Below are positions 1-64,000 of a DNA stretch of 64,000 nucleotides, piece after piece. Location of the stretch: assembly GCA_041648595.1 (NCBI GenBank), contig JBAZOQ010000001.1:14002-78001 (forward strand), given 5' to 3'. The notes under the pieces were generated by a model. That model saw nothing but the letters and a program-made list of their open reading frames with translations. It was not told the origin of the DNA and made no database searches. This DNA is from Minisyncoccota bacterium (lineage in GTDB: Bacteria > Patescibacteriota > Minisyncoccia > Phycocordibacterales > UBA9973). A program made the position numbers and the translations under genes. How positions within the stretch are numbered: position 1 is the stretch's first letter; each line of letters opens with the position of its first letter.

Positions 1-1
1 G

Positions 2-3000
2 ACAGATAATGTAGGTGGTTCAGGAATTGGTTCTGTTAAAATTTCTATAAAAGATACAGATGTATCTGTCGCCAAATGGTATAGTGGGACATCTTTTACA
101 GATGTTACAGAAACATATATTACTACTACAGGTACAAATACTTGGAGTTTTAATTCTTCAACAGTACCATTAGTGATAGATCATACTTATTTAGTTCATA
201 TCAAATCTATAGATAGTGCATTAAATGAAGAGAGCCCTGTTCAAGCTCTTTCATTTAAATTTGTAAATTCTCCTCCAGTAGTTTCTAATGTGACAGCTTC
301 TATGGCTTTAAGTGGAGTAGTGACAGTTGGATATGATGTCACAGATGTTGAATCAACGCAGACTACAAATTCTTTATTTTATACAATTGGAGCTACGCTT
401 AATGGAACAATAACAAGTGGAGCAACATCACTTACAGTTTCTGATGCGACACTTTTTGGAGCTTCTGGAACTATTTTGATAGATGATGAGATGATATCTT
501 ATGCAAGTAAGTCGGGAAATATTTTACAGACTCTTACAAGAGGAGCAAATAGTACTACAGCATTTGCACATACTACAGGAGCTTTAATTTATTTAAATGC
601 AGCTTCTGCTACAGGTACTGGTATTGGATTGTCTAATAAAGGAACTGGAAAAGTAATAACTTGGACAGCTAGAACAGATGCAGATGGATATGAAAATGCA
701 ACTGAAACAATTAAGGTTGTTGCGAATGATGGATCTGCTGGATCTATGATAGGGTCACTCGCTTCTTCTGCATTTATTTTTGATGCAAAGAAACCTACTG
801 CGGTAGTCACATTTGATGCTGGAAGTGCAGGTGTGGTAGATAGTGCAACTATTACCATCCCAATGCCAACAGATATTTCAGCGGTAGAATATTTAATTAC
901 TGATGGTGCTTCAGAGGCAGATGGAACGACGAGTGGATGGACAAGTATTACGACTAGCACGACTATACCTTGGACATTTGATTCTGGTATTGAAATAAAG
1001 AATTTAAAATATCAATATAGAGATGCTTATGGAAACACGACAACAGAAACTATAACATCTACTTTGTCTCCAATTCTTGCAAGTTCATTTTTAGTGCAAG
1101 ATACTTCTAACATAACTATTCCATCTTATGATATGTATATCGGGTGGAAAGCATTAGTAGATACTACAGGTTTCTCTTCTTATAAATTAGAATATGCGAC
1201 ATCTACTAATAATGTGACTTATGGATCTTATTCACCAGTTGGTGATGGAATGTCTAATCCTGTCACAAATTATTATGTTCATAGAAATTTGGATTCTACA
1301 AAGTTTTATAGATATCGTCTTGGAGTAACAGGAACTGATGGAAATACTTCTATTCGTGCAGGATCATTTACTACAGCTAAACCAGATGGAGTTCAAAATT
1401 ATGGTGAAGGAGGAGGTGGAAGTGTGGCTACTGCATCAAAAGTAGAAAATGTTGTTCCAACGCAAAATGCTACAACTAAAGATGTCACTGTTACTTATAG
1501 ATTGACAGATACTTCTTTGGCTCAAAAAGTTAGTGTTTCTTATCAAGCTCGAGTATTTTATAATATAGGAATTACTTTACCATCTAATGCATATTCTGGA
1601 GGAAATCTTACAGTATCTGATGCGTCTAAGTTAAAAGATTCTGGATATATTCAAATAAATAATGAAGTAATACAGTATACAGGTAAGACTGGAAATATTT
1701 TGACTGGTCTTACTCGTGGTACATGGCCTACAGCACCTCGTGCAACAAGACAGAATCTTACATTCTTTGCTGGTACTCCGGTATGGGTGATGGCGACTAC
1801 GACGACACCTACAGCTATCACAAATACTACAATATCTACAGGACAAGATGGATCAATAACATGGTCTACATATGGTGAACCTTCTCTCGCGGGAAGTTCA
1901 TATACTAACGTTGGAATAAGAGTGTTAGTTCACGACAATCAAGATCCTGGAGTTGGTCCTATTTCAAGTCAAAATGACTATTCAGAAAATGGAATATTAA
2001 ATACTTTTGATTTAACTGTACCGACTATTACGTTTGATGCAACAAGTTCTACTGGAGCTGAAAGTGTAACCTCTGTAAACTTTGGATTAACTCTTGCTAG
2101 AGCGTATCCAGTTAATTCTACCGTCAACTATACAGTCACTGGTACAGCTACCGGAGGCGGAGTAGACTATACTCTTGCAAATGGAACTGCAACAATTACT
2201 GCTGGAAGTACAACTACTAATATCACAGCAACAATTGTTAATGATATTATTTATGAATCAAGTGAGACAATAATAGTTACAATTTCAAGTCCAACAAACG
2301 CAATATTGGGAGCTAATACAGTTCATACATATACAATCACAGACAATGACACTGTTTCAACAATTGCATTTAATACAACTTCATCTAACGGCCTAGAAAG
2401 TGTAACGGCAGTAACTATTCCAGTTACTATTTCAGCAGTTTCAGGAGCAGATACAACCGTTGATTATACAGTTACTGGTACAGCCACAGGAAGTGGAGCA
2501 GACTATACATTAGCAAATGGAACTGCAACAATTACAGCAGGAAGTACTACTACAAATATTTCTTTAGTTATTGTAGACGATGCTATTAATGAACTTAATG
2601 AAACAATTATTGTTACATTATCTAATCCAAGTGGTGCAACTCTCGGAACAAATACAGCTCATACTTATACAATCACAGACAACGATACTGCATCAACAAT
2701 TGCATTCACTGCAGCAACATTAAATGGTTTAGAAAGTGTAACAGCAGTAACTATTCCAGTTTCTCTTTCTCTTGCTTCATATCAAGATATTACTGTTAAC
2801 TATGCAGTCACAGGTGGAACAGCCACTGGAAGTGGAACAGACTATACTCTTGCATCAGGGGTAGCAACAATTACTGCAGGACAAACTACAACAAATATTT
2901 CAGTAACGGTTGTAAATGATTCTTTGCAAGAATCTAGCGAAACTATTATTGTAACTTTAGCTACTCCTTCAAATGCAACTTTGGGAACAAATACAGCTCA

Positions 3001-6000
3001 TACATATACAATTACCGATGATGATAGTACTCCAACAATTGCATTTACCACAACCTCAGGAATTGGAGCAGAAAGCGTAACTCCAGTAAGTATTGGAGTA
3101 ACTCTTTCAGCAGTTTCTGGATTAGATACAACTGTTGCCTATACTCTAACAGGTACAGCCACAGGAAGTGGAACAGACTATACATTAGCAAGTGGAACAG
3201 CAACAATTACAGCTGGACAAACCACTACAAGTATTTCTCTGGTTATTATAGACGATATACTTAGTGAAGTTAGCGAAACTGCTATCTTAACATTATCCAG
3301 TTCAACTAATTCAACTCTCGGAGTTAACACAACTTATACCTATACAATTACAGACAACGACACTGATCCTACAGTAGCATTCACGGCAGCTTCTTCAAAT
3401 GGATTAGAAAGTGTAACTCCAGTAAATCTTGAAGTTTCTATAGCAGCAGCTTCTTCTAAAAACATAACAGTTGGTTATGCAGTTACCGGAGGTACTGCAA
3501 CTTCAGGTGTTGACTATATTCTTGCTTCAGGAACAGCAACAATTACTGCAGGACAAACTACAACAAATATTTCACTCACTGTCATAAATGATACTCTTAA
3601 GGAATCAAATGAAACTGTAATTGTAACTTTATCTACTCCTTCAAATGCAACTTTGGGAACAAATACAGCTCATACTTATACCATTACAGATAATGACACT
3701 TTTCCAACATTAAGTTTCAACGCTACAACAAGTCAAAGTAATGAAGACGTTAACACTGTAGATATTCCTGTATCTATTACATCTATATATCCAGAAAATG
3801 TAACTTTCTCTTATGCTGTTACAAGTGGTACAGCTACAGGTGGATCAGTTGATTATTTACTAGAAAATGGAACAGGTACAATTACAGCAGGTCAAACATC
3901 TACAAATATTCATATAACTGTTTTTGATGATGAGATTTCTGAAAATACAGAAACAATCGTAATAACTATTTCAAATCCAACGAATGCTACTCTTGGAGCT
4001 AATACAATTCATGCTTACTCTATCTTAGATAATGAAATAGCTGTTACAGCAGCAAGTGGTAGTAATATTAAATCAACAAGTGCTCGTATTGTTTGGACGA
4101 CAGCTGATTACACTGATAGTACTATAGAATATGGTACAGTAGCTCCTCCTGGTACAGAAGGGTCTTTGCCATATACTTTGTCTAAGTCAAATTCAGAGAA
4201 AGTATTATCTCATAATATTTATTTAGGAAATTTAACTCCTTCTACAACTTATTATTATAAATTAACTTCAGTTAATTTAGCAGAAGAAACAACAATTTAC
4301 GAATCAGAATTTACAACTACTCCTGGACCTATTATTAGTAATGTTACATCAAGTGGTGCTACTGATATAGGAGTTGTTATCACTTGGACTTCAAATATTC
4401 CTACAACATCTTATGTTAGTTATTCTACTGATGTAGACTTAGCAAGTCCTACATTATCTTCTGTTTCAGAAGAATTAGTTACCGAACATACTGTTACTTT
4501 AACAGGATTAAATTCTGATAGCACTTATTATTATTTAGTGTATGGAGTAGATGCAGATACAAATGTAGGTGAAGATGCAAATGGTGGCAGTTATTATAAT
4601 TTTGCAACAGGGGCAGATCAAACAGCTCCCGTGATTACAGGAGAGATTACTACACCTATCATTACTGCGACTCAAGCTGCTATTTTATGGACAACTAATG
4701 AAGTTGCAAATGGTAAGGTTATGTATGGAACAAGTGCTGATACTTATGATGATGAAACAGATTTGATATCAACACCATTATTAAATCACATAGCGATCAT
4801 TAGTGATTTAACAGCTACGACAAAATATTATTATGTAGTTGTGTCAGCTGATGCAAACGGTAATACCGTAACATCTGATGAAAAAGAATTAACAACAGCT
4901 GAAGTTGAGCAAGTAATTGTAAGTAGCGGTGGAGGTGGTGGAGGTGGAATTATTGGTGTTGCTCAAGAAATTTATAATCTTTTGCTTGCTGAGAATCAAA
5001 AATATATAGCTAAATTTGGTAGTGATACTAATATCCCGGTTATTACAAATATTAAAGTTGATAGTATTACTGCTTTTGGTGCAATTATTTCGTATGAAAC
5101 AAGTGAAGATACAATATCATTTATTGAATATGGTAAAGATACAGATTACGGTTTTATAGCAGCAGATAAAAATTGGTCAAAAAATCATATAATAAAGGTG
5201 AAAGGATTAAATTTAGGTACAGAATATGATTTTAAAATTAGTGCAATGGATAGAACAAATGATTTTGGTTTTTCTGATAATCAGACCTTCACCACTAAAT
5301 TCTTAAGTGAAGATCTTGCTGAATTAAAAAAGATAGAAAACATAGAACAATTCCAAGCAGAAATAGAAGCAACGATAGAATCAATACTTCCATCTCTTGT
5401 TCCACCATTTATTGATAAACCAGTCGTATCTGATATTACAGAGAGTAGTGCAACAGTAACATTCCGTACAAACATTAAATCTTACCCAGTATTAAGTTAT
5501 ACAACTGATGCTAATTATGATAAAACAAAGACTAATCCATATGATGGAGAAATGTCAGATACTTCAGAAAAAAGTGTTTCTCATACAATGTCTCTTATTG
5601 GATTAAAATCTAATACAAAATATCACGTAATGGCAAAAGCATATTCCTTACCTCAAGTTATTGGTAAATCGGAAGACTTTACATTTATAACAGCTGCTTC
5701 AAAGATTCAGGGATCTATTGTTGATGTTAAGAAAGATATGTTTACAGTTATGTGGACTACAGATGAACCTACTTCTTCTATTATTGAATACAAAAATATG
5801 AAAACTGGAAGAATTTCTCGTACTATTGATGATGTTCAAAATAATTCTCATTCAGTAAGAATTGAAAATCTTTCTCCTGGAACTTCTTATCAGGTTAATA
5901 TTTCAGGTATTAACCAAAAAGGTAATACAGTAGAAAGTGGTTCTTCGTTAAATGTTAAGACATCTACCGACAATACTGCACCAGAAATTTTTAATTTGAA

Positions 6001-6355
6001 AGTAAATAGTACTCTTCTTTCTGGACGAACAGATAAAGTTCAAACAATAATTTCTTGGCAGACTGATGAACCTTCGACTTCTTCTGTTTATTATGAAGAA
6101 GGTTCTGGGTCTTTAGAAAAAGCACTTTCGAACAAACAAGAGGAAGTAGAATTTACAAAAAATCACGTTGTTATATTGGCTTCTCTTAAACCAGGAACTG
6201 TTTATAGATTTACAGTAGAATCGATGGATGATGCAAACAATGTATCTAAACCACCAATTCGTACAATAATTACTCCTAAAAAGATAGAATCAATCGTTGA
6301 TGTTATATTTAAAAACTTTAATGAAACATTTAATTTTATAAATAATGTTAGATAG
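2..6355 (+). CDS. Very large secreted or cell-surface repeat protein (5' partial; open from window start). N-terminal region has duplicated SGNIL.TLTRG modules. Six tandem Calx-beta-like repeats of about 110 aa ending in ..HTYTITDNDT. A poly-Gly linker is followed by multiple FN3 / purple-acid-phosphatase-N-like repeats (..TSYVSYSTD..TYYY..).
   Basis: Frame is open from nt 2 with no stop before 173 (the track start is a GTG at 173). Six roughly 330-bp DNA-level tandem repeats at 2021-4035 translate to Calx-beta-like units. Downstream beta-sandwich repeats have the W..TD and YYY motifs typical of FN3/PKD-like domains. Stop at 6355. Confidence 0.8.
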   Translation, partial: TDNVGGSGIGSVKISIKDTDVSVAKWYSGTSFTDVTETYITTTGTNTWSFNSSTVPLVIDHTYLVHIKSIDSALNEESPVQALSFKFVNSPPVVSNVTASMALSGVVTVGYDVTDVESTQTTNSLFYTIGATLNGTITSGATSLTVSDATLFGASGTILIDDEMISYASKSGNILQTLTRGANSTTAFAHTTGALIYLNAASATGTGIGLSNKGTGKVITWTARTDADGYENATETIKVVANDGSAGSMIGSLASSAFIFDAKKPTAVVTFDAGSAGVVDSATITIPMPTDISAVEYLITDGASEADGTTSGWTSITTSTTIPWTFDSGIEIKNLKYQYRDAYGNTTTETITSTLSPILASSFLVQDTSNITIPSYDMYIGWKALVDTTGFSSYKLEYATSTNNVTYGSYSPVGDGMSNPVTNYYVHRNLDSTKFYRYRLGVTGTDGNTSIRAGSFTTAKPDGVQNYGEGGGGSVATASKVENVVPTQNATTKDVTVTYRLTDTSLAQKVSVSYQARVFYNIGITLPSNAYSGGNLTVSDASKLKDSGYIQINNEVIQYTGKTGNILTGLTRGTWPTAPRATRQNLTFFAGTPVWVMATTTTPTAITNTTISTGQDGSITWSTYGEPSLAGSSYTNVGIRVLVHDNQDPGVGPISSQNDYSENGILNTFDLTVPTITFDATSSTGAESVTSVNFGLTLARAYPVNSTVNYTVTGTATGGGVDYTLANGTATITAGSTTTNITATIVNDIIYESSETIIVTISSPTNAILGANTVHTYTITDNDTVSTIAFNTTSSNGLESVTAVTIPVTISAVSGADTTVDYTVTGTATGSGADYTLANGTATITAGSTTTNISLVIVDDAINELNETIIVTLSNPSGATLGTNTAHTYTITDNDTASTIAFTAATLNGLESVTAVTIPVSLSLASYQDITVNYAVTGGTATGSGTDYTLASGVATITAGQTTTNISVTVVNDSLQESSETIIVTLATPSNATLGTNTAHTYTITDDDSTPTIAFTTTSGIGAESVTPVSIGVTLSAVSGLDTTVAYTLTGTATGSGTDYTLASGTATITAGQTTTSISLVIIDDILSEVSETAILTLSSSTNSTLGVNTTYTYTITDNDTDPTVAFTAASSNGLESVTPVNLEVSIAAASSKNITVGYAVTGGTATSGVDYILASGTATITAGQTTTNISLTVINDTLKESNETVIVTLSTPSNATLGTNTAHTYTITDNDTFPTLSFNATTSQSNEDVNTVDIPVSITSIYPENVTFSYAVTSGTATGGSVDYLLENGTGTITAGQTSTNIHITVFDDEISENTETIVITISNPTNATLGANTIHAYSILDNEIAVTAASGSNIKSTSARIVWTTADYTDSTIEYGTVAPPGTEGSLPYTLSKSNSEKVLSHNIYLGNLTPSTTYYYKLTSVNLAEETTIYESEFTTTPGPIISNVTSSGATDIGVVITWTSNIPTTSYVSYSTDVDLASPTLSSVSEELVTEHTVTLTGLNSDSTYYYLVYGVDADTNVGEDANGGSYYNFATGADQTAPVITGEITTPIITATQAAILWTTNEVANGKVMYGTSADTYDDETDLISTPLLNHIAIISDLTATTKYYYVVVSADANGNTVTSDEKELTTAEVEQVIVSSGGGGGGGIIGVAQEIYNLLLAENQKYIAKFGSDTNIPVITNIKVDSITAFGAIISYETSEDTISFIEYGKDTDYGFIAADKNWSKNHIIKVKGLNLGTEYDFKISAMDRTNDFGFSDNQTFTTKFLSEDLAELKKIENIEQFQAEIEATIESILPSLVPPFIDKPVVSDITESSATVTFRTNIKSYPVLSYTTDANYDKTKTNPYDGEMSDTSEKSVSHTMSLIGLKSNTKYHVMAKAYSLPQVIGKSEDFTFITAASKIQGSIVDVKKDMFTVMWTTDEPTSSIIEYKNMKTGRISRTIDDVQNNSHSVRIENLSPGTSYQVNISGINQKGNTVESGSSLNVKTSTDNTAPEIFNLKVNSTLLSGRTDKVQTIISWQTDEPSTSSVYYEEGSGSLEKALSNKQEEVEFTKNHVVILASLKPGTVYRFTVESMDDANNVSKPPIRTIITPKKIESIVDVIFKNFNETFNFINNVR
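2021..4035 (+). repeat. Six tandem coding repeats of about 330 bp (Calx-beta-like units) inside the giant surface protein gene.
   Basis: Each repeat translates to P(T/S)IAF..(S/T)..G.ESVT.V.I.V.....TTV.Y.VTG.ATG.G.DYTLA.GTATITAG.TTT.I.....DD.....E..I.TLS.P..ATLG.NT.HTYTITDNDT. High nucleotide identity between units is visible by eye. Confidence 0.85.
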
Positions 6356-6423
6356 AGTTAAATTATAAAAAATATTAATCTTTTAAAGATTATTACTTCA
6401 TATGTTATAATCAAATTATTGTT

Positions 6424-6858
6424 ATGAATGTTAAGCAAAATGTAAGAAAAATCTTATTAATTGATAGTAATGAAATATTACGTATCTATTTCCGTGATAT
6501 ATTTTGGATACACGGTAATAATAATCTCTATGAAGTTGAGGTTGTTTCTTCTTTCGAAGAAGCAGAAAAAAAATTAGAATATAAGGATTCTAAACCTGAT
6601 ATTATTTTTTTGGATGTAGTAATGTCAATTAAAGGAGCTAAAAATAGTATTGAAAATGAAATAAATCGATCTGTATCTTTTATTAAAAAAATAAAGAATG
6701 ATAAAACTTTATCAGATATAAAGATAATTATTTATTCTGACCAGAAAGAAAAAGCAATAAAGGATAAAGTTGCTGAATTAGGCATTGAAGGTTATTTGAT
6801 AAAAGGAGAATTAATGCCAAAAGAGATAATAAAATTTGTTGATAAAATTTATGAGTGA
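6424..6858 (+). CDS. Stand-alone CheY-like receiver domain protein. The phospho-acceptor Asp context FLDVVM and the conserved Lys (YLIKG) are present. The N-terminal acidic pocket is degenerate (LLIDSNE instead of DD). There is an insertion after the D loop.
   Basis: REC-domain motif pattern in the translation. Stop TGA at 6856-6858 overlaps the next ORF. Confidence 0.55.
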   Translation: MNVKQNVRKILLIDSNEILRIYFRDIFWIHGNNNLYEVEVVSSFEEAEKKLEYKDSKPDIIFLDVVMSIKGAKNSIENEINRSVSFIKKIKNDKTLSDIKIIIYSDQKEKAIKDKVAELGIEGYLIKGELMPKEIIKFVDKIYE

Positions 6859-8200
6859 AATAATAAAAACTGAAAATTTAAATTTATGGTATGACAAGGG
6901 GAAACCAACAGAGGTTCATTCTCTTAAGGATGTAAATATAAGCATAGACAAAGGTGACTATGTATCTTTTTTCGGACCATCTGGTTGTGGTAAAACCAGT
7001 ATACTTTATGCTATTTCTGGTATTGATCGTTTTCAAGAAGGAAAGGTTTTTATCAATAATCGTGATATATCAGGACTTACAAATCAAGAACTCGCAATTT
7101 TTAGACAGACTGGTATAGGTATTGTTTTTCAGCAGTTTAATCTAGTACCATCTCTGACTGTTTTAAAAAATGTTGCTTTGCCGATGCTTTTTGTGGGTAT
7201 CTCTTCTGAGAAAGCTGATATTGAAGCACGTAAACTTATTGAAAGATTAGATATTCTTGATTATATTGATCGTTATCCTTTTGAACTTTCTGGTGGACAA
7301 CAACAAAGAGTTGGTATTGCTCGCGCACTTGCGAATGACCCACCTATAATTATAGCCGACGAGCCATTAGGAAACCTTGATTCTGTTAATGCAAAAAAAG
7401 TATTAAATTTCTTGAAAGAATTAAATGAAAAAGATGGACGAACTGTGATAATGGTTACACACGAAGCTTGGAGTTTGCGTGACGTTAAAACTATTTTTCA
7501 TATGAAAGATAGTGCTGTTACTGATATTCAAAAAGTAAAAAATACTACTACAGCTGATTCAATATCTAAACATCTAAATGAACAACTTTCTTATATGTCC
7601 TCATCTGATGATAAAAAAGAAGAATATCCTGAAGAGAAAATATCAGCTCGTATTTTAGCCAACTTTTTACTCCGTGGATATTCTATGGATGAGATTAGAC
7701 GTTTTGAATCTTTTGTAAATCAAAGATTTGAAAATAAAATAGATAAAAAAGAATTTCATAAATTTGCTAATATGCCATTTAAAGATGGTGGTGTTGGTCT
7801 TTGGAAGAAAAAAGCTGAAAGAGTGACACAATATTTAGAAGAAATTTTGGAAGAAAAAAAGAACGTTGAACATATATATGGTGTTTTAGAGAAAAATCCA
7901 GAAATGTCTATTTTTGATGAAATCCTCAGCATACGTAATTGGGTATTGGAAGGTTATACTGGTAAAATAACACCAACTCAAGCGGCAGCACTTGATCAAG
8001 TTATTTCTGATAGAATTAGGAATTTTATTCCAGCAGATAAAGTTGTTGAATTATTAGATCTTTCAAAAAATAAATTTGGTGTTGGTCTATCTTTCCGTGC
8101 TGCTCAAACAATATCTGAAAAATTAGAATTATTGTTTAGTGAAGATAATACAGAAATTAATACTGAAACTGATAGCAAAGATTTTGAAAAAAAGTTATAA
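6851..8200 (+). CDS. ABC transporter ATP-binding protein (MacB/LolD/FtsE-like nucleotide-binding domain) with a roughly 220-aa C-terminal extension of unknown function.
   Basis: Walker A GPSGCGKTS, ABC signature LSGGQQQRV, Walker B IIIADEPLGNLD, H-loop VTHE. ATG at 6851 is preferred over the TTG at 6836 listed in the track. Confidence 0.8.
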   Translation: MSEIIKTENLNLWYDKGKPTEVHSLKDVNISIDKGDYVSFFGPSGCGKTSILYAISGIDRFQEGKVFINNRDISGLTNQELAIFRQTGIGIVFQQFNLVPSLTVLKNVALPMLFVGISSEKADIEARKLIERLDILDYIDRYPFELSGGQQQRVGIARALANDPPIIIADEPLGNLDSVNAKKVLNFLKELNEKDGRTVIMVTHEAWSLRDVKTIFHMKDSAVTDIQKVKNTTTADSISKHLNEQLSYMSSSDDKKEEYPEEKISARILANFLLRGYSMDEIRRFESFVNQRFENKIDKKEFHKFANMPFKDGGVGLWKKKAERVTQYLEEILEEKKNVEHIYGVLEKNPEMSIFDEILSIRNWVLEGYTGKITPTQAAALDQVISDRIRNFIPADKVVELLDLSKNKFGVGLSFRAAQTISEKLELLFSEDNTEINTETDSKDFEKKL

Positions 8201-8210
8201 TAGTTTAGTG

Positions 8211-9422
8211 ATGTCTGATAAGAAATTAAAAATAATTGAATTATTGTCTCTTTCTCTTAGAACTTTTCGTATAAAACCCCAAAGAGCTATTTTGACTATT
8301 TTAGGTATGTCTGTCGGTATAGCGACAGTTCTTTTGTTGGTTTCTCTTGGTTATGGTCTTCAATATATTTTGATTGGTAAGCTTATGACCACAGAAGATT
8401 CATTAATAACTATGGAGATTTCTTATCCATCAGAAAGTAATGCTTTAATTAAAAAGCCATTATTAGACGAAATAAGAACATATGGAGACGTTGCAGAAGT
8501 TAGCCCGGTTGCTGAATTTCCTGGTGAAATAAGTAGAGAGGGAGGTTCTGGGCTTTTAGTTAATACAAGTATTGTTGAACCAGCTTATTTTAGATTATCT
8601 GGGTTGCTTCCCAATATTGGTAGTTTGCCTGGAGATCAAGAACAAGGTTTTGTGATATCTAGTCAAACATTAATACCACTTAATCTTGTTGGTGATGCTA
8701 CTTCATTAGATAAACCTTTTAATTTTAAAGTTTTTTATCAGGATGATAAAAATAATACTTTTGAAGAAACAAATTCTTTAGCTCCGATAAAAATAAAAGG
8801 TATTATTAGTGATGAATCAATGCCACCAACCACTATAGTTTTTGCAAAATCTTTTTCTCAAGAACCACCTTTTTATAGGAAAGCTCTTGTGAAAGCAAAA
8901 AGTATTGATGTGCTGGAAGCGCTTCGTGATAAATTTTTAAGTGAAGGTTTTTTAGTTTCTGCTCGCATTGATCTTGTAACACAAGCTAGAAAAATCACAA
9001 ATATTATAACTATTATTTTAGGTATTTTTGGAGTGACTGCATTGGTTGTCTCTGCAATTGGTATGTTTAATACAATGCTTGTCGGTTTCTTGGAACGTAT
9101 TTACGAAGTTGGAATTTTAAAATCTATTGGAGCTACTGATTATGATGTACGTAACTTGTTTTTGGTTGAAGCATCACTAATGGGTATTTTAGGTGGTTTT
9201 GGGGGTATTATAATTGGTATTGGAGGGGGTAAAATTTTGAATTTTTTAGTTAGTGCTTTATCAATAAAATTTGGAGGTGGTTCGATTGATCTATTTCTTA
9301 CACCATGGTGGTTTGTTTTTTTGATTTTGGCTTTTTCGGCTGTAATTGGTTTTATTTCTGGTTGGTGGCCAGCCCACAGAGCTGCTGGCTTGTCTCCAAA
9401 GGAAGCATTTACTAAAAAATAA
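8211..9422 (+). CDS. ABC transporter permease, MacB/FtsX family (N-terminal TM, large extracytoplasmic domain, C-terminal 3-TM FtsX domain).
   Basis: N-terminus MSDKKLKIIELLSLSLRTFRIKPQRAILTILGMSVGIA and C-terminal ILKSIGATDYDVRNLFLVEASLMGILGG are typical of FtsX/MacB permeases. ATG 8211 lies just after the ATPase stop at 8200, whereas the track start 8139 would overlap it by 62 nt. Confidence 0.75.
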   Translation: MSDKKLKIIELLSLSLRTFRIKPQRAILTILGMSVGIATVLLLVSLGYGLQYILIGKLMTTEDSLITMEISYPSESNALIKKPLLDEIRTYGDVAEVSPVAEFPGEISREGGSGLLVNTSIVEPAYFRLSGLLPNIGSLPGDQEQGFVISSQTLIPLNLVGDATSLDKPFNFKVFYQDDKNNTFEETNSLAPIKIKGIISDESMPPTTIVFAKSFSQEPPFYRKALVKAKSIDVLEALRDKFLSEGFLVSARIDLVTQARKITNIITIILGIFGVTALVVSAIGMFNTMLVGFLERIYEVGILKSIGATDYDVRNLFLVEASLMGILGGFGGIIIGIGGGKILNFLVSALSIKFGGGSIDLFLTPWWFVFLILAFSAVIGFISGWWPAHRAAGLSPKEAFTKK

Positions 9423-9469
9423 TTTTTATAATATATTTTATATATTTGTGTTATATTAAAACGATGGAT

Positions 9470-9589
9470 CCCGTTAGAGATTAAATAGTTATTTTTTCGG
9501 GATTTATTTAAGTTAGCTCTTGTAACTAATTTTATTATTAAATATTAATTTAAGGTACGGAAATCTAAAGATTTCCTATCTCTAACGGG
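9470..9589 (+). mobile_element. MITE-like TIR element, family 1 copy a (120 bp). TIRs are CCCGTTAGAGATT / ATCTCTAACGGG. It is flanked by direct repeat ATGGAT (9464-9469 and 9590-9595), and the 3' copy is the lepA start codon.
   Basis: Inverted termini and flanking 6-bp direct repeat were read directly. The interior is AT-rich and non-coding (MDPVRD followed by a stop if read from the 5' ATG). Confidence 0.6.
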
Positions 9590-11509
9590 ATGGATTTAAA
9601 ACACATACGAAACTTTTCTATCATCGCACATATTGATCATGGTAAAAGTACTTTGGCGGATAGAATGTTAGAAATTACACATACTATTCCTGAGCGTAAA
9701 ATGCGTGATCAAGTACTTGATTCTATGGATCTTGAACGTGAACGTGGAATTACTATTAAAATGCAACCAGTTAGGATGGTCTATCGACCAAAATTTCCAA
9801 TTTCCAATTTCCAATTTCCAATCAATGATCCAATTTCTAATGAAAATTCTAAATTAAAAATTGAAAATTCAAATTCAGAATACATTCTGAATTTGATTGA
9901 CACCCCAGGGCATATAGACTTTTCTTATGAAGTTTCTCGAGCATTAAAAGCAGTAGAGGGCTCTATTTTATTAGTTGATGCGACACAGGGAGTACAAGCT
10001 CAAACTCTTACTACACTTAATATGGCACGTGAGGGAGCCAAAGAAGGGGGCAAACAAATTATTCCAGTACTTTCAAAGATTGATTCACCACTTGCTCGAG
10101 TAGAAGAAGTAAAAAGGGAGGTTATAGAACTCTTAGGTTGTAATTCTGACGAAATATTGATGGTTTCTGGACGTACGGGTGAAGGAGTAGAAAATCTTTT
10201 AAATGAAATAATAAAACGTATTCCACCACCAGTTGAAAGTTATCCACAAGGTGATAATATTTTACGTGCTCTTGTTTTTGATTTTAAATATTCTAATCAC
10301 AAAGGGGTTATAGTTTTTATTAGATTATTAGATGGAAAAGTAAAAAAGGGTGATAATTTACTTTTTTCAGTTTCAGGTGAAAAATTTTGTGCTCTGGAAG
10401 TTGGTACTTTTTCTCCAGAAGAAACACCAAGAGATTTTCTTTTTGCAGGAGATACGGGTTATATTGTTACAGGCATAAAAAGACCAGGTATTGCTTCTGT
10501 TGGAGATACTATTACAAAAGAAAAAAATCCATTACCTGCATTACCTGGATATATGCAACCAATGCCTGTTGTTTGGGCATCTGTTTTTCCAGAAGATGCT
10601 GATGATTTTTTAGAACTGAAATTATCTTTAGGAAAATTAAAATTATCTGATTCATCTTTTTCATACGAAGAAGAATCAAGTGGTTCACTAGGGCGAGGAT
10701 TTAGATGTGGTTTTCTTGGAATGCTGCATTTAGAGATTATCACAGAAAGATTAAGACGAGAATTTAATTTAGAGCTTGTTATAACTACTCCATCTATTAC
10801 TTATGAAGTATTATTGAGAAACCCTTCGACAGGCTCAGGGCAAGCTGGAAAAAGAGTAAAAATTTATTTTCCTTACTTTTTTCCTGAAGATGGAAATATA
10901 GATACAGTATTTGAACCTTGGGTAAAATTGAAAATAATTACTCCAATCAAATATATAGGCAATATTATGCAAATTCTTTTTGACCATGAAGCTGAAATTG
11001 GTGAGACAGATAATTTTGGCAATAATCGTTCTTCTGTATCTGTTAAAATGCCACTTCGTGAACTTATGCGTAATTTTTTCGATGAATTGAAAAGTGTTTC
11101 ATCTGGATATGGATCTATTTCTTATGAAATAGATGAAATGCGTAAAGCAAATGTTACTAGACTTGATGTGTTAGTCGCTGAAGAAGTGGTTCCTGCATTT
11201 TGTAGAGTTGTTTCAAAAAAAAGGGCAGAAGAAGAAGCAGAAAAAATAGTTGAAAAATTACATGATATTTTACCAAGACAAATGTTTGTTACTAAAATTC
11301 AGGGTAAAGTGTTAGGACGCATAGTATCATCTCGTACATTGCAGGCATTTAGTAAAGATGTGACTCAACATATGTATGGTGGAGACGTTACTCGTAAAAA
11401 TAAACTTCGAGATAAACAAAAGAAAGGAAAAAAGAAAATGAAAGAACGTGGAAAAGTGAATATTCCACATAGTGTATTTTTGAAAATGATGCGTGGAGGA
11501 AATGATTAA
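9590..11509 (+). CDS. lepA: Translation elongation factor 4 (LepA). It carries an in-frame (AATTTCC)n low-complexity insertion and an in-frame GC-rich REP-like insertion.
   Basis: N-terminus MDLKHIRNFSIIAHIDHGKSTLADR, NLIDTPGHIDF, and the LepA-specific C-terminal domain. Length 639 aa. Confidence 0.9.
   Translation: MDLKHIRNFSIIAHIDHGKSTLADRMLEITHTIPERKMRDQVLDSMDLERERGITIKMQPVRMVYRPKFPISNFQFPINDPISNENSKLKIENSNSEYILNLIDTPGHIDFSYEVSRALKAVEGSILLVDATQGVQAQTLTTLNMAREGAKEGGKQIIPVLSKIDSPLARVEEVKREVIELLGCNSDEILMVSGRTGEGVENLLNEIIKRIPPPVESYPQGDNILRALVFDFKYSNHKGVIVFIRLLDGKVKKGDNLLFSVSGEKFCALEVGTFSPEETPRDFLFAGDTGYIVTGIKRPGIASVGDTITKEKNPLPALPGYMQPMPVVWASVFPEDADDFLELKLSLGKLKLSDSSFSYEEESSGSLGRGFRCGFLGMLHLEIITERLRREFNLELVITTPSITYEVLLRNPSTGSGQAGKRVKIYFPYFFPEDGNIDTVFEPWVKLKIITPIKYIGNIMQILFDHEAEIGETDNFGNNRSSVSVKMPLRELMRNFFDELKSVSSGYGSISYEIDEMRKANVTRLDVLVAEEVVPAFCRVVSKKRAEEEAEKIVEKLHDILPRQMFVTKIQGKVLGRIVSSRTLQAFSKDVTQHMYGGDVTRKNKLRDKQKKGKKKMKERGKVNIPHSVFLKMMRGGND
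9792..9819 (+). repeat. Perfect heptanucleotide tandem repeat (AATTTCC)x4 inside the lepA coding sequence, followed by degenerate AAATTC-like repeats to about 9890. It is translated as PISNFQFPINDPISNENSKLKIENSNSE.
   Basis: Seen directly. The segment lies between the G1 and G3 (DTPGH) motifs, where canonical LepA has no such segment. Confidence 0.8.
10821..10848 (+). repeat. GC-rich REP-like element (family B: CCTTCGACAGGCTCAGGGCAAGC) inserted in frame in lepA. It is translated as NPSTGSGQAGK.
   Basis: A roughly 25-nt island of about 65% GC in an about 30% GC gene. The same motif occurs in eno (x2) and valS (x2). Confidence 0.7.
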
Positions 11510-11787
11510 TATTAATTTAAGCCCCTATTCAAAAGATTTCTGAGCCTTCGCCCTCGGGGACATAAGGACAGGGGACCAACACGACTCTTAAAATCTTTTA
11601 ATAGTGGCTTAAATTTTACTTTATACTAAATATTGGAGAATAAAGTAAAATCATACTGATTATTATCAATATAACAAGCACTGACCAAATCATCTGGATT
11701 TTCTTTTGATGTTTTTTATTGAAAAACATGAGATAATAATAGCATATAATGAGAAATTTTCAAAAAAATGGAGAAAAGAAACATTTT

Positions 11788-12126
11788 ATGCAATCAAAAA
11801 TATTTTTGATATTTTTGTGTATTGTTATACTTGTTTTCTTTTTTAGTATGTTTAGTTTTGTTGATAAAATGAGAGATACTCAAAAAAATAAAGATATAAT
11901 AAAAGATAAAATTGCAGAATTGGAAAAATCAAAACAAACATTTAATTCTGAAATTACTAAATTAAAAACAGAAGAAGGAATAGAAGAAAATATAAGAGAA
12001 AAATTTGGTGTAGTAAAAGAAGGTGAGAATTTAATGATGGTTGTAGATGATAAAAATCCACTAGTAGAAGAAAAAGAAGAAAATAATAAAGATTTTTGGT
12101 CTATTATAAAAAGTTGGCTTAAATAA
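11788..12126 (+). CDS. ftsB: Septum formation initiator FtsB/DivIC family protein (N-terminal TM, coiled coil).
   Basis: Single TM helix then coiled coil with REKFGVVKEGE, which resembles the FtsB ..R..LG.VKPGE motif. GGAG Shine-Dalgarno lies about 11 nt upstream of ATG 11788. The track start 11749 overlaps a TATAAT box. Confidence 0.55.
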   Translation: MQSKIFLIFLCIVILVFFFSMFSFVDKMRDTQKNKDIIKDKIAELEKSKQTFNSEITKLKTEEGIEENIREKFGVVKEGENLMMVVDDKNPLVEEKEENNKDFWSIIKSWLK

Positions 12127-12154
12127 TATGTAATGTTATAATTATCTATATGAA

Positions 12155-12221
12155 TCCCGTTAGAAATTCACTTAACGGGAGTCGAAAATATATTAAAAAT
12201 TAATTTTAAATTTCTAACGGG
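12155..12221 (+). mobile_element. MITE-like TIR element, family 1 copy b (67 bp). TIRs are TCCCGTTAGAAATT / AATTTCTAACGGG. It is flanked by direct repeat ATGAA (12150-12154 and 12222-12226), and the 3' copy is the start codon of the dehydrogenase gene.
   Basis: Read directly. Confidence 0.6.
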
Positions 12222-13175
12222 ATGAAAATAGCATTTTTTAGTGTTTTAAAAGAATATCAAGAATTTTTTAATAATTCATTTTCAAAAGATGAAGTTTTTT
12301 GTTTTGAAGAAAAATTAACTAAAGAAAAATTGAACCAAATAAAAGATTTTGAAGTTGTTTCTGTTTTCGTAGATTCGATAGTAGATAAAGATATTATTGA
12401 TAATTTATCTAATTTAAAATTTATTACTACTCGTTCGACTGGATTTGATCATGTTGATTATCAATATGCAAAAAGTAAGGGAATAGCATTTTCTAATGTT
12501 CCAGTGTATGGCTCTAGTACTGTAGCTGAATTTACTTTTGCTTTGATATTAAATCTTTCTAGAAAAATTAGTGAAGCTCTAAGACAATTGAAAGAAGGAG
12601 GTATTTTTGAAGCATTAAAAAACATACAAGGTTTTGATTTAGATGGTAAAATTATTGGAGTCATTGGTACTGGTAAAATAGGTAAGAATGTAATACGTAT
12701 TGCTAAAGCTTTTAATATGAAAGTTTTAGCTTATGATTTATATCCAGATTTAAATTTTGCGAAAGAAAATAATTTTGAATATAAAGATTTTAATGAAGTG
12801 ATATCTGTATCTGATATTATTACGTTGCATACTCCTTCTACAAAAGAAAATTATCATCTTATAAATAAAGAAAGTATTTCAAAAATGAAAAAAGGTGTTT
12901 ATATCATAAACACTGCCCGTGGTGAACTTATAAATACAGAAGACCTGATATTGGGAGTAAAAGAAGGTATTGTGGGTGGTGTAGGATTAGACGTATTGGA
13001 AGGTGAGCGTGATTTTAAAAAAGGAGACAAGATTGCTTTTTTTGAAATACCTAATGTTATAGTCACACCACATATAGCTTTTTATTCGAAAGAAGCGGTA
13101 GATAGAATAGCTGAAACCACGGTTGATAATATAAAAGGTTTTATGTCTGGTAATTTACAGAATTTAGTAAAATAA
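12222..13175 (+). CDS. D-isomer-specific 2-hydroxyacid dehydrogenase family protein (hydroxypyruvate/glycerate or D-lactate dehydrogenase-like).
   Basis: NAD-binding GVIGTGKIGKNVIRIAKAFNMKVLAYD. Catalytic region ARGELINTEDL..GVGLDV...HIAFYSKEA. Confidence 0.8.
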   Translation: MKIAFFSVLKEYQEFFNNSFSKDEVFCFEEKLTKEKLNQIKDFEVVSVFVDSIVDKDIIDNLSNLKFITTRSTGFDHVDYQYAKSKGIAFSNVPVYGSSTVAEFTFALILNLSRKISEALRQLKEGGIFEALKNIQGFDLDGKIIGVIGTGKIGKNVIRIAKAFNMKVLAYDLYPDLNFAKENNFEYKDFNEVISVSDIITLHTPSTKENYHLINKESISKMKKGVYIINTARGELINTEDLILGVKEGIVGGVGLDVLEGERDFKKGDKIAFFEIPNVIVTPHIAFYSKEAVDRIAETTVDNIKGFMSGNLQNLVK

Positions 13176-13178
13176 AAA

Positions 13179-14462
13179 ATGAGTGAAAGATTTATAAAAA
13201 ATTTTGATGAATTAGCTACGACTCCAAATCGTAAAATAACATTAGAGATAATGGAATCTGGGTTAAATGCTATTAATACAGCGAAAGTTATTGAATCTTC
13301 TATAAATCTCGTAGGAAAAAATTTATTTATAAAAGAAAAAAGTTTTAATTTATCTCAATATAAAAAAATAAAAGTAATTGGTTTTGGTAAATCTTCTTGT
13401 GACGGTGCACTGGCCTTAGAGAAAATTTTAGGACCTAAAATAAGTGAAGGTGCTGTTATAGGACTTTCGAAGGTTCCATGTAAATATATAGAAACATTTG
13501 CTGGTACACATCCAAAACCATCATTGGTGAATGTAGAAGCTAGTAAAAAAATATATGAAATAGTAAAGGGTTCAACAGAGGATGATCTTATAATTGTTAT
13601 CGTTTCAGGTGGTGGTTCTGCTCTTCTTTGTTATCCAGAAAGTGAATGTACACAAGGTATAAAACTTTATGATCAATTCTTGAAATGTGGGAAAACAATA
13701 TCTGAAATTAATACAGTTAGAAAACATATATCTTCCCTAAAGGGTGGTGGATTAGCTGAATTAGCATATGGAGCAACGGTTATTGGTCTTATTTTTTCAG
13801 ATGTACCAGGAGATGTATTTGAAGATGTCGCTTCTGGTCCAACATATAAAGATAGATCTACCATAAATGATGCTAAACAAATTATATTAAATAATAATTT
13901 AGGAGAGTTTGATTTAATTGAAACTACAAAAGAAGATAAATATTTTGAAAAAGTTTATAATTTTGTTCTTGTTTCAAACAGGACTGCCGTAAAAGCTATG
14001 GAAAAGAAGGCAAAAGAATTTGATTTAAATGTGAATGTTGCTTCAGTTAATCTATATGATGATATAGATAAAGTACTTGAAAAATTATTTGTAGTTCAAA
14101 AAGAAAATTTTATAGTTTTAGCTGCGGGAGAACCTCGTATAATAGTCACAAAAGATGGAGGAAAGGGAGGTAGGAATTTACATATGGCGCTTCGAGCAAT
14201 CAAAAAGAAGATTATTGAAAAAGATTCTGTATTTATATCTTTTGCTTCTGATGGTATGGATAATAGTATTGCCGCAGGAGCAATTGTAGATAAAAATACA
14301 ATAGAAAAAATAGAGAAATTAGGTTTAAATATTGGTGATTATTTAGATCGTTTTGATTCTTATAATATATTTGAAAAGTCAGGTGATTTAATAATGACAG
14401 GTCCTACAGGTGCAAACGTTTCAGATTTGATGATTCTTTTAACAAAAAAAGATGGAAAATAA
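13179..14462 (+). CDS. Glycerate kinase, MOFRL family (glycerate 2-kinase-like).
   Basis: Motifs GFGKSSCDGA, VSGGGSALLCYP, RKHISSLKGGGLAE, AAGEPRIIVTKDGGKGGRNLHMAL and FASDGMDNSIAAGAIVD match the MOFRL/DUF4147 glycerate kinase architecture. Confidence 0.75.
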   Translation: MSERFIKNFDELATTPNRKITLEIMESGLNAINTAKVIESSINLVGKNLFIKEKSFNLSQYKKIKVIGFGKSSCDGALALEKILGPKISEGAVIGLSKVPCKYIETFAGTHPKPSLVNVEASKKIYEIVKGSTEDDLIIVIVSGGGSALLCYPESECTQGIKLYDQFLKCGKTISEINTVRKHISSLKGGGLAELAYGATVIGLIFSDVPGDVFEDVASGPTYKDRSTINDAKQIILNNNLGEFDLIETTKEDKYFEKVYNFVLVSNRTAVKAMEKKAKEFDLNVNVASVNLYDDIDKVLEKLFVVQKENFIVLAAGEPRIIVTKDGGKGGRNLHMALRAIKKKIIEKDSVFISFASDGMDNSIAAGAIVDKNTIEKIEKLGLNIGDYLDRFDSYNIFEKSGDLIMTGPTGANVSDLMILLTKKDGK

Positions 14463-15807
14463 AATTACGAAAATTATTGCAGAAGAAATAAAAGATTCGC
14501 GTGGTAATCCGACTATTAAAGTTACAGTATTTGCTTGCCCGCCTTTGGAGGGTGCAGAATATGTATTTGATAGTTTTTCTGTACCTTCTGGTGCATCTAC
14601 TGGAGCCCATGAAGCACATGAGTTAAGAGACCCCGAACCAGAGCAAGCTCGGTACGGGGCAGGTGATAATGGAAAAGGTGGTATGAAGAAGGCTATTTGG
14701 AATGTAGAAAATATTATTGCACCAGCTTTAATTGGTAAAGATATTTTAAATCAAAAAGAAATTGATAGAATAATGATTGAATTAGATGGAACTGCCAATA
14801 AAGATAATTTAGGAGGTAACTCTATGATAGGTGTAAGTATTGCTTGTGCAAAGACAGCTGCGAAAGTGTCTAATGTGGAAATATTTGAACATTTACGTAC
14901 TTTAATGGAGATAAAACCATCCCTTCGACTAGGCTCAGGGCAAGCTAAGAGGATTCCACATCTTTATATGAATTTGATAAATGGAGGAAAGCATGTCCTT
15001 CGACAAGGCTCAGGGCAAGCAAAGAATGATTTAGTTTTTCAGGAATATCACGTTGTCCCAAATACAGAAGATGCAGTAGAAGCAGTTGAAATTGGAATTA
15101 AAATACAAAATTCTCTTAAAGAAATAATTTTAAAAGAACTAGGAGAAGAGTCTCTTGTATTAGGTGATGAAGGAGGTTTTGCTCCTAAGATAAGTGATAT
15201 TAGAAAACCACTTGAATATTTAAGTAAAGCAATAAAAGAAAATAATTTAGAAGATAAAGTTAGGCTCGCGCTCGATGTAGCTAGTTCTTCTTTTTATAAA
15301 GATGGAAAATATAAAGTTGATGGTAAAGACCCCAAAGGAAAGCAAGCTTCCTACGGGGCAGGAATTTCAAAAGAAGAATTAATGGATATTTATAATTCTT
15401 TAATTACAGAATTTAATTTACTTTCTATTGAAGATCCATTTGATGAAGAAGATTTTGAAAGCTTTAGAAAATTAAAAGAAAATCAAAATAATTTAATAGT
15501 GGTAGGAGATGATTTAACTGTGACAAATAAAGTTCTTTTAAAAGAAGCAATTGAGAAAAATAGTATAAATGCAATGATTATAAAACCAAACCAAATAGGC
15601 ACTTTGACAGAGACACTTGAAACGATGCAATTGGCTCGCTTAAATGGTGTAGAGCTCATAGTCAGCCACAGGAGTGGAGAAACTGAGGATAGTTTTATAG
15701 CTGATTTAGCATATGCTTTTGGATGTTTTGGTCTTAAATCAGGGGCTCCAGAAAAATCTGAAAGAAAAGTAAAATATGATAGGTTAATAAAAATTTCTAA
15801 AATATAG
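14452..15807 (+). CDS. eno: Enolase (phosphopyruvate hydratase) carrying four in-frame GC-rich repeat-element insertions.
   Basis: SGASTGAHEAHELRD, catalytic VGDDLTVTN, IKPNQIGTLTET, SHRSGETED. Inserted segments are PEPEQARYGAG, SLRLGSGQAKR, LRQGSGQAKN and GKQASYGAG. Confidence 0.9.
   Translation: MENKITKIIAEEIKDSRGNPTIKVTVFACPPLEGAEYVFDSFSVPSGASTGAHEAHELRDPEPEQARYGAGDNGKGGMKKAIWNVENIIAPALIGKDILNQKEIDRIMIELDGTANKDNLGGNSMIGVSIACAKTAAKVSNVEIFEHLRTLMEIKPSLRLGSGQAKRIPHLYMNLINGGKHVLRQGSGQAKNDLVFQEYHVVPNTEDAVEAVEIGIKIQNSLKEIILKELGEESLVLGDEGGFAPKISDIRKPLEYLSKAIKENNLEDKVRLALDVASSSFYKDGKYKVDGKDPKGKQASYGAGISKEELMDIYNSLITEFNLLSIEDPFDEEDFESFRKLKENQNNLIVVGDDLTVTNKVLLKEAIEKNSINAMIIKPNQIGTLTETLETMQLARLNGVELIVSHRSGETEDSFIADLAYAFGCFGLKSGAPEKSERKVKYDRLIKISKI
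14631..14663 (+). repeat. GC-rich element family C (CCCCGAACCAGAGCAAGCTCGGTACGGGGCAGG, near-palindromic CCCCG..CGGGG), in frame in eno. Second copy at 15330-15362.
   Basis: Two copies share CCCCRAA..AGCAAGCT..TACGGGGCAGG. Both translate to ..QA(R/S)YGAG. Confidence 0.65.
14925..14949 (+). repeat. GC-rich element family B copy in eno (CCTTCGACTAGGCTCAGGGCAAGC). Another copy at 15000-15024.
   Basis: Same motif as in lepA and valS. Translated as PSLRLGSGQAK and LRQGSGQAK. Confidence 0.7.
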
Positions 15808-15877
15808 ATTTTGTAAAATATGCTATAATATCTTTATATATACTAAAAAGTATTGATTATTAATAATATAAAATTTA

Positions 15878-18304
15878 GTGATTATGGTAGAAGAAAAAAA
15901 GGATGTTTTTGTTAAATGGTTTAATGAAGTAGGTATTGATGATGTTCCATCTGTGGGAGGTAAAAATGCTGCATTAGGAGAAATGTATTCTAATCTCGTA
16001 CCACTTGGGGTGAATGTACCAGATGGTTTTGCTTTAACAGCAGATGCATATCGTCATTTTTTTAAAAAAACAGGATTGGATGAAAAAATAAAAGAAATTC
16101 TTTCTGATTTAAATACTCGTGATCTTAGAAATCTTCAAGTTCGTGCAAAAAAAGTTCGTGAAGCTATTTTAAAAGCTAAATTGCCACAAGATTTACAAGA
16201 TGCAGTGACTAAATCTTATGCAGAACTTGGAAAAAAATATGGTAAAAATAGTGATGTCGCAGTGCGTTCTTCTGCAACAGCAGAAGATCTTCCGGGGGCT
16301 TCTTTTGCAGGCCAGCAAGAGACTTATTTAAACATACACGGTATTGAAAACATACTTATAGCAACAAAGAAATGTATCGCTTCTTTATTTACAGATAGAG
16401 CTGTTTCTTACAGAGCAGATAAAGGATTCTCACATTTTGATGCTGCTTTGTCTGTGGGGGTACAACGTATGGTGCGTTCTGACCTCTCTTCTTCTGGTGT
16501 AGCATTTACCATAGATACAGAGACAGGTTTTGATAAAGTTATTTTAATAAATGGTATTTATGGTTTAGGAGAATTTATTGTGCAGGGGAAAGTTATTCCA
16601 GATGAATTTATTGTTTTTAAACCAACATTGGAAAATGGAAGTAAAAATCCAATAATTGGTAAGAATATTGGTAAGAAAAATATTAAACTTGTCTATGCGA
16701 AAGATGGTACAAAAGAAGCGAAAGTTTCTGTAGAAGAACAACAAAAATTTTGTATTACAAACGAAGAAGCTGTAAAACTTGCAAAATGGTGTTTACAAAT
16801 AGAAAAATATTTTTCTAAAAAACACAATCGTTATCAACCGATGGATATAGAATGGGCTAAAGATGGAAAGACAGGTGAGCTTTTTATTGTGCAAGCACGT
16901 CCTGAGACAGTTGTATCTGGGCAAGACAGAAATGTATTAAGAGAATATAAATTGCAAAAAACGAGCAAAGTTTTGGTGAGTGGTATTGCTGTCGGTTCTA
17001 AAATAGGAAGTGGAAAAGTTCGTGTTTTATCTAGTGCAAAAAATATTTCTTTATTCAAAAAAGGAGAAGTTTTGGTTACAGAGATTACTGATCCAGACTG
17101 GGAGCCTATAATGAAGATAGCAAGTGCTATTATTACAGATAAAGGTGGACGTACATCCCATGCCGCAATAGTTTCTCGCGAACTTGGTATTCCTTGTATT
17201 GTTGGATCAAATAATGCTACAAAAGTATTAAAAAATGGACAAGATGTTACGGTAGACTCTTCAGGGGGACAAGTTGGTAATGTATATACTGGAATATTGC
17301 CATTTAAAATACTAGAACATAGACTAGATGCACTACCTAAAATAGATACAAAGATAATGGTAAATATTGGTTCTCCAGATGAAGCATTTAAGAGTTGTCA
17401 TCTTCCAGCGCAAGGAGTGGGCTTGGGAAGATTAGAATTTATTATTGCTTCTCATATTCGTATTCATCCAAATGCTTTAATTAATTATAAAAAATTAAAT
17501 AGAGGGGAGAAGACTCCTGCAATAGTAAAATTACTTAAAGAAATTGATAACATCACTTATGCATATAAAGATAAGACTCAGTTTTATGTTGACGAGCTTG
17601 CACTTGGAATAGCAAAGATTGGTGCTACTTTTTATCCAGAAAAAGTTATTATTCGTCTCTCAGATTTTAAAACGAATGAATATCGTACGCTTATCGGTGG
17701 AGATATGTATGAGCCACACGAAGAGAATCCAATGCTGGGATGGCGTGGTGCATCTCGATATTATGATCCTAAATTTAAAGATGCTTTCGGTCTTGAATGT
17801 AAGGCTATGAAAATGGTACGTGAAGATATGGGCCTCACGAATGTCATTCCGATGGTTCCATTTTGTAGAACTCCAGAAGAAGGAAAAAAGGTGATAGATG
17901 TGATGAAAGAATATGGTTTGGATCGTACAAAAGATAAGAATTTAAAAGTATATGTTATGTGTGAAATTCCTTCAAACATTCTTTTGGCAGATGAATTTCT
18001 TGAAATATTTGATGGTATGTCTATTGGTTCAAATGATTTGACCCAGCTTACTTTGGGGCTAGATAGAGATTCTGGAATAGTGACTCACATATCAAATGAA
18101 AATAATCCTGCTGTTAAAAAGCTAGTAGCAGAAATTATTCATAAATGTAAAGAAAAAGGGAAGTATATAGGTATTTGTGGGCAAGCTCCATCTGACTATC
18201 CAGAATTTGCTAAATTCCTTGTAGATGAAGGTATAGAGAGCATGTCACTTAATCCTGATACTGTCATTAAAATTATTATGGCTTTAGGTGAAAAAAAAGT
18301 ATAA
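15878..18304 (+). CDS. ppsA: Phosphoenolpyruvate synthase (pyruvate, water dikinase).
   Basis: N-terminal VGGKNAALGEMY, phospho-His domain GGRTSHAAIVSRELGIPCIVG, C-terminal PEP-utilizing TIM barrel. Length 808 aa. An extended -10 (TGcTATAAT) lies at about 15827-15836. Confidence 0.85.
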   Translation: MIMVEEKKDVFVKWFNEVGIDDVPSVGGKNAALGEMYSNLVPLGVNVPDGFALTADAYRHFFKKTGLDEKIKEILSDLNTRDLRNLQVRAKKVREAILKAKLPQDLQDAVTKSYAELGKKYGKNSDVAVRSSATAEDLPGASFAGQQETYLNIHGIENILIATKKCIASLFTDRAVSYRADKGFSHFDAALSVGVQRMVRSDLSSSGVAFTIDTETGFDKVILINGIYGLGEFIVQGKVIPDEFIVFKPTLENGSKNPIIGKNIGKKNIKLVYAKDGTKEAKVSVEEQQKFCITNEEAVKLAKWCLQIEKYFSKKHNRYQPMDIEWAKDGKTGELFIVQARPETVVSGQDRNVLREYKLQKTSKVLVSGIAVGSKIGSGKVRVLSSAKNISLFKKGEVLVTEITDPDWEPIMKIASAIITDKGGRTSHAAIVSRELGIPCIVGSNNATKVLKNGQDVTVDSSGGQVGNVYTGILPFKILEHRLDALPKIDTKIMVNIGSPDEAFKSCHLPAQGVGLGRLEFIIASHIRIHPNALINYKKLNRGEKTPAIVKLLKEIDNITYAYKDKTQFYVDELALGIAKIGATFYPEKVIIRLSDFKTNEYRTLIGGDMYEPHEENPMLGWRGASRYYDPKFKDAFGLECKAMKMVREDMGLTNVIPMVPFCRTPEEGKKVIDVMKEYGLDRTKDKNLKVYVMCEIPSNILLADEFLEIFDGMSIGSNDLTQLTLGLDRDSGIVTHISNENNPAVKKLVAEIIHKCKEKGKYIGICGQAPSDYPEFAKFLVDEGIESMSLNPDTVIKIIMALGEKKV

Positions 18305-18318
18305 TATAAATGTACTTG

Positions 18319-18383
18319 TCCTGTTAGAAATTCAACAGGTATGTTATAATGATAAAAATTATTAATTTAAAATTTCTAATAGG
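18319..18383 (+). mobile_element. MITE-like TIR element, family 1 copy c (subfamily c/e). 5' ACTTGTCCTGTTAGAAATTCAACAGG, 3' AAATTTCTAATAGG abutting ATG 18384. Internal TTATAAT box. A 5' ATG at 18310 opens a 5-codon uORF (MYLSC).
   Basis: Read directly. The 3' TIR is degenerate relative to copies a, b, d and f. Confidence 0.5.
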
Positions 18384-18581
18384 ATGCTTATAATATCTCA
18401 AACAATATTTTATATAGTAGCTTCAGTCGCAATGATCGTTGTTCTTGTGATGTTTGTTATTGTGATATATTATTTTATAGGTATTTTAAAAAATACCCGT
18501 AGTATTTCTGATGATATTGTAAATACTTATACAAAAACTAAAAAAAATATAAAGAAGATTATTAATTCAATAAAAATATGA
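18384..18581 (+). CDS. Small hydrophobic membrane protein (65 aa), hypothetical.
   Basis: ORF directly after a family-1 element. Its TGA stop lies inside the ATGAG repeat of the next element. Confidence 0.4.
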   Translation: MLIISQTIFYIVASVAMIVVLVMFVIVIYYFIGILKNTRSISDDIVNTYTKTKKNIKKIINSIKI

Positions 18582-18582
18582 G

Positions 18583-18688
18583 TCCCGTTAGAAATTTACA
18601 AAACGGGGATAAAATTATAAAAATAACATAAATCAACTATCTTTATATATAAATAATATATGTACGAATGGTATGATTTCTAAACGGG
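18583..18688 (+). mobile_element. MITE-like TIR element, family 1 copy d (106 bp). 5' TCCCGTTAGAAATTTAC with local hairpin CCCGTT..AACGGG, 3' GATTTCTAAACGGG. Flanked by ATGAG (18578-18582, containing the upstream TGA stop) and ATGAA (18689, the downstream start).
   Basis: Read directly. TGgTATGAT (extended -10-like) lies 11 nt before the ATG. Confidence 0.6.
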
Positions 18689-19021
18689 ATGAAAAAACAA
18701 ATAAAAAAAGAAGAAAAAAGTAGTAAGTTTTTGAGTGGAGCATTGATAGGTGCAGCACTTGGTGTAGCAGCAGGACTTTTTGCAACATCAAAAAAAGGAA
18801 AAGAAATTACAAAAGAAGTAAAAAATAAATCAGTAGAATTTTATAAATATATTGCTCCACAAATAAAGAAAGCAAAAGAGATGGGGGAGCAAGAATATAA
18901 AGCTTTTATAAATAAAGCATTAGTTAGTTATAATAAAAATAAGAAATTCAGTAAAGAAGACTTAGAAAATCTAAAAAAAGAAGTCCACGCATCTTGGAAA
19001 CATCTAAAAAAGAATTTTTAG
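18689..19021 (+). CDS. YtxH-like small membrane-anchored protein (DUF948-like).
   Basis: N-terminal LSGALIGAALGVAAGLFATSKKGKE followed by a charged helical tail. Confidence 0.5.
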   Translation: MKKQIKKEEKSSKFLSGALIGAALGVAAGLFATSKKGKEITKEVKNKSVEFYKYIAPQIKKAKEMGEQEYKAFINKALVSYNKNKKFSKEDLENLKKEVHASWKHLKKNF

Positions 19022-19036
19022 AAATCTAGCTTAGAC

Positions 19037-19059
19037 TTGCGGAAGCAAGACTTCCGCAA
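19037..19059 (+). repeat. REP-1 palindrome TTGCGGAAGCAAGACTTCCGCAA, immediately upstream of tRNA-Gly.
   Basis: Same palindrome family as the three copies around and inside the RAYT gene at 36.3-37.1 kb. Confidence 0.75.
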
Positions 19060-19064
19060 ATATT

Positions 19065-19135
19065 GCGGGATTAGTTTAGTGGCAGAATGAGTCCTTCCCA
19101 AGGATTAGACGGGGTTTCGATTACCCCATCCCGCA
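19065..19135 (+). tRNA. tRNA-Gly (anticodon CCC).
   Basis: Cloverleaf folded by hand. Acceptor GCGGGAT/ATCCCGC, anticodon loop TTCCCAA, T arm GGGGT-TTCGATT-ACCCC, discriminator A. No encoded CCA. Confidence 0.75.
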
Positions 19136-19222
19136 CAGAATTTAGAAATTTAGCAAAGAAAAACCACCGAGAAGAGCATGGCTTTTCTTGGTGGTAATTA
19201 TTTATATTACAAACCTTAACTT

Positions 19223-20575
19223 TTACTTCATTAAGATCATTTTTTTTGTCTGGCTGAAGTTGCCAGATTGAATTTTGTAGATGTACATTCCGCTAGCAAG
19301 CTGAGAAGCATCAAACTTGGTTTCATAACTTCCAGCAGGTTTTTCTTCATTAACTAACTCAACAACTTCTTTGCCGAGCATATCGTAAACTTTTAGAGTT
19401 ACGAAGCCGGATGCAGGAAGTGCATAACTAATTGTTGTAGAAGGATTAAACGGATTTGGATAATTCTGCGACAGATCAAATTTTGTTGGTACAGAAGTTA
19501 CTTCTTCGGTTACATCTGTAACTCCTGAAGGTTTAAGAATAATTGGTTTTCCATTATTCAAAGTTCCATTCACTTCTATTTCTGATAATTTTGCTCCATT
19601 AATAATAACATAAGAACCTTTATCAAGAGCATCATTTGTTGCAAAAGAGATTTTTGTAACGCCATCTTTTGTGTTTACAGAATTCAGTGTTTTGGATAGT
19701 GAACCTTTTTCAATCCAAGCTCCTTTTGGGAGCTTAAGATTAAGATCTCCATTAGTTAAGCTGTCAGAGAAGATTAGTTTAATAGTATTATTTGACAGTT
19801 GTTGTAGTGCGACTTCACCTTTAGTGGTATTAATACCAAGGCCACAACCTCCTTCATAGTAGTATCCATTTTCAACTGGATAGTAACTAATCACATTAAA
19901 ATGTTTCCAAGTTCTATACAAAGCATCTTGGCTAGATACTTGTAGGTCGCCGGTTACATCGTAATAGGCTAAACTTTTTTGATCAATTACCATGATTTTC
20001 CCTGTAGAAAAATCAAGAATTCTAAAAATATCCAGTGTTCCATTATCTCCACCCCACACTCCATCGTTAAATACGGTTATTTTTGCCGAACTTCCAGAAG
20101 CATAGTATTGAGTATGTTCTAGATTACTTTTTGTGAAAATAGTTTGTCCAAAAATAATATATTCTTCCGTTTTATTAGCCATATCTGGATATTGATTAGC
20201 GATTACACTAATTCTTACAGGAGTAAAATAGCTGTGAAAAATTCCATCACTGAATAATCCCCAATGAATAGTGTTGTGATTTGTTGTTGGGTCATAAGAT
20301 AATAATGGGTATGAATAATTATCATTCCAATACCATTCATTCAACGTAACTGTGTTTCGACTTTCAAAGTCAAAACTTAATCTGTCTGAAGAAAATATTG
20401 TCGATTCAACACCGACTATACTATCTCCAGAAAAAATGACAGGTACCTGATAATGACCACCGGCTACCATCAGTGCATTGTTAATTTGCAAATAACTATC
20501 AGATGATGGTAACGTTTGTGCAAAAATGCCCATAGAAAACAAAATGAACAATGAAAGAAAAAGTAACTTTTTCAT
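19223..20575 (-). CDS. Secreted protein with N-terminal signal peptide and C-terminal Por/T9SS-type sorting domain (secretion system C-terminal sorting domain).
   Basis: C-terminus NYPNPFNPSTTISYALPASGFVTLKVYDMLGKEVVELVNEEKPAGSYETKFDASQLASGMYIYKIQSGNFSQTKKMILMK matches the T9SS C-terminal-domain consensus. N-terminus is MKKLLFLSLFILFSMGIFAQ. Confidence 0.7.
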   Translation of the reverse strand: MKKLLFLSLFILFSMGIFAQTLPSSDSYLQINNALMVAGGHYQVPVIFSGDSIVGVESTIFSSDRLSFDFESRNTVTLNEWYWNDNYSYPLLSYDPTTNHNTIHWGLFSDGIFHSYFTPVRISVIANQYPDMANKTEEYIIFGQTIFTKSNLEHTQYYASGSSAKITVFNDGVWGGDNGTLDIFRILDFSTGKIMVIDQKSLAYYDVTGDLQVSSQDALYRTWKHFNVISYYPVENGYYYEGGCGLGINTTKGEVALQQLSNNTIKLIFSDSLTNGDLNLKLPKGAWIEKGSLSKTLNSVNTKDGVTKISFATNDALDKGSYVIINGAKLSEIEVNGTLNNGKPIILKPSGVTDVTEEVTSVPTKFDLSQNYPNPFNPSTTISYALPASGFVTLKVYDMLGKEVVELVNEEKPAGSYETKFDASQLASGMYIYKIQSGNFSQTKKMILMK

Positions 20576-20804
20576 TTTAGAACTCCTTGAAATAAATTTA
20601 TTTTTTACCCAACCTGTTTGGTATGGGTAGTGAGATATATTCCCACTAATTTAAGGGTGAAATGGGATAATACGCCATCAAATTAGTGAGAATATCTCTA
20701 ATATTGTCAAAGTACCTTATATTTGTATATATTAGCACTTTTAGTCTAAAATGTCAAGTAAATTTCGCTTAACGCATATGCTATAATATAAGTATTAAAA
20801 ATAA

Positions 20805-20839
20805 TCCCGATATTAATTGGGGCACCCGATTATCGGGAT
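20805..20839 (+). promoter_or_regulatory. Perfect 10-bp-stem hairpin TCCCGATATT..(loop)..TATCGGGA in the 5' leader 10 nt upstream of the glutaredoxin-like gene. A TATAAT box lies at 20782-20787.
   Basis: Inverted repeat AATCCCGATA / TATCGGGATT read directly. Its termini resemble the family-1 element termini (TCCCG...CGGGA). Confidence 0.4.
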
Positions 20840-20848
20840 TAAAAACAT

Positions 20849-21085
20849 ATGAAAAATGTAATAATTTATTCAACACCATCTTGTCATTATTGTCGTTTGG
20901 CTAAAGATTTTTTTACTGCAAATAGTATTGTCTATATAGAGCATAATGTTGCTAGTGATCTTGAAAAAAGAAAAGAAATGGTAGAAAAAAGTGGACAAAT
21001 GGGTGTGCCAGTAATTATCATAGATAATGAGATTGTTGTTGGTTTTGATAAACCAGAGCTAGCAAAGATGTTAGGACTTGTTTAG
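20849..21085 (+). CDS. Glutaredoxin-like / NrdH-like small redoxin (CxxC = CHYC).
   Basis: MKNVIIYSTPSCHYCRLAKDFF..., 78 aa, thioredoxin fold pattern. Confidence 0.7.
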   Translation: MKNVIIYSTPSCHYCRLAKDFFTANSIVYIEHNVASDLEKRKEMVEKSGQMGVPVIIIDNEIVVGFDKPELAKMLGLV

Positions 21086-21123
21086 GTTGTCTTAATAACC
21101 TTTTTGATAAGCTTGGTATCATC

Positions 21124-22074
21124 GTGGGAGCTATGAAAAAAATATTTAAAATAATCTTTTCTGTAATTATAATAAGTGTTACAGTTTTTTTATTTCGTAC
21201 AGAATTTGAACAAATTTTTTTTGATTTACAAAATAAATATTTTCCATGTAGTAAACCTATAACATATTCTTTAGGTTCTTTTGATGAAAAATTTGGTATA
21301 TCAAAAGAAGAATTTCTTAAGGTTGTAAATACTGCAGAAATAATATGGGAAAAGTCTATTGATAAGAAGCTTTTTATTTATGAATCAAACGGTGCTGGTG
21401 CTTTAAAAATAAATTTAATTTATGACACAAGACAAGAAGCTACACAGAAATTAAAAGATATAGGTATAACAGTAGATGACAATAGAGCATCTTTTAATAG
21501 CTTAAAGTTGAAATATGACGCTATGCAATCTGATTATTTGAAGTTTAAAAATGCATTTGAATCGGAAATTGTGTTATTTAAAAACCGTCAAAAAGCTTAC
21601 GAAGAAGAAGTTGCGTATTTAAATAAAAATGGTGGTGCATCTAAAGATATTTATAATCGTTTAAATAAAGAAAAAAAATATCTTGATCAAAAATTTTTAG
21701 AAATAAATAAATTGCAGGCAGAACTTAACTTAAAAGCAGATGATGTCAATGCGACAGTTATTGTCTTAAATCGTCTTGTTTCTTCTTTAAATATAGATGT
21801 AAAAAAATTTAATACAATTGGAGATGAACTTGGTGGAGAATTTGAAGAAGGTACTTATAAAGAAAATTCAACAGGCAAAGAAATTGACATATATCAATTT
21901 AACGATGAAGGGAAGTTGGCAAGAGTTTTAACACATGAATTTGGACATGCCCTGGGACTCCAGCATATAGAAAATCCTAAAGCTGTTATGTATCGTTTTA
22001 ATAATGGTATAAATGAAACATTAATGATAGAAGACATTCTTGCTCTAAAAGAGTATTGTGATTTACCTATATAA
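21124..22074 (+). CDS. Membrane-anchored zinc metalloprotease of the metzincin/matrixin type (HEFGHALGLQH plus Met-turn).
   Basis: HExxHxxGxxH motif followed by AVMY. N-terminal TM helix and central coiled coil. Confidence 0.6.
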   Translation: MGAMKKIFKIIFSVIIISVTVFLFRTEFEQIFFDLQNKYFPCSKPITYSLGSFDEKFGISKEEFLKVVNTAEIIWEKSIDKKLFIYESNGAGALKINLIYDTRQEATQKLKDIGITVDDNRASFNSLKLKYDAMQSDYLKFKNAFESEIVLFKNRQKAYEEEVAYLNKNGGASKDIYNRLNKEKKYLDQKFLEINKLQAELNLKADDVNATVIVLNRLVSSLNIDVKKFNTIGDELGGEFEEGTYKENSTGKEIDIYQFNDEGKLARVLTHEFGHALGLQHIENPKAVMYRFNNGINETLMIEDILALKEYCDLPI

Positions 22075-22087
22075 TAATATTTTTTGT

Positions 22088-22158
22088 GTCCTCGCCGGGA
22101 GTCGAACCTGGATCAGCTCGTTAGGAGTGAGCTATTCTATCCATTGAACTACGAGGAC
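22088..22158 (-). tRNA. tRNA-Arg (anticodon CCU), with mismatches in the anticodon and T stems.
   Basis: The reverse complement folds as GTCCTCG acceptor, D arm GTTC/GAAT, anticodon loop CTCCTAA, T loop TTCGACT. There is one A-C mismatch in each of the T stem and the anticodon stem. Confidence 0.55.
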
Positions 22159-22234
22159 TTCAGTTAAGAACTATTTTAATTTAACACAAAAAAAAGAAAT
22201 TTGGAAATTGGCTTTTTAAAAGAGCTATGCTAAA

Positions 22235-22522
22235 ATGTTATTTATGGATCCTGAATTAAAGCAAATGCTTCAGAAAACATTAGCACTTTCTGAAGAAAAC
22301 AATCTTATTTTGCATAAGATTAGAGGAGTTCAGAAGAGGGAATTTATTTGGAGAACATTAAAAATTATTGTAATAATAGGTATAACACTTGGATCTTTTT
22401 ATTATTTAGAACCATATTTAAATAAAATAATGGATTTATATAGTTCGATTTCGGGTGTAGAGCAAAAAGTAAATGGTGCTTCAAATGATTCTTTATTTCA
22501 AGGTTTATTAAAGAAATTTTAA
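22235..22522 (+). CDS. Hypothetical small membrane protein (95 aa).
   Basis: Single predicted TM helix. No recognisable motif. Confidence 0.35.
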   Translation: MLFMDPELKQMLQKTLALSEENNLILHKIRGVQKREFIWRTLKIIVIIGITLGSFYYLEPYLNKIMDLYSSISGVEQKVNGASNDSLFQGLLKKF

Positions 22523-22534
22523 AATATTAAATAT

Positions 22535-22606
22535 GCCTAGGTAGCTCAGTAGTAGAGCGTTCCCCTGAAGAGGGACAGGTCGGGTGTGCGATTCACCCCC
22601 TAGGCA
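22535..22606 (+). tRNA. tRNA-Phe (anticodon GAA).
   Basis: Acceptor GCCTAGG/CCTAGGC, D arm GCTC/GAGC, anticodon loop CTGAAGA, T arm GGGTG-TGCGATT-CACCC. Confidence 0.75.
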
Positions 22607-22625
22607 CAAAATAAAATTATCCAGA

Positions 22626-23096
22626 TTAAATAGATCTAACTTTAATAGTATTCCTTTTTTCTTTGTCTACTTTTTGTATTTTTATAGTTAACAAGCCATG
22701 TTTTTCTGTGGCTTCAACTTCTTCTGGTTCTACTTCTTGTGGTAACAGTACTGCACGAGAGAATTTTCCCCAGTAAAGTTCTTTAACAAAATAATTTTCA
22801 TCATCTATGTTTTTGTTTTCTTCTCTTTTACCTTTTATAGTAATCATATCTCTTGCAATAGTGATCTCTAGGTCTTCTGGTTTAACACCAGCAACCATAG
22901 TTTGCAAAATAATATCTGTTGGTGTTTGATAGACATCCACAGTTAATTCCATTTCTTCATTTTCTTCCTCCATCCAACTATTGCTGTTTTTTTTGTCTAT
23001 TTTATTAACAGATATATTTTTTACATTTTCATTCTCTTCTTCAACATGATTGCTTCCAGTTAATCTATCAAAAAAACTTCTTTTTTTATTTTCCAT
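22626..23096 (-). CDS. Hsp20/alpha-crystallin family small heat-shock protein.
   Basis: Alpha-crystallin domain pattern ..YWGKFSRAVLLPQEV.....GLLTIKIQKV. Confidence 0.7.
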   Translation of the reverse strand: MENKKRSFFDRLTGSNHVEEENENVKNISVNKIDKKNSNSWMEEENEEMELTVDVYQTPTDIILQTMVAGVKPEDLEITIARDMITIKGKREENKNIDDENYFVKELYWGKFSRAVLLPQEVEPEEVEATEKHGLLTIKIQKVDKEKRNTIKVRSI

Positions 23097-23140
23097 ATTT
23101 TTTTAATCCAGATATTAAATATATAATATCTATTTAATTT

Positions 23141-23851
23141 TTAATTTTCTACTTCCATTCTTCTTAGTTTTTCAAAAAGTAATATAATAATAATTGTAAC
23201 GACCCAAAGAAAACCTAGTACTCTTAAAAAATAGTTTCCATTATCTTCCATTATAAAAAAATTAAAGGTACTATGCAAGACTATAGCTAATATTATACCC
23301 CCTAAAAGATATAATTTTTTTACAAATTTACCCATAAAAAACGAAAGTCCTAAAGCTATTCCTATGGTACCTGTTGAAACAGCATGGAGTAGCGTAGATC
23401 CTAAAAACCTGAGTTGACCTGTGAGTAGGCCTACCGTAGTTTGGTTAAGTGAGAATGGTTCTATTAGAAACATTGTATTTTCAAGAGCTGCGAATCCTAA
23501 TGCCACAGTAATTAAAAAAATAGGCCAATCTATCGGTTCATCTATACGATTTGTTTTAGAAAGAAGAATTACTACACATAAATATTTTATTAATTCTTCT
23601 ACACTTGCCCAGCCAATAATTTGCCACTCATATGAACTTACAGTATTTTGTATAAATTTTTGGATTGGTATAACAAAAATAACAGAAATCATACCAACAA
23701 AAAACAAAGAAGCAATGAGTCCTTTTGGTTCAGGATTTAAATTGTCTTCTTTTAACCAAAACCAAAGCCAAAGAAGGGCAGGAATAACACCACCTAAAAG
23801 TGCTAAAAATAAAATTTTTGGATCAGTTGTCATTGGGTTTACCCTGAGCAA
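23141..23851 (-). CDS. Polytopic membrane protein, putative PrsW-family intramembrane protease.
   Basis: Multiple TM helices with EELIKY (E-E-x-x-K), FAALENTMF and LLHAVSTG / HSTFNF His motifs resembling PrsW signatures. Confidence 0.45.
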   Translation of the reverse strand: MLRVNPMTTDPKILFLALLGGVIPALLWLWFWLKEDNLNPEPKGLIASLFFVGMISVIFVIPIQKFIQNTVSSYEWQIIGWASVEELIKYLCVVILLSKTNRIDEPIDWPIFLITVALGFAALENTMFLIEPFSLNQTTVGLLTGQLRFLGSTLLHAVSTGTIGIALGLSFFMGKFVKKLYLLGGIILAIVLHSTFNFFIMEDNGNYFLRVLGFLWVVTIIIILLFEKLRRMEVEN

Positions 23852-26027
23852 AGTCGAAGGGCCATTTTTCTACTAATAAAAGTTTTTTGTCTTTTTGTAG
23901 TGGCATCATGGACCATATTTCTTCTGTGATGAATGGTATAAAAGGATGAAGAGCTTTAAGAAGTGTAGTGAGTTGTGAAAGTAATAATACTCGTGCTGAA
24001 ATAGTATTTTTGTTTTCGAGAATTTTTTTCTTTGAACGTTCAATTATTATATCAGCAAAAGTGTGCCAGAAATAATGATAAAGTTTCTCGGCTACAATGT
24101 AGAATTTATATTCGTCCATTTCCTTTGTAATTTCTGTTATTAAATTCTGTAATTCTTTTTCTGATTTTTTATCTTCTTCATCAAGTTCTGTTTCTTTTGT
24201 TGAATCAAAGTCTTTTGTGTTTTCTAATACGAAACGTGCAGCATTCCAGATTTTATTGGTAAATTTGCTGTATGCTTTAACTTTTTGAATATCAAATTTA
24301 CTATCTGCTCCAGGACCTATACCCACAATCATTGACATGCGGAGAGCGTCTGCCCCATATTCATTGATAACTTCTATTGGGTCAATACCATTACCTAGAG
24401 ATTTACTAAATTTTTGTCCTTTCGCATCTCTGAGTATTCCATGAAGATATACCACTTTAAAAGGAATTTCTCCTATTAAATATTGGGACATTAAAATCAT
24501 ACGTGCCACCCAGAAGAATAAAATTTCATAACCAGGATTAATGACACTCGTAGGATGATATGTTTCTAAGTCACTTCCTTTTTTTGGTTTACCATGAGCG
24601 TAGTCGAATGGCCATCCAAGTGTAGAAAAAGTCCAAAGTCCAGAAGAAAACCAAGTATCCAGAGTATCTTCATCTTGAATCCAACCTTCACCCTCTGGTG
24701 TTTCAATTCCACAATATACTTCTTTGTTTTTATACCAAACTGGGATTCTATGTCCATACCAAATTTGTCGTGATATACACCAATCGCGTAGATTTTCTAT
24801 CCAGTTGAAATAAACTTTTTCAAAGTGGTCTGGTAGAATATTTATTTTATTATCTCGTACCGGCTCGAGCATTAATTCTTTAAGTGTTTTATTTCCTCGA
24901 GAGGAGATTTTTTTATTTACATCAATGAACCACTGGAGCATTATTTGTGGTTCTATTATTCCACCAGTTCGTTCAGCCGTCGCAATTCTATTTATATAAT
25001 TTTCATCAATAGAAACAAGTAATCCTTTTGTTTTTAATTTTTCAACAATTTTTTCTCGAGCATCTAAGATTTTCATGCCGGCAAATTCTCCTGCGATGGG
25101 TAAAAGTTTGCTGTATTTATCAATAATTTGTTCTTTGTCTAATTTGTATTTTTCTGCCAATACGAAGTCTTCATGGGAGTGCCAAGGAGTAATGGTCATA
25201 ACCCCAGTGCCGAATTCCATATCGATTATCTCATCCTTGATTATAGTGGCTTCTATTGGGCCATTTATCCATTCTACGGTTAATTTATCGCCATGTTTCC
25301 ATTTACTGTATCTTTCATCTTTTGGATGCATTACGACGTATTTATCACCAAATTTTGTTTCTGGACGAGCGGTACCTATTTCGAAAGGCCCATATTTAAA
25401 AGTATAGAATTTACTCTTTTTTTCTTCATAAACTAACTCATCATCAGATATGACTGTTTGACCCTTTGGATCCCAGTTTACTATTCTATGACCTCTATAA
25501 ATTAAACCGTCGTCGTACATTTTTTTGAAAACAGTGCGAACCGCTAAATTCCTTTTTTCATCAAAAGTAAAAGCTTCTCGTGACCAATCAAGAGATGCAC
25601 CAACTTTACGCAATTGACTTACTATTGTTTTGCGACTATCTGCAACAAATGTGTTTACTCGTTCTAAGAATTTTTCTCGCCCAATATCTTTTTTCTTTAA
25701 TCCTTCTTTTTCTAGAATTTTTGTTATTTTAGAATCTGTTGCAATTGCTGCATGGTCGGTGCCAGGAAGCCAAAGAGTTTTTTCTCCGCGCATACGGTGG
25801 TAACGTATCATTGTATCTTGCATTGAATCTTCAAGCACATGACCTAAATGTAAGACACCAGTGGCATTTGGAGGGGGGAGAACGATAGAAAATTTTGGAG
25901 CATCTTTTTTAATTATGCCTTTCTCAATACATATGTCTGGATTAAAAAAACCGCTCTCTTCCCAGAGTTTATAAATTTTATCTTCTATTTCTTTTGGGTC
26001 GTAGGGTTTTAGCAATCTTTCATCCAT
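23823..26027 (-). CDS. valS: Valyl-tRNA synthetase (class I, HIGH = PPPNATGVLHLGH, KMSKS = KFSKSLGN). Two in-frame GC-rich element insertions (WPFDFAQGKP at the extreme C-terminus and WPFDYAHGKP internally).
   Basis: N-terminus YDPKEIEDKIYKLWEESGFF and catalytic motifs. Length 734 aa (C-terminal coiled-coil domain absent). Confidence 0.85.
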   Translation of the reverse strand: MDERLLKPYDPKEIEDKIYKLWEESGFFNPDICIEKGIIKKDAPKFSIVLPPPNATGVLHLGHVLEDSMQDTMIRYHRMRGEKTLWLPGTDHAAIATDSKITKILEKEGLKKKDIGREKFLERVNTFVADSRKTIVSQLRKVGASLDWSREAFTFDEKRNLAVRTVFKKMYDDGLIYRGHRIVNWDPKGQTVISDDELVYEEKKSKFYTFKYGPFEIGTARPETKFGDKYVVMHPKDERYSKWKHGDKLTVEWINGPIEATIIKDEIIDMEFGTGVMTITPWHSHEDFVLAEKYKLDKEQIIDKYSKLLPIAGEFAGMKILDAREKIVEKLKTKGLLVSIDENYINRIATAERTGGIIEPQIMLQWFIDVNKKISSRGNKTLKELMLEPVRDNKINILPDHFEKVYFNWIENLRDWCISRQIWYGHRIPVWYKNKEVYCGIETPEGEGWIQDEDTLDTWFSSGLWTFSTLGWPFDYAHGKPKKGSDLETYHPTSVINPGYEILFFWVARMILMSQYLIGEIPFKVVYLHGILRDAKGQKFSKSLGNGIDPIEVINEYGADALRMSMIVGIGPGADSKFDIQKVKAYSKFTNKIWNAARFVLENTKDFDSTKETELDEEDKKSEKELQNLITEITKEMDEYKFYIVAEKLYHYFWHTFADIIIERSKKKILENKNTISARVLLLSQLTTLLKALHPFIPFITEEIWSMMPLQKDKKLLLVEKWPFDFAQGKPNDN
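23836..23864 (-). repeat. GC-rich element family B variant (TGGCCCTTCGACTTTGCTCAGGGTAAACC on the minus strand) at the valS 3' end. Second copy at 24587-24615.
   Basis: Both translate to WPFD(F/Y)A(Q/H)GKP. Same CCTTCGAC..GCTCAGGG core as the lepA and eno copies, but read in a different frame. Confidence 0.65.
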
Positions 26028-26067
26028 ATTTAAATAATATCATAAAATAAAAGGGTTTTCTACCTAC

Positions 26068-26176
26068 AAAAAAGACAAAACATCTTTTAAAAAGCATTGC
26101 GCAGGCTGACGAGCCGAGCATAGCAAATTTTCAGCAGAAAATTATGTGCGGTTTTTAAAAGATGTTTTGTCTTTTT
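26068..26176. mobile_element. Hairpin / MITE-like element. Perfect 24-25-bp inverted repeat AAAAGACAAAACATCTTTTAAAAAG ... CTTTTTAAAAGATGTTTTGTCTTTT flanking a 58-nt core containing the GC-rich motif CGCAGGCTGACGAGCCGAG. Located in the valS-tsaD intergenic region.
   Basis: Read directly. The core motif recurs inside tsaD at 26683-26702 and in degenerate form upstream of tRNA-Ser (about 28990-29015). Confidence 0.65.
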
Positions 26177-26179
26177 TTG

Positions 26180-27382
26180 TTAGAGGCTAAGGTTTCCTTT
26201 GGCCTTTATGCTCGAGATTTTTGGTACTTTTTTCTTATTTTTTATAAATTGTAGATATCCAGCTACACCTATCATTATTGAATTATCTCCTGTTAATTTT
26301 TTTTCTGGGAAAAGTAATATAGTATTTTTTTCTACAATTTTTTTCATTTGTCTTTGTAAATGTTCATTACAAGATACACCACCAGCTACTATGATTGTTT
26401 TTGCTTTATATTTTTCTTTTGCTTTAATTGTTTTATAAATAAGAGTTTCTACTACAGCATTTTCAAATTCTAGTGCAATAGCTTGTTTTATTTTTTCATT
26501 TTGCCCGCCTGCCTCGTTATGCGAAGCATTTCGGGCAGGTAATATATTAGGATTTTCTTTTTTAAGGTCACGTATTAAATAAAGTACTGCAGTTTTTAAT
26601 CCTGAAAATGAAAAATCAAAATTTTTACTGTAGAGCATAGGGCGGGGAAGAGCGAAGGAAAAACAATCTTTGTGGGGTGTCTCGCAGGCTGACGAGCCGA
26701 GAGGCAGCGCTCCGCGAGCACGCGGAGACAGCGACCCCAGAAAGATTGGTTTTTCTGTAGCTCTTTTTTTTTCAGCTAATTTTGAAATTTCTGGTCCTCC
26801 TGGATAAGGCAGATCCATCATTCTAGCTACTTTGTCATATGCTTCTCCTGCAGCATCATCTAATGTTTGACCAATGATTTTGTATTGTAGCCAATTTTTT
26901 GAGAGTACAAGCTCTGTGTGCCCACCAGAAACGAGAAGAGATAAAATAGGGAATTCTATTTTAGGAATTGTAAAACTACCCTTGCTTTTAGCAAATACAG
27001 ATACTATATGTCCTTCCATGTGATTAACTGGTATAAGTGGTACATCCCATTTTTCTGCAAGTTCTTTTGCAAAAACTATTCCACTCCAAAGTGAAGGTTC
27101 TAGCCCTGGTCCATAAGTGACTGCTATTAGATCAACTGGTTTTTCTTTTTTAGCTAATTTGGATTTTTTAAGAGCTTTTTCTAATAGTATTGGTAAATTT
27201 TTTATATGTTCACGTTTTGCGAGCATAGGGAATACTCCACCATAAGGAGTATGAATTGCTATTTGTGAATTTGAAAAATTAGATAAAATATTAAATGAAG
27301 CAAAACCATTTTTATTGAGATTTGCATCCATTATTGTTATGGCTGTATCGTCACAGCTAGTTTCTATACTTAATATTTTCAT
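26180..27382 (-). CDS. tsaD: tRNA N6-adenosine threonylcarbamoyltransferase TsaD (Kae1/Gcp family) with a roughly 35-aa in-frame GC-rich insertion.
   Basis: MKILSIETSCDDTAITI, NHMEGHI, SGGHTELV, VAGGVSCN. The inserted segment is GSLSPRARGALPLGSSACETPHKDCFSFALPRP. Confidence 0.85.
   Translation of the reverse strand: MKILSIETSCDDTAITIMDANLNKNGFASFNILSNFSNSQIAIHTPYGGVFPMLAKREHIKNLPILLEKALKKSKLAKKEKPVDLIAVTYGPGLEPSLWSGIVFAKELAEKWDVPLIPVNHMEGHIVSVFAKSKGSFTIPKIEFPILSLLVSGGHTELVLSKNWLQYKIIGQTLDDAAGEAYDKVARMMDLPYPGGPEISKLAEKKRATEKPIFLGSLSPRARGALPLGSSACETPHKDCFSFALPRPMLYSKNFDFSFSGLKTAVLYLIRDLKKENPNILPARNASHNEAGGQNEKIKQAIALEFENAVVETLIYKTIKAKEKYKAKTIIVAGGVSCNEHLQRQMKKIVEKNTILLFPEKKLTGDNSIMIGVAGYLQFIKNKKKVPKISSIKAKGNLSL
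26638..26750 (-). repeat. GC-rich palindromic element of about 110 bp (family D core CGCAGGCTGACGAGCCGAG flanked by imperfect inverted repeats CAATCTTTGTGGGGTGTC / GACAGCGACCCCAGAAAGATTG) inserted in frame in tsaD.
   Basis: GC content far above the surrounding coding sequence. Shares its core with the intergenic element at 26097-26116. Confidence 0.65.
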
Positions 27383-27383
27383 G

Positions 27384-27457
27384 TGGGCGGTACAAGACTC
27401 GAACTTGTTGCCTCGTCGACGTCAACGACGCGCTCTAACCAAATGAGCTAACCGCCC
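27384..27457 (-). tRNA. tRNA-Val (anticodon GAC).
   Basis: The reverse complement folds as GGGCGGT acceptor, GCTC/GAGC D stem, anticodon loop TTGACGT, T arm ACAAG-TTCGAGT-CTTGT. Confidence 0.75.
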
Positions 27458-27466
27458 AAACTGTAA

Positions 27467-28213
27467 TTATACAGCGAACTTTTCTAATATTTCAAGTTCT
27501 TCTTTTGTGTTTGCTCCTAATGCTTCATGAGATTCTATTTGTATGGCTTCCACTTTTTTTCCTTCTTTTGAGGCTAAGTGAAGGAGATCTGTTAAATAAT
27601 ATTCATTCTGTATATTATTATTTTTTACTTTTTCTAAATTTTTCCAAAGCCATTTTGCATCAAAAGCATAACTTCCAGCATTTACTTCTTTTATTAATTT
27701 TTCTTTTTCATTAGCATCTTTGTATTCACGAATGCCTGTAATTTTCCCATCTTTTCTTAAAATTCTTCCAAAAGCAAGAAATCCTTTTCTCCAGTCTTTA
27801 AAATCTGACACTTCCGTCGTTGTAAATGTTATTTTAGTTTTTGCTTTTAGGTGTTTTTTTAATAAATTTTTTAATGTTTCTGAAGATATTAAAGGTTGGT
27901 CTCCAGATAAGACGATTATATGTTTTGCGTCATTACAATATTCTCTTGCACAAAATACAGCATGTCCAGTACCTAGTTGTTCTTCTTGTATTGCATAAAA
28001 ACAAGAATCTTTAAGTTCGGATTCCACTAATTCTTTATTATGTCCTATTATTGCTATCGGTTTTTGGTTGAATGCTTTTTTTGCTGATTTTAAAATGTAT
28101 TTTATCATTGGTTTACCGTTTAGTTTCAATAAAATTTTTGGCAAATCACTCTGCATTCTTTTACCTTTTCCTGCTGCTAATATTATTATTTTTATATCTT
28201 TTAAATTTTCCAT
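27467..28213 (-). CDS. Sugar-phosphate nucleotidyltransferase (GlmU N-terminal-domain-like, UDP-GlcNAc pyrophosphorylase-type).
   Basis: IIILAAGKGKRMQSDLPKILLKLNGKPMIKYIL matches the LAAGKGTRM nucleotidyltransferase signature. At 248 aa it lacks the acetyltransferase hexapeptide-repeat domain. Confidence 0.65.
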   Translation of the reverse strand: MENLKDIKIIILAAGKGKRMQSDLPKILLKLNGKPMIKYILKSAKKAFNQKPIAIIGHNKELVESELKDSCFYAIQEEQLGTGHAVFCAREYCNDAKHIIVLSGDQPLISSETLKNLLKKHLKAKTKITFTTTEVSDFKDWRKGFLAFGRILRKDGKITGIREYKDANEKEKLIKEVNAGSYAFDAKWLWKNLEKVKNNNIQNEYYLTDLLHLASKEGKKVEAIQIESHEALGANTKEELEILEKFAV

Positions 28214-28407
28214 AAAAATAAGCCCGAAGGCTTTATATTGAATATATTAGCATTTTATTTAAAATTTGACGAGTTTTTTGTAAAACAAACAAAAGGTAAA
28301 TAAGTTGATTAAATATGAAGAATTTATGAAGGATATTTGGTGATATTAGTAAAATATGTTATGGTATTTTTAGAAACGTTATTTATTAATTTTTTTGGGA
28401 GAAAACA

Positions 28408-28671
28408 ATGGAGTTTAACTTATTACGAAAAATTTCAGCTTATACAGTTGGGATTTTTATTTTTATAAAAATATTTTTTGATTCTTATTTTTGGAGTATC
28501 TGGATATATTTTAAATATATCCAAAAGGATTATAAAAAATTACAAGACAGAAAAATAAAAAAATTAGAGAATATATCTAATAAGTCACATATTTTTGCTT
28601 TTATATTATTTATTTTAGCAATAATTCTTTGGTGGGAAGTTTTGGTTTATTATGCGACACCAGCTTCCTGA
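28408..28671 (+). CDS. Hypothetical small membrane protein (87 aa).
   Basis: Two predicted TM helices. No recognisable motif. Confidence 0.3.
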   Translation: MEFNLLRKISAYTVGIFIFIKIFFDSYFWSIWIYFKYIQKDYKKLQDRKIKKLENISNKSHIFAFILFILAIILWWEVLVYYATPAS

Positions 28672-28712
28672 TATCGATTTTAAGTCTCGTCATTGCGACG
28701 GGGCTTTTTTAT

Positions 28713-28787
28713 TGGTGACCCTACCGGGAGTCGGACCCGGATTTAGTGCTTGAAAAGCACTCGTCCTAACCGTTAGACGATAGGGCC
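28713..28787 (-). tRNA. tRNA-Glu (anticodon UUC), CCA encoded.
   Basis: Reverse complement GGCCCTATCGTCTAACGGTTAGGACGAGTGCTTTTCAAGCACTAAATCCGGGTCCGACTCCCGGTAGGGTCACCA. Confidence 0.8.
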
Positions 28788-29018
28788 TATATAGTACATG
28801 TTATATTATTTTTGAAAAAACTGCAAAAAATGTTAGATTACATATTAGATAGGGTATAAGATAATGATGACGAACGTAGTATGGAGACGTGGGTATTAAG
28901 TATGAACTGCTTCATATTTAATCTGATTCTGCTTTTGCAGAAATGTCTAATATGCTTTAGCATGAAGACATAGGGAAGGGTCCGAGAGGGCACGAAGCCA
29001 TGGCGACGAGCATAGCGA

Positions 29019-29103
29019 GGAGACGTGGGTGAGTGGTTGAAACCACCGCTCTCGAAAAGCGGCATACCGCAAGGTATCGGAGGTTCAAATCCTCCCGTCT
29101 CCG
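29019..29103 (+). tRNA. tRNA-Ser (anticodon CGA) with a long variable arm.
   Basis: Acceptor GGAGACG/CGTCTCC, anticodon loop CTCGAAA, variable arm ATACC-GCAA-GGTAT, T arm GGAGG-TTCAAAT-CCTCC, discriminator G. Confidence 0.75.
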
Positions 29104-29107
29104 CAAA

Positions 29108-29150
29108 AGAAAAACCCGATGCACGTTTGTTTGTGTAAAGGGTTTTTTTT
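29108..29150 (+). terminator. Possible rho-independent terminator after tRNA-Ser (AAAAACCC ... GGGTTTTTTTT).
   Basis: Stem AAAACCC/GGGTTTT with a large loop, followed by a T run. Confidence 0.35.
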
Positions 29151-29460
29151 AAATCTGTTTTTTCTTTAAAGGTTTTTTATTTAAAAACCAATAAAGAAAA
29201 ATAAAAAACAAGATACTAACTCCAACGCCCAATATTTCTAAAATTGGTAGTAAATTAGAAATTATTATTTCTAGATAACTTCCAATTAAGATAGTCATTA
29301 TAGTATAAAAGATAATATGATCTTTTCTGTAAAAAATAATTTTTGTTTTAAGGTAAACAATAATTATTTTTATAAAAGAATAATCACCTTTACAGCTAAC
29401 ATTTTTATCTTCTATCCTAACAAAAGGGCTTGGAAGACTGTCATACTCTTCTTTTGTCAT
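29149..29460 (-). CDS. Hypothetical membrane protein (103 aa).
   Basis: ORF with predicted TM helices. No motif. Confidence 0.3.
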   Translation of the reverse strand: MTKEEYDSLPSPFVRIEDKNVSCKGDYSFIKIIIVYLKTKIIFYRKDHIIFYTIMTILIGSYLEIIISNLLPILEILGVGVSILFFIFLYWFLNKKPLKKKQI

Positions 29461-29699
29461 TTTTTACTCCTTTCAGAAAAATATTTTTTTAAAAATATTT
29501 AATATATTTAAGGTAATTGATGTTATTAAAACCTTAAAAAGAAATATTTGAAAATTGGAACTTTTTTTATTAATTCCAAGAATCTCAGAAAAAAAATTTT
29601 TCATTTTTTGACTCCTTTTCTATTGTTTAATTTACTTTTTCCACATAAAATATAACAATTTTTGGGTAAATTGTCAAGTTTTTTATGTGGAAAAGATAT

Positions 29700-30632
29700 T
29701 TATTTAGTATGTAAATATAGATAAATATCCTCAATAGCTTTTACAGCATCGCCGGCGGCTATGTTATTTTGATGATATAAGATATTTGTACAATCTCCCG
29801 CAGCCCAAATGCCAGATGTTTCTGTTTTTTGATTTGATTGATTTATTTTTATACGATTTCCTTCATCTAATGGAATTATGTCTTTAACAAAATTAGTATT
29901 TGGAATTTGTCCGATTTCTACAAAAATACCTGAAACTTTTAGTTCTGTCTCTGTATTATTTATTTTGTTCTTATAAATTATTCCTTCTACAAATTTTTCA
30001 CCTTTTATTTCTAAAATTTCTACATTTTTAATTGCTTTTACATTTTCTTTCTTTAATACTTTTTCAACTGTTATTTCGTCAGCACGAAAATTTTCACTTC
30101 TGTGTAATATTGTAACTGTTTTGCAATATGCAGAAAGTTGAGCAGCAGATTCAAAAGCTGCATTTCCTCCACCAACCACTACGACATCTTGATCTGCAAA
30201 AAGGGGACCATCACAAGTAGCACAATAGGTGAGTCCTTTATGCTCTAATTTATTTGCATTTTTTGCTTCTAATTTTCTGCGTCCGCTACCTGTGGCTATT
30301 AGAATAGTTTTAGTTAAAAATTCTTCTTCAGATTCTGTTTTAATTAAAAAGTTAGTATCAGATTTTGTTATTGTATTTACTTTCTCTCCATCTTTCACTT
30401 CTAATGTTTGTCCGACTCCAGCATTAGCGAGTACGTGTTTTTTAAAATTTAGAGCTAGATCAGAGCCAGAGATAGAAGGAGAACCAATCCAATTATAAAT
30501 CTGTAGAGACACGATAGATTGCCCACCCCATTCGGATGTTATAAATAAGGTATTAAGTCTTTTACGAGAAGCATATACAGCCGCTGCTGAGCCAGCTGGA
30601 CCACCCCCTACAATTATTAAATCATATACCAT
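29700..30632 (-). CDS. trxB: Thioredoxin-disulfide reductase.
   Basis: FAD motif IIVGGGPAGSAAAVY, redox-active CATCDG, NAD(P)-binding VVVGGGNAAFESAAQL. Confidence 0.85.
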   Translation of the reverse strand: MVYDLIIVGGGPAGSAAAVYASRKRLNTLFITSEWGGQSIVSLQIYNWIGSPSISGSDLALNFKKHVLANAGVGQTLEVKDGEKVNTITKSDTNFLIKTESEEEFLTKTILIATGSGRRKLEAKNANKLEHKGLTYCATCDGPLFADQDVVVVGGGNAAFESAAQLSAYCKTVTILHRSENFRADEITVEKVLKKENVKAIKNVEILEIKGEKFVEGIIYKNKINNTETELKVSGIFVEIGQIPNTNFVKDIIPLDEGNRIKINQSNQKTETSGIWAAGDCTNILYHQNNIAAGDAVKAIEDIYLYLHTK

Positions 30633-30662
30633 TTAGGTATTATAGCACACCTGTCAAATTTT

Positions 30663-31880
30663 TTAATTCTTTTTGCGTCTTAGAAATGCTGGAACAGCGC
30701 TCCAGTCTTCTCCCTCATCTTCTATAATTATTTCTTCTACAACTTCAGGTTTCTTATCTACTTTTTTTAGGAAATCATTATTAACATTAATATTTGTATT
30801 ATTATTTTTATTTGAGTTTTGAATAGTATTATGTATTTCTTTTACAACTTTTTCTGCATTTTCTTCTTTTACTAATGTTTGACCTAAAATATTAGTTCCG
30901 CTAAAAAGATTTTTACGAGGAACATCATTGGTGAAGCTTGTAGCTATGACAGTGACTTTTAATTCACCTTTTTTTAATTTTTCATCTTTAATAGTACCAA
31001 AGATTACTTTAGCATCTTTATCTATAGATTCTGTAATTATTTTAGCTGCTTCTTGTATTTCATGTATTGTTATGTCATCTCCACCAGAGATAGCAAATAA
31101 TACTCCCTTTGCACCATTGATTGAAACTTCTAATAGGGGAGAATTGATAGCTTGAAGTGCTGCTTTTGAAGCACGGCCATCTCCTGATGCGAGTCCTATT
31201 CCCATAAGAGCACTTCCTGCGTCTGACATGATAGCTCTAATATCTGCAAAATCTACATTTATAATACCAGGTGTAGTAATTAAATCTGAGATACCTTCCA
31301 CTGCTTGACGTAGAACATTATCACAATTAGCAAAAGCATCTTTGAAGTTTGTAGTTTTGTCGGCTAGTTGTATTAATTTATCATTTGGAATAATTATAAT
31401 AGCATCAACTTCTTTTGCTAATTCTTCAATACCTTTTTCTGCGATTTTCATTCGGTGATTTCCTTCAAAGAAAAATGGTTTAGTGACGACAGCGACGGTG
31501 AGTATGCCTTGCTCTTTAGCAGCACGAGCGACGATAGGTGCAGCTCCTGTACCTGTACCTCCTCCCATACCACAAGCAACAAAAATCATGTCAGCACCTT
31601 TGATGACGTCTTGAATTTCAGATTTTGTTTCTTCAGCAGCTTTTCTTCCAATTTCTGGATTCATTCCAGCACCTAGGCCTTTAGTAAGATTTTTACCAAT
31701 GTGGATTTTTTTATCTGCGAGAGAATGATGCAAGTCTTGAGTGTCTGTATTCATACAAATAAAAGACACACCTTTGACTTTGGAGTTGATCATATGATTT
31801 ATGGCATTTTTACCGGATCCTCCTATTCCGATGACCATAATGCGAGCAAAACTTTGTATTTCAGGGTTTAATTTAGGCAT
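30663..31880 (-). CDS. ftsZ: Cell division protein FtsZ.
   Basis: Tubulin signature [13 protein letters not shown] and [13 protein letters not shown]. Confidence 0.9.
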
Positions 31881-31885
31881 ATTTA

Positions 31886-32040
31886 TAAAGGCTTTAGGCT
31901 TTAGGCTCTAGGCTTTAGCTTTTATACTAATACTCAGAATCTAACTACTAAGAGCAAAATTTAATTAATAAAGTTATATGTTCATATAATAGCAGAAAAT
32001 TATATTTTGGCTAGTAGCCTAAAGCCTAGTGCCTAAAGCC
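31886..32040. repeat. Inverted pair of CCTAAAG/CCTAGTG heptad-repeat blocks (GGCTTTAGGCTTTAGGCTCTAGGCTTTAGC ... TAGCCTAAAGCCTAGTGCCTAAAGCC) bracketing the ftsA-ftsZ intergenic region. A third block lies at 48911-48941 upstream of obg.
   Basis: Read directly. The two blocks are reverse complements of each other. Confidence 0.7.
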
Positions 32041-32045
32041 TGTGT

Positions 32046-33209
32046 TTAGGGCATTAATTGCTTAATGTTTGATTTTAATATTATCATTATTTTTTTGAAG
32101 AAAACTTTTAGTGAACTTTCAGAATAAGAATCATCGTCGTCGGGGTACATTATAAGTCCAAGAACCGTAAACCAAGATGGATCACGAAGTTTTGTTTTTA
32201 TATTACCAAAAATTTCTGTTGCAGCTATTTTTGAAGGAAGTTTTAAATTAAATTTAGAAAAATCTTCAAGTGTTGGAATGTTTGCACCTCCACCGACGAA
32301 TACAATACCTGCTGGCAATAATTCGTTCCTTTTTATTTTTTTAAGATAATTTTCTAATAATTCAAAAATATCAGAAAGACGAGCCTCGATTATTTCGTCT
32401 AATTTTTTCTTTGAGTAGTCTTCAGTTATGTTACCAAGTTTGAAACGCTCAGCATCTTCAAGTGATATTTTCATTCCTAATGCTATATCATTTGTAATAT
32501 CTGCACCACCTATAGAAAAGGTATGAAGAGCTACAAGTGTTTTATTTTCAAACACAGACAAAGAAACTGTTTCAGATCCAATATTAACTATTGCTCCGCC
32601 GACTATTTTTTGTTTTTCAGATAGTGCTATACGACTTTCGGCTTCTCCTGCCGCTACTATGTCTATTGGTTCTATTCCAGCTAGTGTTACAACTTCTAAT
32701 AAATCTTCAAAATGTGAGTTAGAACAAGTTACAAAAAGTGTTTTAGTTTCAAGCTTTGTTCCTATCATGCCTTCTGGTCTTCCAAGGATTTCTTTACCAT
32801 CAAGTTTAAAAGAAATAGGGAATATTTTTATTGTTTTTCTATTATTTAAATTTATGTTATTTTCACAATCTTCTATTGTTTTATTTACATCTAATTTTGT
32901 TACTTCACCATCAGCCTTAGAAATGATACACATTCCATTTGTCATATCACCACGTAATGTTACGCCACCGATTGAAATAACAGCACGCCTTATTTTTAGG
33001 CCTGAATTTTTTTCAGCTACTCCCAATGCATTTTTTAGAGAAATTACAGCAGAAGAAATATCGACAACATATCCATGTCTTATGCCTTTTGTTTCACTTT
33101 CTCCAATACCAATAATTTTAGGATTTTTTTCTCCTTTTAGAAATTCTGCTACGACAACTCTTGTCGTTGTAGACCCCATGTCTATTCCTATAGAAATATT
33201 TCTGATCAT
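32046..33209 (-). CDS. ftsA: Cell division protein FtsA (actin-like ATPase).
   Basis: N-terminal ISIGIDMGSTTTRVVVAEF and actin-fold phosphate motifs. Located upstream of ftsZ in the same orientation. Confidence 0.8.
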   Translation of the reverse strand: MIRNISIGIDMGSTTTRVVVAEFLKGEKNPKIIGIGESETKGIRHGYVVDISSAVISLKNALGVAEKNSGLKIRRAVISIGGVTLRGDMTNGMCIISKADGEVTKLDVNKTIEDCENNINLNNRKTIKIFPISFKLDGKEILGRPEGMIGTKLETKTLFVTCSNSHFEDLLEVVTLAGIEPIDIVAAGEAESRIALSEKQKIVGGAIVNIGSETVSLSVFENKTLVALHTFSIGGADITNDIALGMKISLEDAERFKLGNITEDYSKKKLDEIIEARLSDIFELLENYLKKIKRNELLPAGIVFVGGGANIPTLEDFSKFNLKLPSKIAATEIFGNIKTKLRDPSWFTVLGLIMYPDDDDSYSESSLKVFFKKIMIILKSNIKQLMP

Positions 33210-33519
33210 ATTTTTTTTCAGCTTCTTCCATTATACTCCCATGTTCCATTCCTTTCAAATGTAACATTCCGTGGATAACTAAAAAACCCACTAATTGAGG
33301 TAATGTTCTGCCAAACTTTTTTAGTTCTTTTTTAATCACACTTTTACACAAAACTATTTCTCCTACATCTTTATGTAAGGCGAAAGAAAGAACATTAGTT
33401 GGTTTATCTATCTTTCTATATTTCTTATTTATTTCCCTAGATTTTTTTTCACTCACAAAAGCAATAGACAAAGAGTATTCTTTACCCAATATATCCTGCT
33501 TTATTTTCTCAAATTTCAT
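33118..33519 (-). CDS. ybeY: rRNA maturation endoribonuclease YbeY.
   Basis: HGMLHLKGMEH matches the H-x-x-x-H-x-x-G-x-x-H zinc motif. Its 3' end overlaps the ftsA 5' end by about 90 nt in another frame. Confidence 0.7.
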   Translation of the reverse strand: MKFEKIKQDILGKEYSLSIAFVSEKKSREINKKYRKIDKPTNVLSFALHKDVGEIVLCKSVIKKELKKFGRTLPQLVGFLVIHGMLHLKGMEHGSIMEEAEKKYDQKYFYRNRHGVYNDKSCRSRISKRRKKS

Positions 33520-33520
33520 T

Positions 33521-33748
33521 TTATTTTATTTTTCCAAGTTTTCGAAGTTTTTCTATTTCCTTTCTTCTTCCTAAGCGTTTTAGAGTTCCTTTTTTGACTG
33601 TTAGTTTTGATTCTTTTCTTTTGTTATAACGAGAACCTTTTACTTTTTGAATTATGTTTGATTCTTGAATTCTACGAGAAAAACGACGCAATACGCTTGC
33701 ATTATTCTCATTTCCATTTTTATTTATTTCTATTACTGTTTTTGCCAT
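33521..33748 (-). CDS. rpsU: 30S ribosomal protein S21.
   Basis: Small basic protein with LRRFSRR, characteristic of bS21. Confidence 0.6.
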   Translation of the reverse strand: MAKTVIEINKNGNENNASVLRRFSRRIQESNIIQKVKGSRYNKRKESKLTVKKGTLKRLGRRKEIEKLRKLGKIK

Positions 33749-33838
33749 ATTTGTAGATTATCATAGTTTTTTGAAAAATGCAAAATATGGGTATTAAAAA
33801 ATGTAAATTAGTTGCTTTCTTAGGCAAGTTCTTGTTTT

Positions 33839-33945
33839 GCAAAAAATGAGAGCTAGTGCTTTTTTATGGCTCGCACTCTAACCTGAATGTGGTAACTCTA
33901 TCTAATATTGCGTATGCCAAAAAAAGCACTAGCTCTCATTTTTTG
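33839..33945. mobile_element. Hairpin / MITE-like element. Perfect 27-bp inverted repeat GCAAAAAATGAGAGCTAGTGCTTTTTT ... AAAAAAGCACTAGCTCTCATTTTTTGC flanking a 52-nt core, in the divergent rpsU/greA promoter region (greA leader).
   Basis: Read directly. Confidence 0.6.
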
Positions 33946-33982
33946 CTAGACTTTTTTATAAAAAAAAGTTAAGATTCAAAAT

Positions 33983-34450
33983 ATGCAACAATCAGGTAAT
34001 TATATAACAGAAGAAAAAAGAAAAGCTTTAGAAATTGAATTGAAGGAGCTCAAAGGCCCTAAAAGGAAAGAACTTCTAGAAGGCTTAGCTTATGCAAAAT
34101 CATTAGGTGATTTATCTGAGAACGCAGAATATCATCAAGCACGTGAAGATCAAGGTAAACTCGAAGAACGTATTTCGAGAATAGAACAAATTTTGCAATC
34201 TTCTCAAGTTGTATCTGGTGGTGGTGGAGATATAATTGAAATTGGATCAAAAGTTGTTGTTCTTAAAGAAGGAGAGAAAGAAGAAAAAATTTATCAAATT
34301 GTAGGTTCTGAAGAGGCTGATATGTTACAAGGAAAAATTTCTAATAGGTCTCCTTTTGGTGAAGTACTTTTTGGAAAGAAAAAAGGAGAAAATGTATCAT
34401 TTAAAACTCCTGGTGGTAAAGTTAATTATAAAATCGTGGATGTATCTTAG
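33983..34450 (+). CDS. greA: Transcription elongation factor GreA.
   Basis: GDLSENAEYHQAREDQ signature and C-terminal FKBP-like domain. Confidence 0.85.
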   Translation: MQQSGNYITEEKRKALEIELKELKGPKRKELLEGLAYAKSLGDLSENAEYHQAREDQGKLEERISRIEQILQSSQVVSGGGGDIIEIGSKVVVLKEGEKEEKIYQIVGSEEADMLQGKISNRSPFGEVLFGKKKGENVSFKTPGGKVNYKIVDVS

Positions 34451-34477
34451 TTTCCGTTTTTAAACGGAAGAATTAAA

Positions 34478-35941
34478 ATGTCTTCAATTGATGAAATTAG
34501 GGACACAAAAATAAAAAAACTTGAACTTTTAAAAAAGAAGGGTATTAATCCTTATCCAGCTGTTTCAAAAAGAGAATTTTCTTTAAAAGAGGCTATTGAT
34601 GGTTTTGATAATTTAGAAAAGGAGGGTGTCTCTAAATGGATTGGAGGTAGAATAATGTCCATAAGAGGACAAGGTGCTATCATTTTTGTTACATTGTATG
34701 ATGGTACAGCTTTTTTTCAAGGCTTATTGAAAAAAGATATTATTGGGGATGAAAAGTTTGATTTTTTTACTGAAGTAATTGATATTGGAGATTTTATTGA
34801 AATTCTTGGTACTTTTTTTACTACAAAGAGAGGAGAAAAAACGGTTGAGGTGAAAAATTGGAATATTTTATCAAAAAGCTTGCGTCCGTTGCCAGAAAAG
34901 TGGCATGGACTTCAAGACGTTGAAGAAAGATTTAGAAAAAGATATTTAGATATATTAATGGATCCTGAAGTAAAAGAACTTCTTTTTAAAAAAACAAAAT
35001 TCTGGGACACTTCTCGTACTTTTATGAAAGAGCATGGATTTTTGGAAGTGGAGACCCCAAGTCTTGAGGTGACGACAGGTGGTGCTGAAGCGACTCCTTT
35101 TAAAACATATAATGAAGATTTTAAATTGCCTTTGTATTTGAGAATTTCTATTGGTGAGCTTTGGCAGAAACGTTTAATGGCTGCAGGATTTCCAAAAACT
35201 TTTGAAATAGGTAGAGCATATAGGAATGAAGGTTCTGATGCAAATCATTTGCAGGAATTTACTAATTTAGAATTTTACTGGGCTTATGCAAATTATGAAG
35301 ATGGTATGATTCTCGCAGAAGAACTTTATAAAAAAATAGCGATAGATGTCTTTGGAAAAACTGATTTTGAAACAAGAGGACATAAGTTTGATTTAGGGGG
35401 AAAATGGGGACGTATTGATTATAGAGAGACAGTAAAAAAAGAAACAGGTATAGATGTACTTCTAACTACATATGATGAAGTAAAAAAGAAATTAGAAGAT
35501 TTAAAAATTGTTTATGATGGGAATACAATGGAACGTTTAGTAGATACTCTTTGGAAACATTGTAGAAAACAAATTTCTGGGCCTGTTTTTTTGATTGGGC
35601 ACCCAAAACTCGTTTCTCCACTTTCAAAATCAATGGAGAAGAATTCTCTATTAACAGAAAGATTCCAAATAATTATCGCAGGAAATGAAGTTGGTAATGG
35701 CTTTTCAGAATTGAATGATCCGATAGATCAAGCAGAAAGATTCGAAGCTCAACAAGAACTTTTGAAATCAGGGGATAAAGAGGCAATGATGCCTGATATG
35801 GAATTCGTTGAAATGCTTGAATACGGCATGCCTCCTACTTGTGGTTTTGGTTTTGGAGAAATGTTGTTTGCCTTTTTAGCAGATAAACCTATTCGTGAAG
35901 TTCAATTTTTTCCATTAATGCGTCCTAAAAAAGAAGAATAA
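34478..35941 (+). CDS. lysS: Lysyl-tRNA synthetase (class II).
   Basis: Anticodon-binding OB fold WIGGRIMSIRGQGAIIFVTL, motif 2 FEIGRAYRNEG, motif 3 region GFGFGEMLFAF. Confidence 0.85.
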   Translation: MSSIDEIRDTKIKKLELLKKKGINPYPAVSKREFSLKEAIDGFDNLEKEGVSKWIGGRIMSIRGQGAIIFVTLYDGTAFFQGLLKKDIIGDEKFDFFTEVIDIGDFIEILGTFFTTKRGEKTVEVKNWNILSKSLRPLPEKWHGLQDVEERFRKRYLDILMDPEVKELLFKKTKFWDTSRTFMKEHGFLEVETPSLEVTTGGAEATPFKTYNEDFKLPLYLRISIGELWQKRLMAAGFPKTFEIGRAYRNEGSDANHLQEFTNLEFYWAYANYEDGMILAEELYKKIAIDVFGKTDFETRGHKFDLGGKWGRIDYRETVKKETGIDVLLTTYDEVKKKLEDLKIVYDGNTMERLVDTLWKHCRKQISGPVFLIGHPKLVSPLSKSMEKNSLLTERFQIIIAGNEVGNGFSELNDPIDQAERFEAQQELLKSGDKEAMMPDMEFVEMLEYGMPPTCGFGFGEMLFAFLADKPIREVQFFPLMRPKKEE

Positions 35942-35980
35942 AAAAACTCTCTACTATTTAATACGCATATAAAGCATATT

Positions 35981-36220
35981 TTATAATAAAGAGTAAAATG
36001 GACATTTTTTTTCTAGTAAAATTTTTTTTATTCTTTCGTCGCAATCCGCAGTAGAAAGAACAGATGTTAAAGGGTAATCTTTATCTATGTTTTTTTCACA
36101 TTTTTTACATAGAGAAATTTGACCATTTTTTTTATCATAATACCACTGTCTTGGGTATTTATAATAAACAACTAACAGGTTGTCTTTTTTTTGACAAATT
36201 TCTTCTTTTTTCTTTTTCAT
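35981..36220 (-). CDS. Hypothetical small Cys-containing protein (79 aa).
   Basis: ORF with CKKCEKN...CPFY. Weak evidence. Confidence 0.25.
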   Translation of the reverse strand: MKKKKEEICQKKDNLLVVYYKYPRQWYYDKKNGQISLCKKCEKNIDKDYPLTSVLSTADCDERIKKILLEKKCPFYSLL

Positions 36221-36325
36221 TTTTTATCTCAGTTTTTAAAAAATTAAAAAATATTTTTACAAATTTTTATATCTAATATACATGATACTCTTTTTACTTT
36301 TTAAAATCTAAAAGTTATCCACAAT

Positions 36326-36347
36326 TTGCGGAAGCAAGGCTTCCGCA
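36326..36347 (+). repeat. REP-1 palindrome TTGCGGAAGCAAGGCTTCCGCA, immediately upstream of the RAYT gene.
   Basis: Perfect 9-bp arms GCGGAAGC/GCTTCCGC around CAAGG. Confidence 0.75.
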
Positions 36348-36361
36348 GTACTATAGTTAGT

Positions 36362-37063
36362 ATGGCGTATAGAAAAGCATCTTTTGTAGAAGGAGAATTT
36401 TATCATATTTATAATAGAGGAAATAGTAAACAAAAAATATTTTTAGATAATCATGATTATGATCGTTTTATAAAATTATTATATCTTTGTAATTCAGAAT
36501 ATAGTATTGATTTTCGTGAAGATATAGTAAGACAGGGAATTAATGCTTGGGATTTTGATCGTGGTGAATCTATAGTTTCAATAGGTGCATGGGTATTAAT
36601 GCCAAATCATTTTCATTTATATTTAAATATAAATCCGCGGAAGCAAGGCTTCCGCAAAGTTCGTATTAATGAAATTACAGAATTTATGCACAAACTTTTG
36701 ACATCTTATTCGAAGTATTTTAATACAAAATATAAACGTACAGGAGGATTATTTGAAGGTAAATTTAAATCAGTTCATATAGAGGATGATAATCAAGCAA
36801 AATATCTTTTTTCTTATATTCATTTGAATCCAGTCAAACTTATAGATAGTAAATGGAAAGAAAATGGAATAAAAAATAAAAAACAAACAAAAGATTTTTT
36901 GAATAAATATATATGGTCAAGTTATTTAGATTATAAAGGAATTACTCGTTCCCCAAATAAAATTTTAAATAAAAAGGCATTTCCAGAATACTTTCGTAAT
37001 ATGAAAGATTTTGATTTTGAAATAGGGGAGTGGCTTAATTTTTCGGATTCTGACTTAAATTAA
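36362..37063 (+). CDS. IS200/IS605-family HUH Y1 transposase, REP-associated tyrosine transposase (RAYT)-like. It contains an in-frame REP-1 copy (PRKQGFRK).
   Basis: N-terminal FVEGEFYHIYNRGN, HUH motif MPNHFHLYL, catalytic Tyr region KYLFSYIHLNPVK. Flanked on both sides by REP-1 palindromes. ATG 36362 is preferred over the track's TTG start at 36326, which lies inside the REP. Confidence 0.75.
   Translation: MAYRKASFVEGEFYHIYNRGNSKQKIFLDNHDYDRFIKLLYLCNSEYSIDFREDIVRQGINAWDFDRGESIVSIGAWVLMPNHFHLYLNINPRKQGFRKVRINEITEFMHKLLTSYSKYFNTKYKRTGGLFEGKFKSVHIEDDNQAKYLFSYIHLNPVKLIDSKWKENGIKNKKQTKDFLNKYIWSSYLDYKGITRSPNKILNKKAFPEYFRNMKDFDFEIGEWLNFSDSDLN
36635..36657 (+). repeat. REP-1 palindrome CCGCGGAAGCAAGGCTTCCGCAA inserted in frame within the RAYT gene.
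   Basis: Translated as NPRKQGFRKV directly after the HUH motif. Confidence 0.7.
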
Positions 37064-37096
37064 AATCCAAAAGACCGTCTTTTGGGTAAAAAAAAA

Positions 37097-37119
37097 TTGC
37101 GGAAGCCAGGCTTCCGCAA
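37097..37119 (+). repeat. REP-1 palindrome TTGCGGAAGCCAGGCTTCCGCAA, immediately downstream of the RAYT gene.
   Basis: Read directly. Confidence 0.75.
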
Positions 37120-37444
37120 AATTTAACTTTTGTTGAAATAGAAATACACGTAGTAGAGTGCCAAAAATATGGCGAACAACAAAAAAGAAACTCCGGTACC
37201 TACCCACTGTAGGTTCCAGGCAAATATTATTCCTAAAAAGAACAGGAATAACTCAACAAAAATAAGGAGAATTGTTATCTCCTCTTTGAGGAGAATGTCT
37301 ATCTTCTCTTTTAATGTTTTCATTTTTTCTCCATTTTAATTTTTAATTCCATCAATAGTTTAACACAAAATTGACATAAAAGTCAATGTTTTTCAGTTTC
37401 GAGTTATCCACAGGTAGGGCTTGGCTTCTTTTTTGCTTGTGGTT

Positions 37445-37484
37445 TATAATGTTAATCAAGTGGGAAAAGGTGGGAAAAGTGTTA
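37445..37484 (+). promoter_or_regulatory. Putative Pmra region. TATAAT -10 box (37445-37450) followed by three direct repeats GTGGG / GTGGG / GTGTT spaced exactly 10 bp apart (37460, 37470, 37480), a candidate MraZ operator.
   Basis: AAGTGGGAAAAGGTGGGAAAAGTGTT read directly. MraZ is known to bind arrays of short direct repeats in its own promoter. Confidence 0.5.
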
Positions 37485-37505
37485 ATAACTTTTTTATATA
37501 AATTT

Positions 37506-37952
37506 ATGTTAATCGGCGAATACATACACACTATAGATGAAAAGAATAGAATTTCATTGCCTGTAAAATTCCGTAAGGAACTTGGCAAAAAAATTATTAT
37601 TACACCTGGGCTTGATCAATGTTTATTTATATTTACAGCAGTTGAATGGAAAAAGGTTTCAAAAAGACTTTCTGATTCAGATTCTGATTTATCTTTTTTG
37701 AAAGCTGACAAGAGAAGTTTTAATAGATTTATGTTTGGACGAGCAGCAGAAGTGGAAGTGGATACTATTGGAAGAATTTTAATTCCTGATTTTTTGAAAG
37801 AAAGAATTGGCCTTGCTGGTAAAGCAGCGATAATAGGAGTAGAAGACAGAGTTGAAATTTGGAATGATAAAACATGGATGCAATACAGAGATGTTGTGGA
37901 AAAACAAGCAGATCAATTAGCAGAGAAGTTGGGACAAAAAGATGATGATTAA
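37506..37952 (+). CDS. mraZ: Transcriptional regulator MraZ.
   Basis: MLIGEYIHTIDEKNRISLPVKFRKEL and a second SpoVT/AbrB-like repeat GRAAEVEVDTIGRILIPDFL. The track's extended N-terminus from 37386 is probably untranslated leader. Confidence 0.85.
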   Translation: MLIGEYIHTIDEKNRISLPVKFRKELGKKIIITPGLDQCLFIFTAVEWKKVSKRLSDSDSDLSFLKADKRSFNRFMFGRAAEVEVDTIGRILIPDFLKERIGLAGKAAIIGVEDRVEIWNDKTWMQYRDVVEKQADQLAEKLGQKDDD

Positions 37953-38874
37953 TGAGGCAGGGGAGAGTATACACAAGACAGTTCTTTTAAATGAAACAAT
38001 AGAAGGTTTAGGGCTCTCCAGAAGCCAGGCTTTGGGGATTTCTAAAAGCATGGCTTCAGAAAAGATTATTCTTGATGCGACATTTGGTGGTGGTGGACAT
38101 TCTAGAGAAATTTTAGAAAGATATCCTGAAATAAAAATAGTTGCACTAGATCAAGATAAAGATACTTGGAAAAAAGCAGAAAATAAATTTAAAGGTTTAG
38201 AAAAAAGAATATCATTTTTAAATATTAATTTTAGAGATATTAAAGAAGATGATAAATTTGATGGAATTATTTTTGATTTAGGTTTGAGTTCTGATCAGTT
38301 AGAAAATTCTGGACGAGGATTTTCTTTTATAAAAGATGAGCCATTGCTCATGACTATGAAAGAAAATCCTCTGCCAGAAGATCTTACAGCCATAGACATA
38401 GTAAATGGTTGGAGTGAAAAAAGTTTGGCAGATATTATTTATGGTTATGGTGAAGAAAGATTTTCTAGGAGAATAGCGAAGGGTATAGTAGAAGCAAGAA
38501 AAAAAAATAGAATTGAGAGGACGACAGATTTGGTAAAAATAATTAGTGAAAGTGTTCCATCGACATACAGAAAACAAAGGTTACATTTTGCCACAAGAAC
38601 ATTTCAAGCATTACGTATAGCAGTAAATGATGAATTAGGTGCTCTTCAAATAGGACTGGAAAAAGGATTGAAAATTTTAAATAAAGGAGGAAGGATGGCA
38701 GTAATTTCTTTTCATAGTTTAGAAGATAGAATTGTTAAAAGATTTTTTAAAGAAAAAGAAAGAAACGGAGAAGTATTTTTAATAAACAAGAGACCAATAA
38801 TAGCAGGAGAAAAAGAAATAAAAAATAATGCGAGATCAAGAAGTGCAAAATTACGAATTTTAGAAAAAATTTAA
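37942..38874 (+). CDS. rsmH: 16S rRNA (cytosine1402-N4)-methyltransferase RsmH (MraW).
   Basis: HKTVLLNE...DATFGGGGHS SAM-binding N-terminus and conserved C-terminal region. Confidence 0.85.
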   Translation: MMINEAGESIHKTVLLNETIEGLGLSRSQALGISKSMASEKIILDATFGGGGHSREILERYPEIKIVALDQDKDTWKKAENKFKGLEKRISFLNINFRDIKEDDKFDGIIFDLGLSSDQLENSGRGFSFIKDEPLLMTMKENPLPEDLTAIDIVNGWSEKSLADIIYGYGEERFSRRIAKGIVEARKKNRIERTTDLVKIISESVPSTYRKQRLHFATRTFQALRIAVNDELGALQIGLEKGLKILNKGGRMAVISFHSLEDRIVKRFFKEKERNGEVFLINKRPIIAGEKEIKNNARSRSAKLRILEKI

Positions 38875-38941
38875 TCCGCCAAAATTTTTCACAAGATTAA
38901 GGCGAGACATTTAAAAATATAATATTAAAAATTTAGGTGGA
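38875..38941 (+). mobile_element. MITE-like TIR element, family 2 copy 1 (67 bp). TIRs are TCCGCCAAAATTTTT / AAAAATTTAGGTGGA. Flanked by TAA direct repeat (the 5' copy is the rsmH stop). The 3' TIR provides the AGGTGGA Shine-Dalgarno about 6 nt upstream of ftsL ATG 38947.
   Basis: Read directly. Confidence 0.55.
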
Positions 38942-38946
38942 TAAAT

Positions 38947-39300
38947 ATGAAAGAAGTAAGTTTAAAATTAAAGAGTTTTGCAGGTAATGTAAATATCATT
39001 GATAATGGTAATTTACAAAGGAGGATTTTATATACGATGCTTTATGTGCTTGCAGGACTTGCTTTTTTCTATGTTTTTCTTTTAGGAAATATGATTTTTA
39101 ATATTGTAGAACGAAAAACACTTGAAAGTCATGCTTTAACATTACAGAACGAAGTTGGTAATCTAGAATTAGAATACCTTTCTTTGTCTCAAAAAGTAGA
39201 TCTTAATCTTGCATATTCTTTAGGTTTTAAAGAAACAAAAACGAAATTTGCAACACGAAAAGCTCTTGGTAGTATAAGTATCGCTAAAAATGAAATCTAG
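38947..39300 (+). CDS. ftsL: Cell division protein FtsL-like (single TM plus coiled coil).
   Basis: Position between rsmH and ftsI. TM helix LYVLAGLAFFYVFLLG followed by a coiled coil. Confidence 0.55.
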   Translation: MKEVSLKLKSFAGNVNIIDNGNLQRRILYTMLYVLAGLAFFYVFLLGNMIFNIVERKTLESHALTLQNEVGNLELEYLSLSQKVDLNLAYSLGFKETKTKFATRKALGSISIAKNEI

Positions 39301-40999
39301 TTTTATTTTAAGGAATAGAATTATATTTTTTTGTATCTTTATTTTTGCTCTTATATTGATAGGAAAGCTTTTTTTAGTACAAGTTGTTCATAGTAACGAT
39401 TATTCTCTACGTGCTGATAGACAATATTCTACGCCATCTTCAAATATTTTTGAACGTGGAACTATTTATTTTTCACGCAAAGATGATCAACTTGTTTCTG
39501 CTGCTATGCAGACTACAGGATTTAAAGTAGCAATTAACCCAATAAAAGTACTCGATAAAGAATTAACTTATCAAGAATTATCAAAAGTTATAAAAATAGA
39601 CCACGATGAGTATTTAATAAAGGCTAATAAAGAAAATGATCCTTATGAAGAGATAGCGACCCATCTTTCAAAAGAGCAAGCTGATGCTATATCTCTTTTG
39701 AAAATTCCTGGTTTATCTATTTATAAAGAGAAATGGCGTTTTTATCCTGGAAGTAATTTAGCAGCACAGTCATTGGGTTTCGTAGCTTATAATAATAATG
39801 ATCTTGCTGGACGTTATGGGCTTGAAAGACAATATAATGATTTACTTTCTAGAAATAAAAATAATCCATATGTAAATTTTTTTGCTGAAGTTTTTTCTAA
39901 TATTAATAAAACATTATTTAGTGATGATACAAAAGAAGGAGATATTGTAACGACGATAGAACCGAATGTTCAAAGTTTCTTGGAAGACACACTAGAGAGT
40001 GTTAAAGAAAAATATCAAATTGACTCTATTGGTGGAATAATAATGAATCCTACTGATGGTTCTATTTATGCACTTTCCAGTAAGCCGGATTTTGATTTAA
40101 ATGATTTTTCGGAAGTTAAAACTTCTACTTTTTCTAATCCATTAGTAGAAAATGTTTTTGAATTTGGATCTGTAGTAAAACCTTTAGTAGTAGCAGGAGC
40201 ATTAGATGCAGGTGTAATTAAGGCAGATACGACATATAATGATAACGGATCAGTAGTCGTTGAGAAACATACAATATCTAACTTTGATAAACAAGCTAGA
40301 GGACCTGGTACAACAATGCAAGATGTTTTAACACAATCATTGAATACTGGAATGGTTTTTATAGAGCAAAAATTAGGTAAAGAAAAATTACGTGATTATT
40401 TATTATCTTTTGGTATAAAAGATAAGACAGGTATTGATTTGCCAAATGAAACGAGTGGTTTAGTTTCTAATATAATGACTAGTCCTCGTGAGATTGAATA
40501 TGCGAATGCTGCTTTTGGACAAGGTATAGCTATGACTCCAATAGAATTAGTGCGAGCGTTGGCATCATTATCAAATGGTGGAAAATTGGTTACACCACAT
40601 CTTGTTAAAACTATAAAATATGATGATGGTACAGAGAAAAATATTGTATATGAAACAAAACCTGTAAAAATATCTGAAGCGACTAGTACGGAGATTACGC
40701 GTATGCTTGTAAATGTTATGGATCAAGACAAGATAGGAAATGGAGAACTGGAACATTATAGTGTTGCAATAAAAACTGGTACTGCACAAGTTGCAGATAA
40801 AGAAACAGGCGGGTATTATGATGATAGGCATATGCATTCTTTTTTTGGATATTTTCCAGCTTATGAGCCTAAGTTTATTGTTTTTCTTTATGCAATAAAT
40901 CCTAAAGGTGTGCTTTATTCAATTCAGACATGGGCAGATCCTTTTGTTAGTGTTGCAAAATTTTTAGTTAATTATTATGAAGTTCCACCTGACAGATAA
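39290..40999 (+). CDS. ftsI: Penicillin-binding protein transpeptidase (FtsI/PBP2-type).
   Basis: SxxK (GSVVKP), SxN (SLNTG), KTG (KTGTA). N-terminal TM anchor. Confidence 0.85.
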   Translation: MKSSFILRNRIIFFCIFIFALILIGKLFLVQVVHSNDYSLRADRQYSTPSSNIFERGTIYFSRKDDQLVSAAMQTTGFKVAINPIKVLDKELTYQELSKVIKIDHDEYLIKANKENDPYEEIATHLSKEQADAISLLKIPGLSIYKEKWRFYPGSNLAAQSLGFVAYNNNDLAGRYGLERQYNDLLSRNKNNPYVNFFAEVFSNINKTLFSDDTKEGDIVTTIEPNVQSFLEDTLESVKEKYQIDSIGGIIMNPTDGSIYALSSKPDFDLNDFSEVKTSTFSNPLVENVFEFGSVVKPLVVAGALDAGVIKADTTYNDNGSVVVEKHTISNFDKQARGPGTTMQDVLTQSLNTGMVFIEQKLGKEKLRDYLLSFGIKDKTGIDLPNETSGLVSNIMTSPREIEYANAAFGQGIAMTPIELVRALASLSNGGKLVTPHLVKTIKYDDGTEKNIVYETKPVKISEATSTEITRMLVNVMDQDKIGNGELEHYSVAIKTGTAQVADKETGGYYDDRHMHSFFGYFPAYEPKFIVFLYAINPKGVLYSIQTWADPFVSVAKFLVNYYEVPPDR

Positions 41000-41007
41000 A
41001 AGATGAA

Positions 41008-41113
41008 TCCACCAAAATTTTTTAACAGAGAAATATTATAAATTAATTTATTTTTTTATATCAATCATATAATCTTTTAATAGATAAGTAGGTTAGGTAT
41101 AAAATTTAGGCGG
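41008..41113 (+). mobile_element. MITE-like TIR element, family 2 copy 2 (106 bp). TIRs are TCCACCAAAATTTTTT / AAAATTTAGGCGG. Flanked by direct repeat ATGAA (41003-41007 and 41114-41118, the latter being the murF start).
   Basis: Read directly. Confidence 0.55.
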
Positions 41114-42409
41114 ATGAAAACAATTTTTAAAAAAATAATAGTATACATATTACAAATAGAATCACGATTGGTTCTTTGGAAATATAAACCCAAAATTGTA
41201 TCTATTACTGGATCAGTGGGTAAAACTTCTACAAAAGATGCAGTTTTTGCTGTTATTTCTCTCATTTCTTATGTTCGTAAAAGTGAAAAAAGTTATAACA
41301 GTGAAATAGGATTACCTCTAACGATATTGGGGTGTCCTAATGGATGGAATAATCCTTTTATGTGGTTTTTAAATATATTAAAGGGGTTTTGGCTTTTTGT
41401 TTGGCCACATAAATATCCTAAATGGTTAGTGCTTGAGGTTGGTATTGGTAAACCAGGTGATATGCATCGTACTGCTTCTTGGCTTCAAAGTGATGTAGTG
41501 ATAATTACAGCAATAGGAGATACTCCATCACACATTGAATTTTTTGAATCACGTAAACATTTAATAGAAGAAAAGAGTAGGCTTATAAAAACTTTGAAAA
41601 AAGATGGACTTTTAATATTGAATAATGATGATGAGACAGTATCTGAAATGAGAGAAAAAATAAAGAACATTGTTGTGACTTTTGGTTTTAAAGAAGGTTC
41701 TAATATAAGAGCATCAGAAGATAGTATTTTATATACAGAAGATGAGATACCAGAAGGTTTGATTTTTAGAATAGACGAAGATGGTAATAGTTTGCCGGTG
41801 ACTATAGAAGGAGTATTTGGTAGAAATCACATATATGCTTCACTTGGTGCTCTTGCTCTTTCTTCCGGTTTGAAATTTAATATGCTTGATTCTATTAATA
41901 GACTTAAAAATTATAGTGTCCCACCTGGACGTATGCGTCTTTTGGATGGTATAAATGATTCTCTTATAATAGATGATACTTATAATTCTTCTCCTTATGC
42001 TTGTGAATTTGCCCTTAAAACTTTGAAAGAGGTGAAATTAATAGGTAGAAAGATTGCTATTTTAGGAGATATGTTAGAGCTTGGTCGTCACACAGAAGAA
42101 GCGCATAAAAATATTGGTAAAATTGCAAAAGAAAATTCTGACATACTTATTGTAGTAGGACTTAGAGCTAAAAAAATAAAAGAAGGTGCGAAAGAAGCTG
42201 GAATGAACGATATGAATATTTTTGAATTTTTGAATTCACACGAAGTAGGAAAGTTTCTAAAAACATTTGTACAAAAAAATGATCTTGTTCTTATTAAAGG
42301 TTCACAAGGAATGAGAATGGAGAGGGTAGTAGAATCTATATTGAAAGATAAAAAAAATAAGTATCAACTTCTTGTTCGTCAAGACGAAGAGTGGAAAAAG
42401 AAGAAATAA
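41114..42409 (+). CDS. murF: UDP-N-acetylmuramoyl-tripeptide--D-alanyl-D-alanine ligase.
   Basis: ITGSVGKTSTKD P-loop and Mur ligase central and C-terminal domains. Confidence 0.8.
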   Translation: MKTIFKKIIVYILQIESRLVLWKYKPKIVSITGSVGKTSTKDAVFAVISLISYVRKSEKSYNSEIGLPLTILGCPNGWNNPFMWFLNILKGFWLFVWPHKYPKWLVLEVGIGKPGDMHRTASWLQSDVVIITAIGDTPSHIEFFESRKHLIEEKSRLIKTLKKDGLLILNNDDETVSEMREKIKNIVVTFGFKEGSNIRASEDSILYTEDEIPEGLIFRIDEDGNSLPVTIEGVFGRNHIYASLGALALSSGLKFNMLDSINRLKNYSVPPGRMRLLDGINDSLIIDDTYNSSPYACEFALKTLKEVKLIGRKIAILGDMLELGRHTEEAHKNIGKIAKENSDILIVVGLRAKKIKEGAKEAGMNDMNIFEFLNSHEVGKFLKTFVQKNDLVLIKGSQGMRMERVVESILKDKKNKYQLLVRQDEEWKKKK

Positions 42410-42414
42410 AAATT

Positions 42415-42441
42415 GGCGGAACACAATGTCCGCCTTTTTTA
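42415..42441 (+). terminator. Rho-independent terminator after murF (GGCGGA-acacaatg-TCCGCC-TTTTTT).
   Basis: Perfect 6-bp GC stem plus T run. Confidence 0.75.
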
Positions 42442-42721
42442 AAATTCTTCAAATTTATCTAAAATTTTTTTATAGAAATTTGTTTTAAAAACAAATTTTT
42501 CTGTCAGGAATGCAATTCCTAAAAAAATTATTAAAGCACTAAAAATATAAATAGCAAGAACAAAATCTCCGTAACTCATCTTGAACTCCTTTTTGTTGAT
42601 AAATCTTATACAAGTATAGCATATTGTTATCTATTTGTCAAGTATTCTAAGTTTGTAAAAAAATAACTCTTGTGTTATAATTAAAACAGAAATAAAGTAA
42701 TTTTTTTAAAAAGGAGAAAAA

Positions 42722-43153
42722 ATGAAAAATGTTCTTTATGTGATTAATCACGTAGAAATTATTTTTTGTTTCAATTTAGTTTTTTCCTTTTTGGGAATAA
42801 TTATTTTGAAGAAAAGACGAATTTATAAAAATTATGCCTCTTATATAATCCTTACTAGATTAATAATAATATTGATTTTTATTAATTTTATAATAATTTT
42901 TACACACATTGAAGTTTCAAATCAAATAGGAGAAAAGATGCATCTTTTGAATTCAATTCTTGGATCTATTAAAATTGAATTTTTTGGTTTTTTGATGTCT
43001 TTTATATTATTAATTTCTTTTATAGAGATTTTTTACAAACCAGAAGATTCATTTTATATAAAATTTCTTGTAATTATGTTCGCTGTTTTTTTTGTAAGTA
43101 CAGCAATAATAACCATAGTGTTGTATGTTTTAAATATACTAGTACCAACATAA
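42722..43153 (+). CDS. Hypothetical polytopic membrane protein (143 aa, Phe/Ile-rich).
   Basis: ORF of hydrophobic stretches only. No recognisable motif. Confidence 0.35.
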   Translation: MKNVLYVINHVEIIFCFNLVFSFLGIIILKKRRIYKNYASYIILTRLIIILIFINFIIIFTHIEVSNQIGEKMHLLNSILGSIKIEFFGFLMSFILLISFIEIFYKPEDSFYIKFLVIMFAVFFVSTAIITIVLYVLNILVPT

Positions 43154-43168
43154 TATGTTGGTACTTTT

Positions 43169-43633
43169 TTATAAACTAGGATTAATTAAGTTTGCTATTA
43201 TTAACACTATTCCAGCACCCAGGAGACATCCTGCCATTTTTCCTATAGATGAGCCAAGCATTGTACGTTCTTCTGATATTTTGCTTTCCCTTAATCTTTC
43301 TGCCATATGACCCTCAAAAACACCTGCTATGCCATCTGTAATAGCATTTCCGACGACTCCACCAATGATTGCACCAGCTATACCAGCTATTGATCCTCCA
43401 ATGATTGCCAAAATAGCTAAAATACCATTATCAATTATACCAAATATAATGTCTGGCCAGACATTTTTTATTGTAATTTTAAAAAACTCTAAAGAAACAA
43501 GACATAAAAATCCTAAGGTTAATATAACCCAACCAATAATCTTTACATCATAAATAAAAAAAGCACTTATTAAAAATATAATAATACACAAAGTAGCAAC
43601 TTTTATCATTGCTATAATAAATTTTTTATTCAT
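43169..43633 (-). CDS. Hypothetical membrane protein with glycine-zipper segment (GGSIAGIAGAIIGGVVGNAITDGIAGV).
   Basis: ORF with two N-terminal TM helices and a Gly-zipper. Confidence 0.4.
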   Translation of the reverse strand: MNKKFIIAMIKVATLCIIIFLISAFFIYDVKIIGWVILTLGFLCLVSLEFFKITIKNVWPDIIFGIIDNGILAILAIIGGSIAGIAGAIIGGVVGNAITDGIAGVFEGHMAERLRESKISEERTMLGSSIGKMAGCLLGAGIVLIIANLINPSL

Positions 43634-43697
43634 TCATATATTATACTTTAAAATAAAAAAATAGCCCCATAAGGACTATTTTAAGTGTCTATTCAGC

Positions 43698-43799
43698 TGG
43701 TGTTGCTTCAGGAGTTGGAGTTTCTGGAGTTGTAGGACAAGTACATGGTTCATTTCCACATACAGGACATTTTGTTTTTACTTCGTCCATAATTTGCGT
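43698..43799 (-). CDS. Possible 33-aa Cys-rich small peptide MDEVKTKCPVCGNEPCTCPTTPETPTPEATPAE.
   Basis: Short ORF not in the track. CPVC...CTC metal-binding-like spacing plus a Pro/Thr-rich tail. It lies between two membrane-protein genes. Confidence 0.25.
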
Positions 43800-44008
43800 A
43801 AGTTAAATGATAATTGCATCGACAAATACGTAGACTACTACGCATCTACCCTACATATCTATTATATTATAAAAAAAAATATAAATCAAATAAATTTATA
43901 AATAATCAATGCTGAAATTGTTTCAATATTAAGAGATGCAATAAGTAAAGTTTAATTAAATAATTAAAAGTGGTTAATTTTTATAGTTTTTAGTATAATA
44001 TATTATAT

Positions 44009-44542
44009 ATGAATGAATCATTAAAAAATAAAAATGATATAAAAGATAATGAAAAAGGAAGTTTTGAGATAAAAAAACATGGTGGAATTGTTTTAAGAAA
44101 TATTCCTTTTTGCGAAATACTTGAAAACGAAAAAGAATATAAAGAAAGTAAAGAAAGAAAAAAGGCAATTAGTGATCTTTTAAAGATATGGGATCATTTT
44201 TTTATAGCAGAAGTATCAAATAATGTAAAAGGAGCATTGAAAAGCCCCAAAGGTTTTGAAAGATTTATTGATAGTCTTTTAGACGTAAAAGATGATAATT
44301 TTGATTTAAGAAATTTCCTTGAAGGTAGTTTGTCAGAGTTTGAATCGTTGAAGGATTCTTTTGAAACTATAAAAGAAAAATTTTTAGAGGACAGATTAGA
44401 TTTTAAAGATACAGATGATATGGATTTAAATGATGAATTGAAATCTAAATTAGAAACACAACTTAAATGGATAGATGAAAAATTTAAAACAGTAGAAGAT
44501 CTAATTGAATATATCAAATTAAAAATAACAGAATTATTATAA
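44009..44542 (+). CDS. Hypothetical acidic helical protein (177 aa).
   Basis: ORF only. No recognisable motif. Confidence 0.35.
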   Translation: MNESLKNKNDIKDNEKGSFEIKKHGGIVLRNIPFCEILENEKEYKESKERKKAISDLLKIWDHFFIAEVSNNVKGALKSPKGFERFIDSLLDVKDDNFDLRNFLEGSLSEFESLKDSFETIKEKFLEDRLDFKDTDDMDLNDELKSKLETQLKWIDEKFKTVEDLIEYIKLKITELL

Positions 44543-44544
44543 AT

Positions 44545-44619
44545 TGGTGACCCTACAGAGAATCGGACTCTGATTTTATCCTTGAGAAGGATACGTCCTG
44601 ACCGTTAGACGATAGGGCC
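44545..44619 (-). tRNA. tRNA-Glu (anticodon CUC), CCA encoded.
   Basis: Reverse complement GGCCCTATCGTCTAACGGTCAGGACGTATCCTTCTCAAGGATAAAATCAGAGTCCGATTCTCTGTAGGGTCACCA. Confidence 0.8.
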
Positions 44620-44722
44620 ATGTAAAAAATATAGCATTTTTTAGCAAAAAAGAAAAAACGCATAACCAATTGTGTGGAAATACGTTTTTTAGTACGATTG
44701 TGGGTGTACTTATTAAAAATTT

Positions 44723-44902
44723 CTAATTTAGAAGCATATTTTGAGAATAGAGTTCAGAAGATTTTCTGTTTTCTCTTTCTCTTTCTTCTCTTGACCTTCT
44801 TAAGAGGATTACAATTTCCTCTTTTTTCTCTCTTTTGATATTCCTGTGACAGAACATCTTTTTAATCTTGTTCGGTAAATTAACCTTTTTTGATTTGGGC
44901 AT
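44723..44902 (-). CDS. Possible small basic protein (59 aa, MPKSKKVNLPNKIKKMFCHRNIKREKK...) with a good GGAG Shine-Dalgarno.
   Basis: GGAGATACGTTATG context on the minus strand. Not in the track (under 60 aa). Confidence 0.3.
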   Translation of the reverse strand: MPKSKKVNLPNKIKKMFCHRNIKREKKEEIVILLRRSREERERENRKSSELYSQNMLLN

Positions 44903-45068
44903 AACGTATCTCCTTAAAAAATAAAAAATTAGTTAATTTGACTCAATATAAAAGAACATAGAATATTGAATCTGTAAAGATTATACATTACTTTAATATA
45001 AATAGCAATAAAAACTGTGGAAAAGTCTTTTTTTTGTTAGTCTTTCAGTTTTGCTTGCCCGCCCTAAA

Positions 45069-46127
45069 TTAATCTTCATTTTGGTGGGGTTTTTCTATTG
45101 AAAGAGTAGAAAGTTCTGGTGAAGTGCCTGCTATACGAAGCACGTCTTTGTCTATTTTTTTTAATTCTTTATTTGAAGCATTATAGTGATTTACTACAGT
45201 ACCTAAAGCATTACCAAGTTTGTCGTGATATTCATCAAAAGATTTTAAGTGTTTTCCGAGATCTTCCACCTTCTTTATTATTTCTTTTGCCGACTCTTCT
45301 ATTTTGAGAGCTTTGAGTCCTTGTAATACAGTTTGTAAATATGCAAGGAAAGAAGTTGGAGATGTGATGATGACTTTATATTTTCCAGCTGCTCGTTGAA
45401 TCAAATTTTCATTTTCATTGTCGTTTATATTTGCTGCACCAACTTTATTTGTAAGGAGATCATAGTAGATAGCTTCATGTGGAATAAACATAAAAGCGAA
45501 GTCTGTAGTACCTTTTCCAGGTTGTATATATTTTGCAGTTTCTGTAATTCTATTTTTTAGATCATTTATAAAAATTGTTTCTAATTTTTTCTTTTCAGCT
45601 ACATTTTGCTCTTCAGCCATTTTATTATAATTTTCAAGAGAAAATTTTGAATCTATAGGAATTATTTTATCTTTTACAAATACTACAGCATCGACAATAG
45701 TGCCATCTGGAAATGGGTATTGCATTTGATAAGACCCAGGCGGAAGGACATTTTTTAAAACTGTCTCTAGGTAGTATTCACCAAGTATACCTCGTTGTTT
45801 TGGATTTTTTAGTATATCTTGCAGGCTTTGTAGTTGATCAGCAAAAGAAATGACTTGTTTATTCGTCTCATCGAGCCTTGTGAGTCTTTCTGTAACATCA
45901 CGGATTATTTCATTTGATTGAGATGAATGAAATTTTAAACTTTCTTGGACTTGTTTGTGTGATTCTCCAAGTTTATTATCTACTGTGCGAGATAATTCAT
46001 TTAATTGAGTTAGAATAAGGTTTAAACCAGTGTCATTTTCAGGTTTATTATTTTTCTTTTCAAGTAAAAAATATAGAATAATTCCTATTATTAAAACTAT
46101 TATTATAATTATTAAAATGTTTTCCAT
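45069..46127 (-). CDS. rmuC: DNA recombination protein RmuC homolog.
   Basis: N-terminal TM, long coiled coil, C-terminal RmuC nuclease-like region FMFIPHEAIYYDLL. Confidence 0.7.
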   Translation of the reverse strand: MENILIIIIIVLIIGIILYFLLEKKNNKPENDTGLNLILTQLNELSRTVDNKLGESHKQVQESLKFHSSQSNEIIRDVTERLTRLDETNKQVISFADQLQSLQDILKNPKQRGILGEYYLETVLKNVLPPGSYQMQYPFPDGTIVDAVVFVKDKIIPIDSKFSLENYNKMAEEQNVAEKKKLETIFINDLKNRITETAKYIQPGKGTTDFAFMFIPHEAIYYDLLTNKVGAANINDNENENLIQRAAGKYKVIITSPTSFLAYLQTVLQGLKALKIEESAKEIIKKVEDLGKHLKSFDEYHDKLGNALGTVVNHYNASNKELKKIDKDVLRIAGTSPELSTLSIEKPHQNED

Positions 46128-46150
46128 AAATTCTTTTCAAATAAACTATA

Positions 46151-46876
46151 CTATTTTCTCAGATAATATTTTAGTGTATAAATCCAATCTTCATCTTCTC
46201 CATTTTCTTTTTCTTTTGTTTCTAAGAACCATTGTAAATAACCACGATCAATCTTTGAGACATTTTCTACTGTTTTACCCATATGTTTGCCGAAAGAAAA
46301 CGAGTACATAAGTGAAGGTTTAGAAGATATATCAATCATATTTTTTAATACTTCTTTATCACTAATTTGCCCATTGGTGGATTCCTTTTTTATTTTATCA
46401 AAAAGTCTTTCAAATAATTTTTCTAAGACCAATACATCACCTAATGCATCATGTGCCATAGCATCTATTTCTATATCTAAAAAGTATCTGAGGAATTGTA
46501 GTTTATGTTGAGGAAGTTTATTTTCTTTGTCTAGTGCACGAGCTACACGTAATGTGCAAATAATATTTTTAGGATTAATTTTTTCTTTTTTTATTATTGC
46601 TAAATCGAATTTTGCATTATGAGCTACTAGTATAGAATCTTTATCTTCAAAAAGATTTTTTATTTTTTTGTAATCATTACTTTCTTGAAAAGATACTTTG
46701 TTTTCTACCATTTTATTTGTTATGTGATGTACAGCAGAAGCTTCTGCAGGAATTTTTATTTCTGGTTTATATAACTCACAAAATGTTTCATTGTTGGTTT
46801 TATAAGCTAGTTGGCACAAAAAATCTGTATTATTTACACCTGTAGTTTCTGTATCAAAAAATATAATCTTTTGCAT
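46151..46876 (-). CDS. DnaQ-like 3'-5' exonuclease (DEDDh) with ExoX-type C-terminal domain.
   Basis: Exo I FFDTETTG, Exo II VAHNAKFDLAII, Exo III HDALGDVLVL. C-terminal FGKHMGKTVENVSKIDRGYLQWFL. Confidence 0.75.
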   Translation of the reverse strand: MQKIIFFDTETTGVNNTDFLCQLAYKTNNETFCELYKPEIKIPAEASAVHHITNKMVENKVSFQESNDYKKIKNLFEDKDSILVAHNAKFDLAIIKKEKINPKNIICTLRVARALDKENKLPQHKLQFLRYFLDIEIDAMAHDALGDVLVLEKLFERLFDKIKKESTNGQISDKEVLKNMIDISSKPSLMYSFSFGKHMGKTVENVSKIDRGYLQWFLETKEKENGEDEDWIYTLKYYLRK

Positions 46877-46896
46877 AGTGTTATTTTAGCATATTT

Positions 46897-46905
46897 TTGG
46901 TATAA
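46897..46905 (+). promoter_or_regulatory. Extended -10 promoter TGGTATAAT ending 7 nt before the yqeY ATG (46913). Predicted leaderless transcript.
   Basis: Perfect TGnTATAAT. Spacing to ATG equals the usual -10-to-TSS distance. No Shine-Dalgarno. Confidence 0.5.
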
Positions 46906-46912
46906 TGTAATA

Positions 46913-47368
46913 ATGTTACACGAGCAAATAAAAAATAATATAAAAGACGCTATGTTGGCAAAAAATATTGTTTTGCTTGAGACTTTACGTTCTATGATAG
47001 CTTCATTTACGAATGAACTTATTTCAAAGTCGAGGAAACCTAATGAATTTTTGTCTAATGAAGAAGTGATAGCAGTGATAACTCGTCTGGCAAAGCAAAG
47101 AAAAGATTCTATAGAACAATATTCAAAAGGTAATCGCCAAGATTTAGTTGATGAGGAATCAGCGCAGTTGGTTATTTTAGAGACTTATTTACCTAAATTG
47201 ATGGAAAAAAGTGAGATAGAAAAAATTGCGAAAGATAAAAAAGAAGAGCTTGGTATTAATGACGGAATAAAAAAGGGAATGTTGATGCAAGCTTTAATGA
47301 AAGAATTGAAAGGTAAAGCGGATGGAGCAGTTGTGAAAGAAGTCGTAGATAATCTTTTTAAAATTTAA
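46913..47368 (+). CDS. yqeY: GatB/YqeY domain-containing protein.
   Basis: MLHEQIKNNIKDAMLAKN....ETYLPK...QALMKELKGKADGAVVKEVV. The track start 46811 (antisense overlap with the exonuclease gene) is rejected. Confidence 0.7.
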   Translation: MLHEQIKNNIKDAMLAKNIVLLETLRSMIASFTNELISKSRKPNEFLSNEEVIAVITRLAKQRKDSIEQYSKGNRQDLVDEESAQLVILETYLPKLMEKSEIEKIAKDKKEELGINDGIKKGMLMQALMKELKGKADGAVVKEVVDNLFKI

Positions 47369-47371
47369 AGT

Positions 47372-47995
47372 ATGTATACAGTTAATTTTTTAACTACTTT
47401 AGTAGAAAACCATCAGATATTAGCTTATCTTGTTATTTTTCTTGGGCTCATATTTGAAGGAGAGGTAGTTGTCATTAGCACTGGAGTTTTAGCTTATCTT
47501 GGAGCTTTGGATTTTACATTATCACTTATTTTTATTTTTGCCGGTAGTTTCGTAAAAACTTTTGCTTTGTATTATATAGGGGAAGTAATGAATTCTAAAT
47601 TTAGTCACAGTAAATTTTTTCAATATATAGAAAGGAGAGTATTTTATTTTATGCCGAGATTTAAACAAAAACCTTTTTGGTCTATTTTTCTTTCAAAATT
47701 TATTATGGGGACGAATTATTTGGTTATTTTATTTTCTGGATATAACAGAATCAGCATGAAGACTTTTATAAAAGCAGAAATTATTTCTACCATTATTTGG
47801 GCGCCAGCGCTTTTATCATTGGGATATTTTTTCAGTCAGACAGCTCTTGCTTTCAGTAAGGAAATAAGTAAGTTCTCTTTTATTATTCTTGTTTTATTGA
47901 TAGTATTTTTACTTTTTGATAAATTAATGGCTGCTTTTTATAGAGTTTTTGAGTTTTTAAAGAATACTACTAGTAATAACAATGGAAATGAATAA
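47372..47995 (+). CDS. DedA/SNARE-associated family membrane protein (putative).
   Basis: VIFLGLIFEGEVVVISTGVLAYLG and overall topology. Confidence 0.45.
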   Translation: MYTVNFLTTLVENHQILAYLVIFLGLIFEGEVVVISTGVLAYLGALDFTLSLIFIFAGSFVKTFALYYIGEVMNSKFSHSKFFQYIERRVFYFMPRFKQKPFWSIFLSKFIMGTNYLVILFSGYNRISMKTFIKAEIISTIIWAPALLSLGYFFSQTALAFSKEISKFSFIILVLLIVFLLFDKLMAAFYRVFEFLKNTTSNNNGNE

Positions 47996-48902
47996 AATAC
48001 ATTCGAATACCTCAGTATTAAAAAAATTAATTACACACAATGGATCTTTTCATACGGATGATGTTTTTGCTGCAGCGACACTTTCCTTAGTGTTAGAAAA
48101 AATGGGAGAAGATTTTGAAATAATTCGTACGCGTGATGAGGAAATTATAAAAAATGGTGATTATGTTTTTGATGTAGGTGGAATTTATGATGAAGAGAAA
48201 AATAGATTTGATCATCATCAAAAAGGTGGAGCTGGTAAAAGATACGAAATAGAATATTCTTCATTTGGTTTGGTTTGGAAGAAATATGGTATAGAACTAA
48301 CAGAATCAGAAAAGATAGTTGAAATAGTAGATAGACATCTCGTGGCTCCTATAGATGCATCAGATAATGGTATTGATTTAGTAGAAAGTAAACATAAAAT
48401 TTTTCCATACTTAATTCAAGATTTTTTTAGAATAATGCGACCTACTTGGAGAGAAACTAATTCTAATATTAATGAAATGTTTTTTAAAAGTGTAGAAATT
48501 GCGAAAGAAATTTTATTACGGGAAATAATTTATGCAAAAGATGCTATCTTAGCTGATGAAGCAATTTTATCAATATACAATAATACAAAAGATAAAAGAT
48601 TTATTGTTTTAGATAAAAATTATGCAAAAAAAGAAATTTTAGAAAAGCTTACTGGAACTCTTTTTGTAGTTTATCCTAGAGAAACTAGTAATACTTGGGG
48701 TGTTGAAGCAATAAGAAAGGATTTTAAAAGTTTTGAAAATAAAAAAAATTTACCAACAAAATGGGGAGGATTTAGAGATGAAGAATTACAAAATATTACA
48801 GGTGTAAAAGATGCAGTATTTTGTCATAAAGCATTATTTATTGCAGTGGCAAAAACAAAAGAAGGAGCGATTAAATTAGCAGAATTAGCAATTTTAAGGT
48901 AA
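47982..48902 (+). CDS. MYG1/UPF0160-family metal-dependent hydrolase.
   Basis: THNGSFHTDDVFAAATL and DHHQKGG motifs. Confidence 0.65.
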   Translation: MEMNKIHSNTSVLKKLITHNGSFHTDDVFAAATLSLVLEKMGEDFEIIRTRDEEIIKNGDYVFDVGGIYDEEKNRFDHHQKGGAGKRYEIEYSSFGLVWKKYGIELTESEKIVEIVDRHLVAPIDASDNGIDLVESKHKIFPYLIQDFFRIMRPTWRETNSNINEMFFKSVEIAKEILLREIIYAKDAILADEAILSIYNNTKDKRFIVLDKNYAKKEILEKLTGTLFVVYPRETSNTWGVEAIRKDFKSFENKKNLPTKWGGFRDEELQNITGVKDAVFCHKALFIAVAKTKEGAIKLAELAILR

Positions 48903-48945
48903 ATTATATCTAGTGCCTAGTGCCTAAAGCCTAGTGCCTATTAAC

Positions 48946-49977
48946 ATGGCATTTATAGATGAAATAAAAATATATGGAGAAGCTGGAACTGGTGGGAACG
49001 GTGTTGTTAGATGGCGTCAAGAGAAATTTATACCGAAAGGTGGACCTGCAGGAGGCGATGGTGGACGTGGTGGAGATTTTTATGCGCAGGCTGTTCGCGA
49101 TGTACACATACTTTCAAAATATAAAGCAAAAAAAAGTTTTTACGCAGAAAAAGGTGAGGATGGTGGTAATAAAAGTTTACATGGCAAAAAAGGAGAAGAT
49201 TTCTTTTTGGAATTACCAATAGGATCTATCATTACAAATTTAGATACAGATGAGAGATGGCAGTTACTAAAAGAAGGAGAGAAAATTTTATTATTAAAAG
49301 GTGGGTATGGTGGATTTGGAAATGAACATTTTAAAAGTTCTACTAATACGACTCCAAAAGAATGGCGTCCTGGAGAAGAAGGTGAACATGCTAATTTTCA
49401 TATAGAATTAGAACTTTTTGCTGACATAGGGTTAGTTGGGCTTCCTAATGCCGGTAAATCATCTCTACTTAACTCCATAACGAATGCAGATGCAAAAGTG
49501 GGTGATTATGCCTTTACAACCCTAGATCCTAACCTAGGAGACTTTTATGACTATACCATTGCTGATATCCCAGGACTTATAGAAGGTGCAAATACAGGAA
49601 AAGGATTAGGTGTTAAATTTTTGAGACATATAAAACGTACAAAAATGATTGCGCACCTTGTTTCTTTTGAGAATTTATCTAAGGGTTCTACGGGAATGAT
49701 GAAAGTTTATAAAGAAATTCGTAAAGAATTAGAAAAATATGATAAGAATTTGAAACTCGGAGAGGATGGGTTATCTTTAAAAGATGAAATCATTATTTTG
49801 ACTAAATCTGATATTGTAGAAGATAAAAAAATAATAGAAAGAGAAAAAGATAAATTTAAAAAAATACTTGCCCGTTCTTCTGGTGGAAGTAAAAAAGTTT
49901 TTGTGCTTTCTTTATTTGATGATGATAGTGTAAAAAATTTACGAGATGAACTAGTGAAAATTCTACAAAAGAAATAA
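48946..49977 (+). CDS. obg: GTPase Obg/CgtA.
   Basis: Obg fold N-terminus MAFIDEIKIYGEAGTGGNGVVRWRQEKFIPKGGPAGGDGGRGGDFY. G1 GLPNAGKSSLL, G3 DIPG. The track GTG start 48934 lies inside the CCTAGTG repeat block. Confidence 0.85.
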   Translation: MAFIDEIKIYGEAGTGGNGVVRWRQEKFIPKGGPAGGDGGRGGDFYAQAVRDVHILSKYKAKKSFYAEKGEDGGNKSLHGKKGEDFFLELPIGSIITNLDTDERWQLLKEGEKILLLKGGYGGFGNEHFKSSTNTTPKEWRPGEEGEHANFHIELELFADIGLVGLPNAGKSSLLNSITNADAKVGDYAFTTLDPNLGDFYDYTIADIPGLIEGANTGKGLGVKFLRHIKRTKMIAHLVSFENLSKGSTGMMKVYKEIRKELEKYDKNLKLGEDGLSLKDEIIILTKSDIVEDKKIIEREKDKFKKILARSSGGSKKVFVLSLFDDDSVKNLRDELVKILQKK

Positions 49978-49988
49978 AATCCACAGAG

Positions 49989-50030
49989 GCGTTGCCTCTG
50001 TGGATTATGGATATTTTTATTTAAAAACAT
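49989..50030 (+). terminator. Terminator-like perfect 12-bp hairpin ATCCACAGAGGC-gtt-GCCTCTGTGGAT followed by an A/T-rich tract after obg.
   Basis: Read directly. May also terminate a convergent minus-strand small ORF. Confidence 0.6.
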
Positions 50031-50218
50031 AATATAGCATAAAAAATACCACTGGTGCTACAAAAAAGACGATAAAGAAAAATAAATTCATTTTTTTCTT
50101 TTTCTTTTCGTATTTTTCTTGTTTCTCTCTTTCCGAAAAATATATCATTTTTAGCTCCTTTTAAGTAAGTTTACTATGAATTTCTAATTTAGAGGTTAAC
50201 ATAAATATTAATTTAATC

Positions 50219-50260
50219 AACTGTCTACCAACCTTACATATGAAAAGATAGTAGACAGTT
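50219..50260. promoter_or_regulatory. 42-bp palindrome AACTGTCTAC-caaccTTACATATGAAAAgata-GTAGACAGTT upstream of the PaaX-like regulator gene. Candidate operator.
   Basis: Perfect 10-bp arms. A related palindrome lies downstream of the gene at 50900-50933. Confidence 0.5.
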
Positions 50261-50287
50261 AGGAATAGTTTCTATATAATGAATATT

Positions 50288-50857
50288 ATGAAAGGAGAAA
50301 TTATTTATAAAATTTTGTCTGTTTTACAAGAAAAAACTTTTTCTGTTATAGACTTAGTTGATGTTTTTGTTAGTTCAGGATATGGAGCAAATATTAACAA
50401 AATAGAATATGAATTTAATAAGAAAAATAAAAAAAGAATTAATAATCAAATAGATAAAGAAAAAATAAGAAAAATAAAAAGATATTTATATAAACTTGAA
50501 AAAGAAGGACTTATATTGAAAAATTTATCAATGAAAATAAATCTGACTCAAAAAGGTAAAAATAAATTAAGTGTATTTAAAAAATCTTTCTTATTAAATA
50601 AAACTAAATATAAAAGAGAAAAAAGTGAAAATATAATTGTAATTAGTTATGATATACCAATAGCATTTAATAAAGAGAGAAATATATTAAGAGATATGTT
50701 GAGATATTTAGATTTTAATTTAATTCATAAGAGTGTTTGGGTTGGGAAAACAAAATTACCAAAAGAGCTGATTGTTGATTTAGAGAATCTTGGAATTTTA
50801 GATTATTTAGAAATTTTAGAAGTTACAAAAAATGGGAGTTTAAAATCAAAAAATTAA
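50288..50857 (+). CDS. Winged-helix transcriptional regulator, PaaX-like (N-terminal wHTH plus C-terminal W..V.SYDIP...R..LR..L..LGF..L..SVWV domain).
   Basis: LYKLEKEGLILKN wHTH recognition region. IIVISYDIPIAFNKERNILRDMLRYLDFNLIHKSVWVGK resembles the PaaX middle domain. TATATAAT at 50273-50280 lies 7 nt before ATG 50288, so a leaderless start is preferred over the track's 50279. Confidence 0.5.
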   Translation: MKGEIIYKILSVLQEKTFSVIDLVDVFVSSGYGANINKIEYEFNKKNKKRINNQIDKEKIRKIKRYLYKLEKEGLILKNLSMKINLTQKGKNKLSVFKKSFLLNKTKYKREKSENIIVISYDIPIAFNKERNILRDMLRYLDFNLIHKSVWVGKTKLPKELIVDLENLGILDYLEILEVTKNGSLKSKN

Positions 50858-50899
50858 TTTTTTGATTAAGATTAATTAATATTAGAATTTTTAAAATTT

Positions 50900-50933
50900 G
50901 TCTACTATCTTTACATATGTAAACTTAGTAGAC
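50900..50933. promoter_or_regulatory. 34-bp palindrome GTCTACTA-TCTTTACATATGTAAAC-TTAGTAGAC downstream of the PaaX-like gene, related to the upstream palindrome.
   Basis: Shares GTCTAC..TTACATATG(T/A)AAA..GTAGAC with 50219-50260. Confidence 0.5.
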
Positions 50934-51010
50934 AAAAATGAGATTTATTTAAAATATATATTTTTTGATTTATATTAGCCAATTTAATTTTTATTTTATA
51001 TAATGGAACT

Positions 51011-52546
51011 ATGGAGAAAAAATATTATCCTACAATTGGATTAGAAATTCATGCAGAACTTAAAACAAATACAAAAATGTTTTGTAGTTGTAAGAATAAT
51101 CCTGATGAAGAAAAACCAAACATAAACATTTGTCCAGTCTGTATGGCTCATCCTGGTACTTTGCCTGTAATAAATAAAAAGGCTATAGAAAATGTTATAA
51201 AAGTTGGTTTAGCTATTGGTGGAGATATTGCAGATTTTACTGAGTTTGATCGTAAAAATTATTTTTACCCAGATATTCCAAAAGGGTATCAAATTTCTCA
51301 ATATAAATATCCAATAATTTCTGGAGGACATCTTGCAGATTTTGATGTGACGCGTGTGCATCTAGAAGAAGATACAGCAAATAATAAACATAGAGATGAA
51401 AAATTTACAGACGTTGGACGTCTGTTACAGACGTCCAACGTCTGTAAAGAAGGATATTCTCTTGTTGATTTTAATCGCGCAGGCGTGCCTTTAATGGAGC
51501 TTGTCACGGAACCACATACTTTTAAAACTGATACTGATGCAGCAAAAGCAGCATCTTTATTTGCGAAAGAACTTCAGCTTATACTTTGGTATTTAGGTGT
51601 TTCTGAAGCAAATATGGAAAAAGGTGAAATGCGAGTAGAAGCGAATATTTCTGTTTCTGATAACATAAAAGCTTTTGAGCTTAATCAGCCAGTCGGATTG
51701 TCAGGAAGAATGGAAGCCATTGCTTCTTTAGGTACAAAGGTAGAAGTAAAAAATTTAAATTCATTTAAAAGTGTCGAGAAAGCTATCAAATTTGAATTAG
51801 ACAGAATGATTGCTCTTTATGAAGAAGGAAAAGCAGATGAAATAGTGCAAGAGACTAGAGGTTGGGATGAGAGTAAACAGAAAACATTCTCACAAAGAAA
51901 AAAGGAATCTAGTCATGATTATAGATATTTTCCAGAACCAGATTTACCAAAAATGAAATTGCATGAAGTTTTTAATTTAAAAGCAATGGAAAAAGTATTA
52001 CCAGAATTACCTCAAGCAAAAAGACTAAGATATAAAAATGATTTTGGAGTAAAAAAGGAAGATATTGAAAGTTATATTAATGATAAAGAATTAGGAGGAT
52101 GGTTTGAAGAAATAGCAAAATCATTAAATGATTCTGAAAAAATAAAAATTGCTTCAAATTATATTACCTCTGATTATTTGGGTTTAAAGAAAGCCAACTT
52201 GGAGGCAAGGCCTCCAAGTGCTGCAAATTTTGCTGAATTAATAAACTTAGTTACTGAAAGTAAAATTTCTTCTCGTTCAGCAAAAGACATTTTAGCGATG
52301 ATTGTATTGAAAGATGAATCTTCACTCAAAATTGCAACAGAAAAAGGTTTACTTCAAAAAAATGATGAGGGAGAAATAAGAAATTTAGTTCAAAAGATAA
52401 TTTCTGAAAATCCTGAAGTAGTGGCTATTTATAAAGGTGGAAAAGAAAATGCAATTATGTCTCTTGTTGGAAAAATTATAAAAGAAAGTAATGGCAGTGC
52501 CAATCCACAAATAGTTATCAAAATGTTGAAAGAAATGTTAAAATAA
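51011..52546 (+). CDS. gatB: Asp-tRNA(Asn)/Glu-tRNA(Gln) amidotransferase subunit B, with two in-frame palindromic insertions.
   Basis: N-terminus YYPTIGLEIHAELKTNTKMFCSC..NINICPVCMAHPGTLP and C-terminal YqeY-like domain. No gatA or gatC in the window. Confidence 0.85.
   Translation: MEKKYYPTIGLEIHAELKTNTKMFCSCKNNPDEEKPNINICPVCMAHPGTLPVINKKAIENVIKVGLAIGGDIADFTEFDRKNYFYPDIPKGYQISQYKYPIISGGHLADFDVTRVHLEEDTANNKHRDEKFTDVGRLLQTSNVCKEGYSLVDFNRAGVPLMELVTEPHTFKTDTDAAKAASLFAKELQLILWYLGVSEANMEKGEMRVEANISVSDNIKAFELNQPVGLSGRMEAIASLGTKVEVKNLNSFKSVEKAIKFELDRMIALYEEGKADEIVQETRGWDESKQKTFSQRKKESSHDYRYFPEPDLPKMKLHEVFNLKAMEKVLPELPQAKRLRYKNDFGVKKEDIESYINDKELGGWFEEIAKSLNDSEKIKIASNYITSDYLGLKKANLEARPPSAANFAELINLVTESKISSRSAKDILAMIVLKDESSLKIATEKGLLQKNDEGEIRNLVQKIISENPEVVAIYKGGKENAIMSLVGKIIKESNGSANPQIVIKMLKEMLK
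51405..51447 (+). repeat. Perfect 43-bp palindrome TTACAGACGTTGGACGTCTGT-t-ACAGACGTCCAACGTCTGTAA (21-bp arms) inside gatB. Translated as FTDVGRLLQTSNVCKEG.
   Basis: Read directly. GC-rich relative to its surroundings. Confidence 0.8.
52198..52218 (+). repeat. REP-1-variant palindrome CTTGGAGGCAAGGCCTCCAAG in frame in gatB (ANLEARPPSAA).
   Basis: Same stem-CAAGG-stem architecture as REP-1, with compensatory stem changes. Confidence 0.6.
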
Positions 52547-52555
52547 AGAGACTTG

Positions 52556-52619
52556 TCCCGTTAGAAATTCAGCGGACATGTTATAATGATAATGTTATTA
52601 ATTTAAAATTTCTAATGAG
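52556..52619 (+). mobile_element. MITE-like TIR element, family 1 copy e (subfamily c/e). 5' (ACTTG)TCCCGTTAGAAATTCAGCGGACATG, internal TTATAAT, 3' AAATTTCTAATGAG abutting the fba ATG 52620.
   Basis: About 85% identical to copy c over its length. Confidence 0.5.
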
Positions 52620-53492
52620 ATGAAAACCTTACGTGAATATGTAAAAGAAGCGGAAGAGAAGAAGGTAGCAATAGGTCATTTTAATATTTCAAATTTAGAA
52701 GCCTTGCATGGTATTTATAATGCAGCTAAGAAGTTAAATGTGCCTATAATAATTGGTCTTTCAGAAGGGGAAGAAAATTTTATAGGTAAAGAAGAAGCAG
52801 TAGCTTTAATAAAGGCTATTCGTGAGAGGGATGATTTTCCTATTTTTTTAAATGCAGATCATCATTATAGTTTTGAAAAAGTTAAAGAAGCGTTAGATGC
52901 TGGTTATGATGCAGCTATTATTGATTTAGTAAAATTACCACTTGAAGAAAATATTTTACTTACAAAAAAATGTGTTGATTATGCTAAAGAACTTTCTCAA
53001 AAAGAAAATAGAGATATTTTAGTTGAAGCAGAGCTTGGTTTCATTGGAACTTCTTCAAAAATTTTAGAGGAAATTCCAGAAGGGGTAAGTGAAGCGACTA
53101 TGACAAAAGCAGAAGATGCAAAATATTTTGTAGAAAAAACTGGTATTGATTTGTTGGCACCTTCTGTAGGAAATGTTCATGGAATGGTAAAAGGAGGAAA
53201 CCCTAGACTTAATATAGAAAGAATAAAAAAAATCCGTGCTACTTGTGGTGTACCTCTAGTATTACATGGAGGTTCAGGAATTTCGGATGAAGATTTTACG
53301 AATGCTATAAAAGCAGGTATTTCTATAGTTCATATTAATACTGAGATTCGTGTTGCTTATAAAGAAGCAATAGAAAAATATTTGAAAGAGAATCCAAATG
53401 AAGTTGCACCATATAAAATATTACAACATGCAGTAGAGGCTGTAGAAAAAGTAGTAGAAGCGCGATTGAAGCTTTTTAATAATTTAAAATAG
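52620..53492 (+). CDS. fba: Class II fructose-bisphosphate aldolase.
   Basis: MKTLREYVKEAEEKKVAIGHFNISNLE, metal-binding His region NADHHYSFE, LHGGSGISDEDF. Confidence 0.8.
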   Translation: MKTLREYVKEAEEKKVAIGHFNISNLEALHGIYNAAKKLNVPIIIGLSEGEENFIGKEEAVALIKAIRERDDFPIFLNADHHYSFEKVKEALDAGYDAAIIDLVKLPLEENILLTKKCVDYAKELSQKENRDILVEAELGFIGTSSKILEEIPEGVSEATMTKAEDAKYFVEKTGIDLLAPSVGNVHGMVKGGNPRLNIERIKKIRATCGVPLVLHGGSGISDEDFTNAIKAGISIVHINTEIRVAYKEAIEKYLKENPNEVAPYKILQHAVEAVEKVVEARLKLFNNLK

Positions 53493-53500
53493 AAAAAATT

Positions 53501-54091
53501 ATGGAGATAGAAAAACCTTCTTTTGAATTCAGAAAAGAAAAGATAAAATATCAAGGAGAAATCATTGAAGTAGTTCAAGAAACTTTTTTTTCTAATGATA
53601 AAGAGATTAATTTAGAGAAAGGAAGAAGATCTCCAGGTGTTAGATTAATAATAGAAGCACCTGACGGAAAATTTTTAATAAGTAAAGAAGAAAGGCCAAG
53701 ATTTGGTTTAGATTATAGATTGCCAGGTGGTAAGGTTTTTAATTCGCTTTCTGAATTTAATGAATTTTTAAAATCAAAAAAAGATTTAAAGGAAATTTTA
53801 GAAAAAGCGAAAGAAGCAGCAATAAATGAAGCAAAAGAAGAAGTAGGAATTAATCCAACAGAAATGGAAGAATTTTATATCTCTCATTGCGGTGGAAGTT
53901 TTGAATGGGATTTACATTATTTTATTGTTAAAAAATATGAAGAAGTTGGACAAAGTCTTGAAGAACATGAAAAGATAGAACCAACAGTATTATCGAAAGA
54001 AGAATTATTAGAAATAATTTTTTCTGGACAAATGAAAGAAGATAGAAGTGTCGCTGTATTATTAAAATATTTACATAGTAAAGAAAAATAA
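53501..54091 (+). CDS. NUDIX hydrolase (Nudix box interrupted by an insertion).
   Basis: GGKV......E.AAINEAKEEVGI with a roughly 20-aa insertion between GG and the REx2EE part. Confidence 0.5.
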   Translation: MEIEKPSFEFRKEKIKYQGEIIEVVQETFFSNDKEINLEKGRRSPGVRLIIEAPDGKFLISKEERPRFGLDYRLPGGKVFNSLSEFNEFLKSKKDLKEILEKAKEAAINEAKEEVGINPTEMEEFYISHCGGSFEWDLHYFIVKKYEEVGQSLEEHEKIEPTVLSKEELLEIIFSGQMKEDRSVAVLLKYLHSKEK

Positions 54092-54167
54092 AAATGTTTT
54101 CACAGATTTTTAACACAATTAAAAGTTTTTTACACATAATTCAAATATTTTTTGATTAAAAAAATGC

Positions 54168-54956
54168 ATGAAAGAAAAGATAGAAATTCAAAATAGAAAA
54201 AATAAAAAAATAGTTGTTGAAATTAATACGCCAGAAAATGTGAAAGGTTTATCTTTTACGTTACATGGTCTTGGTGGTTTTAAAGAACAAATACATATAA
54301 TGGCTCTTTTAGATACACTTTTAAAAAATAATTATATTGTAGTTAATTTTGATGCAACTAATTCTATTGGTGAAAGTGATGGCAAATATGAAGAAGCAAC
54401 AATGCAAAATCACTATGAAGATTTAGTTGATGTTATTAACTGGGCAAAAACTCAGAATTGGTACAAAGAGCCATTTATTTTAGCAGGGCATAGTTTAGGA
54501 GGATTTGCTGTTGCAAAGTACGCAGAAGAATTTCCAAAAGAAGTTAAGGGGGTGTTTCCTTATGCCGCCGTCTATTCTGGTAAAAATAGCTTTGAAGCAT
54601 CAGAAAAATTCAAATCTGAAGAAATTAAAGCATGGAAAGAAACAGGTTGGACACACAGGACTAGTACTTCAAAGCCAGGTACAAAAATGAAACTCCCATG
54701 GTCTCATATGGAAGAAAGACTTAAACATGACTTAAAACCTATGGTTAATAAAATTACAATGCCTGTACTTTTTGTTGTTGGAGAAAATGATACTAGTTGT
54801 CCACCAGAGCATCAAAAAAATTTCTTTGATTTACTGCCAAAAGGAATAGAGAGAGAGTTTCATATTATTAAAGGTGCACCACATACTTTCCATGATTTAG
54901 AACACTTGAATCAATTAAAAGAAATTTTTGATAATTGGTTAAAGAAATTAAAATAA
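54168..54956 (+). CDS. Alpha/beta hydrolase fold protein.
   Basis: Nucleophile elbow GHSLGG. Asp and His candidates present. Confidence 0.6.
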   Translation: MKEKIEIQNRKNKKIVVEINTPENVKGLSFTLHGLGGFKEQIHIMALLDTLLKNNYIVVNFDATNSIGESDGKYEEATMQNHYEDLVDVINWAKTQNWYKEPFILAGHSLGGFAVAKYAEEFPKEVKGVFPYAAVYSGKNSFEASEKFKSEEIKAWKETGWTHRTSTSKPGTKMKLPWSHMEERLKHDLKPMVNKITMPVLFVVGENDTSCPPEHQKNFFDLLPKGIEREFHIIKGAPHTFHDLEHLNQLKEIFDNWLKKLK

Positions 54957-56762
54957 GTGAAAGAAGAAATACTAAAATTTTTTAATGGGGAAGTAGAAGA
55001 TAGCGAAGAAACACTTTTAAAATATTCGCGTGATGCGAGTATTTTTGAATTACGACCAAAGCTTGTTCTTTTCCCTTTGGACTCAAAAGATGTTCAGAAT
55101 TTAGTGAAATGGGTAAGTGAAAATAAAGATAAATATGCCGATCCTGAAAAAAATAAAGATTATAAAAATCTTTCCATTACTTGCAGATGCGCAGGAACAG
55201 ATATGTCAGGTGGTGCTATAGGTGAATCTTTGATTTTGGATTTCACTCGGCATATGAATAAGTTGATACGACCACCTCGCCCTTTGGGCACTCCTCCTTC
55301 AAAAGGAGGAGAAGATTTTTCTCCCCTCCTTGGTGAGGAGGGGGCTGGGGGTGGTGATTATTCCATCACTGTGCAGCCCGGTATGTTTTATCGAGATTTT
55401 GAAAAAATAACTTTAGAAAAAGGACTTATTTTGCCTTGTTACACTGCATCAAAGAGTTTGAATGCTATGGGTGGAATGTTTGGTAATAATTCGGCTGGAG
55501 AGCGAACTCTTAAATATGGGAAAACAGAAGATTATATTTTAGAAACAAAGATAGTTTTTTCTGATGGTAATGAATATATTATAAAACCATTAACTCAAAA
55601 TGAATTAACTAAAAAAATAATGCAGTCAAATTTTGAGAGTGAAATTTATAAAAATATTTATAATTTAATAAATGAAAATAAAGAAGAAATAAAAAATGCC
55701 AAACCAGCGGTCAGTAAAAATTCTGCAGGATATTATATTTGGAATGTAATTGGAGATTTTTTTGATTTAAACAAACTTTTAGTTGGTTCTCAAGGCACAT
55801 TGGGTATAGCTACCGAAATTACTTTTAAACTTGTTAAAAATCCTAAACATTCTAAACTTGTAGTTATTTTTGTTAATGGATTAGAACCATTGGGTCGTCT
55901 TGTGGATGAAATTTTACAATTTAAACCAGAAACACTTGAGACATATGATGATAAAACTATAAAATTAGCAGTTAGATTTTTTCCAGATTTTCTTAAAAAT
56001 AAAGGTCTTCTTGGTATGATAAAATTTATGTGGAGTTTTTTACCTGAATTGAAAATGATGTTCAATAGTCTTTTTGGGGGTGGTTTCCCAAAATTAATTA
56101 TTCTTGCAGAGTTTGCTGGTGAAGATGAATCTATGATAGACAGGCAATGTATTTCTTTAAAAGAAAAGATTTCCGCCAAAGGCGGACCAGCCTCAGGCTG
56201 GAAAAATATAAATGTTCATATTACAAAGTCAGAGATAGAAGCAAATAAATATTGGGATATTAGAAGAGAAAGTTTTTCTTTACTACGTAAACATGTCAAA
56301 GGTCTTCATACTGCTCCATTTATAGATGATATTATAGTTCGTCCAGAATTTTTGCCAAAATTTATTCCTGAGCTTAATCAAATTTTTTCAAAATATGATT
56401 TGAATTATACAATAGCAGGACATATAGGAGATGGTAATCTTCACGTCATTCCTCTTATGGATTTTAAACATCCTGATACACCTAAAATAATAATAGAACT
56501 TGGAGAGAAAGTGTATGATCTTATTATAAAATATCATGGTTCTATTACAGCAGAACACAATGATGGTATAGTTCGTACTTTATATTTAGAAAAAATGTAC
56601 GGGAAAAAGATGGTTGCAATTTTTGGAGAAATAAAAAAAATATTTGATTTGAAAAATATTTTTAATCCAGGTAAAAAAACATTTTCAGAAGATGGTGGTG
56701 GAACAAAAGAATATATGATTTCACATATTGCACTGGAACATAGCGTAATACATAAAGTTTAA
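54957..56762 (+). CDS. FAD-linked oxidase (PCMH-type FAD-binding domain plus FAD-oxidase C-terminal domain; glycolate oxidase GlcD / D-lactate dehydrogenase-like) with a roughly 30-aa GC-rich insertion.
   Basis: FAD-binding N-terminus and C-terminal GHIGDGNLHV. The insertion is RPPRPLGTPPSKGGEDFSPLLGEEGAGGGD. Confidence 0.7.
   Translation: MKEEILKFFNGEVEDSEETLLKYSRDASIFELRPKLVLFPLDSKDVQNLVKWVSENKDKYADPEKNKDYKNLSITCRCAGTDMSGGAIGESLILDFTRHMNKLIRPPRPLGTPPSKGGEDFSPLLGEEGAGGGDYSITVQPGMFYRDFEKITLEKGLILPCYTASKSLNAMGGMFGNNSAGERTLKYGKTEDYILETKIVFSDGNEYIIKPLTQNELTKKIMQSNFESEIYKNIYNLINENKEEIKNAKPAVSKNSAGYYIWNVIGDFFDLNKLLVGSQGTLGIATEITFKLVKNPKHSKLVVIFVNGLEPLGRLVDEILQFKPETLETYDDKTIKLAVRFFPDFLKNKGLLGMIKFMWSFLPELKMMFNSLFGGGFPKLIILAEFAGEDESMIDRQCISLKEKISAKGGPASGWKNINVHITKSEIEANKYWDIRRESFSLLRKHVKGLHTAPFIDDIIVRPEFLPKFIPELNQIFSKYDLNYTIAGHIGDGNLHVIPLMDFKHPDTPKIIIELGEKVYDLIIKYHGSITAEHNDGIVRTLYLEKMYGKKMVAIFGEIKKIFDLKNIFNPGKKTFSEDGGGTKEYMISHIALEHSVIHKV
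55271..55368 (+). repeat. GC-rich insertion of about 100 bp in the FAD oxidase gene, containing nested palindromes CTCCTCCTT-caa-AAGGAGGAG and CCCCTCC-ttggtga-GGAGGGG.
   Basis: Read directly. More than 60% GC against about 30% in the gene. Confidence 0.65.
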
Positions 56763-56810
56763 AAATCAATTTATATTTGCTTTTTTTATATTTTTATATA
56801 TAATGTTTTT

Positions 56811-57476
56811 ATGTTTGTAATTAAAGCTAAAAAAAGAAACGAAGGTATTAATTTAGATACATTAAGAAATGAAGGAGAGATTCCAGCTGTTTTTTATGGT
56901 ATGGGAAAAGCTACTACTTCTATTTCTATACCGACAGTTGAATTTAAAAAAATTTGGAGAGAAGCAGGAGAATCTTCTACTATAAAAGTATCAATCGGTG
57001 ATAATAACATTGATGTTTTAATTCATGATGTACAAGTACATCCAGTTACAGATGAGCCTATTCATGTAGATTTTCTTGTTGTAGATATGAATAAAAAGAT
57101 TAAAGTTAATGTACCACTAGAATATATTGGAATATCTAATGTTGTAAAGAATGGTTTAGGAAATCTTGTAAAAGTACTTCATGAAGTAGAAATTGAAGCA
57201 TTACCAAAAGATCTTCCACATAATCTTATTATTGATATATCTAAACTAGAAACAATAGATGACCAAGTTTTTGTCTCTGATATAAAATTACCTATTGGTG
57301 TTGTTTTAATTACTGATCTAAACGAAGTTGTTGCTTCTGTTGTTCTTCAAGTAGAAGAAAAAGAAGAAGTCATTGCTCCAATTGATTTATCTGCAATTGA
57401 AGTTGAAAAGAAAGGTAAGAAAGAAGAGGAAGGAGGAGAAGCAGTAGAATCTGAAGTAGAAGCAGAAAAGAAATAA
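56811..57476 (+). CDS. rplY: 50S ribosomal protein L25 / general stress protein Ctc.
   Basis: N-terminus KAKKRNEGINLDTLRNEGEIPAVFYG and acidic C-terminal tail. Confidence 0.8.
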   Translation: MFVIKAKKRNEGINLDTLRNEGEIPAVFYGMGKATTSISIPTVEFKKIWREAGESSTIKVSIGDNNIDVLIHDVQVHPVTDEPIHVDFLVVDMNKKIKVNVPLEYIGISNVVKNGLGNLVKVLHEVEIEALPKDLPHNLIIDISKLETIDDQVFVSDIKLPIGVVLITDLNEVVASVVLQVEEKEEVIAPIDLSAIEVEKKGKKEEEGGEAVESEVEAEKK

Positions 57477-57523
57477 TCTTCCAAAGGCGGACAGGTTTTC
57501 TAAAATATGTTAAAATAAAGACT

Positions 57524-58879
57524 ATGGTCAAGAAGATTGCCATAGTTTTTATTTTTGTATTACTTTTAACTTTTGGAACACCAAAGGCATCTTTGTCTTT
57601 TGATTGCGAAAAAGATTTAAATAGTAGCTCTTCAGCTAGTCAAAGGCGATCTTGTCAAAATGAACTTGATAAATTATTACAAGAACAAGCTGACTTAGAA
57701 GCTAAATTAAAAGAACAAAATAAACAAACAGGTACTCTTAAGGGAGATGTGATAGCGCTTACTACTCAAATCAATGCTTTAAAAACTAAAGTAAAAGCAA
57801 GAGCGTTAATAATAGCAGAATTAAAAGTTGATATAAATGACAAGGTTTCAAAAATAGAAACACTGTCTGGAAAAATAGAACGTGAACACGTATCTCTTGC
57901 TCAATTATTAAGAAATACAAATGATTTTGATAATCAGGATTTTATTTATTTAATATTTTCTGACGAAAGTCTTTCTACTTTTTATAGTGATCTTGAATCT
58001 TATGCTTCTATTAAACAAGCTATAAAAATGTCAGTGGATCAAATTAGGGGTATAAAAACTGAAACAGAAATAGAAAAAAAGGGTCTTGAAAAAAAACAGA
58101 ATGCAGAAACAGATGCTAAAGCTGAACTTGAAAGTGCACAAAAAAAGGTTGTACAAAGTGAAGCTGAAAAGAAAAAACTTTTAGTAATAAGTACACAAAC
58201 AGCAAGTGCTTATCAACTGTTGGCTGCAGACAGAAAAGCAAGAGCAGCAAAAATTCGTAGTGCTTTATTTAACTTAGCTGGTATTTCACAAAAAATTGAA
58301 TTTGGAACAGCATTGGAATATGCAAATGAAGCAAAAAATAAAACCGGTATTGATCCTGCATTTTTACTCGCTATTCTTACACAAGAAAGTAATTTGGGAG
58401 CAAATGTTGGCCAGTGTTATTTGACTAATGTTGATACAGGAGAAGGTGCTGGTAAAAATACAGGAACTTATTTTAAAAATGTAATGAAGCCAACCCGTGA
58501 TGTAGGACCATTTTTGGAGATAACTAACAATCTTGGTTTTGATGCATTTAAGACTGCTGTATCTTGTCCTATTGCTGGAGTAGCTGGATGGGGAGGTGCA
58601 ATGGGGCCAGCTCAATTTATTCCTTCGACATGGAAATTATTTGAAAATCGTTTAAAAAATCTTTTAGGATATTTTGCTAGTCCTTGGGCTCCTAAAGATT
58701 CTTTTATGGCTTCATCTTTATATCTCACAGATCTTGGAGCGGTGGGTACTAGTGCTAGTGCTCAAAATAGAGCTGCTTGTAAATATTATGGTTCTGGAGG
58801 AGCAACATGTTCATATAGTAATAGTGTTATGAAATTAAAATCTACAATACAAGATAATATAGATTTGCTTTCGAGTTAA
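57524..58879 (+). CDS. Secreted coiled-coil protein with C-terminal lysozyme/transglycosylase-like domain (putative peptidoglycan hydrolase).
   Basis: Signal peptide, long coiled coil, C-terminal AFLLAILTQESNLGANVGQCY resembling the catalytic E-S region of lytic transglycosylases. Confidence 0.45.
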   Translation: MVKKIAIVFIFVLLLTFGTPKASLSFDCEKDLNSSSSASQRRSCQNELDKLLQEQADLEAKLKEQNKQTGTLKGDVIALTTQINALKTKVKARALIIAELKVDINDKVSKIETLSGKIEREHVSLAQLLRNTNDFDNQDFIYLIFSDESLSTFYSDLESYASIKQAIKMSVDQIRGIKTETEIEKKGLEKKQNAETDAKAELESAQKKVVQSEAEKKKLLVISTQTASAYQLLAADRKARAAKIRSALFNLAGISQKIEFGTALEYANEAKNKTGIDPAFLLAILTQESNLGANVGQCYLTNVDTGEGAGKNTGTYFKNVMKPTRDVGPFLEITNNLGFDAFKTAVSCPIAGVAGWGGAMGPAQFIPSTWKLFENRLKNLLGYFASPWAPKDSFMASSLYLTDLGAVGTSASAQNRAACKYYGSGGATCSYSNSVMKLKSTIQDNIDLLSS

Positions 58880-58902
58880 ATTTGTGATACTCTCTCCTAG
58901 TA

Positions 58903-59127
58903 ATGAAAAAAGAAATACATCCAAAATATGATATTAAAGCTAAAGCTACTTGCGCATGTGGAGCTATTTTTGAAGTAGGTTCAACAATGCCTGAAATTAA
59001 AATGGAAATTTGTAGTCATTGCCATCCTTTTTATACTGGCAATGATAAAGTTATGGATACTGCTGGACGTGTAGAACGTTTCAATAAGCGTCGTGCTTTG
59101 GTTGCTAAAGTTAAAGCCAAGAAGTAA
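58903..59127 (+). CDS. rpmE: 50S ribosomal protein L31.
   Basis: MKKEIHPKY..CxC....CSHCHPFYTG zinc-ribbon L31 pattern. Confidence 0.8.
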   Translation: MKKEIHPKYDIKAKATCACGAIFEVGSTMPEIKMEICSHCHPFYTGNDKVMDTAGRVERFNKRRALVAKVKAKK

Positions 59128-60090
59128 ATGAATTTAGACGAATTAAAAAAAAATCATAATACAAGCTATTTGGCTAGTATTTTAGAGCGTCTTTTGCGTG
59201 AAGAAGAACAAGTTCGTGAAATGATGGGTGGTGATGATGATTTGCATGAGATGGCAGCGATTGAACTTAAGTCTATTCAAGAACAAAAAGAAGTTACAGA
59301 AAAACAGATTCAAGACATATTAGACAAGGATATCGAAGAAGAAGAAATGGCTAATGAAATAGTATTAGAAGTACGTGCTGGAGCTGGAGGAGACGAAGCT
59401 TCTCTTTTTGCTTGGGAGCTTGCACATATGTATGAATTATTTTCTGTGATGAAAGGTTGGCAATGGAAGACAAATTATGAATCAAAAAGTGAATTGGGTG
59501 GTTATAAAGAAGCGAGTTTTGAAATAAAGGGTAGAGATATTTATAAAATGATGCGTTATGAAACTGGAGTGCACAGGGTACAAAGAACACCTGCAACAGA
59601 AAAAAATGGACGAGTACATACTTCTACTGCATCTGTCGCTGTGCTTCCTATCAGAAGAAAAGTTTTATTTGAAATTAATCCAGCAGATTTAGATATGGAA
59701 TATTCTCGTTCAGGAGGAAAAGGAGGACAGAATGTAAATAAGGTTGAAACAGCAGTACGTCTCATTCATAAACCAACAGGCATAGACGTGCGTTCAACAA
59801 ATGAAAGAAGTCAACTTGCAAATCGTGAAAAAGCGATGATGATTTTAACTGCAAAACTTCAACAGTTAAAAGAAGAAGAAGAGGCTAAAAAATATGCTGG
59901 TGTAAGGAAAGATCAAATAGGTACTGGAGATAGATCAGAAAAAATTCGTACTTATAATTTTTCTCAAGATAGAGTAACAGATCATCGTATCAAAAAATCT
60001 TGGCATAACTTACCTAAAATAATGGGAGGATATATTGAAGAAATTGTTGATGCTTTACAGTCTGGTGAGACAGGGGATGAAGAAGAATAA
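59128..60090 (+). CDS. prfA: Peptide chain release factor 1.
   Basis: PAT tripeptide context [18 protein letters not shown] in [18 protein letters not shown]. No frameshift site. Confidence 0.8.
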
Positions 60091-60298
60091 AAAAGATTTT
60101 GCTTTTTATTTATGTATATGTAATACTTATTGTGTAGTTTCTCGAAAGAGCTTTTAAAGTTTTCGTTGTGAGTTTAGTGATATGTTTTTGCATCAAAGAG
60201 ATCATTGAGCGACAAGAGTATCTACGTTTTGGCATAAAGTCAAAACATTATAATTAGTTTTTGCTCATTTTTTTAAAAAACGAGAGAAGTAAAATAAT

Positions 60299-60640
60299 AT
60301 GGCTACAAAGCTATATGTAGGGGGACTCCCTTACAGTGTTCAAGAGGATGCTCTTAAAGAGCTCTTTGCACAAGCAGGTTTAGTAACATCTGCTGTGATT
60401 ATTATGGATAAGATGTCTGGTCGTTCAAAAGGTTTTGGATTTGTAGAAATGGCAACAGCAGAGGAAGCACAAGCTGCTATATCTATGTTCAATGATCAAG
60501 AATATGAAGGACGCAAACTTACAGTAAATGAGGCTCGTCCAATGGAAGCTCGTCCACCAAGACAAAGTGGTGGTGGATATGGTGGAAATAGTAATGGAGG
60601 ATACGGTGGAGGTAACCGTGGTGGACGCCGAGAATATTAA
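60299..60640 (+). CDS. RRM-type RNA-binding protein with glycine-rich C-terminus.
   Basis: RNP2 LYVGGL and RNP1 KGFGFVEM. C-terminal GGYGGNSNGGYGGGNRGGRR. Confidence 0.85.
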   Translation: MATKLYVGGLPYSVQEDALKELFAQAGLVTSAVIIMDKMSGRSKGFGFVEMATAEEAQAAISMFNDQEYEGRKLTVNEARPMEARPPRQSGGGYGGNSNGGYGGGNRGGRREY

Positions 60641-60656
60641 TCTGATTTATTTGTAC

Positions 60657-60683
60657 AAAAACCGCTTTTTAAGCGGTTTTTGT
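60657..60683 (+). terminator. Rho-independent terminator after the RRM gene (AAAAACCGCTT-ttt-AAGCGGTTTTT).
   Basis: Perfect 11-bp stem including the U tract. Confidence 0.7.
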
Positions 60684-60720
60684 TTGCAGATAGAAGGTAT
60701 ATTTGATATAGTCTTTTTAA

Positions 60721-60792
60721 GGGCGTGTAGTTCAGTGGTAGAACGCTGTCCTGATAAGACAGAGGCCGTAGGTCCGATTCCTACCACGCCCA
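60721..60792 (+). tRNA. tRNA-Ile (anticodon GAU).
   Basis: Acceptor GGGCGTG/CACGCCC, D arm GTTC/GAAC, anticodon loop CTGATAA, T arm GTAGG-TCCGATT-CCTAC. Confidence 0.75.
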
Positions 60793-60793
60793 C

Positions 60794-61075
60794 ATGGAGA
60801 CAGAAGGAAATAAAAATAAAAACAATAATTTGTCTCGCCAGAATGGAATTTGGTGGAAACCAGCAGTTGAAATATTTAGTGAAATATCAACTTGGATTGC
60901 AGTGCCAATAATTTTGGCAGTGATAGGAGGTAAAGCCCTAGATGAACGTTATGGTACAAAGCCATATTTACTTCTAGTATTGTCTGGTGTAGCTTTTTTA
61001 TTTTCAGCTTATGGTATTGTAAAAGCTGTAAAAAAATATGCAGCTAAAATAAAAAAAGAAGAAGAGAAAAAATAA
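60794..61075 (+). CDS. AtpZ/AtpI-like small membrane protein preceding the F-type ATPase genes.
   Basis: Two TM helices. Position immediately upstream of atpB. Its ATG starts 1 nt after the tRNA-Ile 3' end. Confidence 0.5.
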   Translation: METEGNKNKNNNLSRQNGIWWKPAVEIFSEISTWIAVPIILAVIGGKALDERYGTKPYLLLVLSGVAFLFSAYGIVKAVKKYAAKIKKEEEKK

Positions 61076-61078
61076 TTT

Positions 61079-61981
61079 ATGGAACAAGAAAAAAATTTAG
61101 TAACACAAACAACAGCAACAGAAGAAATATCTCACGACTCTACGCTTTTTGCTGAACCTATTTATCATTTCAATAATTTTACAATTACAAATGCTCTTTT
61201 CACGAGCTGGATAGTTGTGATTTTTATTATTGTTATGTCTTTCATACTTCGTTCTAAGCTTCGAGAAGTTCCTGGAAAAATTCAAAATCTTTTTGAAATT
61301 GTTATAGATGGAGCACTTTCTTTATGTGATCAAGTTACAAACGATAGAGCTCTTTCTTTGAAAATTTTTCCAATTGCTATTTCTGTATTTATTTTTATTC
61401 TTATTAATAATTGGATTGGATTGATTCCACTAGGAGGTTTGGGATTAATAGAAAAAGGAGAAGAGGGTCTTGCTTTTATACCATTTCTTCGTGGTGGTAC
61501 AGCTGATATTAATACAACTATTGCATTGGCTTTGATGGCTGTTTTAGGTGCAAATATGTTTGGTGTTTTTTCTATAGGAATATGGAAAACTTTTAATAAA
61601 TATGTTAATCTGAAAGTAATTGGACAAATGGGGAAAAAACTACGTAAAGACCCAACAATTATAATTGTTGCTCCAATTACGTTCTTTGTAGGATTAATTG
61701 AAATTGTTGGTGAATTTGCAAAAGTTGCATCATTATCTTTTCGTCTTTTTGGTAATGTCTTTGCAGGAGAAGTCTTGCTCGTTTCTATGGCGGCATTAGT
61801 TGGATATGTTGTACCAATACCATTTCTTTTTTTAGAAATACTTGTTGGAGTCATTCAAGCGCTTATTTTTTCAATTTTATTGGTTGTTTATTTTACAATT
61901 GCATCTACAGATCACGATGAACACGAAGAAACACATCACAAAGAAGAGTCGATTATTATTAATAATAGTATTCCGATCTAG
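61079..61981 (+). CDS. atpB: F0F1 ATP synthase subunit a.
   Basis: Conserved Arg region LSFRLFGNVFAGEVLL and multiple TM helices. Confidence 0.85.
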   Translation: MEQEKNLVTQTTATEEISHDSTLFAEPIYHFNNFTITNALFTSWIVVIFIIVMSFILRSKLREVPGKIQNLFEIVIDGALSLCDQVTNDRALSLKIFPIAISVFIFILINNWIGLIPLGGLGLIEKGEEGLAFIPFLRGGTADINTTIALALMAVLGANMFGVFSIGIWKTFNKYVNLKVIGQMGKKLRKDPTIIIVAPITFFVGLIEIVGEFAKVASLSFRLFGNVFAGEVLLVSMAALVGYVVPIPFLFLEILVGVIQALIFSILLVVYFTIASTDHDEHEETHHKEESIIINNSIPI

Positions 61982-62209
<228 letters not shown>

Positions 62210-62212
62210 AAT

Positions 62213-62300
62213 TCCCCTCTTGAGGGGTGCCCCTCGGGCGGGGTGGATGAATATTTCCACCTCCCCCTAAAGGGTACTCCTCAAGAGGAGAATAAACCCA
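62213..62300 (+). promoter_or_regulatory. GC-rich structured intergenic element between atpE and atpF, with palindromes CCCCTCTTGAGGGG and CTCCTCAAGAGGAG and a GGTGGA..TCCACC stem.
   Basis: Read directly. More than 55% GC in a roughly 90-nt stretch. Confidence 0.45.
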
Positions 62301-62792
62301 ATGGATTCAATCATTAACACATTTCACATAGATTTTAAAATTATTATTGCTCAAATTTTTAATTTTGTGATAGTTTTTGTTGTTTTATACATATATGCTC
62401 TTAAGCCATTAAATAAATTAATGAAGGAGCGTTCTGAAAAAATATCAAAAGGTATTGATGATGCTAAAATAAATGCAGAAATTTTAAATAATACAAAAGC
62501 AGAATATGAAGAAGTTTTAGTAAAAGCTCGTAATGAAGCATATAAGATATGGGAAGTTGGAAAAAAAGAATCAGAAGCAAAAAAAATTTTAATGTTAGAA
62601 AAAGCAAAAGAAGAAGTTGATATTATGATAGATAATGGAAAAAAGAATCTTGAAAATGAAAAAATAAAAATGGTAGCCGAAGCCAGAGAAGAAATCACTA
62701 CTCTTTCCATAAAAATAGCAGAAAAAATACTTGGTAAAAATTTAGATAAAAATTTTGATGAGAAAACAATGAAAGAATTAAATAATATATAA
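62301..62792 (+). CDS. atpF: F0F1 ATP synthase subunit b.
   Basis: N-terminal TM helix then a long charged helix. Position in the operon. Confidence 0.75.
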   Translation: MDSIINTFHIDFKIIIAQIFNFVIVFVVLYIYALKPLNKLMKERSEKISKGIDDAKINAEILNNTKAEYEEVLVKARNEAYKIWEVGKKESEAKKILMLEKAKEEVDIMIDNGKKNLENEKIKMVAEAREEITTLSIKIAEKILGKNLDKNFDEKTMKELNNI

Positions 62793-62793
62793 A

Positions 62794-62870
62794 TCCACCA
62801 AAATTTTTCACGAAAATAAAATTATGTTAACAAATATTAAAATTATATATATTAAAAAAATTTAGGCGGA
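62794..62870 (+). mobile_element. MITE-like TIR element, family 2 copy 3 (77 bp). TIRs are TCCACCAAAATTTTTCAC / AAAAAATTTAGGCGGA. Flanked by TAAA direct repeat (the 5' copy contains the atpF TAA stop). AGGCGGA lies 8 nt upstream of atpH ATG 62879.
   Basis: Read directly. Confidence 0.55.
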
Positions 62871-62878
62871 TAAAAAAT

Positions 62879-63289
62879 ATGGCAACTATTTCAAACAATG
62901 ATATAGCCCGTGCAATTTATCTAATTTTGAAAGATAAAACAAAAATAGAATTACATGATGTATTTGATAAAGTAATAAAATTTTTAGTACAGAAAAGATT
63001 ATTAACAAAGACTGCAGATATTTTAGAACGTTTAGATAAAATAATTAATAAAGAGGAAGGGAAAATTATTGTAAAGATATTAAGTGCTAAAAAACTAAAA
63101 GAAGAATTAAAAAAAGAATTAATAATTTTTCTGAAAGAACGTTATAAAGCTAAAGAGATTGTCTTTATAGAAGTGTTAGAAGAAAAATTGTTAGGTGGTA
63201 TGAGAATAGAGGTGAATGATGAAATTATCGATTTAACAGTAAAAAACAAAATTAAAAAATTACAAGAACATTTAACAAGAAGAATATGA
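62879..63289 (+). CDS. atpH: F0F1 ATP synthase subunit delta.
   Basis: Position between atpF and atpA. OSCP-like helical protein of 136 aa. Confidence 0.65.
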   Translation: MATISNNDIARAIYLILKDKTKIELHDVFDKVIKFLVQKRLLTKTADILERLDKIINKEEGKIIVKILSAKKLKEELKKELIIFLKERYKAKEIVFIEVLEEKLLGGMRIEVNDEIIDLTVKNKIKKLQEHLTRRI

Positions 63290-63290
63290 G

Positions 63291-63389
63291 TCCCGTTAGA
63301 AGTTAACTTTCGGGAATAAATTATAAAAATTAATTAAGTTTATCTAATATATTAAAAAAGTTAAGTAAATTAGTATAACTTCTAACGGG
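63291..63389 (+). mobile_element. MITE-like TIR element, family 1 copy f (99 bp). TIRs are TCCCGTTAGAAGTTAAC / ATAACTTCTAACGGG. Flanked by direct repeat ATGAGT (63285-63290, containing the atpH TGA stop, and 63390-63395, the atpA start).
   Basis: Read directly. TAGTATAAC lies 10 nt before the ATG. Confidence 0.6.
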
Positions 63390-64000
63390 ATGAGTAACAA
63401 TATTGTAGAAAATTTAAAAAAAGAAATAGATAATTTTTCATCACAAATAAAAGCTGAAAAAGTTGGACATGTTTTAGAAGTTTTTGATGGTATAGCCAAA
63501 GTTTCTGGTCTTTCAGAGATAAAATCATCAGAGATGGTTACTTTTAGCAATGGAGAAATTGGTGTAGCACTTAACCTAGAAGAGGATACTGTTGGTATTA
63601 TCATTCTTGATGATTTTTCTAAGATAAGAGAAGGGGATGAAGTCAAAGCTACTGGAAAAATTTTAGAAGTACCAGTTTCGGATAATATTATTGGACGAGT
63701 TGTAAATGCCTTAGGTGTAGAAATTGATGGCAAAGGTGTTATTAGAACAGATAAAACTTATCCAATAGAAAAAGTTGCACCGGGTGTTATTACTCGTCTT
63801 TCTGTCTCTCAACCTGTTTCCACTGGTATTAAAGTTATCGATGCTATCATTCCTATCGGTCGTGGTCAACGTGAGCTTATTATTGGTGATCGCCAGACTG
63901 GTAAAACTGCAATTGCTATTGATGCTATTTTAAATCAAAAAGGTCAAAATATGATTTGTGTTTATGTTTCTATTGGTCAAAAAGATTCTAAACTTCGCAA
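63390..64000 (+). CDS. atpA: F0F1 ATP synthase subunit alpha (3' partial, runs off the window).
   Basis: [41 protein letters not shown] ... Walker [14 protein letters not shown]. Not in the ORF track because there is no stop within the window. Confidence 0.85.

Follow-up and report, generated by a model that had tools for sequence, protein, structure and literature searches.

A giant secreted, adhesin-like surface fibre of Paceibacteria and the MacB/FtsX-type ABC transporter genes that follow it

The window (the whole stretch analysed, 64,000 nucleotides from a Minisyncoccota bacterium) opens inside the gene of a giant surface protein, behind which lie genes for a receiver protein, an ABC ATPase and a permease (Table 1). 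A single open frame runs from base 2 to the stop codon at 6353-6355, and the 5'-truncated ORF of at least 2117 aa named in the original prediction is real. The missing 5' end was taken from an independent ENA assembly, L001, which is 100% identical to positions 1-7000 of the window and carries the same six Calx-beta units; the complete gene (L001:1467-9932) encodes 2821 aa as called. A search for an upstream signal peptide had been proposed, and in L001 it was successful: the full-length protein of ~2,730-2,820 aa begins with a cleavable Sec signal peptide (MIQVVSFILIFSFISFSYNPNLAIA, cleaved before ADV), which the orthologues keep. Signal peptides with AxA-type cleavage sites were seen in the window protein and, among 10 relatives inspected, in 8. 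Threonine and serine together make up 28% of the protein, which has only 4 Cys per 2821 aa. The organism is, as had been supposed, one with a small genome, a CPR bacterium whose relatives go under the names Candidatus Nomurabacteria or Paceibacteria.

Table 1. Features of the giant gene and of the downstream cassette (window coordinates)
Feature	Position	Strand	Remarks
Giant surface-protein ORF	2..6355	+	5'-truncated at window edge; 2117 aa inside window
C-terminal part of Ig-like beta-sandwich	2..259	+	by inspection only; no Pfam match
Module 1, FN3-like sandwich with inserted six-stranded beta-barrel	260..820	+	barrel ~422-598, motif SGTILIDDEMISYASKSGNILQTLTRG
Two more beta-sandwich-like domains between modules	821..1402	+	no Pfam assignment; followed by GEGGGGS linker 1403-1423
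Module 2, second FN3-plus-barrel copy	1421..2041	+	barrel ~1604-1792; 37% identity to module 1
Six tandem Calx-beta units	2009..4030	+	336/339 bp each; TRF, Pfam
Calx-beta unit limits	2009-2344, 2345-2680, 2681-3019, 3020-3355, 3356-3691, 3692-4030	+	
Three FN3/purple-acid-phosphatase-N-like (PAP-N-like) domains	4031..4927	+	Pfam
Gly7 run	4928..4948	+	within linker ~4901-5029, a lineage-specific insertion
FN3/PAP-N-like domain 4	5030..5302	+	Pfam
Probable helical linker LSEDLAELKKIENIEQFQAEIEATIESILPSL	5303..5422	+	helicity predicted from sequence alone
FN3/PAP-N-like domains 5-7	5423..6271	+	best Pfam fn3 stretch aa 1906-1979
Conserved C-terminal amphipathic tail	6272..6352	+	TP(K/R)..ESIVDVIFKNF(N/D)ETFNF
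Promoter-like site with extended -10, TGTTATAAT	6382..6411	+	12 nt upstream of next ATG
Stand-alone response-regulator receiver protein	6424..6858	+	144 aa; stop overlaps ABC gene start
ABC ATPase, LolD/FtsE/MacB class	6851..8200	+	449 aa; Pfam ABC_tran
Type VII ABC permease	8211..9422	+	403 aa; FtsX-type 4-TM, MacB periplasmic core domain between TM1 and TM2

Pfam searches bore out the Calx-beta and FN3/PAP-N domains read from the sequence. Calx-beta (PF03160) was matched in six stretches (E 2e-60, 202.4 bits, gathering cut-off 27), Pur_ac_phosph_N likewise in six (E 1.5e-21, 77.1 bits, cut-off 30), and fn3 with E 8e-20 (71.3 bits, cut-off 25); altogether, the window part of the protein holds seven FN3/PAP-N-like domains. 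As regards the proposed poly-Gly hinge, the run of seven glycines at 4928-4948 is real, but it belongs to an insertion peculiar to the lineage; of the 41 relatives that were aligned, at least half lack it. No ligand-binding domain was detected within the window portion; upstream of the window, the 5' part from L001 matched Lcl_C (DUF1566), CHB_HEX_C_1 (chitobiase-C) and Fn3_assoc.

Six repeats of about 330 bp at 2021-4035 had been described as conserved enough in DNA to recombine. The six tandem units were recovered, with limits refined to 336/339 bp and 2009-4030 (TRF period 336, score ~1130), but they are old and diverged, not near-identical. Pairwise identity is 61-78% in DNA and 44-76% in amino acids, with most pairs at 61-70% in DNA, and the longest exact run common to two units measures 43 nt (units 3 and 5), followed by runs of 26, 23 and 21 nt, most being of 9-20 nt; a highly identical, recombinogenic array is therefore not supported. 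The closest pairs, 2/4 and 3/5 (77-78%), suggest that a block of two units was duplicated long ago, and, since DNA identity tracks protein identity among the units, nothing indicates that they were homogenised recently. These data make it highly improbable that the array is a contingency locus, in which repeats that still recombine would make the fibre longer or shorter from one cell or strain to another: the copy number does vary among related species (0, 2, 3, 5, 6), and the 43-nt run and the two closest pairs speak in the same direction, but the divergence of the remaining pairs, the parallel course of DNA and protein identity, and the single layout common to the two identical assemblies and to a strain of 96% nucleotide identity (L002, collinear from 2594 on and free of whole-unit indels) speak against it. 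A collapse or expansion in assembly, named beforehand as what would overturn the repeat array, is very unlikely to be the explanation. The source data are short-read metagenome assemblies and the L002 contig begins inside the array; nevertheless, the independent assembly matches across its entire length, units that are 22-39% divergent are easily resolved by a k=141 assembly, and the frame is unbroken across all six.

The acidic motif (N/D)D...E..E is found in all six Calx-beta units and ITD(N/D)D in five, at positions that we take to be those used for Ca2+ binding in NCX1; the conservation of these motifs suggests that the units may bind Ca2+ and thereby stiffen. Significant sequence matches to NCX1 in the PDB, together with the Pfam matches, relate the units to CBD1 and CBD2 of that exchanger, which form a cytoplasmic regulatory loop, whereas here they are arranged in tandem outside the cell, as part of a bacterial fibre.

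The two N-terminal "SGNIL..TLTRG" modules, whose duplication had been noticed but whose fold was not recognised, are indeed two copies (~190-207 aa, at 260-820 and 1421-2041, 37% amino acid identity) and can now be named. In the AF2 model (pLDDT 95.6), a six-stranded beta-barrel is inserted into an FN3-like sandwich, an arrangement that agrees with the siphophage baseplate-hub fold, defined as a fibronectin-like domain with a small six-stranded barrel inserted in or extending from it. The module is a homologue of the FN3-plus-barrel unit found in siphophage baseplate-hub and tip proteins, the comparators being domains V and VI of JBD30 (8rk3) for the hub/tip attachment protein J and the minor tail protein of phage Chi (8vjh_A). 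Here, by contrast, a surface protein encoded on a cellular chromosome carries the unit in duplicate, the remainder of the hub protein is absent, and identity is just 15-20%. Matches to tail fibre, baseplate wedge and virion structural proteins in PHROG, and to phage tail proteins in the PDB and BFVD, could suggest that the whole gene is phage-derived, for instance a prophage tail-fibre or host-recognition gene. Such an origin is very improbable indeed: the giant protein has no more in common with the phage proteins than the barrel of ~60 aa and the FN3 domain that hosts it, the flanking genes are chromosomal housekeeping ones (murJ, lepA, divIC, enolase, PPDK), synteny of the locus is kept across many Paceibacteria genomes, and no further phage genes were seen nearby. 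Membership in a phage tail cluster was likewise rejected on this chromosomal, syntenic context.

All relatives of the giant protein belong to Paceibacteria, and ~52 of the best-scoring 150 representatives (50%-identity clusters) are giant proteins with the full module. Their N-terminal heads vary (Lcl_C here, Kelch in relative P0040, NHL in P0073), as does the number of Calx copies, from 0 to 8, and the C-terminal ~770 aa, the FN3 block, are conserved. No other part of the protein has so high a helical hydrophobic moment as the amphipathic tail, which hardly varies among orthologues; both this tail and the downstream ABC cassette had been overlooked at first reading. Variable heads and stalk lengths are a pattern typical of binding proteins and not of lattice formers, and this weighs against the alternative that the protein is a structural envelope or S-layer-like coat over the cell, an option already raised in the original prediction. 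The very large size, the Thr/Ser-rich, all-beta make-up of generic sandwich domains and the conservation across Paceibacteria in a housekeeping neighbourhood are in its favour; however, domain searches of the giant protein returned no SLH or other S-layer family match and nothing points to self-assembly, and we hold a coat to be unlikely. The adhesin-like role foreseen from the start remains the best reading, given the Sec signal, the domain content and the variable heads.

The usual means of anchoring or secreting such proteins were sought in turn. The giant protein contains no LPxTG motif and terminates in the amphipathic tail, which places it outside the sortase class. It has a Sec signal, no GGxGxD motif and no HemolysinCabind match; genes of membrane-fusion and outer-membrane proteins are absent from its neighbourhood, where the adjoining ABC genes encode a LolD/FtsE-class ATPase and a MacB_PCD/FtsX permease, so that it does not belong to the T1SS-RTX class. 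No Por_Secre_tail match of the T9SS kind was found in it (a different gene, 19223-20575, carries this domain), and its window part holds no TM-like segment (best 19-aa Kyte-Doolittle mean 1.42). With the Ca2+-dependent T1SS giant adhesins of Gram-negatives, LapA, SiiE, MpIBP and FrhA, it has in common a long stalk, tandem Ca2+-binding-type beta-sandwich repeats, ligand-binding domains at one end and an ABC transporter gene beside the adhesin gene. It differs from them by the lack of RTX nonapeptides and of a T1SS C-terminal signal, by the N-terminal Sec signal, and by an ABC system of the MacB/FtsX (type VII) kind in place of a T1SS exporter, without a membrane-fusion or outer-membrane partner gene.

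The most interesting trait of the family is that MacB/FtsX-type ABC transporter genes almost always follow the giant gene. Pfam matches to FtsX, MacB_PCD and ABC_tran, with LolD, FtsE and MacB as the best NCBIfam matches, assign the pair to the type VII ABC transporters; a C-terminal extension of the ATPase (~220 aa) had no family match. Both genes lie downstream of the giant gene in 17 of 18 informative loci, usually with the receiver gene between, although part of this count is not independent because the wider neighbourhood of the closest relatives is syntenic too (lepA, divIC in L009 and L027). They stand directly 3' of it in the window and L001 and in all 11 related loci with downstream DNA (identity 64-89% for the permease, 67-91% for the ATPase). 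The cassette also adjoins the giant gene in three of four distant relatives, in unrelated neighbourhoods, with stop and start codons overlapping or abutting; P0108 is a relative lacking it there. In the reverse direction, a giant Calx/FN3 gene was found upstream of all three permease homologues. A functional tie of the protein to the cassette is predicted from this gene order. No terminator-like site was found after the giant gene. The promoter-like site between the giant and receiver genes would give the cassette a start of its own and counts against the link, as does the relative P0108.

Known type VII systems (FtsEX with PcsB, EnvC, CwlO or RipC; MacB; LolCDE) resemble the cassette in the 4-TM FtsX permease with its large extracytoplasmic domain, in the LolD/FtsE/MacB-class ATPase and in the genetic pairing with an extracellular protein (PMC6355983, PMC7668044, PMC5985334). 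The differences are a partner that is a 2,000-5,000-aa FN3/Calx fibre without a hydrolase domain, the receiver-domain protein usually inserted in the cassette, the absence of a MacA- or TolC-like gene, and scores that reach no equivalog cut-off (ATPase, 185.5 bits against 264.85 for FtsE; permease, 32-33 bits against 225-255 for FtsX, its best match being MacB). An assignment to FtsEX proper was rejected on these scores and on the missing hydrolase domain. It is improbable that the giant protein acts like PcsB, EnvC, CwlO or RipC, working from outside the cell with an FtsEX-like machine for division or the cell wall and so serving envelope remodelling and not adhesion. The tight linkage to an FtsE/FtsX/MacB-class pair, the division and envelope genes nearby (divIC and murJ here, ftsK and rodZ in L021, ftsA in L024) and the short probable helical segment at 5303-5422 would suit that role, but no CHAP, LytM, NlpC/P60 or amidase domain appeared in any Pfam scan of the giant protein, the pair falls far under the FtsE and FtsX cut-offs, and variable heads on a stalk of 0-8 Calx units fit a divisome regulator poorly.

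Taken together, the gene encodes a real and fairly ordinary giant secreted adhesin-like surface fibre of Paceibacteria/Nomurabacteria, the repeat array of which is not unusual. Its extracellular, fibrous nature is well supported, and it is probably a Sec-exported modular attachment or contact fibre, with Ca2+ as the putative stiffener, whose base would be held or operated by the receiver and type VII ABC cassette. From the N terminus, the protein consists of the cleaved signal peptide and a lineage-variable head (here Lcl_C/DUF1566 with chitobiase-C/Fn3-associated domains), two FN3-plus-small-beta-barrel modules of the siphophage-hub kind, a stalk of six Calx-beta units with intact acidic motifs, seven FN3/PAP-N domains and the nearly invariant amphipathic helix. 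The head, presumably distal, may be what binds to a surface or to a partner cell; how far the fibre reaches would depend on the Calx-beta/FN3 array, and the conserved C-terminal block would form the cell-proximal base, an orientation drawn by analogy with other adhesins. Because LPXTG, RTX, T9SS and SLH signals and a TM segment are lacking, we infer a base held, loaded or mechanically operated by the cassette, comparable to mechanotransmission in FtsEX-PcsB/EnvC; alternatively, the amphipathic tail could itself attach to the membrane and would not need the transporter. Going further, fibre, receiver and ABC pair might constitute one previously undescribed surface machine of Paceibacteria, a tentative and rather doubtful extension. 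In such a machine, the amphipathic helix and FN3 base would dock on the permease ectodomain, and ATP hydrolysis, gated by the receiver, would act on the fibre mechanically so as to hold, extend, release or re-set it. A mechanotransmitter of the type VII ABC kind would then serve cell-cell attachment instead of control of cell-wall hydrolases, and replace the sortase, T1SS and T9SS anchoring lacking in these bacteria.

A life in attachment to other cells is assumed for CPR bacteria (Patescibacteria), and we know of no described attachment hardware outside a few cultivated Saccharibacteria. Absconditicoccaceae have surface proteins of >1,500 aa in which FN3, concanavalin A and integrin domains occur along with Ca2+-stabilised adhesin repeats, and large FN3/adhesin-repeat surface proteins have already been proposed as host-contact factors of Patescibacteria (PMC13059738). 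Like them, the present protein comes from a CPR organism, is giant, carries a signal peptide as well as FN3 and Ca2+-type repeat domains, and is proposed to act in contact with host cells. It comes from another class, Paceibacteria, and differs by its Calx-beta, PAP-N-type FN3 and phage-hub-like FN3-plus-barrel domains, and by the defined C-terminal tail and conserved ABC cassette, both unreported in the literature searched. The family lacks the defining features of three anchoring or secretion classes of giant adhesins (LPXTG/sortase, T1SS-RTX and T9SS), has no SLH match, and is linked genetically with a type VII ABC module instead. For attachment in Paceibacteria it thus offers a concrete candidate, a secreted fibre whose head is exchangeable, whose Calx-beta stalk is adjustable in length and whose base is conserved. 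If the tie to the ABC module is functional, the mechanotransmission principle of FtsEX and MacB would extend to surface fibres, and host contact in CPR bacteria would become accessible to experiment.

The gene cut by the window edge was completed from L001, an independent ENA assembly of the same species that reaches 3.5 kb upstream of the window and in which the gene, as called, encodes 2821 aa; translation probably begins at one of three ATG codons just 5' of the signal peptide. The original prediction had pointed upstream of the window for such a signal, and the 5' end from L001 does encode a classical one at the N terminus (MIQVVSFILIFSFISFSYNPNLAIA, followed across the predicted cleavage site by ADV). 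Since a basic n-region, a hydrophobic core and an AxA-type site are arranged likewise in eight of the ten relatives inspected, the N terminus is probably cleaved and not an anchor. The additional N-terminal part includes Lcl_C (DUF1566) and chitobiase-C/Fn3-associated domains. Upstream of both window and giant gene lies a small MerR/HTH_17 regulator gene, seen again upstream in seven related loci (52-85% identity); its product is a candidate for controlling the fibre gene.

Within the window, the predicted Calx-beta and FN3 content was borne out by Pfam, with matches to Calx-beta (six stretches, E 2e-60), Pur_ac_phosph_N (six stretches, E 1.5e-21) and fn3 (one stretch, E 8e-20). NCBIfam and PDB sequence searches matched nothing other than the Calx-beta region of Na+/Ca2+ exchangers. 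The pattern (N/D)D...E..E is kept in all six Calx units and ITD(N/D)D in five of them, at what we take to be the Ca2+-binding positions of NCX1 CBD1; binding by the fibre is putative. C-terminal to the array, inspection and family alignment revealed seven FN3/PAP-N-like domains, their series broken by two linkers (see table). One of these had been described as a poly-Gly hinge, and we reject its role as a conserved functional hinge: its columns are gapped in at least half of 41 aligned relatives, which on this alignment marks it as a lineage-specific insertion.

Positions of the features discussed (window coordinates unless a locus is named; L009, L025, L026 and L027 are related genome loci)
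Feature	Position	Strand	Remark
Giant ORF	2 to stop 6353-6355	+	single open frame, 2117 aa in window
Module 1	260-820		
Module 2	1421-2041		
Calx-beta array	2009-4030	+	six units, each 336 or 339 bp
Linker with Gly7	4928-4948 (Gly7)	+	breaks FN3/PAP-N-like series
Probable helical linker	5303-5422	+	breaks FN3/PAP-N-like series
Promoter-like extended -10	6403-6411		TGTTATAAT, 5' of receiver gene
Receiver	6424-6858		receiver-only response regulator
ATPase	6851-8200		LolD/FtsE/MacB-class ABC ATPase; start overlaps receiver stop
ATPase C-terminal half	7540-8200		
Permease	8211-9422		FtsX + MacB_PCD domains
Palindromic elements	9470-9589, 12156-12221, 63292-63389		
Palindromic element	L001:1497-1544		5' leader of giant gene, outside window
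Extended -10 / ATG sites	6403-6426; L009:9195-9215; L027:11225-11250, 13565-13585		
MerR/HTH_17 gene	L001:810-1076	-	
CarboxypepD_reg-like gene	L025:6242-8080; L026:6207-8069		
Por_Secre_tail protein gene	19223-20575	-	
Por_Secre_tail protein gene in relative	L027:20334-21212	-	
Peptidase_M10-motif gene	21124-22074	+	

The six-unit array is genuine and far outside what chance would produce. Tandem Repeats Finder returned a 336-bp period over 2127-3700 with about 70% matches, the repeat finder counting five to seven copies in register; unit borders were set on the recurrent YTITD motif. Pairwise, the units share 61-78% DNA and 44-76% protein identity. Exact runs common to two units peak at 43 nt, in units 3 and 5; runs of 26, 23 and 21 nt come after it, and the majority of pairs reach 9-20 nt. 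To call the units highly identical, or similar enough at nucleotide level for recombination, was an overstatement. We likewise disfavour reading the array as a contingency locus. Units 2 and 4, and likewise units 3 and 5, resemble each other most, which points to probable growth of the array through duplication of a two-unit block. An assembly artefact, by collapse or expansion of the repeats, is unlikely, since window 1-7000 is 100% identical in L001, all six units included, and the strain L002 (96% nucleotide identity) is collinear with the window from 2594 onward.

The duplicated N-terminal stretches, unrecognised in the original prediction, are two copies of one 190-207-aa module, 37% identical in self-comparison. 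Pfam gave no match for it, Foldseek of the composite module against the PDB gave nothing significant, and module 2 had no phmmer match in the PDB, a profile being required. Searched with the module profile, PDB sequences yielded a phage Chi protein (E 3.6e-5), matched on the insert. From its single sequence, module 1 was modelled by AF2 at pLDDT 32; the confident model (pLDDT 95.6, pTM 0.90) needed a 48-sequence alignment and is a beta-sandwich into which six short strands are inserted (residues 57-113). With the module as query, BFVD returned 44 viral matches at E<=1e-3, several of about 72 residues at 1.0-1.6 Å, and the matching PHROG families bear tail-fibre, baseplate-wedge and virion-structural-protein annotations. 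An exhaustive search of 1.84 billion representatives with the module profile recovered 1863 proteins at E<=1e-3, in two tiers. The full module occurs in giant proteins (about 52 of the 150 best-scoring representatives, with two copies in the closest 16), and many other matched proteins have the central ~60 aa alone; matched stretches number up to 24 per protein in the exhaustive search and up to 12 in a local re-scan. The module is therefore no new fold: it is a building block of phage tail tips, here in a cellular copy. That the giant gene itself is of prophage origin is disfavoured, having been rejected on genomic context.

Related loci numbered 14, all of them on MAGs; the names Candidatus Nomurabacteria, Paceibacteria or Paceibacterota are given to six, and two are labelled otherwise, as a Burkholderiales and a Thermoplasmata bin. 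The closest relative is Ca. Nomurabacteria GW2011_GWE1_32_28, with 85% aa identity in the module. Across the family the N-terminal region is poorly conserved, the heads of distant members differ (a Kelch propeller in P0040, NHL repeats in P0073) and Calx units range from 0 to 8, while the C-terminal ~770 aa are kept in nearly all members. The last ~27 residues, TIITP(K/R)..ESIVDVIFKNF(N/D)ETFNFI.NV, are almost invariant among orthologues and still recognisable in distant members, and this C-terminal tail contains the top eight windows of the entire protein by helical hydrophobic moment. Used as query in a word-indexed protein search, the C-terminal 217 aa retrieved nothing beyond short fragments at contig ends, with hypothetical or FN3 annotations; this index, in which module 1 matched no protein and not even its own, seems to miss the giant proteins.

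The window part of the giant protein has no TM-like segment. Anchoring through LPXTG and RTX-type secretion were rejected, either motif being absent, as was T9SS anchoring, with no HMM match. No SLH or other S-layer family matched the protein, and its reading as an S-layer-like protein, as had been suggested, is disfavoured. It should be added that a T9SS-type sorting domain was detected elsewhere in the window, in a 450-aa protein (Por_Secre_tail, E 4.9e-15) whose gene a relative has kept in the same place. Type IX secretion is a trait of the Bacteroidota/FCB group and, to our knowledge, is not expected in CPR bacteria. Furthermore, a matrixin-type (Peptidase_M10) zinc-protease motif occurs in a protein of 316 aa encoded among tRNA genes a few kb downstream; this protein may be a further secreted factor.

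No terminator-like site was found 3' of the giant gene, which is followed by the receiver, ATPase and permease genes. The ATPase and permease reached no equivalog cut-off; MacB is the best match of the permease. Both genes lie 3' of the giant gene in the window and L001 and in all 11 related loci with downstream DNA, the receiver gene intervening in nine of the 11. The same two genes follow the giant gene in three of four distant relatives with otherwise unrelated neighbours, and there stop and start codons overlap or abut. With the permease as the starting point, a giant Calx/FN3 gene was found upstream of three out of three homologues (70-76% identical), and for two of these the surroundings are different. 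The cassette is kept in 17 of 18 informative loci, a count that includes close relatives syntenic over a larger region; for the linkage the distant loci are the informative ones. Across related loci the permease (64-89% identity) and ATPase (67-91%) are more conserved than most of the fibre. In the literature searched, a limited collection, no paper was found to connect giant proteins with MacB/FtsX ABC systems in CPR.

The C-terminal half of the ATPase is a ~220-aa extension with no family match. As ATPase length varies between relatives (245, 431, 457, 479, 726 or 775 aa) and one version has faint Ig-like matches, the ATPase carries a variable accessory domain. In L025 and L026 an extra gene for a 612-620-aa protein with a CarboxypepD_reg-like domain lies between the giant gene and the receiver/ABC genes, and may encode a further component of the same system.

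Small palindromic, MITE-like elements of 48-120 nt with terminal inverted repeats CCCGTTAGAR...YTCTAACGGG were seen only in this species (L001-L003). They are flanked by direct repeats of 5-6 bp (ATGGAT, ATGAA, ATGAGT, ATAAA), and for the two elements checked (lepA, 2-hydroxyacid dehydrogenase) the orthologous sites in L009 and L027 are empty. Three of four copies were inserted 5-6 nt into coding sequence, duplicating the start codon, and therefore the 3' arm of the element abuts the real ATG. The copy in the giant-gene leader folds at -44 kcal/mol (z -5.3), and Rfam has no family for this GC-rich hairpin. Empty sites in relatives resemble leaderless starts (TGnTATAAT, 7 nt, ATG). Both here and in relatives, genes have an extended -10 box (TGnTATAAT/TATATT) 5' of the ATG, and it is such starts that the elements have struck. 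Because the box lies only 7-12 nt from the ATG and no Shine-Dalgarno sequence is obvious at these starts, leaderless or near-leaderless mRNAs are suggested to be common in the lineage.

As none of the LPXTG, RTX, T9SS or SLH signals was found, the conserved C-terminal block would be the cell-proximal end of the fibre. On the model of FtsEX and the partner proteins it has outside the cell, the ABC module would hold or operate the fibre base; alternatively, the amphipathic helix may associate directly with the membrane. Participation of the giant protein in a division machine is weakened by its lack of a hydrolase domain and by sub-threshold FtsE/FtsX matches. The protein is of a known kind, a CPR giant repeat surface protein built from known domains. 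At the family level, a phage-hub-like module, an invariant amphipathic tail and a type VII ABC cassette that is nearly obligate are combined with a mismatch to the T1SS-RTX, LPXTG and T9SS classes and with no SLH match. Together they make up a variant unmatched among the adhesin classes compared, and this feature set was not found in the limited literature collection searched. Given the Sec signal, purely extracellular-type beta-sandwiches, variable heads and stalk length, conserved base and tail and tight type VII ABC linkage, an attachment or contact fibre is the most economical reading of these sequence data, and it fits the contact role that PMC13059738 puts forward for further very large surface proteins of Patescibacteria.

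Follow-up and report, generated by a model that had tools for sequence, protein, structure and literature searches.

SsnA is a GIY-YIG nuclease of 94 amino acids that binds hairpin repeats flanking its own gene and cuts single-stranded DNA a few nucleotides upstream (PMC11893778). The authors of the Ssn study pointed out that the arrangement of repeat, gene and repeat resembles an insertion sequence (Chenal et al., Nat Commun 2025, PMC11893778). The Ssn nuclease with its NTS/SRM hairpin repeats is the closest known system to the elements described here. The transposase classes known to us are the DDE, DEDD and HUH enzymes, the tyrosine and serine recombinases and Cas1; GIY-YIG enzymes lie outside them.

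The window, i.e. the whole analysed stretch of 64,000 nucleotides from a Minisyncoccota bacterium, contains six copies of an element of 64-122 bp, all with the inverted ends TCCCGTTAGAA...TTCTAACGGGA. Their coordinates, counted with the invariant outer T and A, are as follows.

Copy a: 9469..9590, + strand, 122 bp, ends TCCCGTTAGAGAT...ATCTCTAACGGGA; position 9590 is the A of the lepA ATG.
Flanks of copy a: TGGA at 9465-9468 and TGGA at 9591-9594; the upstream duplicated start ATGGA lies at 9464-9468.
Copy b: 12155..12222, + strand, 68 bp, with ends of 14 bp that match perfectly; it closes on the A of the 2-hydroxyacid dehydrogenase start codon.
Target-site duplication of copy b: TGAA at 12151-12154 and 12223-12226.
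Copy c: 18319..18384, + strand, 66 bp, with both ends degenerate (TCCTGTTAGAAATT...AATTTCTAATAGGA); it closes on the A in the start codon of a 65-aa ORF.
Copy d: 18583..18689, + strand, 107 bp; it closes on the A of the ytxH start codon.
Copy e: 52556..52620, + strand, 65 bp, degenerate 3' end AATTTCTAATGAGA; it closes on the A of the fba start codon.
Copy f: 63291..63390, + strand, 100 bp, 16-bp ends; it closes on the A of the atpA start codon.
Target-site duplication of copy f: TGAG at 63287-63290 and 63391-63394; the upstream TGA is the atpH stop.

All six copies that a preliminary description of this DNA had assigned to its Family 1 are thus confirmed, all on the + strand, and the pattern of paired ends has no match in 100 shuffles of the window. 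The abutment on start codons is complete (6/6), as had been claimed: the terminal A in each case opens the ATG of an ORF on the + strand, namely lepA, the 2-hydroxyacid dehydrogenase, the 65-aa ORF, YtxH, class II fructose-bisphosphate aldolase and atpA. A Shine-Dalgarno sequence, said to be missing, is found at none of the six copies, and the small upstream ORFs that had been listed are all there (MDPVRD-stop, MNPVRN..., MSPVRN... and MSPVRS-stop). The -10-like boxes of the preliminary description do exist in the elements. A promoter consensus scan yielded 59 sites against 47.9 expected, which is not above chance, so that the suggested role as a portable promoter gains no support.

The copies differ in detail. 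Copy b has a host TGTTATAAT box 7 nt ahead of the upstream copy of the ATG (12150), and forms a local 5' hairpin TCCCGTTA...TAACGGGA. Copies c and e carry an internal TGTTATAAT box and have degenerate 3' ends (AATAGG in copy c, AATGAG in copy e). Copy d has one additional A at its 3' end, TTCTAAACGGGA, and an interior related to L002_2075, while the ends of copy f show a compensated A>G/T>C change. A seventh copy is located at the mreB start, just outside the window, which brings the total to seven copies in 74 kb of the genome.

The direct repeats around copies a, b, d and f are present as previously described, but their length, given as 4-6 bp, is best read as 4 bp outside the T...A borders. 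The repeats are TGGA/TGGA for copy a, TGAA/TGAA for copy b, TGAG/TGAA (3 of 4 positions) for copy d and TGAG/TGAG for copy f. Copies c and e have no 4-bp repeat; their left flank is ACTTG, which for copy c has TG alone in common with the right flank. In copies d and f, the upstream TGA serves as the stop codon of the preceding ORF, as had been claimed; at copy d, it is provided by ATGA at 18578-18581 and terminates the 65-aa ORF. The duplication is 4 bp of the form TGNN, sometimes 3 or 2 bp, and the ATG is restored by the element's own last A together with the duplicated TG. The host ORF stays intact, since the terminal A of the element (G in one variant) produces ATG (or GTG) at the downstream junction. 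The earlier statement that insertion keeps both reading frames is hence correct.

The same pattern is seen elsewhere. Paired ends were found in more than 118 genome stretches (GTDB genomes) from many lineages of the ultra-small CPR bacteria and from Omnitrophota, in a scan that demanded exact 11-nt ends including the terminal T and A; these two bases are conserved in the scanned set because the search design required both. The longest flank shared by the two sides of 118 copies is 4 bp in 76, 3 bp in 9 and 2 bp in 10; it is 1 bp or none in 20, so the length of the duplication is not constant. A perfect 4-bp repeat accompanies 84 of 129 copies in other genomes (65%). The consensus of the insertion sites is A|TGRR, and exact 4-bp repeats also occur at non-ATG sites (CTAA, TAAA, TTGA, CTTA). 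A left flank AC[TC]TG also recurs.

Syntenic close relatives (PEP synthase 87-94% identical, transglycosylase 76%) contain uninterrupted orthologous sites for all six copies, which answers the search for empty sites that had been proposed. The site of copy a is empty in L122 (ATGGATTTAAAACAC), and that of copy b in L120, L121 and L122 (..ATGAAAATAGCATTTTTT). In L120, the sites of copies c and d read ATGGATGCACTTATAATATC and TAA-aattt-ATG, both without the element. The site of copy e lacks it in L203 (..taagagaATGAAAACATTACG) and L204, and that of copy f is, in the same two relatives, an 8-nt atpH/atpA overlap without insert (..aaaaaatATGAGTAACAA). The converse polymorphism exists as well, since L121 is filled at a place where the window is empty. 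Nested insertions are present in L085 and L091, one of them with a CTAA duplication. The window copies are mobile, and insertion polymorphisms distinguish close relatives. Elements at different host genes are at most 92% identical in nucleotide sequence in pairwise comparison, so that very recent jumps are not documented.

The empty sites do not agree with the suggestion that the target was an ancestral ATGA stop/start overlap. The relatives instead show start codons in general (ATGRR), often those of leaderless-type genes: a promoter-proximal ATG at copies a and b, TAA, 5 nt and ATG at copy d, and the 8-nt overlap ATGAGTAA at copy f. The wider count that had been called for found an ATG adjoining 114 of 129 copies (88%), and an ORF of at least 50 codons follows 108 of these 114. 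The elements keep one orientation with respect to the gene, at 30:1 as judged by the internal hairpin partner. Taken with the empty sites, the filled site in L121 and the nesting, the 114 copies at ATG uphold the original reading as a MITE-like mobile insertion with target-site duplication at start codons.

The elements are closed by two covarying stems: P1, in which both ends are paired, and P2, formed between an internal segment and the 9-10 nt that adjoin the 3' end on its inner side. The inverted ends measure 13-16 bp in the six window copies, and positions 1-13 are paired in 112 further copies, with covariation at positions 12-13 (93-96% Watson-Crick pairing). P2 is found in 69 of 71 elements, compared to 1 of 71 in a shuffled control. 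The alifold consensus consists of P1 and P2, and the covarying pairs include GC33/AU21, CG38/UA11 and CG31/UA23. The asymmetry of mismatches between the strands (G-T versus A-C), as an indicator of pairing as RNA or as DNA, gave no decision for the ends and is only suggestive for P2. In a search of Rfam 15 at gathering and permissive thresholds, only tRNAs reached the gathering score, and the copies were unmatched even at E<=5.

The preliminary description overlooked that the window elements are deletion derivatives of a nuclease-encoding parent. This parent element, apparently undescribed, has a length of 273-286 bp and the bounds (T/C)CCCGTTAGA(G/A)...T(C/T)CTAACGGG(A/G), with end variants T..A, C..G, GAG or GAA, and CCCTGTTAAAT. 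Its interior is entirely taken up by one gene for a single-domain GIY-YIG nuclease of 84-87 aa (PF01541, E about 1e-16) with no further domain. The solved structures nearest to the nuclease are the UPF0213 proteins 1zg2 (E 4e-8) and 1ywl, and among the annotations given to its homologues are 92-aa proteins and "excinuclease ABC subunit C". Parent-type loci are L089 and L074, and L098 is a half-deleted intermediate. Among metagenomic homologues of the nuclease, gathered with a single-protein query, 71 of 77 are bracketed by the same ends. The 3' junction of the metagenomic elements is ATG in 47 and GTG in 9. The nuclease ORF is oriented like the host gene, and its stop is either a TAA within the 3' end, 4 nt ahead of the host ATG, or the TGA of ATGA; 30 metagenomic elements have this stop at -7, and 29 have it at +1. 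One full-length element sits in a pentose-phosphate operon. The differences by codon position (2252/1371/5794) indicate purifying selection on the nuclease.

Copy a retains the parental 5' leader, and P2 in the form of a collapsed hairpin (GGAAATC-TAAA-GATTTCC); it shares 24 nt of its 5' end and 20 nt of its 3' end with the full-length elements L173 and L159. No full-length copy was found in 74 kb of the window's own genome. Among the gene-less copies, 56 of 118 have an ORF that ends at the TAA of the end sequence. We considered a leader ORF as the explanation, but with so few cases a leftover of the nuclease C-terminus accounts for it better. For the 62 of 118 copies without such an ORF, translational coupling cannot account for their tolerance. 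The family thus combines inverted ends, a duplication, small non-coding dispersed copies, presence/absence polymorphism and a coding parent, as expected for MITEs. Very probably, the six loci are non-coding, MITE-like derivatives that arose by internal deletion from an ultra-compact mobile element encoding a nuclease.

How the element moves can only be suggested. The nuclease would mobilise the element that encodes it and also act in trans on the gene-less derivatives. Like SsnA, it may recognise the folded ends on single-stranded DNA; if it cut a few nucleotides beyond the stem, this would fix the offset at 4 nt, and the insertion would be completed by repair and ligation on the part of the host. 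A nuclease gene inserted at a start codon would lie downstream of a host promoter or of a site where ribosomes load, and the proximity of stop and start would pass ribosomes on to the host gene, so that the insertion would be nearly harmless. With slightly less than even confidence, we propose that the element represents a new class of prokaryotic DNA transposon, a start-codon parasite and the smallest autonomous one, with the 84-87-aa GIY-YIG nuclease as its only protein. Several points count against this reading, among them the variable length of the duplication, the recurrent left flank AC[TC]TG and the failure to find a full-length copy in the 74 kb from the window's own genome. GIY-YIG enzymes hydrolyse DNA, and we know of no strand transfer by them; moreover, inverted ends combined with a fixed 4-bp duplication are a hallmark of DDE transposases.

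The latter point would be accommodated if the elements were ordinary MITEs of a DDE-type IS (e.g. IS5, IS1380 or IS701-like), with an unseen transposase and the GIY-YIG gene as a mere passenger. Elements of these three groups produce 4-bp duplications, the inverted repeats and the mostly 4-bp duplication are typical of DDE elements in general, and GIY-YIG nucleases are, as is well established, not known as transposases. We nevertheless hold this explanation to be improbable. No longer element with the same ends was found in the 8-kb flanks of 118 loci or in 80 loci of ~5 kb, where the 8-kb search yielded nested or variant copies only, and a search for a DDE transposase gene between these ends drew a blank in the 8-kb or 5-kb flanks of ~200 loci and among the scanned window proteins. 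The sole coding form is the nuclease ORF that fills the element, with the stop within the end (71/77), and this ORF is under purifying selection. Finally, the ends covary as a stem, which a DDE enzyme that binds them separately would not need. For piggyBac and IS1380 in particular, which have CCC ends and a 4-bp duplication, no such transposase was seen. Another unlikely possibility, though one deserving somewhat more weight, is a spread of the homing type, in which the nuclease breaks ATGRR and microhomology-mediated repair copies the donor, the repeats being microhomologies (ATGNN). GIY-YIG enzymes are the classic homing endonucleases, the repeats vary from 2 to 5 bp and always begin at TG, and ATGRR flanks every donor. 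It is difficult to reconcile with this model that 76 of 118 repeats are exactly 4 bp and that exact 4-bp repeats occur at the non-ATG sites as well, and five bases of homology are very short for templated repair. A homing endonuclease gene with one long cognate site was rejected, as the insertions precede dozens of unrelated genes that share only ATGRR.

The fixed position and orientation at start codons, the stable stem (z -3.5 to -5.2) with covariation, the alternative 5' hairpin of the short copies and the internal -10-like boxes of copies c and e could also be taken as signs of an immobile host cis-regulatory RNA or translation-initiation module conserved in CPR, such as a leader hairpin, a thermosensor or a portable promoter. 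This is highly improbable in view of close relatives that have the same genes without the element, of the flanking duplications, nested copies and protein-coding parent, and of the missing Rfam match even at E<=5; the genes served also have nothing in common. It is scarcely credible that the copies are REPIN-like repeats spread by the RAYT-type Y1 transposase of the window (36362-37063). Such a gene is at hand, and REPINs are likewise long hairpins with compensatory changes, but the RAYT-like gene is bracketed by a different repeat, GCGGAAGC-NAG-GCTTCCGC, no Family-1 end is near it, and HUH Y1 transposition yields no target duplication. IS200/IS605 and REPIN were dismissed on the same basis: the ends are truly inverted, there are duplications, and the RAYT-like gene has its own REP. 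Integron attC sites do not fit by inspection, because the order of core sites is reversed and a 4-bp duplication is present. Translational bypass with matching take-off and landing codons is unnecessary, since the downstream ATG is a normal start.

If the nuclease does move the element, a new enzyme class would join the transposases and the lower size limit of autonomous mobile elements would shift. At 273-286 bp, the element would be the smallest autonomous mobile element known; to our knowledge, the mycobacteriophage MPMEs (about 440 bp) have been the smallest protein-coding mobile elements until now. It would borrow promoter and ribosome loading from the host and give back a rebuilt ATG and a stop/start junction that restores coupling. 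The elements further illustrate how selfish DNA can persist in extremely compact genomes, by inserting only where the interrupted signal, here the start codon, can be rebuilt. There are also practical consequences. The copies serve about one gene in ten within the window, so gene callers can mis-set starts, and assemblies may break at these repeats. The elements are a predicted source of tiny structure-guided nucleases, similar to Ssn, which has been proposed as a tool for ssDNA. Non-intron insertions bearing GIY-YIG have been reported in CPR rRNA genes (PMC11270868), and the elements may explain them.

In the literature searched, we met no account of these sequences, of MITEs in CPR bacteria, or of elements at start codons that combine GIY-YIG with inverted ends. 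The likeness to Ssn lies in a single-domain GIY-YIG protein of ~90 aa (84-87 aa here), in a gene between repeats that form hairpins and are also present in many copies lacking the gene, and in the cut of SsnA a few nucleotides outside the hairpin, which would fit the fixed offset. The SRM consensus HGTCWYN(0-2)YYVSBRHN(0-5)WNVSBRGN(0-2)RNCYNB, however, has no match in the window or in any of the 71 full-length elements with flanks. Whereas each side of an Ssn gene has its own local hairpin, the repeats here form the opposite ends of a single element and pair together. For Ssn, which is found mainly in Pseudomonadati and not, like the present elements, in CPR and Omnitrophota, there is no description of a target duplication, an insertion polymorphism, a position at start codons, a coupling of stop and start or a size of 273-286 bp.

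With the bacterial MITEs (Correia/NEMIS, ERIC, RUP, Nezha), the elements have in common that they are short, non-coding, hairpin-forming and present in many copies, with inverted ends and a target duplication, and that they are co-transcribed with neighbouring genes. Known MITEs are derived from DDE insertion sequences and insert at short AT-rich intergenic targets; we know of none that aims at or rebuilds start codons, or that has a GIY-YIG-encoding parent. In the REP/REPIN and RAYT systems and in IS200/IS605, a small nuclease likewise recognises hairpin DNA, the stems show compensatory changes and the repeats flank the enzyme gene, but these systems use an HUH Y1 enzyme, leave the target unduplicated and have extragenic repeats. 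Free-standing GIY-YIG homing genes (I-TevI, Seg) are comparable in that the nuclease is the only gene of a selfish element. They differ by a DNA-binding domain and one long cognate site, and by their spread through homologous repair without inverted ends or duplications.

Mycobacterial interspersed repetitive units (MIRU) resemble the elements in having small ORFs that overlap the stop and start of flanking genes, and Rickettsia palindromic elements (RPEs) in that insertion leaves reading frames unbroken. MIRU, RPEs and MPMEs all have other sequences, no GIY-YIG gene and no start-codon targeting. In algal introners, a DNA transposon end and the target duplication recreate the interrupted signal, so that the insertion is tolerated, much as in the present case. 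There, the rebuilt signal is a splice site and not a start codon, and the elements are eukaryotic, spliced out and dependent on other enzymes. In this respect, the elements are a bacterial counterpart of the intron-generating transposons of algae.

A motif search of the window found TCCCGTTAGAAATT paired with its reverse complement at six sites, all on the + strand, and the paired-end pattern gave 0 matches in 100 shuffles. With coordinates that include the invariant outer T and A, the six short gene-less copies are:

9469-9590, +, copy a; last base A is the A of the LepA ATG
12155-12222, +, copy b; last base A is the A of the 2-hydroxyacid dehydrogenase ATG
18319-18384, +, copy c; last base A is the A of the ATG of a 65-aa ORF
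18583-18689, +, copy d; last base A is the A of the YtxH-like protein ATG
52556-52620, +, copy e; last base A is the A of the class II aldolase ATG
63291-63390, +, copy f; last base A is the A of the AtpA ATG

The preliminary description had six copies with inverted ends terminating on start codons that lack a Shine-Dalgarno sequence, and this is borne out: none was found before the six host ATGs, and each terminal A rebuilds the first base of the ATG. The direct repeats that it reported at the flanks of copies a, b, d and f are present too, and are best taken as 4 bp. The 4 bases outside T...A (left/right) match in copies a (TGGA/TGGA), b (TGAA/TGAA) and f (TGAG/TGAG) and read TGAG/TGAA in d, whereas copies c and e have ACTTG on the left (18314-18318 and 52551-52555 of the window) instead of the expected duplicated ATGNN. 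Every copy folds as a long stem closed by its two ends, with z-scores of -3.5 to -5.2 except for the decayed copy e, and the end changes in copies a and f are compensated. The window belongs to a contig with 30% G+C from a Paceibacterota/Nomurabacteria genome, and a seventh copy lies at the mreB start, 8 kb past the window. Most window genes lack a Shine-Dalgarno sequence, and many have TATAAT 6-9 nt before the ATG, a leaderless-type start (for example at 6424, 29700-30632 on the minus strand, 44009 and 51011), which suggests that leaderless mRNAs are widespread in this Paceibacterota genome.

By sequence comparison, copies a to f are insertions. Syntenic contigs were reached via PEP synthase homologues (L120-L122; 94, 89 and 87% identical) and via a transglycosylase homologue (L203 and L204; 76% identity), and in these relatives all six window sites are uninterrupted, so that the suspected mobility is upheld by six empty sites out of six. 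At site b, the relatives read ..tacaatatagatATGAAAATAGCATTTTTT and the window ..ttataattatctatATGAA[T...A]TGAAAATAGCATTTTTT; at site a, ATGGATTTAAAACAC compares with ATGGA[T...A]TGGATTTAAAACAC, and at site f, ATGAGTAACAA with ATGAG[T...A]TGAGTAACAA. At fba (copy e), a relative has gagaATGAAAAC and the window gagaCTTG[element]TGAAAAC. The polymorphism is reciprocal, since L121 carries a copy at a nucleotidyltransferase gene start that is unoccupied in the window. In L085, a CTAA duplication marks the insertion of one copy within the 3' end of another, and L091 also contains a nested insertion. An ancestral ATGA stop/start overlap, previously taken as the target, is not what the relatives show: before insertion, the ATG was promoter-proximal at a and b, site d read TAA-5 nt-ATG, and site f had an 8-nt overlap.

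A scan with TCCCGTTAGAA-N(41-100)-TTCTAACGGGA, one genome per species, found paired ends in at least 118 stretches. Among the matches listed, the hosts are Nomura-, Kaiser-, Kerfeld-, Yanofsky-, Levyi-, Jorgensen-, Doudna- and Taylorbacteria, Kazan, and bins labelled Saccharibacteria, Omnitrophota and WOR-3, with about 30 to 59% G+C. The association with start codons and flanking repeats extends to these genomes: among the matches listed, an ATG adjoins 114 of 129 copies, followed in 108 of the 114 by an ORF of at least 50 codons (median 244), and 84 of 129 copies have a perfect 4-bp flanking repeat (TGAA 54, TGGA 21, TGAG 17, others). In the same listed matches, an A precedes the upstream repeat in 96 of 114 cases, the reconstructed target is A|TGRR, and the longest shared flank is 4 bp in 76 of 118, 3 bp (ATGN|) in 9 and 2 bp in 10. 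A -10-like hexamer lies 4-9 nt before the upstream ATG copy in 45/93 listed cases versus 20/93 shuffled flanks, and the copies keep one orientation with respect to the gene (30:1 among the matches listed). Because the first 11 bases, T and A among them, were set by the search pattern, the fact that they do not vary in the scanned set is not evidence. Positions 12 (AT55/GC48/CG4/TA1) and 13 (TA63/CG29/AT8/GC4) of the listed ends, outside the fixed bases, are variable yet still paired.

The left flank AC[TC]TG is also found directly at the element in unrelated genomes (L017, L026, L047, L055, L056, L065, L113, L117, L124, L137 and L147), often with a -10-like box 6-9 nt upstream of it. A GC-rich short subfamily is not at ATG: its duplication is TTGA, with C or T as the next base (TTGAC, resembling a -35 box), and it may represent a second target preference (L005 2402-2472; L024 971-1038; L036 2074-2151; L040 1795-1864; L098 1986-2059).

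The coding parent of the gene-less copies came to light through variant copies in L089, L098 and L074 that include an ORF. An 84-aa ORF begins 5 nt after the end CCCCGTTAGAGAT in L089, and its TAA stop falls within the other end; L098 represents a half-deleted intermediate, joined to a host ATG. The protein consists of a GIY-YIG catalytic domain alone (PF01541, E about 1e-16), with UPF0213 proteins as nearest solved relatives. A metagenome scan with this nuclease found at least 471 related stretches, and a sensitive protein search 732 clusters at E<=1e-10. From the best 80 of the at least 471 loci, 77 homologues lie away from contig edges, and the end pair brackets 71 of these. In this best-80 set, the full-length element measures 273-286 bp (modes 278 and 280), the ORF 84 or 87 aa, and the downstream junction is ATG in 47 and GTG in 9, the latter being a variant with C...G ends. 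Stop and start are close: again among the best 80, the nuclease stop, as the TAA of the end, starts 7 nt ahead of the host ATG in 30 cases, and in 29 it starts 1 nt after the A of the host ATG, as an ATGA overlap. L207 has an element within a pentose-phosphate operon, TAG-ATGAAA|element|TGAAAATAGCA. Differences at codon positions 1/2/3 number 2252/1371/5794 (21 distinct 84-aa ORFs), and the nuclease is therefore under purifying selection. In copy a, 24 nt of the 5' end and 20 nt of the 3' end are still shared with full-length elements, and many long gene-less copies have short ORFs ending ..ASYF* or ..ATCF*, which are best read as remnants of the nuclease C-terminus; other gene-less copies have no ORF at all.

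Public databases annotate the nuclease solely as "GIY-YIG nuclease family protein" or "putative endonuclease", or in error as "excinuclease ABC subunit C". Some database entries (P0255, P0261, P0266 and others) give 92 aa instead of 84 aa; these lengths and the excinuclease names appear to be wrongly called starts and misannotations, brought about by the element's place at host start codons. Sister families have different but self-consistent ends, each around a GIY-YIG ORF: CCCCG...CGGGG (host start becomes GTG), CCCTGTTAAAT...ATTTAACAGGG, and CCCCGTAGTAG... (L089 3884-4168, L164, L176, L190 and L197; L074 1240-1520; L128 481-756).

In 69 of 71 full-length elements, the 9 nt that adjoin the 3' end on its inner side can base-pair with nt about 90-99, compared with 1 of 71 in the shuffled control; the latter arm consists of codons of the nuclease ..LRKR(L/F).. 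motif. The alifold consensus of 55 distinct elements has exactly two stems, each 96-100% paired:

nt 1-13 with 272-284, P1, the stem of the two element ends
nt 94-103 with 261-270, P2, the internal stem

Both carry double substitutions (GC33/AU21, CG38/UA11/AU3, CG31/UA23). In full-length elements L123-L202, P2 has several double compensatory substitutions although each of its arms lies in coding sequence. Folding as single-stranded DNA also predicts the terminal stem and P2. Long gene-less copies retain both stems, juxtaposed by deletion, and in copy a P2 is a local hairpin.

We infer that the nuclease mobilises the element, because it is the sole gene, fills the element, and has a counterpart in SsnA, the nuclease of a published hairpin-repeat module, which binds and cuts at its own flanking repeats. 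Cutting at a fixed offset from the stem would leave a 4-nt stagger, and host repair would finish the insertion. The position 23 nt behind the host start signal would supply transcription and ribosome traffic for the nuclease gene, and the stop beside the host ATG would hand ribosomes on to the host gene. For the integration step, which the nuclease as a hydrolytic enzyme would have to achieve, a live alternative is homing by microhomology-mediated repair. Inverted ends and duplication would also suit a DDE-type MITE whose transposase is unseen, but no such transposase partner was found in the 8-kb or 5-kb flanks of about 200 loci or among the window proteins scanned, and the stem covariation and the ORF are left unaccounted for. 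A host regulatory RNA is ruled out by the empty sites, duplications, nesting and coding parent; Rfam gave no match.

The RAYT-like gene of the window was considered as the source of copies a to f and rejected, as it belongs to a different repeat:

36362-37063, RAYT-like Y1 (IS200-like) transposase gene (NCBIfam REP_Tyr_transpos E 2.3e-12, below cutoff; motifs HFHL, YIHLNPV)
36328-36346 and 37099-37117, REP-like hairpins GCGGAAGC-NAG-GCTTCCGC, bracketing this gene
36637-36655, third REP-like copy, in frame within the gene, encoding PRKQGFRK
19039-19057, fourth REP-like copy, before tRNA-Gly

Gene and hairpins make up a REP/RAYT system of their own in this CPR genome. AGGCTTT/AGGCTCT heptamer arrays lie inverted around about 100 bp upstream of ftsZ (31889-31918 / 32016-32041), with a related run (ctagtgcctagtgcctaaagccta) just before the obg start (48910-48933). 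Two minus-strand genes are separated by a perfect inverted repeat of 26 nt whose arms lie 58 nt apart (26068-26177), and a 32-nt repeat, 94% complementary, has a 54-nt spacer (33834-33951); the window genome may thus contain further palindromic elements.

We found no literature report, the Ssn paper (PMC11893778) included, of end-to-end pairing, target duplication or demonstrated insertion polymorphism, nor of start-codon targeting with ATG regeneration, stop/start coupling, the ~280 bp size or the CPR/Omnitrophota range. GIY-YIG ORFs were described in non-intron insertions of CPR rRNA genes (PMC11270868), which may be the same element. The start-codon element has a substantial chance of being a new class of transposon. 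Among known systems, the nearest to it is the Ssn nuclease/SRM repeat module, in which SsnA binds hairpin repeats flanking its own gene and cuts ssDNA a few nt outside the hairpin (PMC11893778). Its defining SRM motif is absent from the start-codon elements, but both systems have a tiny GIY-YIG gene between hairpin repeats and many gene-less repeats, and SsnA is the one characterised relative of this architecture.

Follow-up and report, generated by a model that had tools for sequence, protein, structure and literature searches.

A 24-nucleotide GC-rich repeat in lepA, eno and valS of a Candidatus Paceibacterota genome, and its occurrence across bacterial phyla

The lepA gene displayed above contains a short GC-rich segment that recurs twice in eno and twice in valS, where it is read as different peptides. 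The locus raises the question of whether these residues are a conserved protein motif or the translated trace of an inserted DNA element, and the first-pass annotation had argued for the latter, constrained only to preserve the frame of the host gene. We analysed the repeat in the window, by which we mean the whole stretch of DNA under study (64 kb), which comes from an AT-rich Candidatus Paceibacterota genome of about 30% GC, and then followed it into relatives and other phyla.

Sequence and placement of the repeat unit

The consensus of the repeat, termed family B, is a GC-rich, non-palindromic unit of 24 or 25 nt, CC-CTTCGAC-(2–3 nt)-GCTCAGGG-YAARC. Searching the 64 kb with CCTTCGAC-N-GCTCAGGG and no more than one mismatch per half revealed five copies against 0.02 expected from shuffled sequences, and a chance origin of the five is excluded. 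The distribution first proposed, with one copy in lepA and two each in eno and valS, was thereby recovered. The spacer between the two halves, previously given as 3–4 nt, must be corrected to 2 nt (AG) in the lepA copy and 3 nt in the other four. Two further CCTTCGAC octamers, at 6071 and 58622, lack a right half and look like chance occurrences. The copies and their host genes are:

9590..11509, plus strand: host gene lepA (EF4), 639 aa (relatives: about 600 aa)
10822..10845, plus strand: family-B unit in lepA, CCCTTCGACAGGCTCAGGGCAAGC, spacer AG, read as (N)PSTGSGQA
14452..15807, plus strand: host gene eno (enolase), 451 aa (closest relatives: 405 aa)
14921..14945, plus strand: family-B unit at eno site 1, CCCTTCGACTAGGCTCAGGGCAAGC, read as LRLGSGQA, net insertion 24 nt
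14996..15020, plus strand: family-B unit at eno site 2, TCCTTCGACAAGGCTCAGGGCAAGC, read as VLRQGSGQ, net insertion 24 nt (14995-15018)
23823..26027, minus strand: host gene valS (ValRS), 734 aa, without C-terminal coiled-coil domain
23837..23861, minus strand: family-B unit at the valS 3′ end, CCCTTCGACTTTGCTCAGGGTAAAC, read as PFDFAQGKP, then NDN and the stop codon
24587..24611, minus strand: degenerate family-B unit in the valS interior, CCATTCGACTACGCTCATGGTAAAC, read as PFDYAHGK after the conserved LGWP, net insertion 24 nt

The lepA copy is a clean 24-nt insertion splitting an AAT codon; it appears as an 8-aa gap in the alignment to T. thermophilus EF4 and is placed between two predicted strands in a low-confidence model. 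Enolase carries five lineage-specific insertions totalling 46 residues, two of which are family B, and these insertions fall in coil or in low-pLDDT loops of the AF2 model. In that model, site 1 lies in the coil between H144-151 and E170-177, and residues 184-190, corresponding to site 2, have a pLDDT below 50; the site 2 insert, an 8-aa gap relative to solved enolases, immediately follows the GGKH histidine, presumably the catalytic one. At the 3′ end of valS, the copy represents a net insertion of 24 nt located 3′ of TGG-CCC, and the C-terminal tail is found in about one-third of 120 ValRS homologues. The interior valS copy, with its degenerate halves CCATTCGAC and GCTCATGG, corresponds to an 8-aa gap relative to T. 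thermophilus ValRS and is present at that site in only the query and one other among the 120 homologues.

The peptides reported by the first-pass annotation were reproduced, as PSTGSGQA, LRLGSGQA, VLRQGSGQ, PFDFAQGKP and PFDYAHGKP, with translation of the inserts being inferred from their frame and from the absence of stop codons. Translation uses three frames for the left half (PST, LR. and PFD) and two for the right, which identifies family B as an element of the DNA and not of the protein; the lepA and valS copies are identical at 20 of 22 nucleotides in their cores and share one of eight residues in their peptides. The earlier statement that the element is translated in different frames therefore stands, and the accompanying statement on orientations does not, as all five copies lie in sense orientation relative to their own gene and the genomic strand differs between them because valS is on the minus strand.

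The unit has few of the features by which short mobile sequences are classified. Its predicted folding energies (−0.9 to −1.5 kcal/mol, z from +0.1 to +0.9) are no better than those of shuffled sequences, which rules out the hypothesis of a hairpin. No terminal inverted repeats were found within the unit, and there is no clear target-site duplication, the lepA insertion being a clean 24 nt and the other junctions carrying an ambiguity of 1–3 nt; with neither of these present, identity as a MITE was rejected. Likewise, no consensus for an insertion target could be derived around the five window sites or around the 129 matches listed, and a full-length element with cargo between the halves was rejected after a search through 1.9 Mb of loci gave no consistent left-cargo-right pairs. 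No Rfam family matches the motif at gathering thresholds. An origin from tRNA (T-loop or D-arm) or from a segment of 23S rRNA was considered, in favour of which there is no more than a weak resemblance, judged by eye alone.

Filled and empty sites in relatives

Filled and empty orthologous sites were compared at the nucleotide level with five relatives (L125, L259, L258, L122 and L123), revealing a difference of exactly 24 nt; the net effect on length is exactly 24 nt, or eight amino acids, for each of the five copies. The lepA site is empty in L125 and in the syntenic relative L259 (87% nucleotide identity in eno and 91% in PPDK) and is filled in L258. At eno site 1, L207 and L208 carry the insert and L259, L258, L125 and L206 do not; at site 2, L259, L258 and L125 are empty, and decayed or variant copies occur in L206, L207 and L208. 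For valS, the interior site is empty both in L122, whose ValRS is 91% identical, and in L123; the 3′-end site is filled in L122, the source of the most similar ValRS, and empty in the more distant L123 (WP|NV*). Four of the five sites (lepA, eno 1 and 2, and the valS interior) thus lack the insert in the closest relatives available, and at the C-terminal end of valS only a more distant relative lacks it.

The relatives used for empty sites diverge by 9–25% in nucleotide sequence, and the gain of family-B copies is therefore an undated inference from parsimony. An enolase-seeded metagenome scan yielded, among the matches listed, only distant enolases of at most 63% identity, and specific contigs were used instead. 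Gains and losses could not be counted, most genes placing the relatives at almost equal distances and a single-gene neighbour-joining tree being too weak. Occupancy of identical sites is patchy across 120 homologues each of Eno, ValRS and LepA. The pattern at lepA, filled in the window and in L258 and empty in L259, requires that a copy was precisely lost, that the site was hit twice, or that recombination took place; since no conserved target sequence was seen, the repeated use of identical sites remains without an explanation.

These comparisons also bear on the possibility that the segments are selected protein features, that is, functional loops which share codons by coincidence. The insertions have been retained in sub-clades of LepA, Eno and ValRS, in part in decayed form, as such loops might, but the peptides from the three frames are unrelated, copies of the unit are also known from non-coding DNA and an RNA gene, and neither the closest relatives nor other phyla have the segments, so that we regard this explanation as scarcely tenable. 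A conserved protein motif was rejected on the grounds of its three frames and its absence from solved homologues and closest relatives. Conservation of the peptides in other phyla would have counted against the insertion proposal, and it was not found in the solved homologues of Thermus, Methanocaldococcus and human, from which the segments are missing. An inserted DNA element constrained only by the frame of its host is supported by the 24-nt empty sites and the non-coding copies together with the contrast between nucleotide and peptide agreement.

Distribution beyond the window

Family B is not a peculiarity of one genome: scanning 596 Gb of sequence revealed exact matches with the same sharp boundaries at 120 loci at least, in over a dozen phyla, compared with about nine matches expected in 596 Gb at equal base frequencies by our own arithmetic. 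The two bases 5′ of the pattern, which had not been part of the search, are C in 118 of 129 (position −2) and 126 of 129 (position −1) of the matches listed, and all flanking positions beyond this CC look random in the same set. The phyla include CPR, Acidobacteriota, Chloroflexota, Proteobacteria, Bacteroidota, Planctomycetota and Omnitrophota, and among cultured isolates the unit is present in Nodularia, Anabaena, Baaleninema, Flagellimonas and Sphingomonas. Viral contigs contributed 49 loci, with the CC flank in 49 of 52 copies. Copies also lie in intergenic or non-coding DNA, and one is located within a Paceibacterota RNase P RNA gene. In Saccharibacteria a copy lies in a LeuRS-like ORF (L055). 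Within unambiguous long ORFs, 35 copies were in sense and 8 in antisense orientation (P = 0.0045 against 0.6 expected from open frames), a bias that could reflect selection on the encoded peptides and not the mechanism of insertion.

Other genomes, unlike the window, display nested L[LR]R arrangements (L008 and L075), in which a complete unit lies between CTTCGAC and AAGCTCAGGG of another unit. Tandem arrays with a 24-nt period are likewise found in other genomes, sphingomonads carry REPIN-like inverted pairs, and copies are embedded in tandem or other host repeats at L003, L013, L016, L043, L077 and L105, the window copies showing no such embedding. Direct repeats of at least 7 nt flank 12.6% of matches versus 3.9% of controls. 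A general rule of insertion into hairpin loops or tandem repeats was rejected, as such contexts are enriched about threefold yet comprise only about 7–13% of copies.

The breadth of this distribution allows two further explanations to be weighed. An assembly or sequencing artefact, for which we found no supporting point, would have to preserve the frame in all five window copies, and would have to recur in identical proteins recorded from independent contigs and sources, in related same-site copies of other assemblies and in isolate genomes; we regard its probability as practically negligible. A functional DNA word, such as an uptake, recombination or protein-binding site accumulated by selection or biased conversion, would be consistent with conservation of primary sequence without structure and with over-representation in many genomes. 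The uptake sequences USS and DUS of Pasteurellaceae and Neisseria are lineage-specific short DNA words that occur in coding regions in several frames and arise by substitution without change of length. Family B resembles them in its presence in coding regions in several frames, but all five window copies are 24-nt indels, and each copy tested differs from its empty site by this length and not by substitutions. In addition, nested copies and tandem arrays exist, and we know of no single DNA-binding function common to such a range of phyla and phages. Accumulation of a functional word is consequently judged very improbable.

No paper containing the family-B sequence or its peptides was found by literature search, which did not cover the sequences of the cyanobacterial repeats SDR1-8. 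The multicopy sequences of Geobacter metallireducens were considered and set aside, since, as described in the text of their source, they consist of other motifs (PMC2700814).

Possible routes of movement and known short repeats

Taken together, we consider it likely that family B is a very short, GC-rich, non-palindromic dispersed repeat, non-autonomous, inserted as 24 nt in frame and moved in trans, its movement being an inference. As a mobile module of this kind it would be mobilised by an enzyme that has not been found, and no movement has been directly observed. The ribosome would read through a copy in whatever frame it had landed, giving PST.SGQA, LR.GSGQA or PFD.AQGK, and selection would retain only those copies with a length that is a multiple of three, no stop codon and a tolerant loop as their site. 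We propose that insertion may be strand-specific and occur on single-stranded nucleic acid, because target duplication is absent, the ends are sharp, sense copies are in excess by about 4:1 and occupancy of identical sites is patchy. Candidates for the single strand are the lagging-strand template and an RNA or cDNA intermediate, and excision may be precise.

Spread through an RNA intermediate, with a short transcript or its cDNA being inserted into DNA or mRNA and fixed by recombination, is a rival that we hold to be doubtful without dismissing it. In its favour, sense orientation prevails among the copies in genes, including the one in the RNase P RNA gene, the ends of the unit are sharp and target duplication is absent; size class and nested self-insertions also match those reported for the small dispersed repeats of cyanobacteria (Elhai et al. 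2008), for which an RNA intermediate has reportedly been proposed. Against it, no reverse transcriptase is present among the window ORFs scanned, poly-A and priming signatures are absent, and eight antisense intragenic copies exist.

The window itself encodes a candidate enzyme of another kind, a RAYT-like protein at 36362-37063 (NF047646, E = 2e-12) with HUH and YIHLNP motifs, and family B could be a REP-type element mobilised by this Y1/HUH transposase through single-strand peel-and-paste. REP and REPIN sequences with RAYT, including intragenic REPs, have been described (Di Nocera et al. 2013, PMC3733652; Bertels and Rainey 2011, PMC3116915). Like family B they are short GC-rich interspersed repeats with intragenic copies, including in tRNA synthetase genes, and the inverted doublets of family B in sphingomonads recall REPINs and favour this route. 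Y1 transposition is strand-specific, with precise excision and no target duplication, and would fit the patchy occupancy. However, family B lacks a hairpin and is not found at the RAYT gene of the window, which is flanked by another, strongly palindromic repeat, GCGGAAGC(A/C)AGGCTTCCGC; this repeat folds at −10.6 kcal/mol (z = −5.96), in contrast to family B, which folds like shuffled sequence. The GTAG or CGTC tags (defined in PMC3733652) are present at neither end of the family-B consensus on either strand. RAYT homologues were found in only 2 of 259 loci and are not enriched near family-B copies, the homologue in L025 comes with a separate palindrome of its own, and REPs are, as far as is known, mostly restricted to single lineages, in contrast to the near-identity of family B across phyla. 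Mobilisation by RAYT is, on this evidence, improbable.

The known kinds of element that come nearest to family B are the small dispersed repeats of cyanobacteria and the palindromic elements of Rickettsia. The small dispersed repeats SDR1-8 of Nostoc and Anabaena, reportedly described by Elhai et al. 2008 in Genome Res 18:1484, are said to be 21–27 nt long with sharp ends, to be nested in their own copies, often within short tandem (heptamer) repeats, and to have no transposase and no obvious target duplication; in-frame integration into essential genes is not known to have been a theme of that work. Family B is alike in size (24–25 nt), sharp ends and nesting in its own copies, and in lacking a transposase and an obvious target duplication; copies among the Nostocales matches (L016, L067 and L086) lie inside short tandem repeats of this kind, a context found for a minority of family-B copies overall. 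The small dispersed repeats have been reported as confined to Nostocaceae (PMC5861425, which, like PMC3116915, cites the paper of Elhai et al. 2008). Family B is not so confined, being present in more than 12 phyla and in viral contigs.

The palindromic elements (RPEs) reportedly described by Ogata et al. in 2000 as 'Selfish DNA in protein-coding genes of Rickettsia' are said to measure about 100–150 bp and to belong to one genus. They share with family B the in-frame location in conserved genes and in RNA genes of a small AT-rich genome, with translation as an extra surface segment that leaves the host gene intact; family B differs in being 24–25 nt long, non-palindromic and spread across phyla. 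In fungal mitochondria, GC clusters, double-hairpin elements and byp elements are short, GC-rich and mobile and enter coding regions of a very AT-rich genome. Unlike family B these are organellar and hairpin-forming, and byp elements are skipped by the ribosome, so that the frame need not be kept.

We suggest, tentatively and as a possibility short of likely, that family B may represent an unrecognised class of smallest mobile DNA, near-unchanged across phyla and phages, strand-specific and without target duplication, which would rely on a conserved host or phage function and not on a lineage-specific transposase, and which would be remodelling loops of essential proteins and RNase P RNA in Patescibacteria. 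If this is true, one 24-nt sequence has been inserted in essential genes and in a structural RNA of very distant bacteria, which is hard to account for by any known transposition system, and the idea of a smallest mobile element would extend from one cyanobacterial family to bacteria generally. It would also provide a concrete sequence with which the mobilising enzyme could be sought by co-occurrence across genomes. A large share of the odd short insertions and spurious repeat-derived peptides (SGQA, FD.AQGK and LRQAQGK) in metagenome-predicted proteins would be accounted for, and the finding would bear on the alignment, phylogeny and structure prediction of Patescibacteria proteins.

Family-B copies in the window and their reading frames

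The window (GC content ~30%) comes from a metagenome-assembled Ca. Paceibacterota (Patescibacteria/CPR) genome that is kin to Nomurabacteria. Searching it for CTTCGAC and GCTCAGGG, with one mismatch tolerated per half and 1–4 bases between the halves, returned five copies of the GC-rich dispersed repeat termed family B (CC-CTTCGAC, a 2–3-nt spacer, the right half and YAARC), compared with 0.02 in shuffled sequence, and no match beyond these five:

10822-10845, lepA, spacer AG
14921-14945, eno, three-base spacer
14996-15020, eno, three-base spacer
23837-23861, minus strand, valS C-terminal copy, three-base spacer
24587-24611, minus strand, valS interior copy, three-base spacer, degenerate halves CCATTCGAC and GCTCATGG

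The motif is therefore present where the first-pass annotation had put it, and its proposal that one element is read in different frames was borne out: the left half yields PST, LR. and PFD in lepA, eno and valS, respectively, and the right half yields GSGQA in lepA and eno versus AQGK or AHGK in valS. Between lepA and the C-terminal copy of valS, 20 of 22 core bases are identical, while the peptides have only one of eight residues in common. The accompanying claim of different orientations holds only for the genomic strand, since all five copies lie on the sense strand of their host gene.

Filled and empty sites

Each copy corresponds to eight extra residues relative to solved homologues. Alignments revealed an eight-residue extra segment in LepA relative to Thermus EF4, eno inserts that are additional to the Methanocaldococcus and human enolases, and extra residues after the conserved LGWP of ValRS (interior copy) relative to the Thermus enzyme. 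At the nucleotide level, orthologous positions without the unit (empty sites) in related contigs were shorter by exactly 24 bases, the relatives that supply them being not very close to the window genome. The valS interior site is empty in contigs L122 (ValRS 91% identical) and L123; at the C-terminal site L122 has the unit and L123 does not, its WP being followed directly by NV and the stop codon. Contig L125 has neither the lepA copy nor either of the eno copies, and the eno sites are likewise empty in L258 and the fully syntenic L259 (Ca. Nomurabacteria CG_4_10_14_0_2_um_filter_30_12; nucleotide identity to the window 87% in eno and 91% in PPDK). The lepA insertion is a clean 24-base unit within an AAT codon, without duplication, and the other junctions are ambiguous by only 1–3 bases (CC, CCC or G). 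Taken together, the exact 24-base differences and the absence from solved homologues demonstrate, as the first-pass annotation had proposed, that the unit is inserted DNA and not a protein motif.

With L258 as the outgroup, parsimony on the sequences would place the gain of the two eno copies, and likewise of three other short GC-rich eno insertions, in the window's lineage. The lepA site is empty in L259 and filled in L258 by a copy with spacer AA (22 of 24 bases identical), a pattern that requires exact loss of the unit, repeated insertion at this site or recombination. Separately, the relative GCA_043723545.1 has its own variant-unit insertion in valS, CGTTCGACTTCGCTCACGACAG, read as TSLTTGK (L122, ~2650-2680; the same region as L125 16640-16655, minus strand), and the family was therefore active in more than one lineage; other ValRS homologues have a 16-residue Cys-containing insert at this site.

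Among the 120 closest enolases (66–80% identical; base length 403–405 residues), the LRLGSGQA site is filled in 10, the VLRQGSGQ site in 17 (often decayed to VHQQSSGQ) and a third site, six residues upstream, in 6 (RLGSGQAQ). Decayed copies depart from the consensus mainly towards A/T in the nucleotide alignment, and contig L206 has a variant with a two-base spacer at the same enolase site. The lepA site is filled in ~30 of 120 LepA homologues; among 120 ValRS homologues only the query and one other have a filled interior site, and the C-terminal tail is found in about one-third. Occupancy is patchy on a neighbour-joining tree, although gains and losses are not countable on so weak a tree, with genomes at nearly equal distances from each other.

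The AlphaFold model of enolase (mean pLDDT 84) has both family-B inserts in coil, with pLDDT<50 for residues 184–190; the second insert directly follows the GGKH histidine, which we take to be the catalytic histidine of the active-site loop. The LepA model, poor as it is (mean pLDDT 56), places the insert between two strands, in agreement with the Thermus EF4 alignment. The window ValRS (3' end of the gene at 23823-23861, minus strand) ends a few codons past the element, lacks the C-terminal coiled-coil domain of Thermus ValRS, and has a stop codon overlapping the start of the downstream PrsW-protease gene (ATGACAACTGA); relatives end at WP(S) or, without the element, at WPNV.

Other insertions and the resident RAYT

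Several window genes carry further insertions, and GC-rich islands occur in AT-rich surroundings:

9785-9862, plus strand, lepA, 78-nt insertion with four tandem TTTCCAA heptamers (9794-9821), read FPISNFQFPIN
10031-10054, plus strand, lepA, 12-nt tandem duplication (EGAK-EGGK)
14533-14553, plus strand, eno, 21-nt GC-rich insertion, read CPPLEGA, beta-hairpin turn
14632-14664, plus strand, eno, 33-nt insertion of another family, CCCNAANNANAGCAAGCTNNNTACGGGGCAGG, read PEPEQARYGAG
15331-15363, plus strand, eno, 33-nt insertion of that same family, read PKGKQASYGAG
26504-26539, minus strand, tsaD, 36-nt insertion, read PARNASHNEAGG
26672-26740, minus strand, tsaD, GC-rich palindromic insertion of ~70 nt (FLGSLSPRARGALPLGSSACETPH)
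55268-55360, GC-rich island (FAD-oxidase gene 54957-56762)
56171-56204, GC-rich island (same gene)
62212-62253, GC-rich island

The 33-nt eno insertions fold into hairpins, with compensatory changes between their inner stems (ACC/GGT versus AGGAA/TTCCT); both are missing from L259, L258 and L125, and the first site is filled in 30 of the 120 closest enolases. CPPLEGA is missing from the closest relatives, and other enolases have a 10-residue insert there (CPSEALAKEG and similar). The 78-nt lepA insertion sits at a hot spot at which at least 10 short inserts, unrelated to one another, are found in LepA homologues (such as PALKGTPPQQGGEDSSPPKLGGVP and GPEPIGSETLRVER). As for tsaD, peptides of the ARNA...AGG type are also found among enolase and ValRS homologues, and the 19-mer CGCAGGCTGACGAGCCGAG is common to the tsaD insertion and the intergenic valS–tsaD spacer (26100-26118, plus strand). 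Among the sequences of the GC-rich islands are CCYTC/GGRGG-type words (CCCCTCCTTGGTGAGGAGGGGG) and TTCCGCCAAAGGCGGACCAGCCTCAGGCTGG. At 601 aa, the FAD-linked oxidase seems long for its Pfam domains, which suggests several inserts.

Intragenic REPs have already been described (PMC3733652), and the window encodes a RAYT-like (REP-associated) Y1/HUH transposase (36362-37063, plus strand; NF047646 match, E=2e-12; HFHL and YIHLNP motifs). On either side of this gene lies a perfect palindrome, GCGGAAGC(A/C)AGGCTTCCGC (−10.6 kcal/mol), which differs from family B, and the whole is a REPtron. Palindrome copies lie at:

36328-36346
36637-36655
37099-37117
19039-19057

One copy is in frame inside the RAYT gene, read PRKQGFRK, where the homologue in contig L025, which has its own palindrome, is about eight residues shorter; the fourth lies just upstream of a tRNA (19065-19135). 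Family B does not meet REP definitions: a REP-like hairpin identity was rejected as the units fold no better than shuffled sequence, and they have no GTAG or CGTC tag, no inverted termini and no target duplication. An Rfam search gave no match for the motif, and no left half-cargo-right half arrangement was found in the loci searched.

Family B across phyla and its possible spread

Scanning one genome per species (596 Gb) for CTTCGAC-N2-3-GCTCAGGGYAARC identified at least 120 loci, compared with ~9 expected by chance (our own arithmetic, equal base frequencies). The matches listed include Patescibacteria, Cyanobacteria, Acidobacteriota, Chloroflexota, Alpha-, Beta- and Gammaproteobacteria, Bacteroidota, Planctomycetota, Omnitrophota and others, with cultured isolates of Nodularia, Anabaena, Baaleninema, Flagellimonas and Sphingomonas. 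Immediately 5' of the searched pattern, C occupies the two positions in 118 and 126 of the 129 copies listed, and all remaining flanking positions appear random; the matches therefore form a single sharp-ended family of 24–25-nt units, its copies being homologous across phyla. The spacer is commonly AA, AG or TTC, and several other T.C triplets occur. A further 49 loci with the unit are on viral contigs (CC flank in 49 of 52 copies).

Copies occur singly, within short tandem repeats or adjoining tRNA or tmRNA genes; they form 24-nt tandem arrays (L115 and L078) and inverted pairs (sphingomonads), and some sit nested between the left and the right half of a further copy (L008 and L075). Long ORFs of other Patescibacteria (L028, L045, L051 and L055) also hold the unit, in each of the three sense frames. 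Intragenic copies are kept only where the frame is preserved. Copies in unambiguous long ORFs are 35 sense versus 8 antisense, one of the latter reflecting an RNase P gene mistaken for an ORF. The RNase P RNA gene of another Paceibacterota (L076, 6840-7270, minus strand) contains the unit with an inverted partner (CCCGAGCGAAGTCGAGGG) ~60 nt downstream, both presumably in region P15–P17; the two could together form an extended helix. In a Crocinitomicaceae contig (L040, 2830-3290), the unit has the 3' end of a tmRNA gene on one side and a 17-nt partial copy of this end on the other, an arrangement that resembles what is left of an integration site. Dense clusters of a sister sub-family, CCCTTCGAC-AA-GCTCAGGGACCGC, occur in the Pseudomonadota MAG P01_F01_bin.151 (L008, L056 and L075), arrayed head-to-tail every 1–2 kb with GCAAGC-type units nested inside.

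We infer that the unit would be a non-autonomous module moved in trans, and that the ribosome would read through it (translation was not measured) while selection would keep net lengths that are multiples of three, stop-free copies and tolerant loops. Sharp ends, no target duplication, sense bias and patchy reuse of identical sites are consistent with a reaction that acts strand-specifically on single-stranded DNA or RNA, with precise excision possible, by an enzyme that we do not name. Both an RNA route and a Y1/HUH route of spread are kept as rival explanations; RAYT homologues are not enriched near family-B copies.

The closest kinds are the small dispersed repeats (SDR) of Nostocaceae and the Rickettsia palindromic elements (RPE). 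SDR share size class and nesting with family B, and their embedding in tandem repeats has a counterpart in a minority of family-B copies, none of them in the window; SDR are reported as limited to one family, whereas family B crosses phyla; identity with some published SDR family is possible. RPE share the consequence for proteins but are palindromic, have five times the length and are restricted to one genus. Neither the family-B sequence nor its peptides were found in the literature searched. What is unusual in family B is its near-identity across phyla, its lack of structure, and its insertion into essential genes and RNase P RNA.
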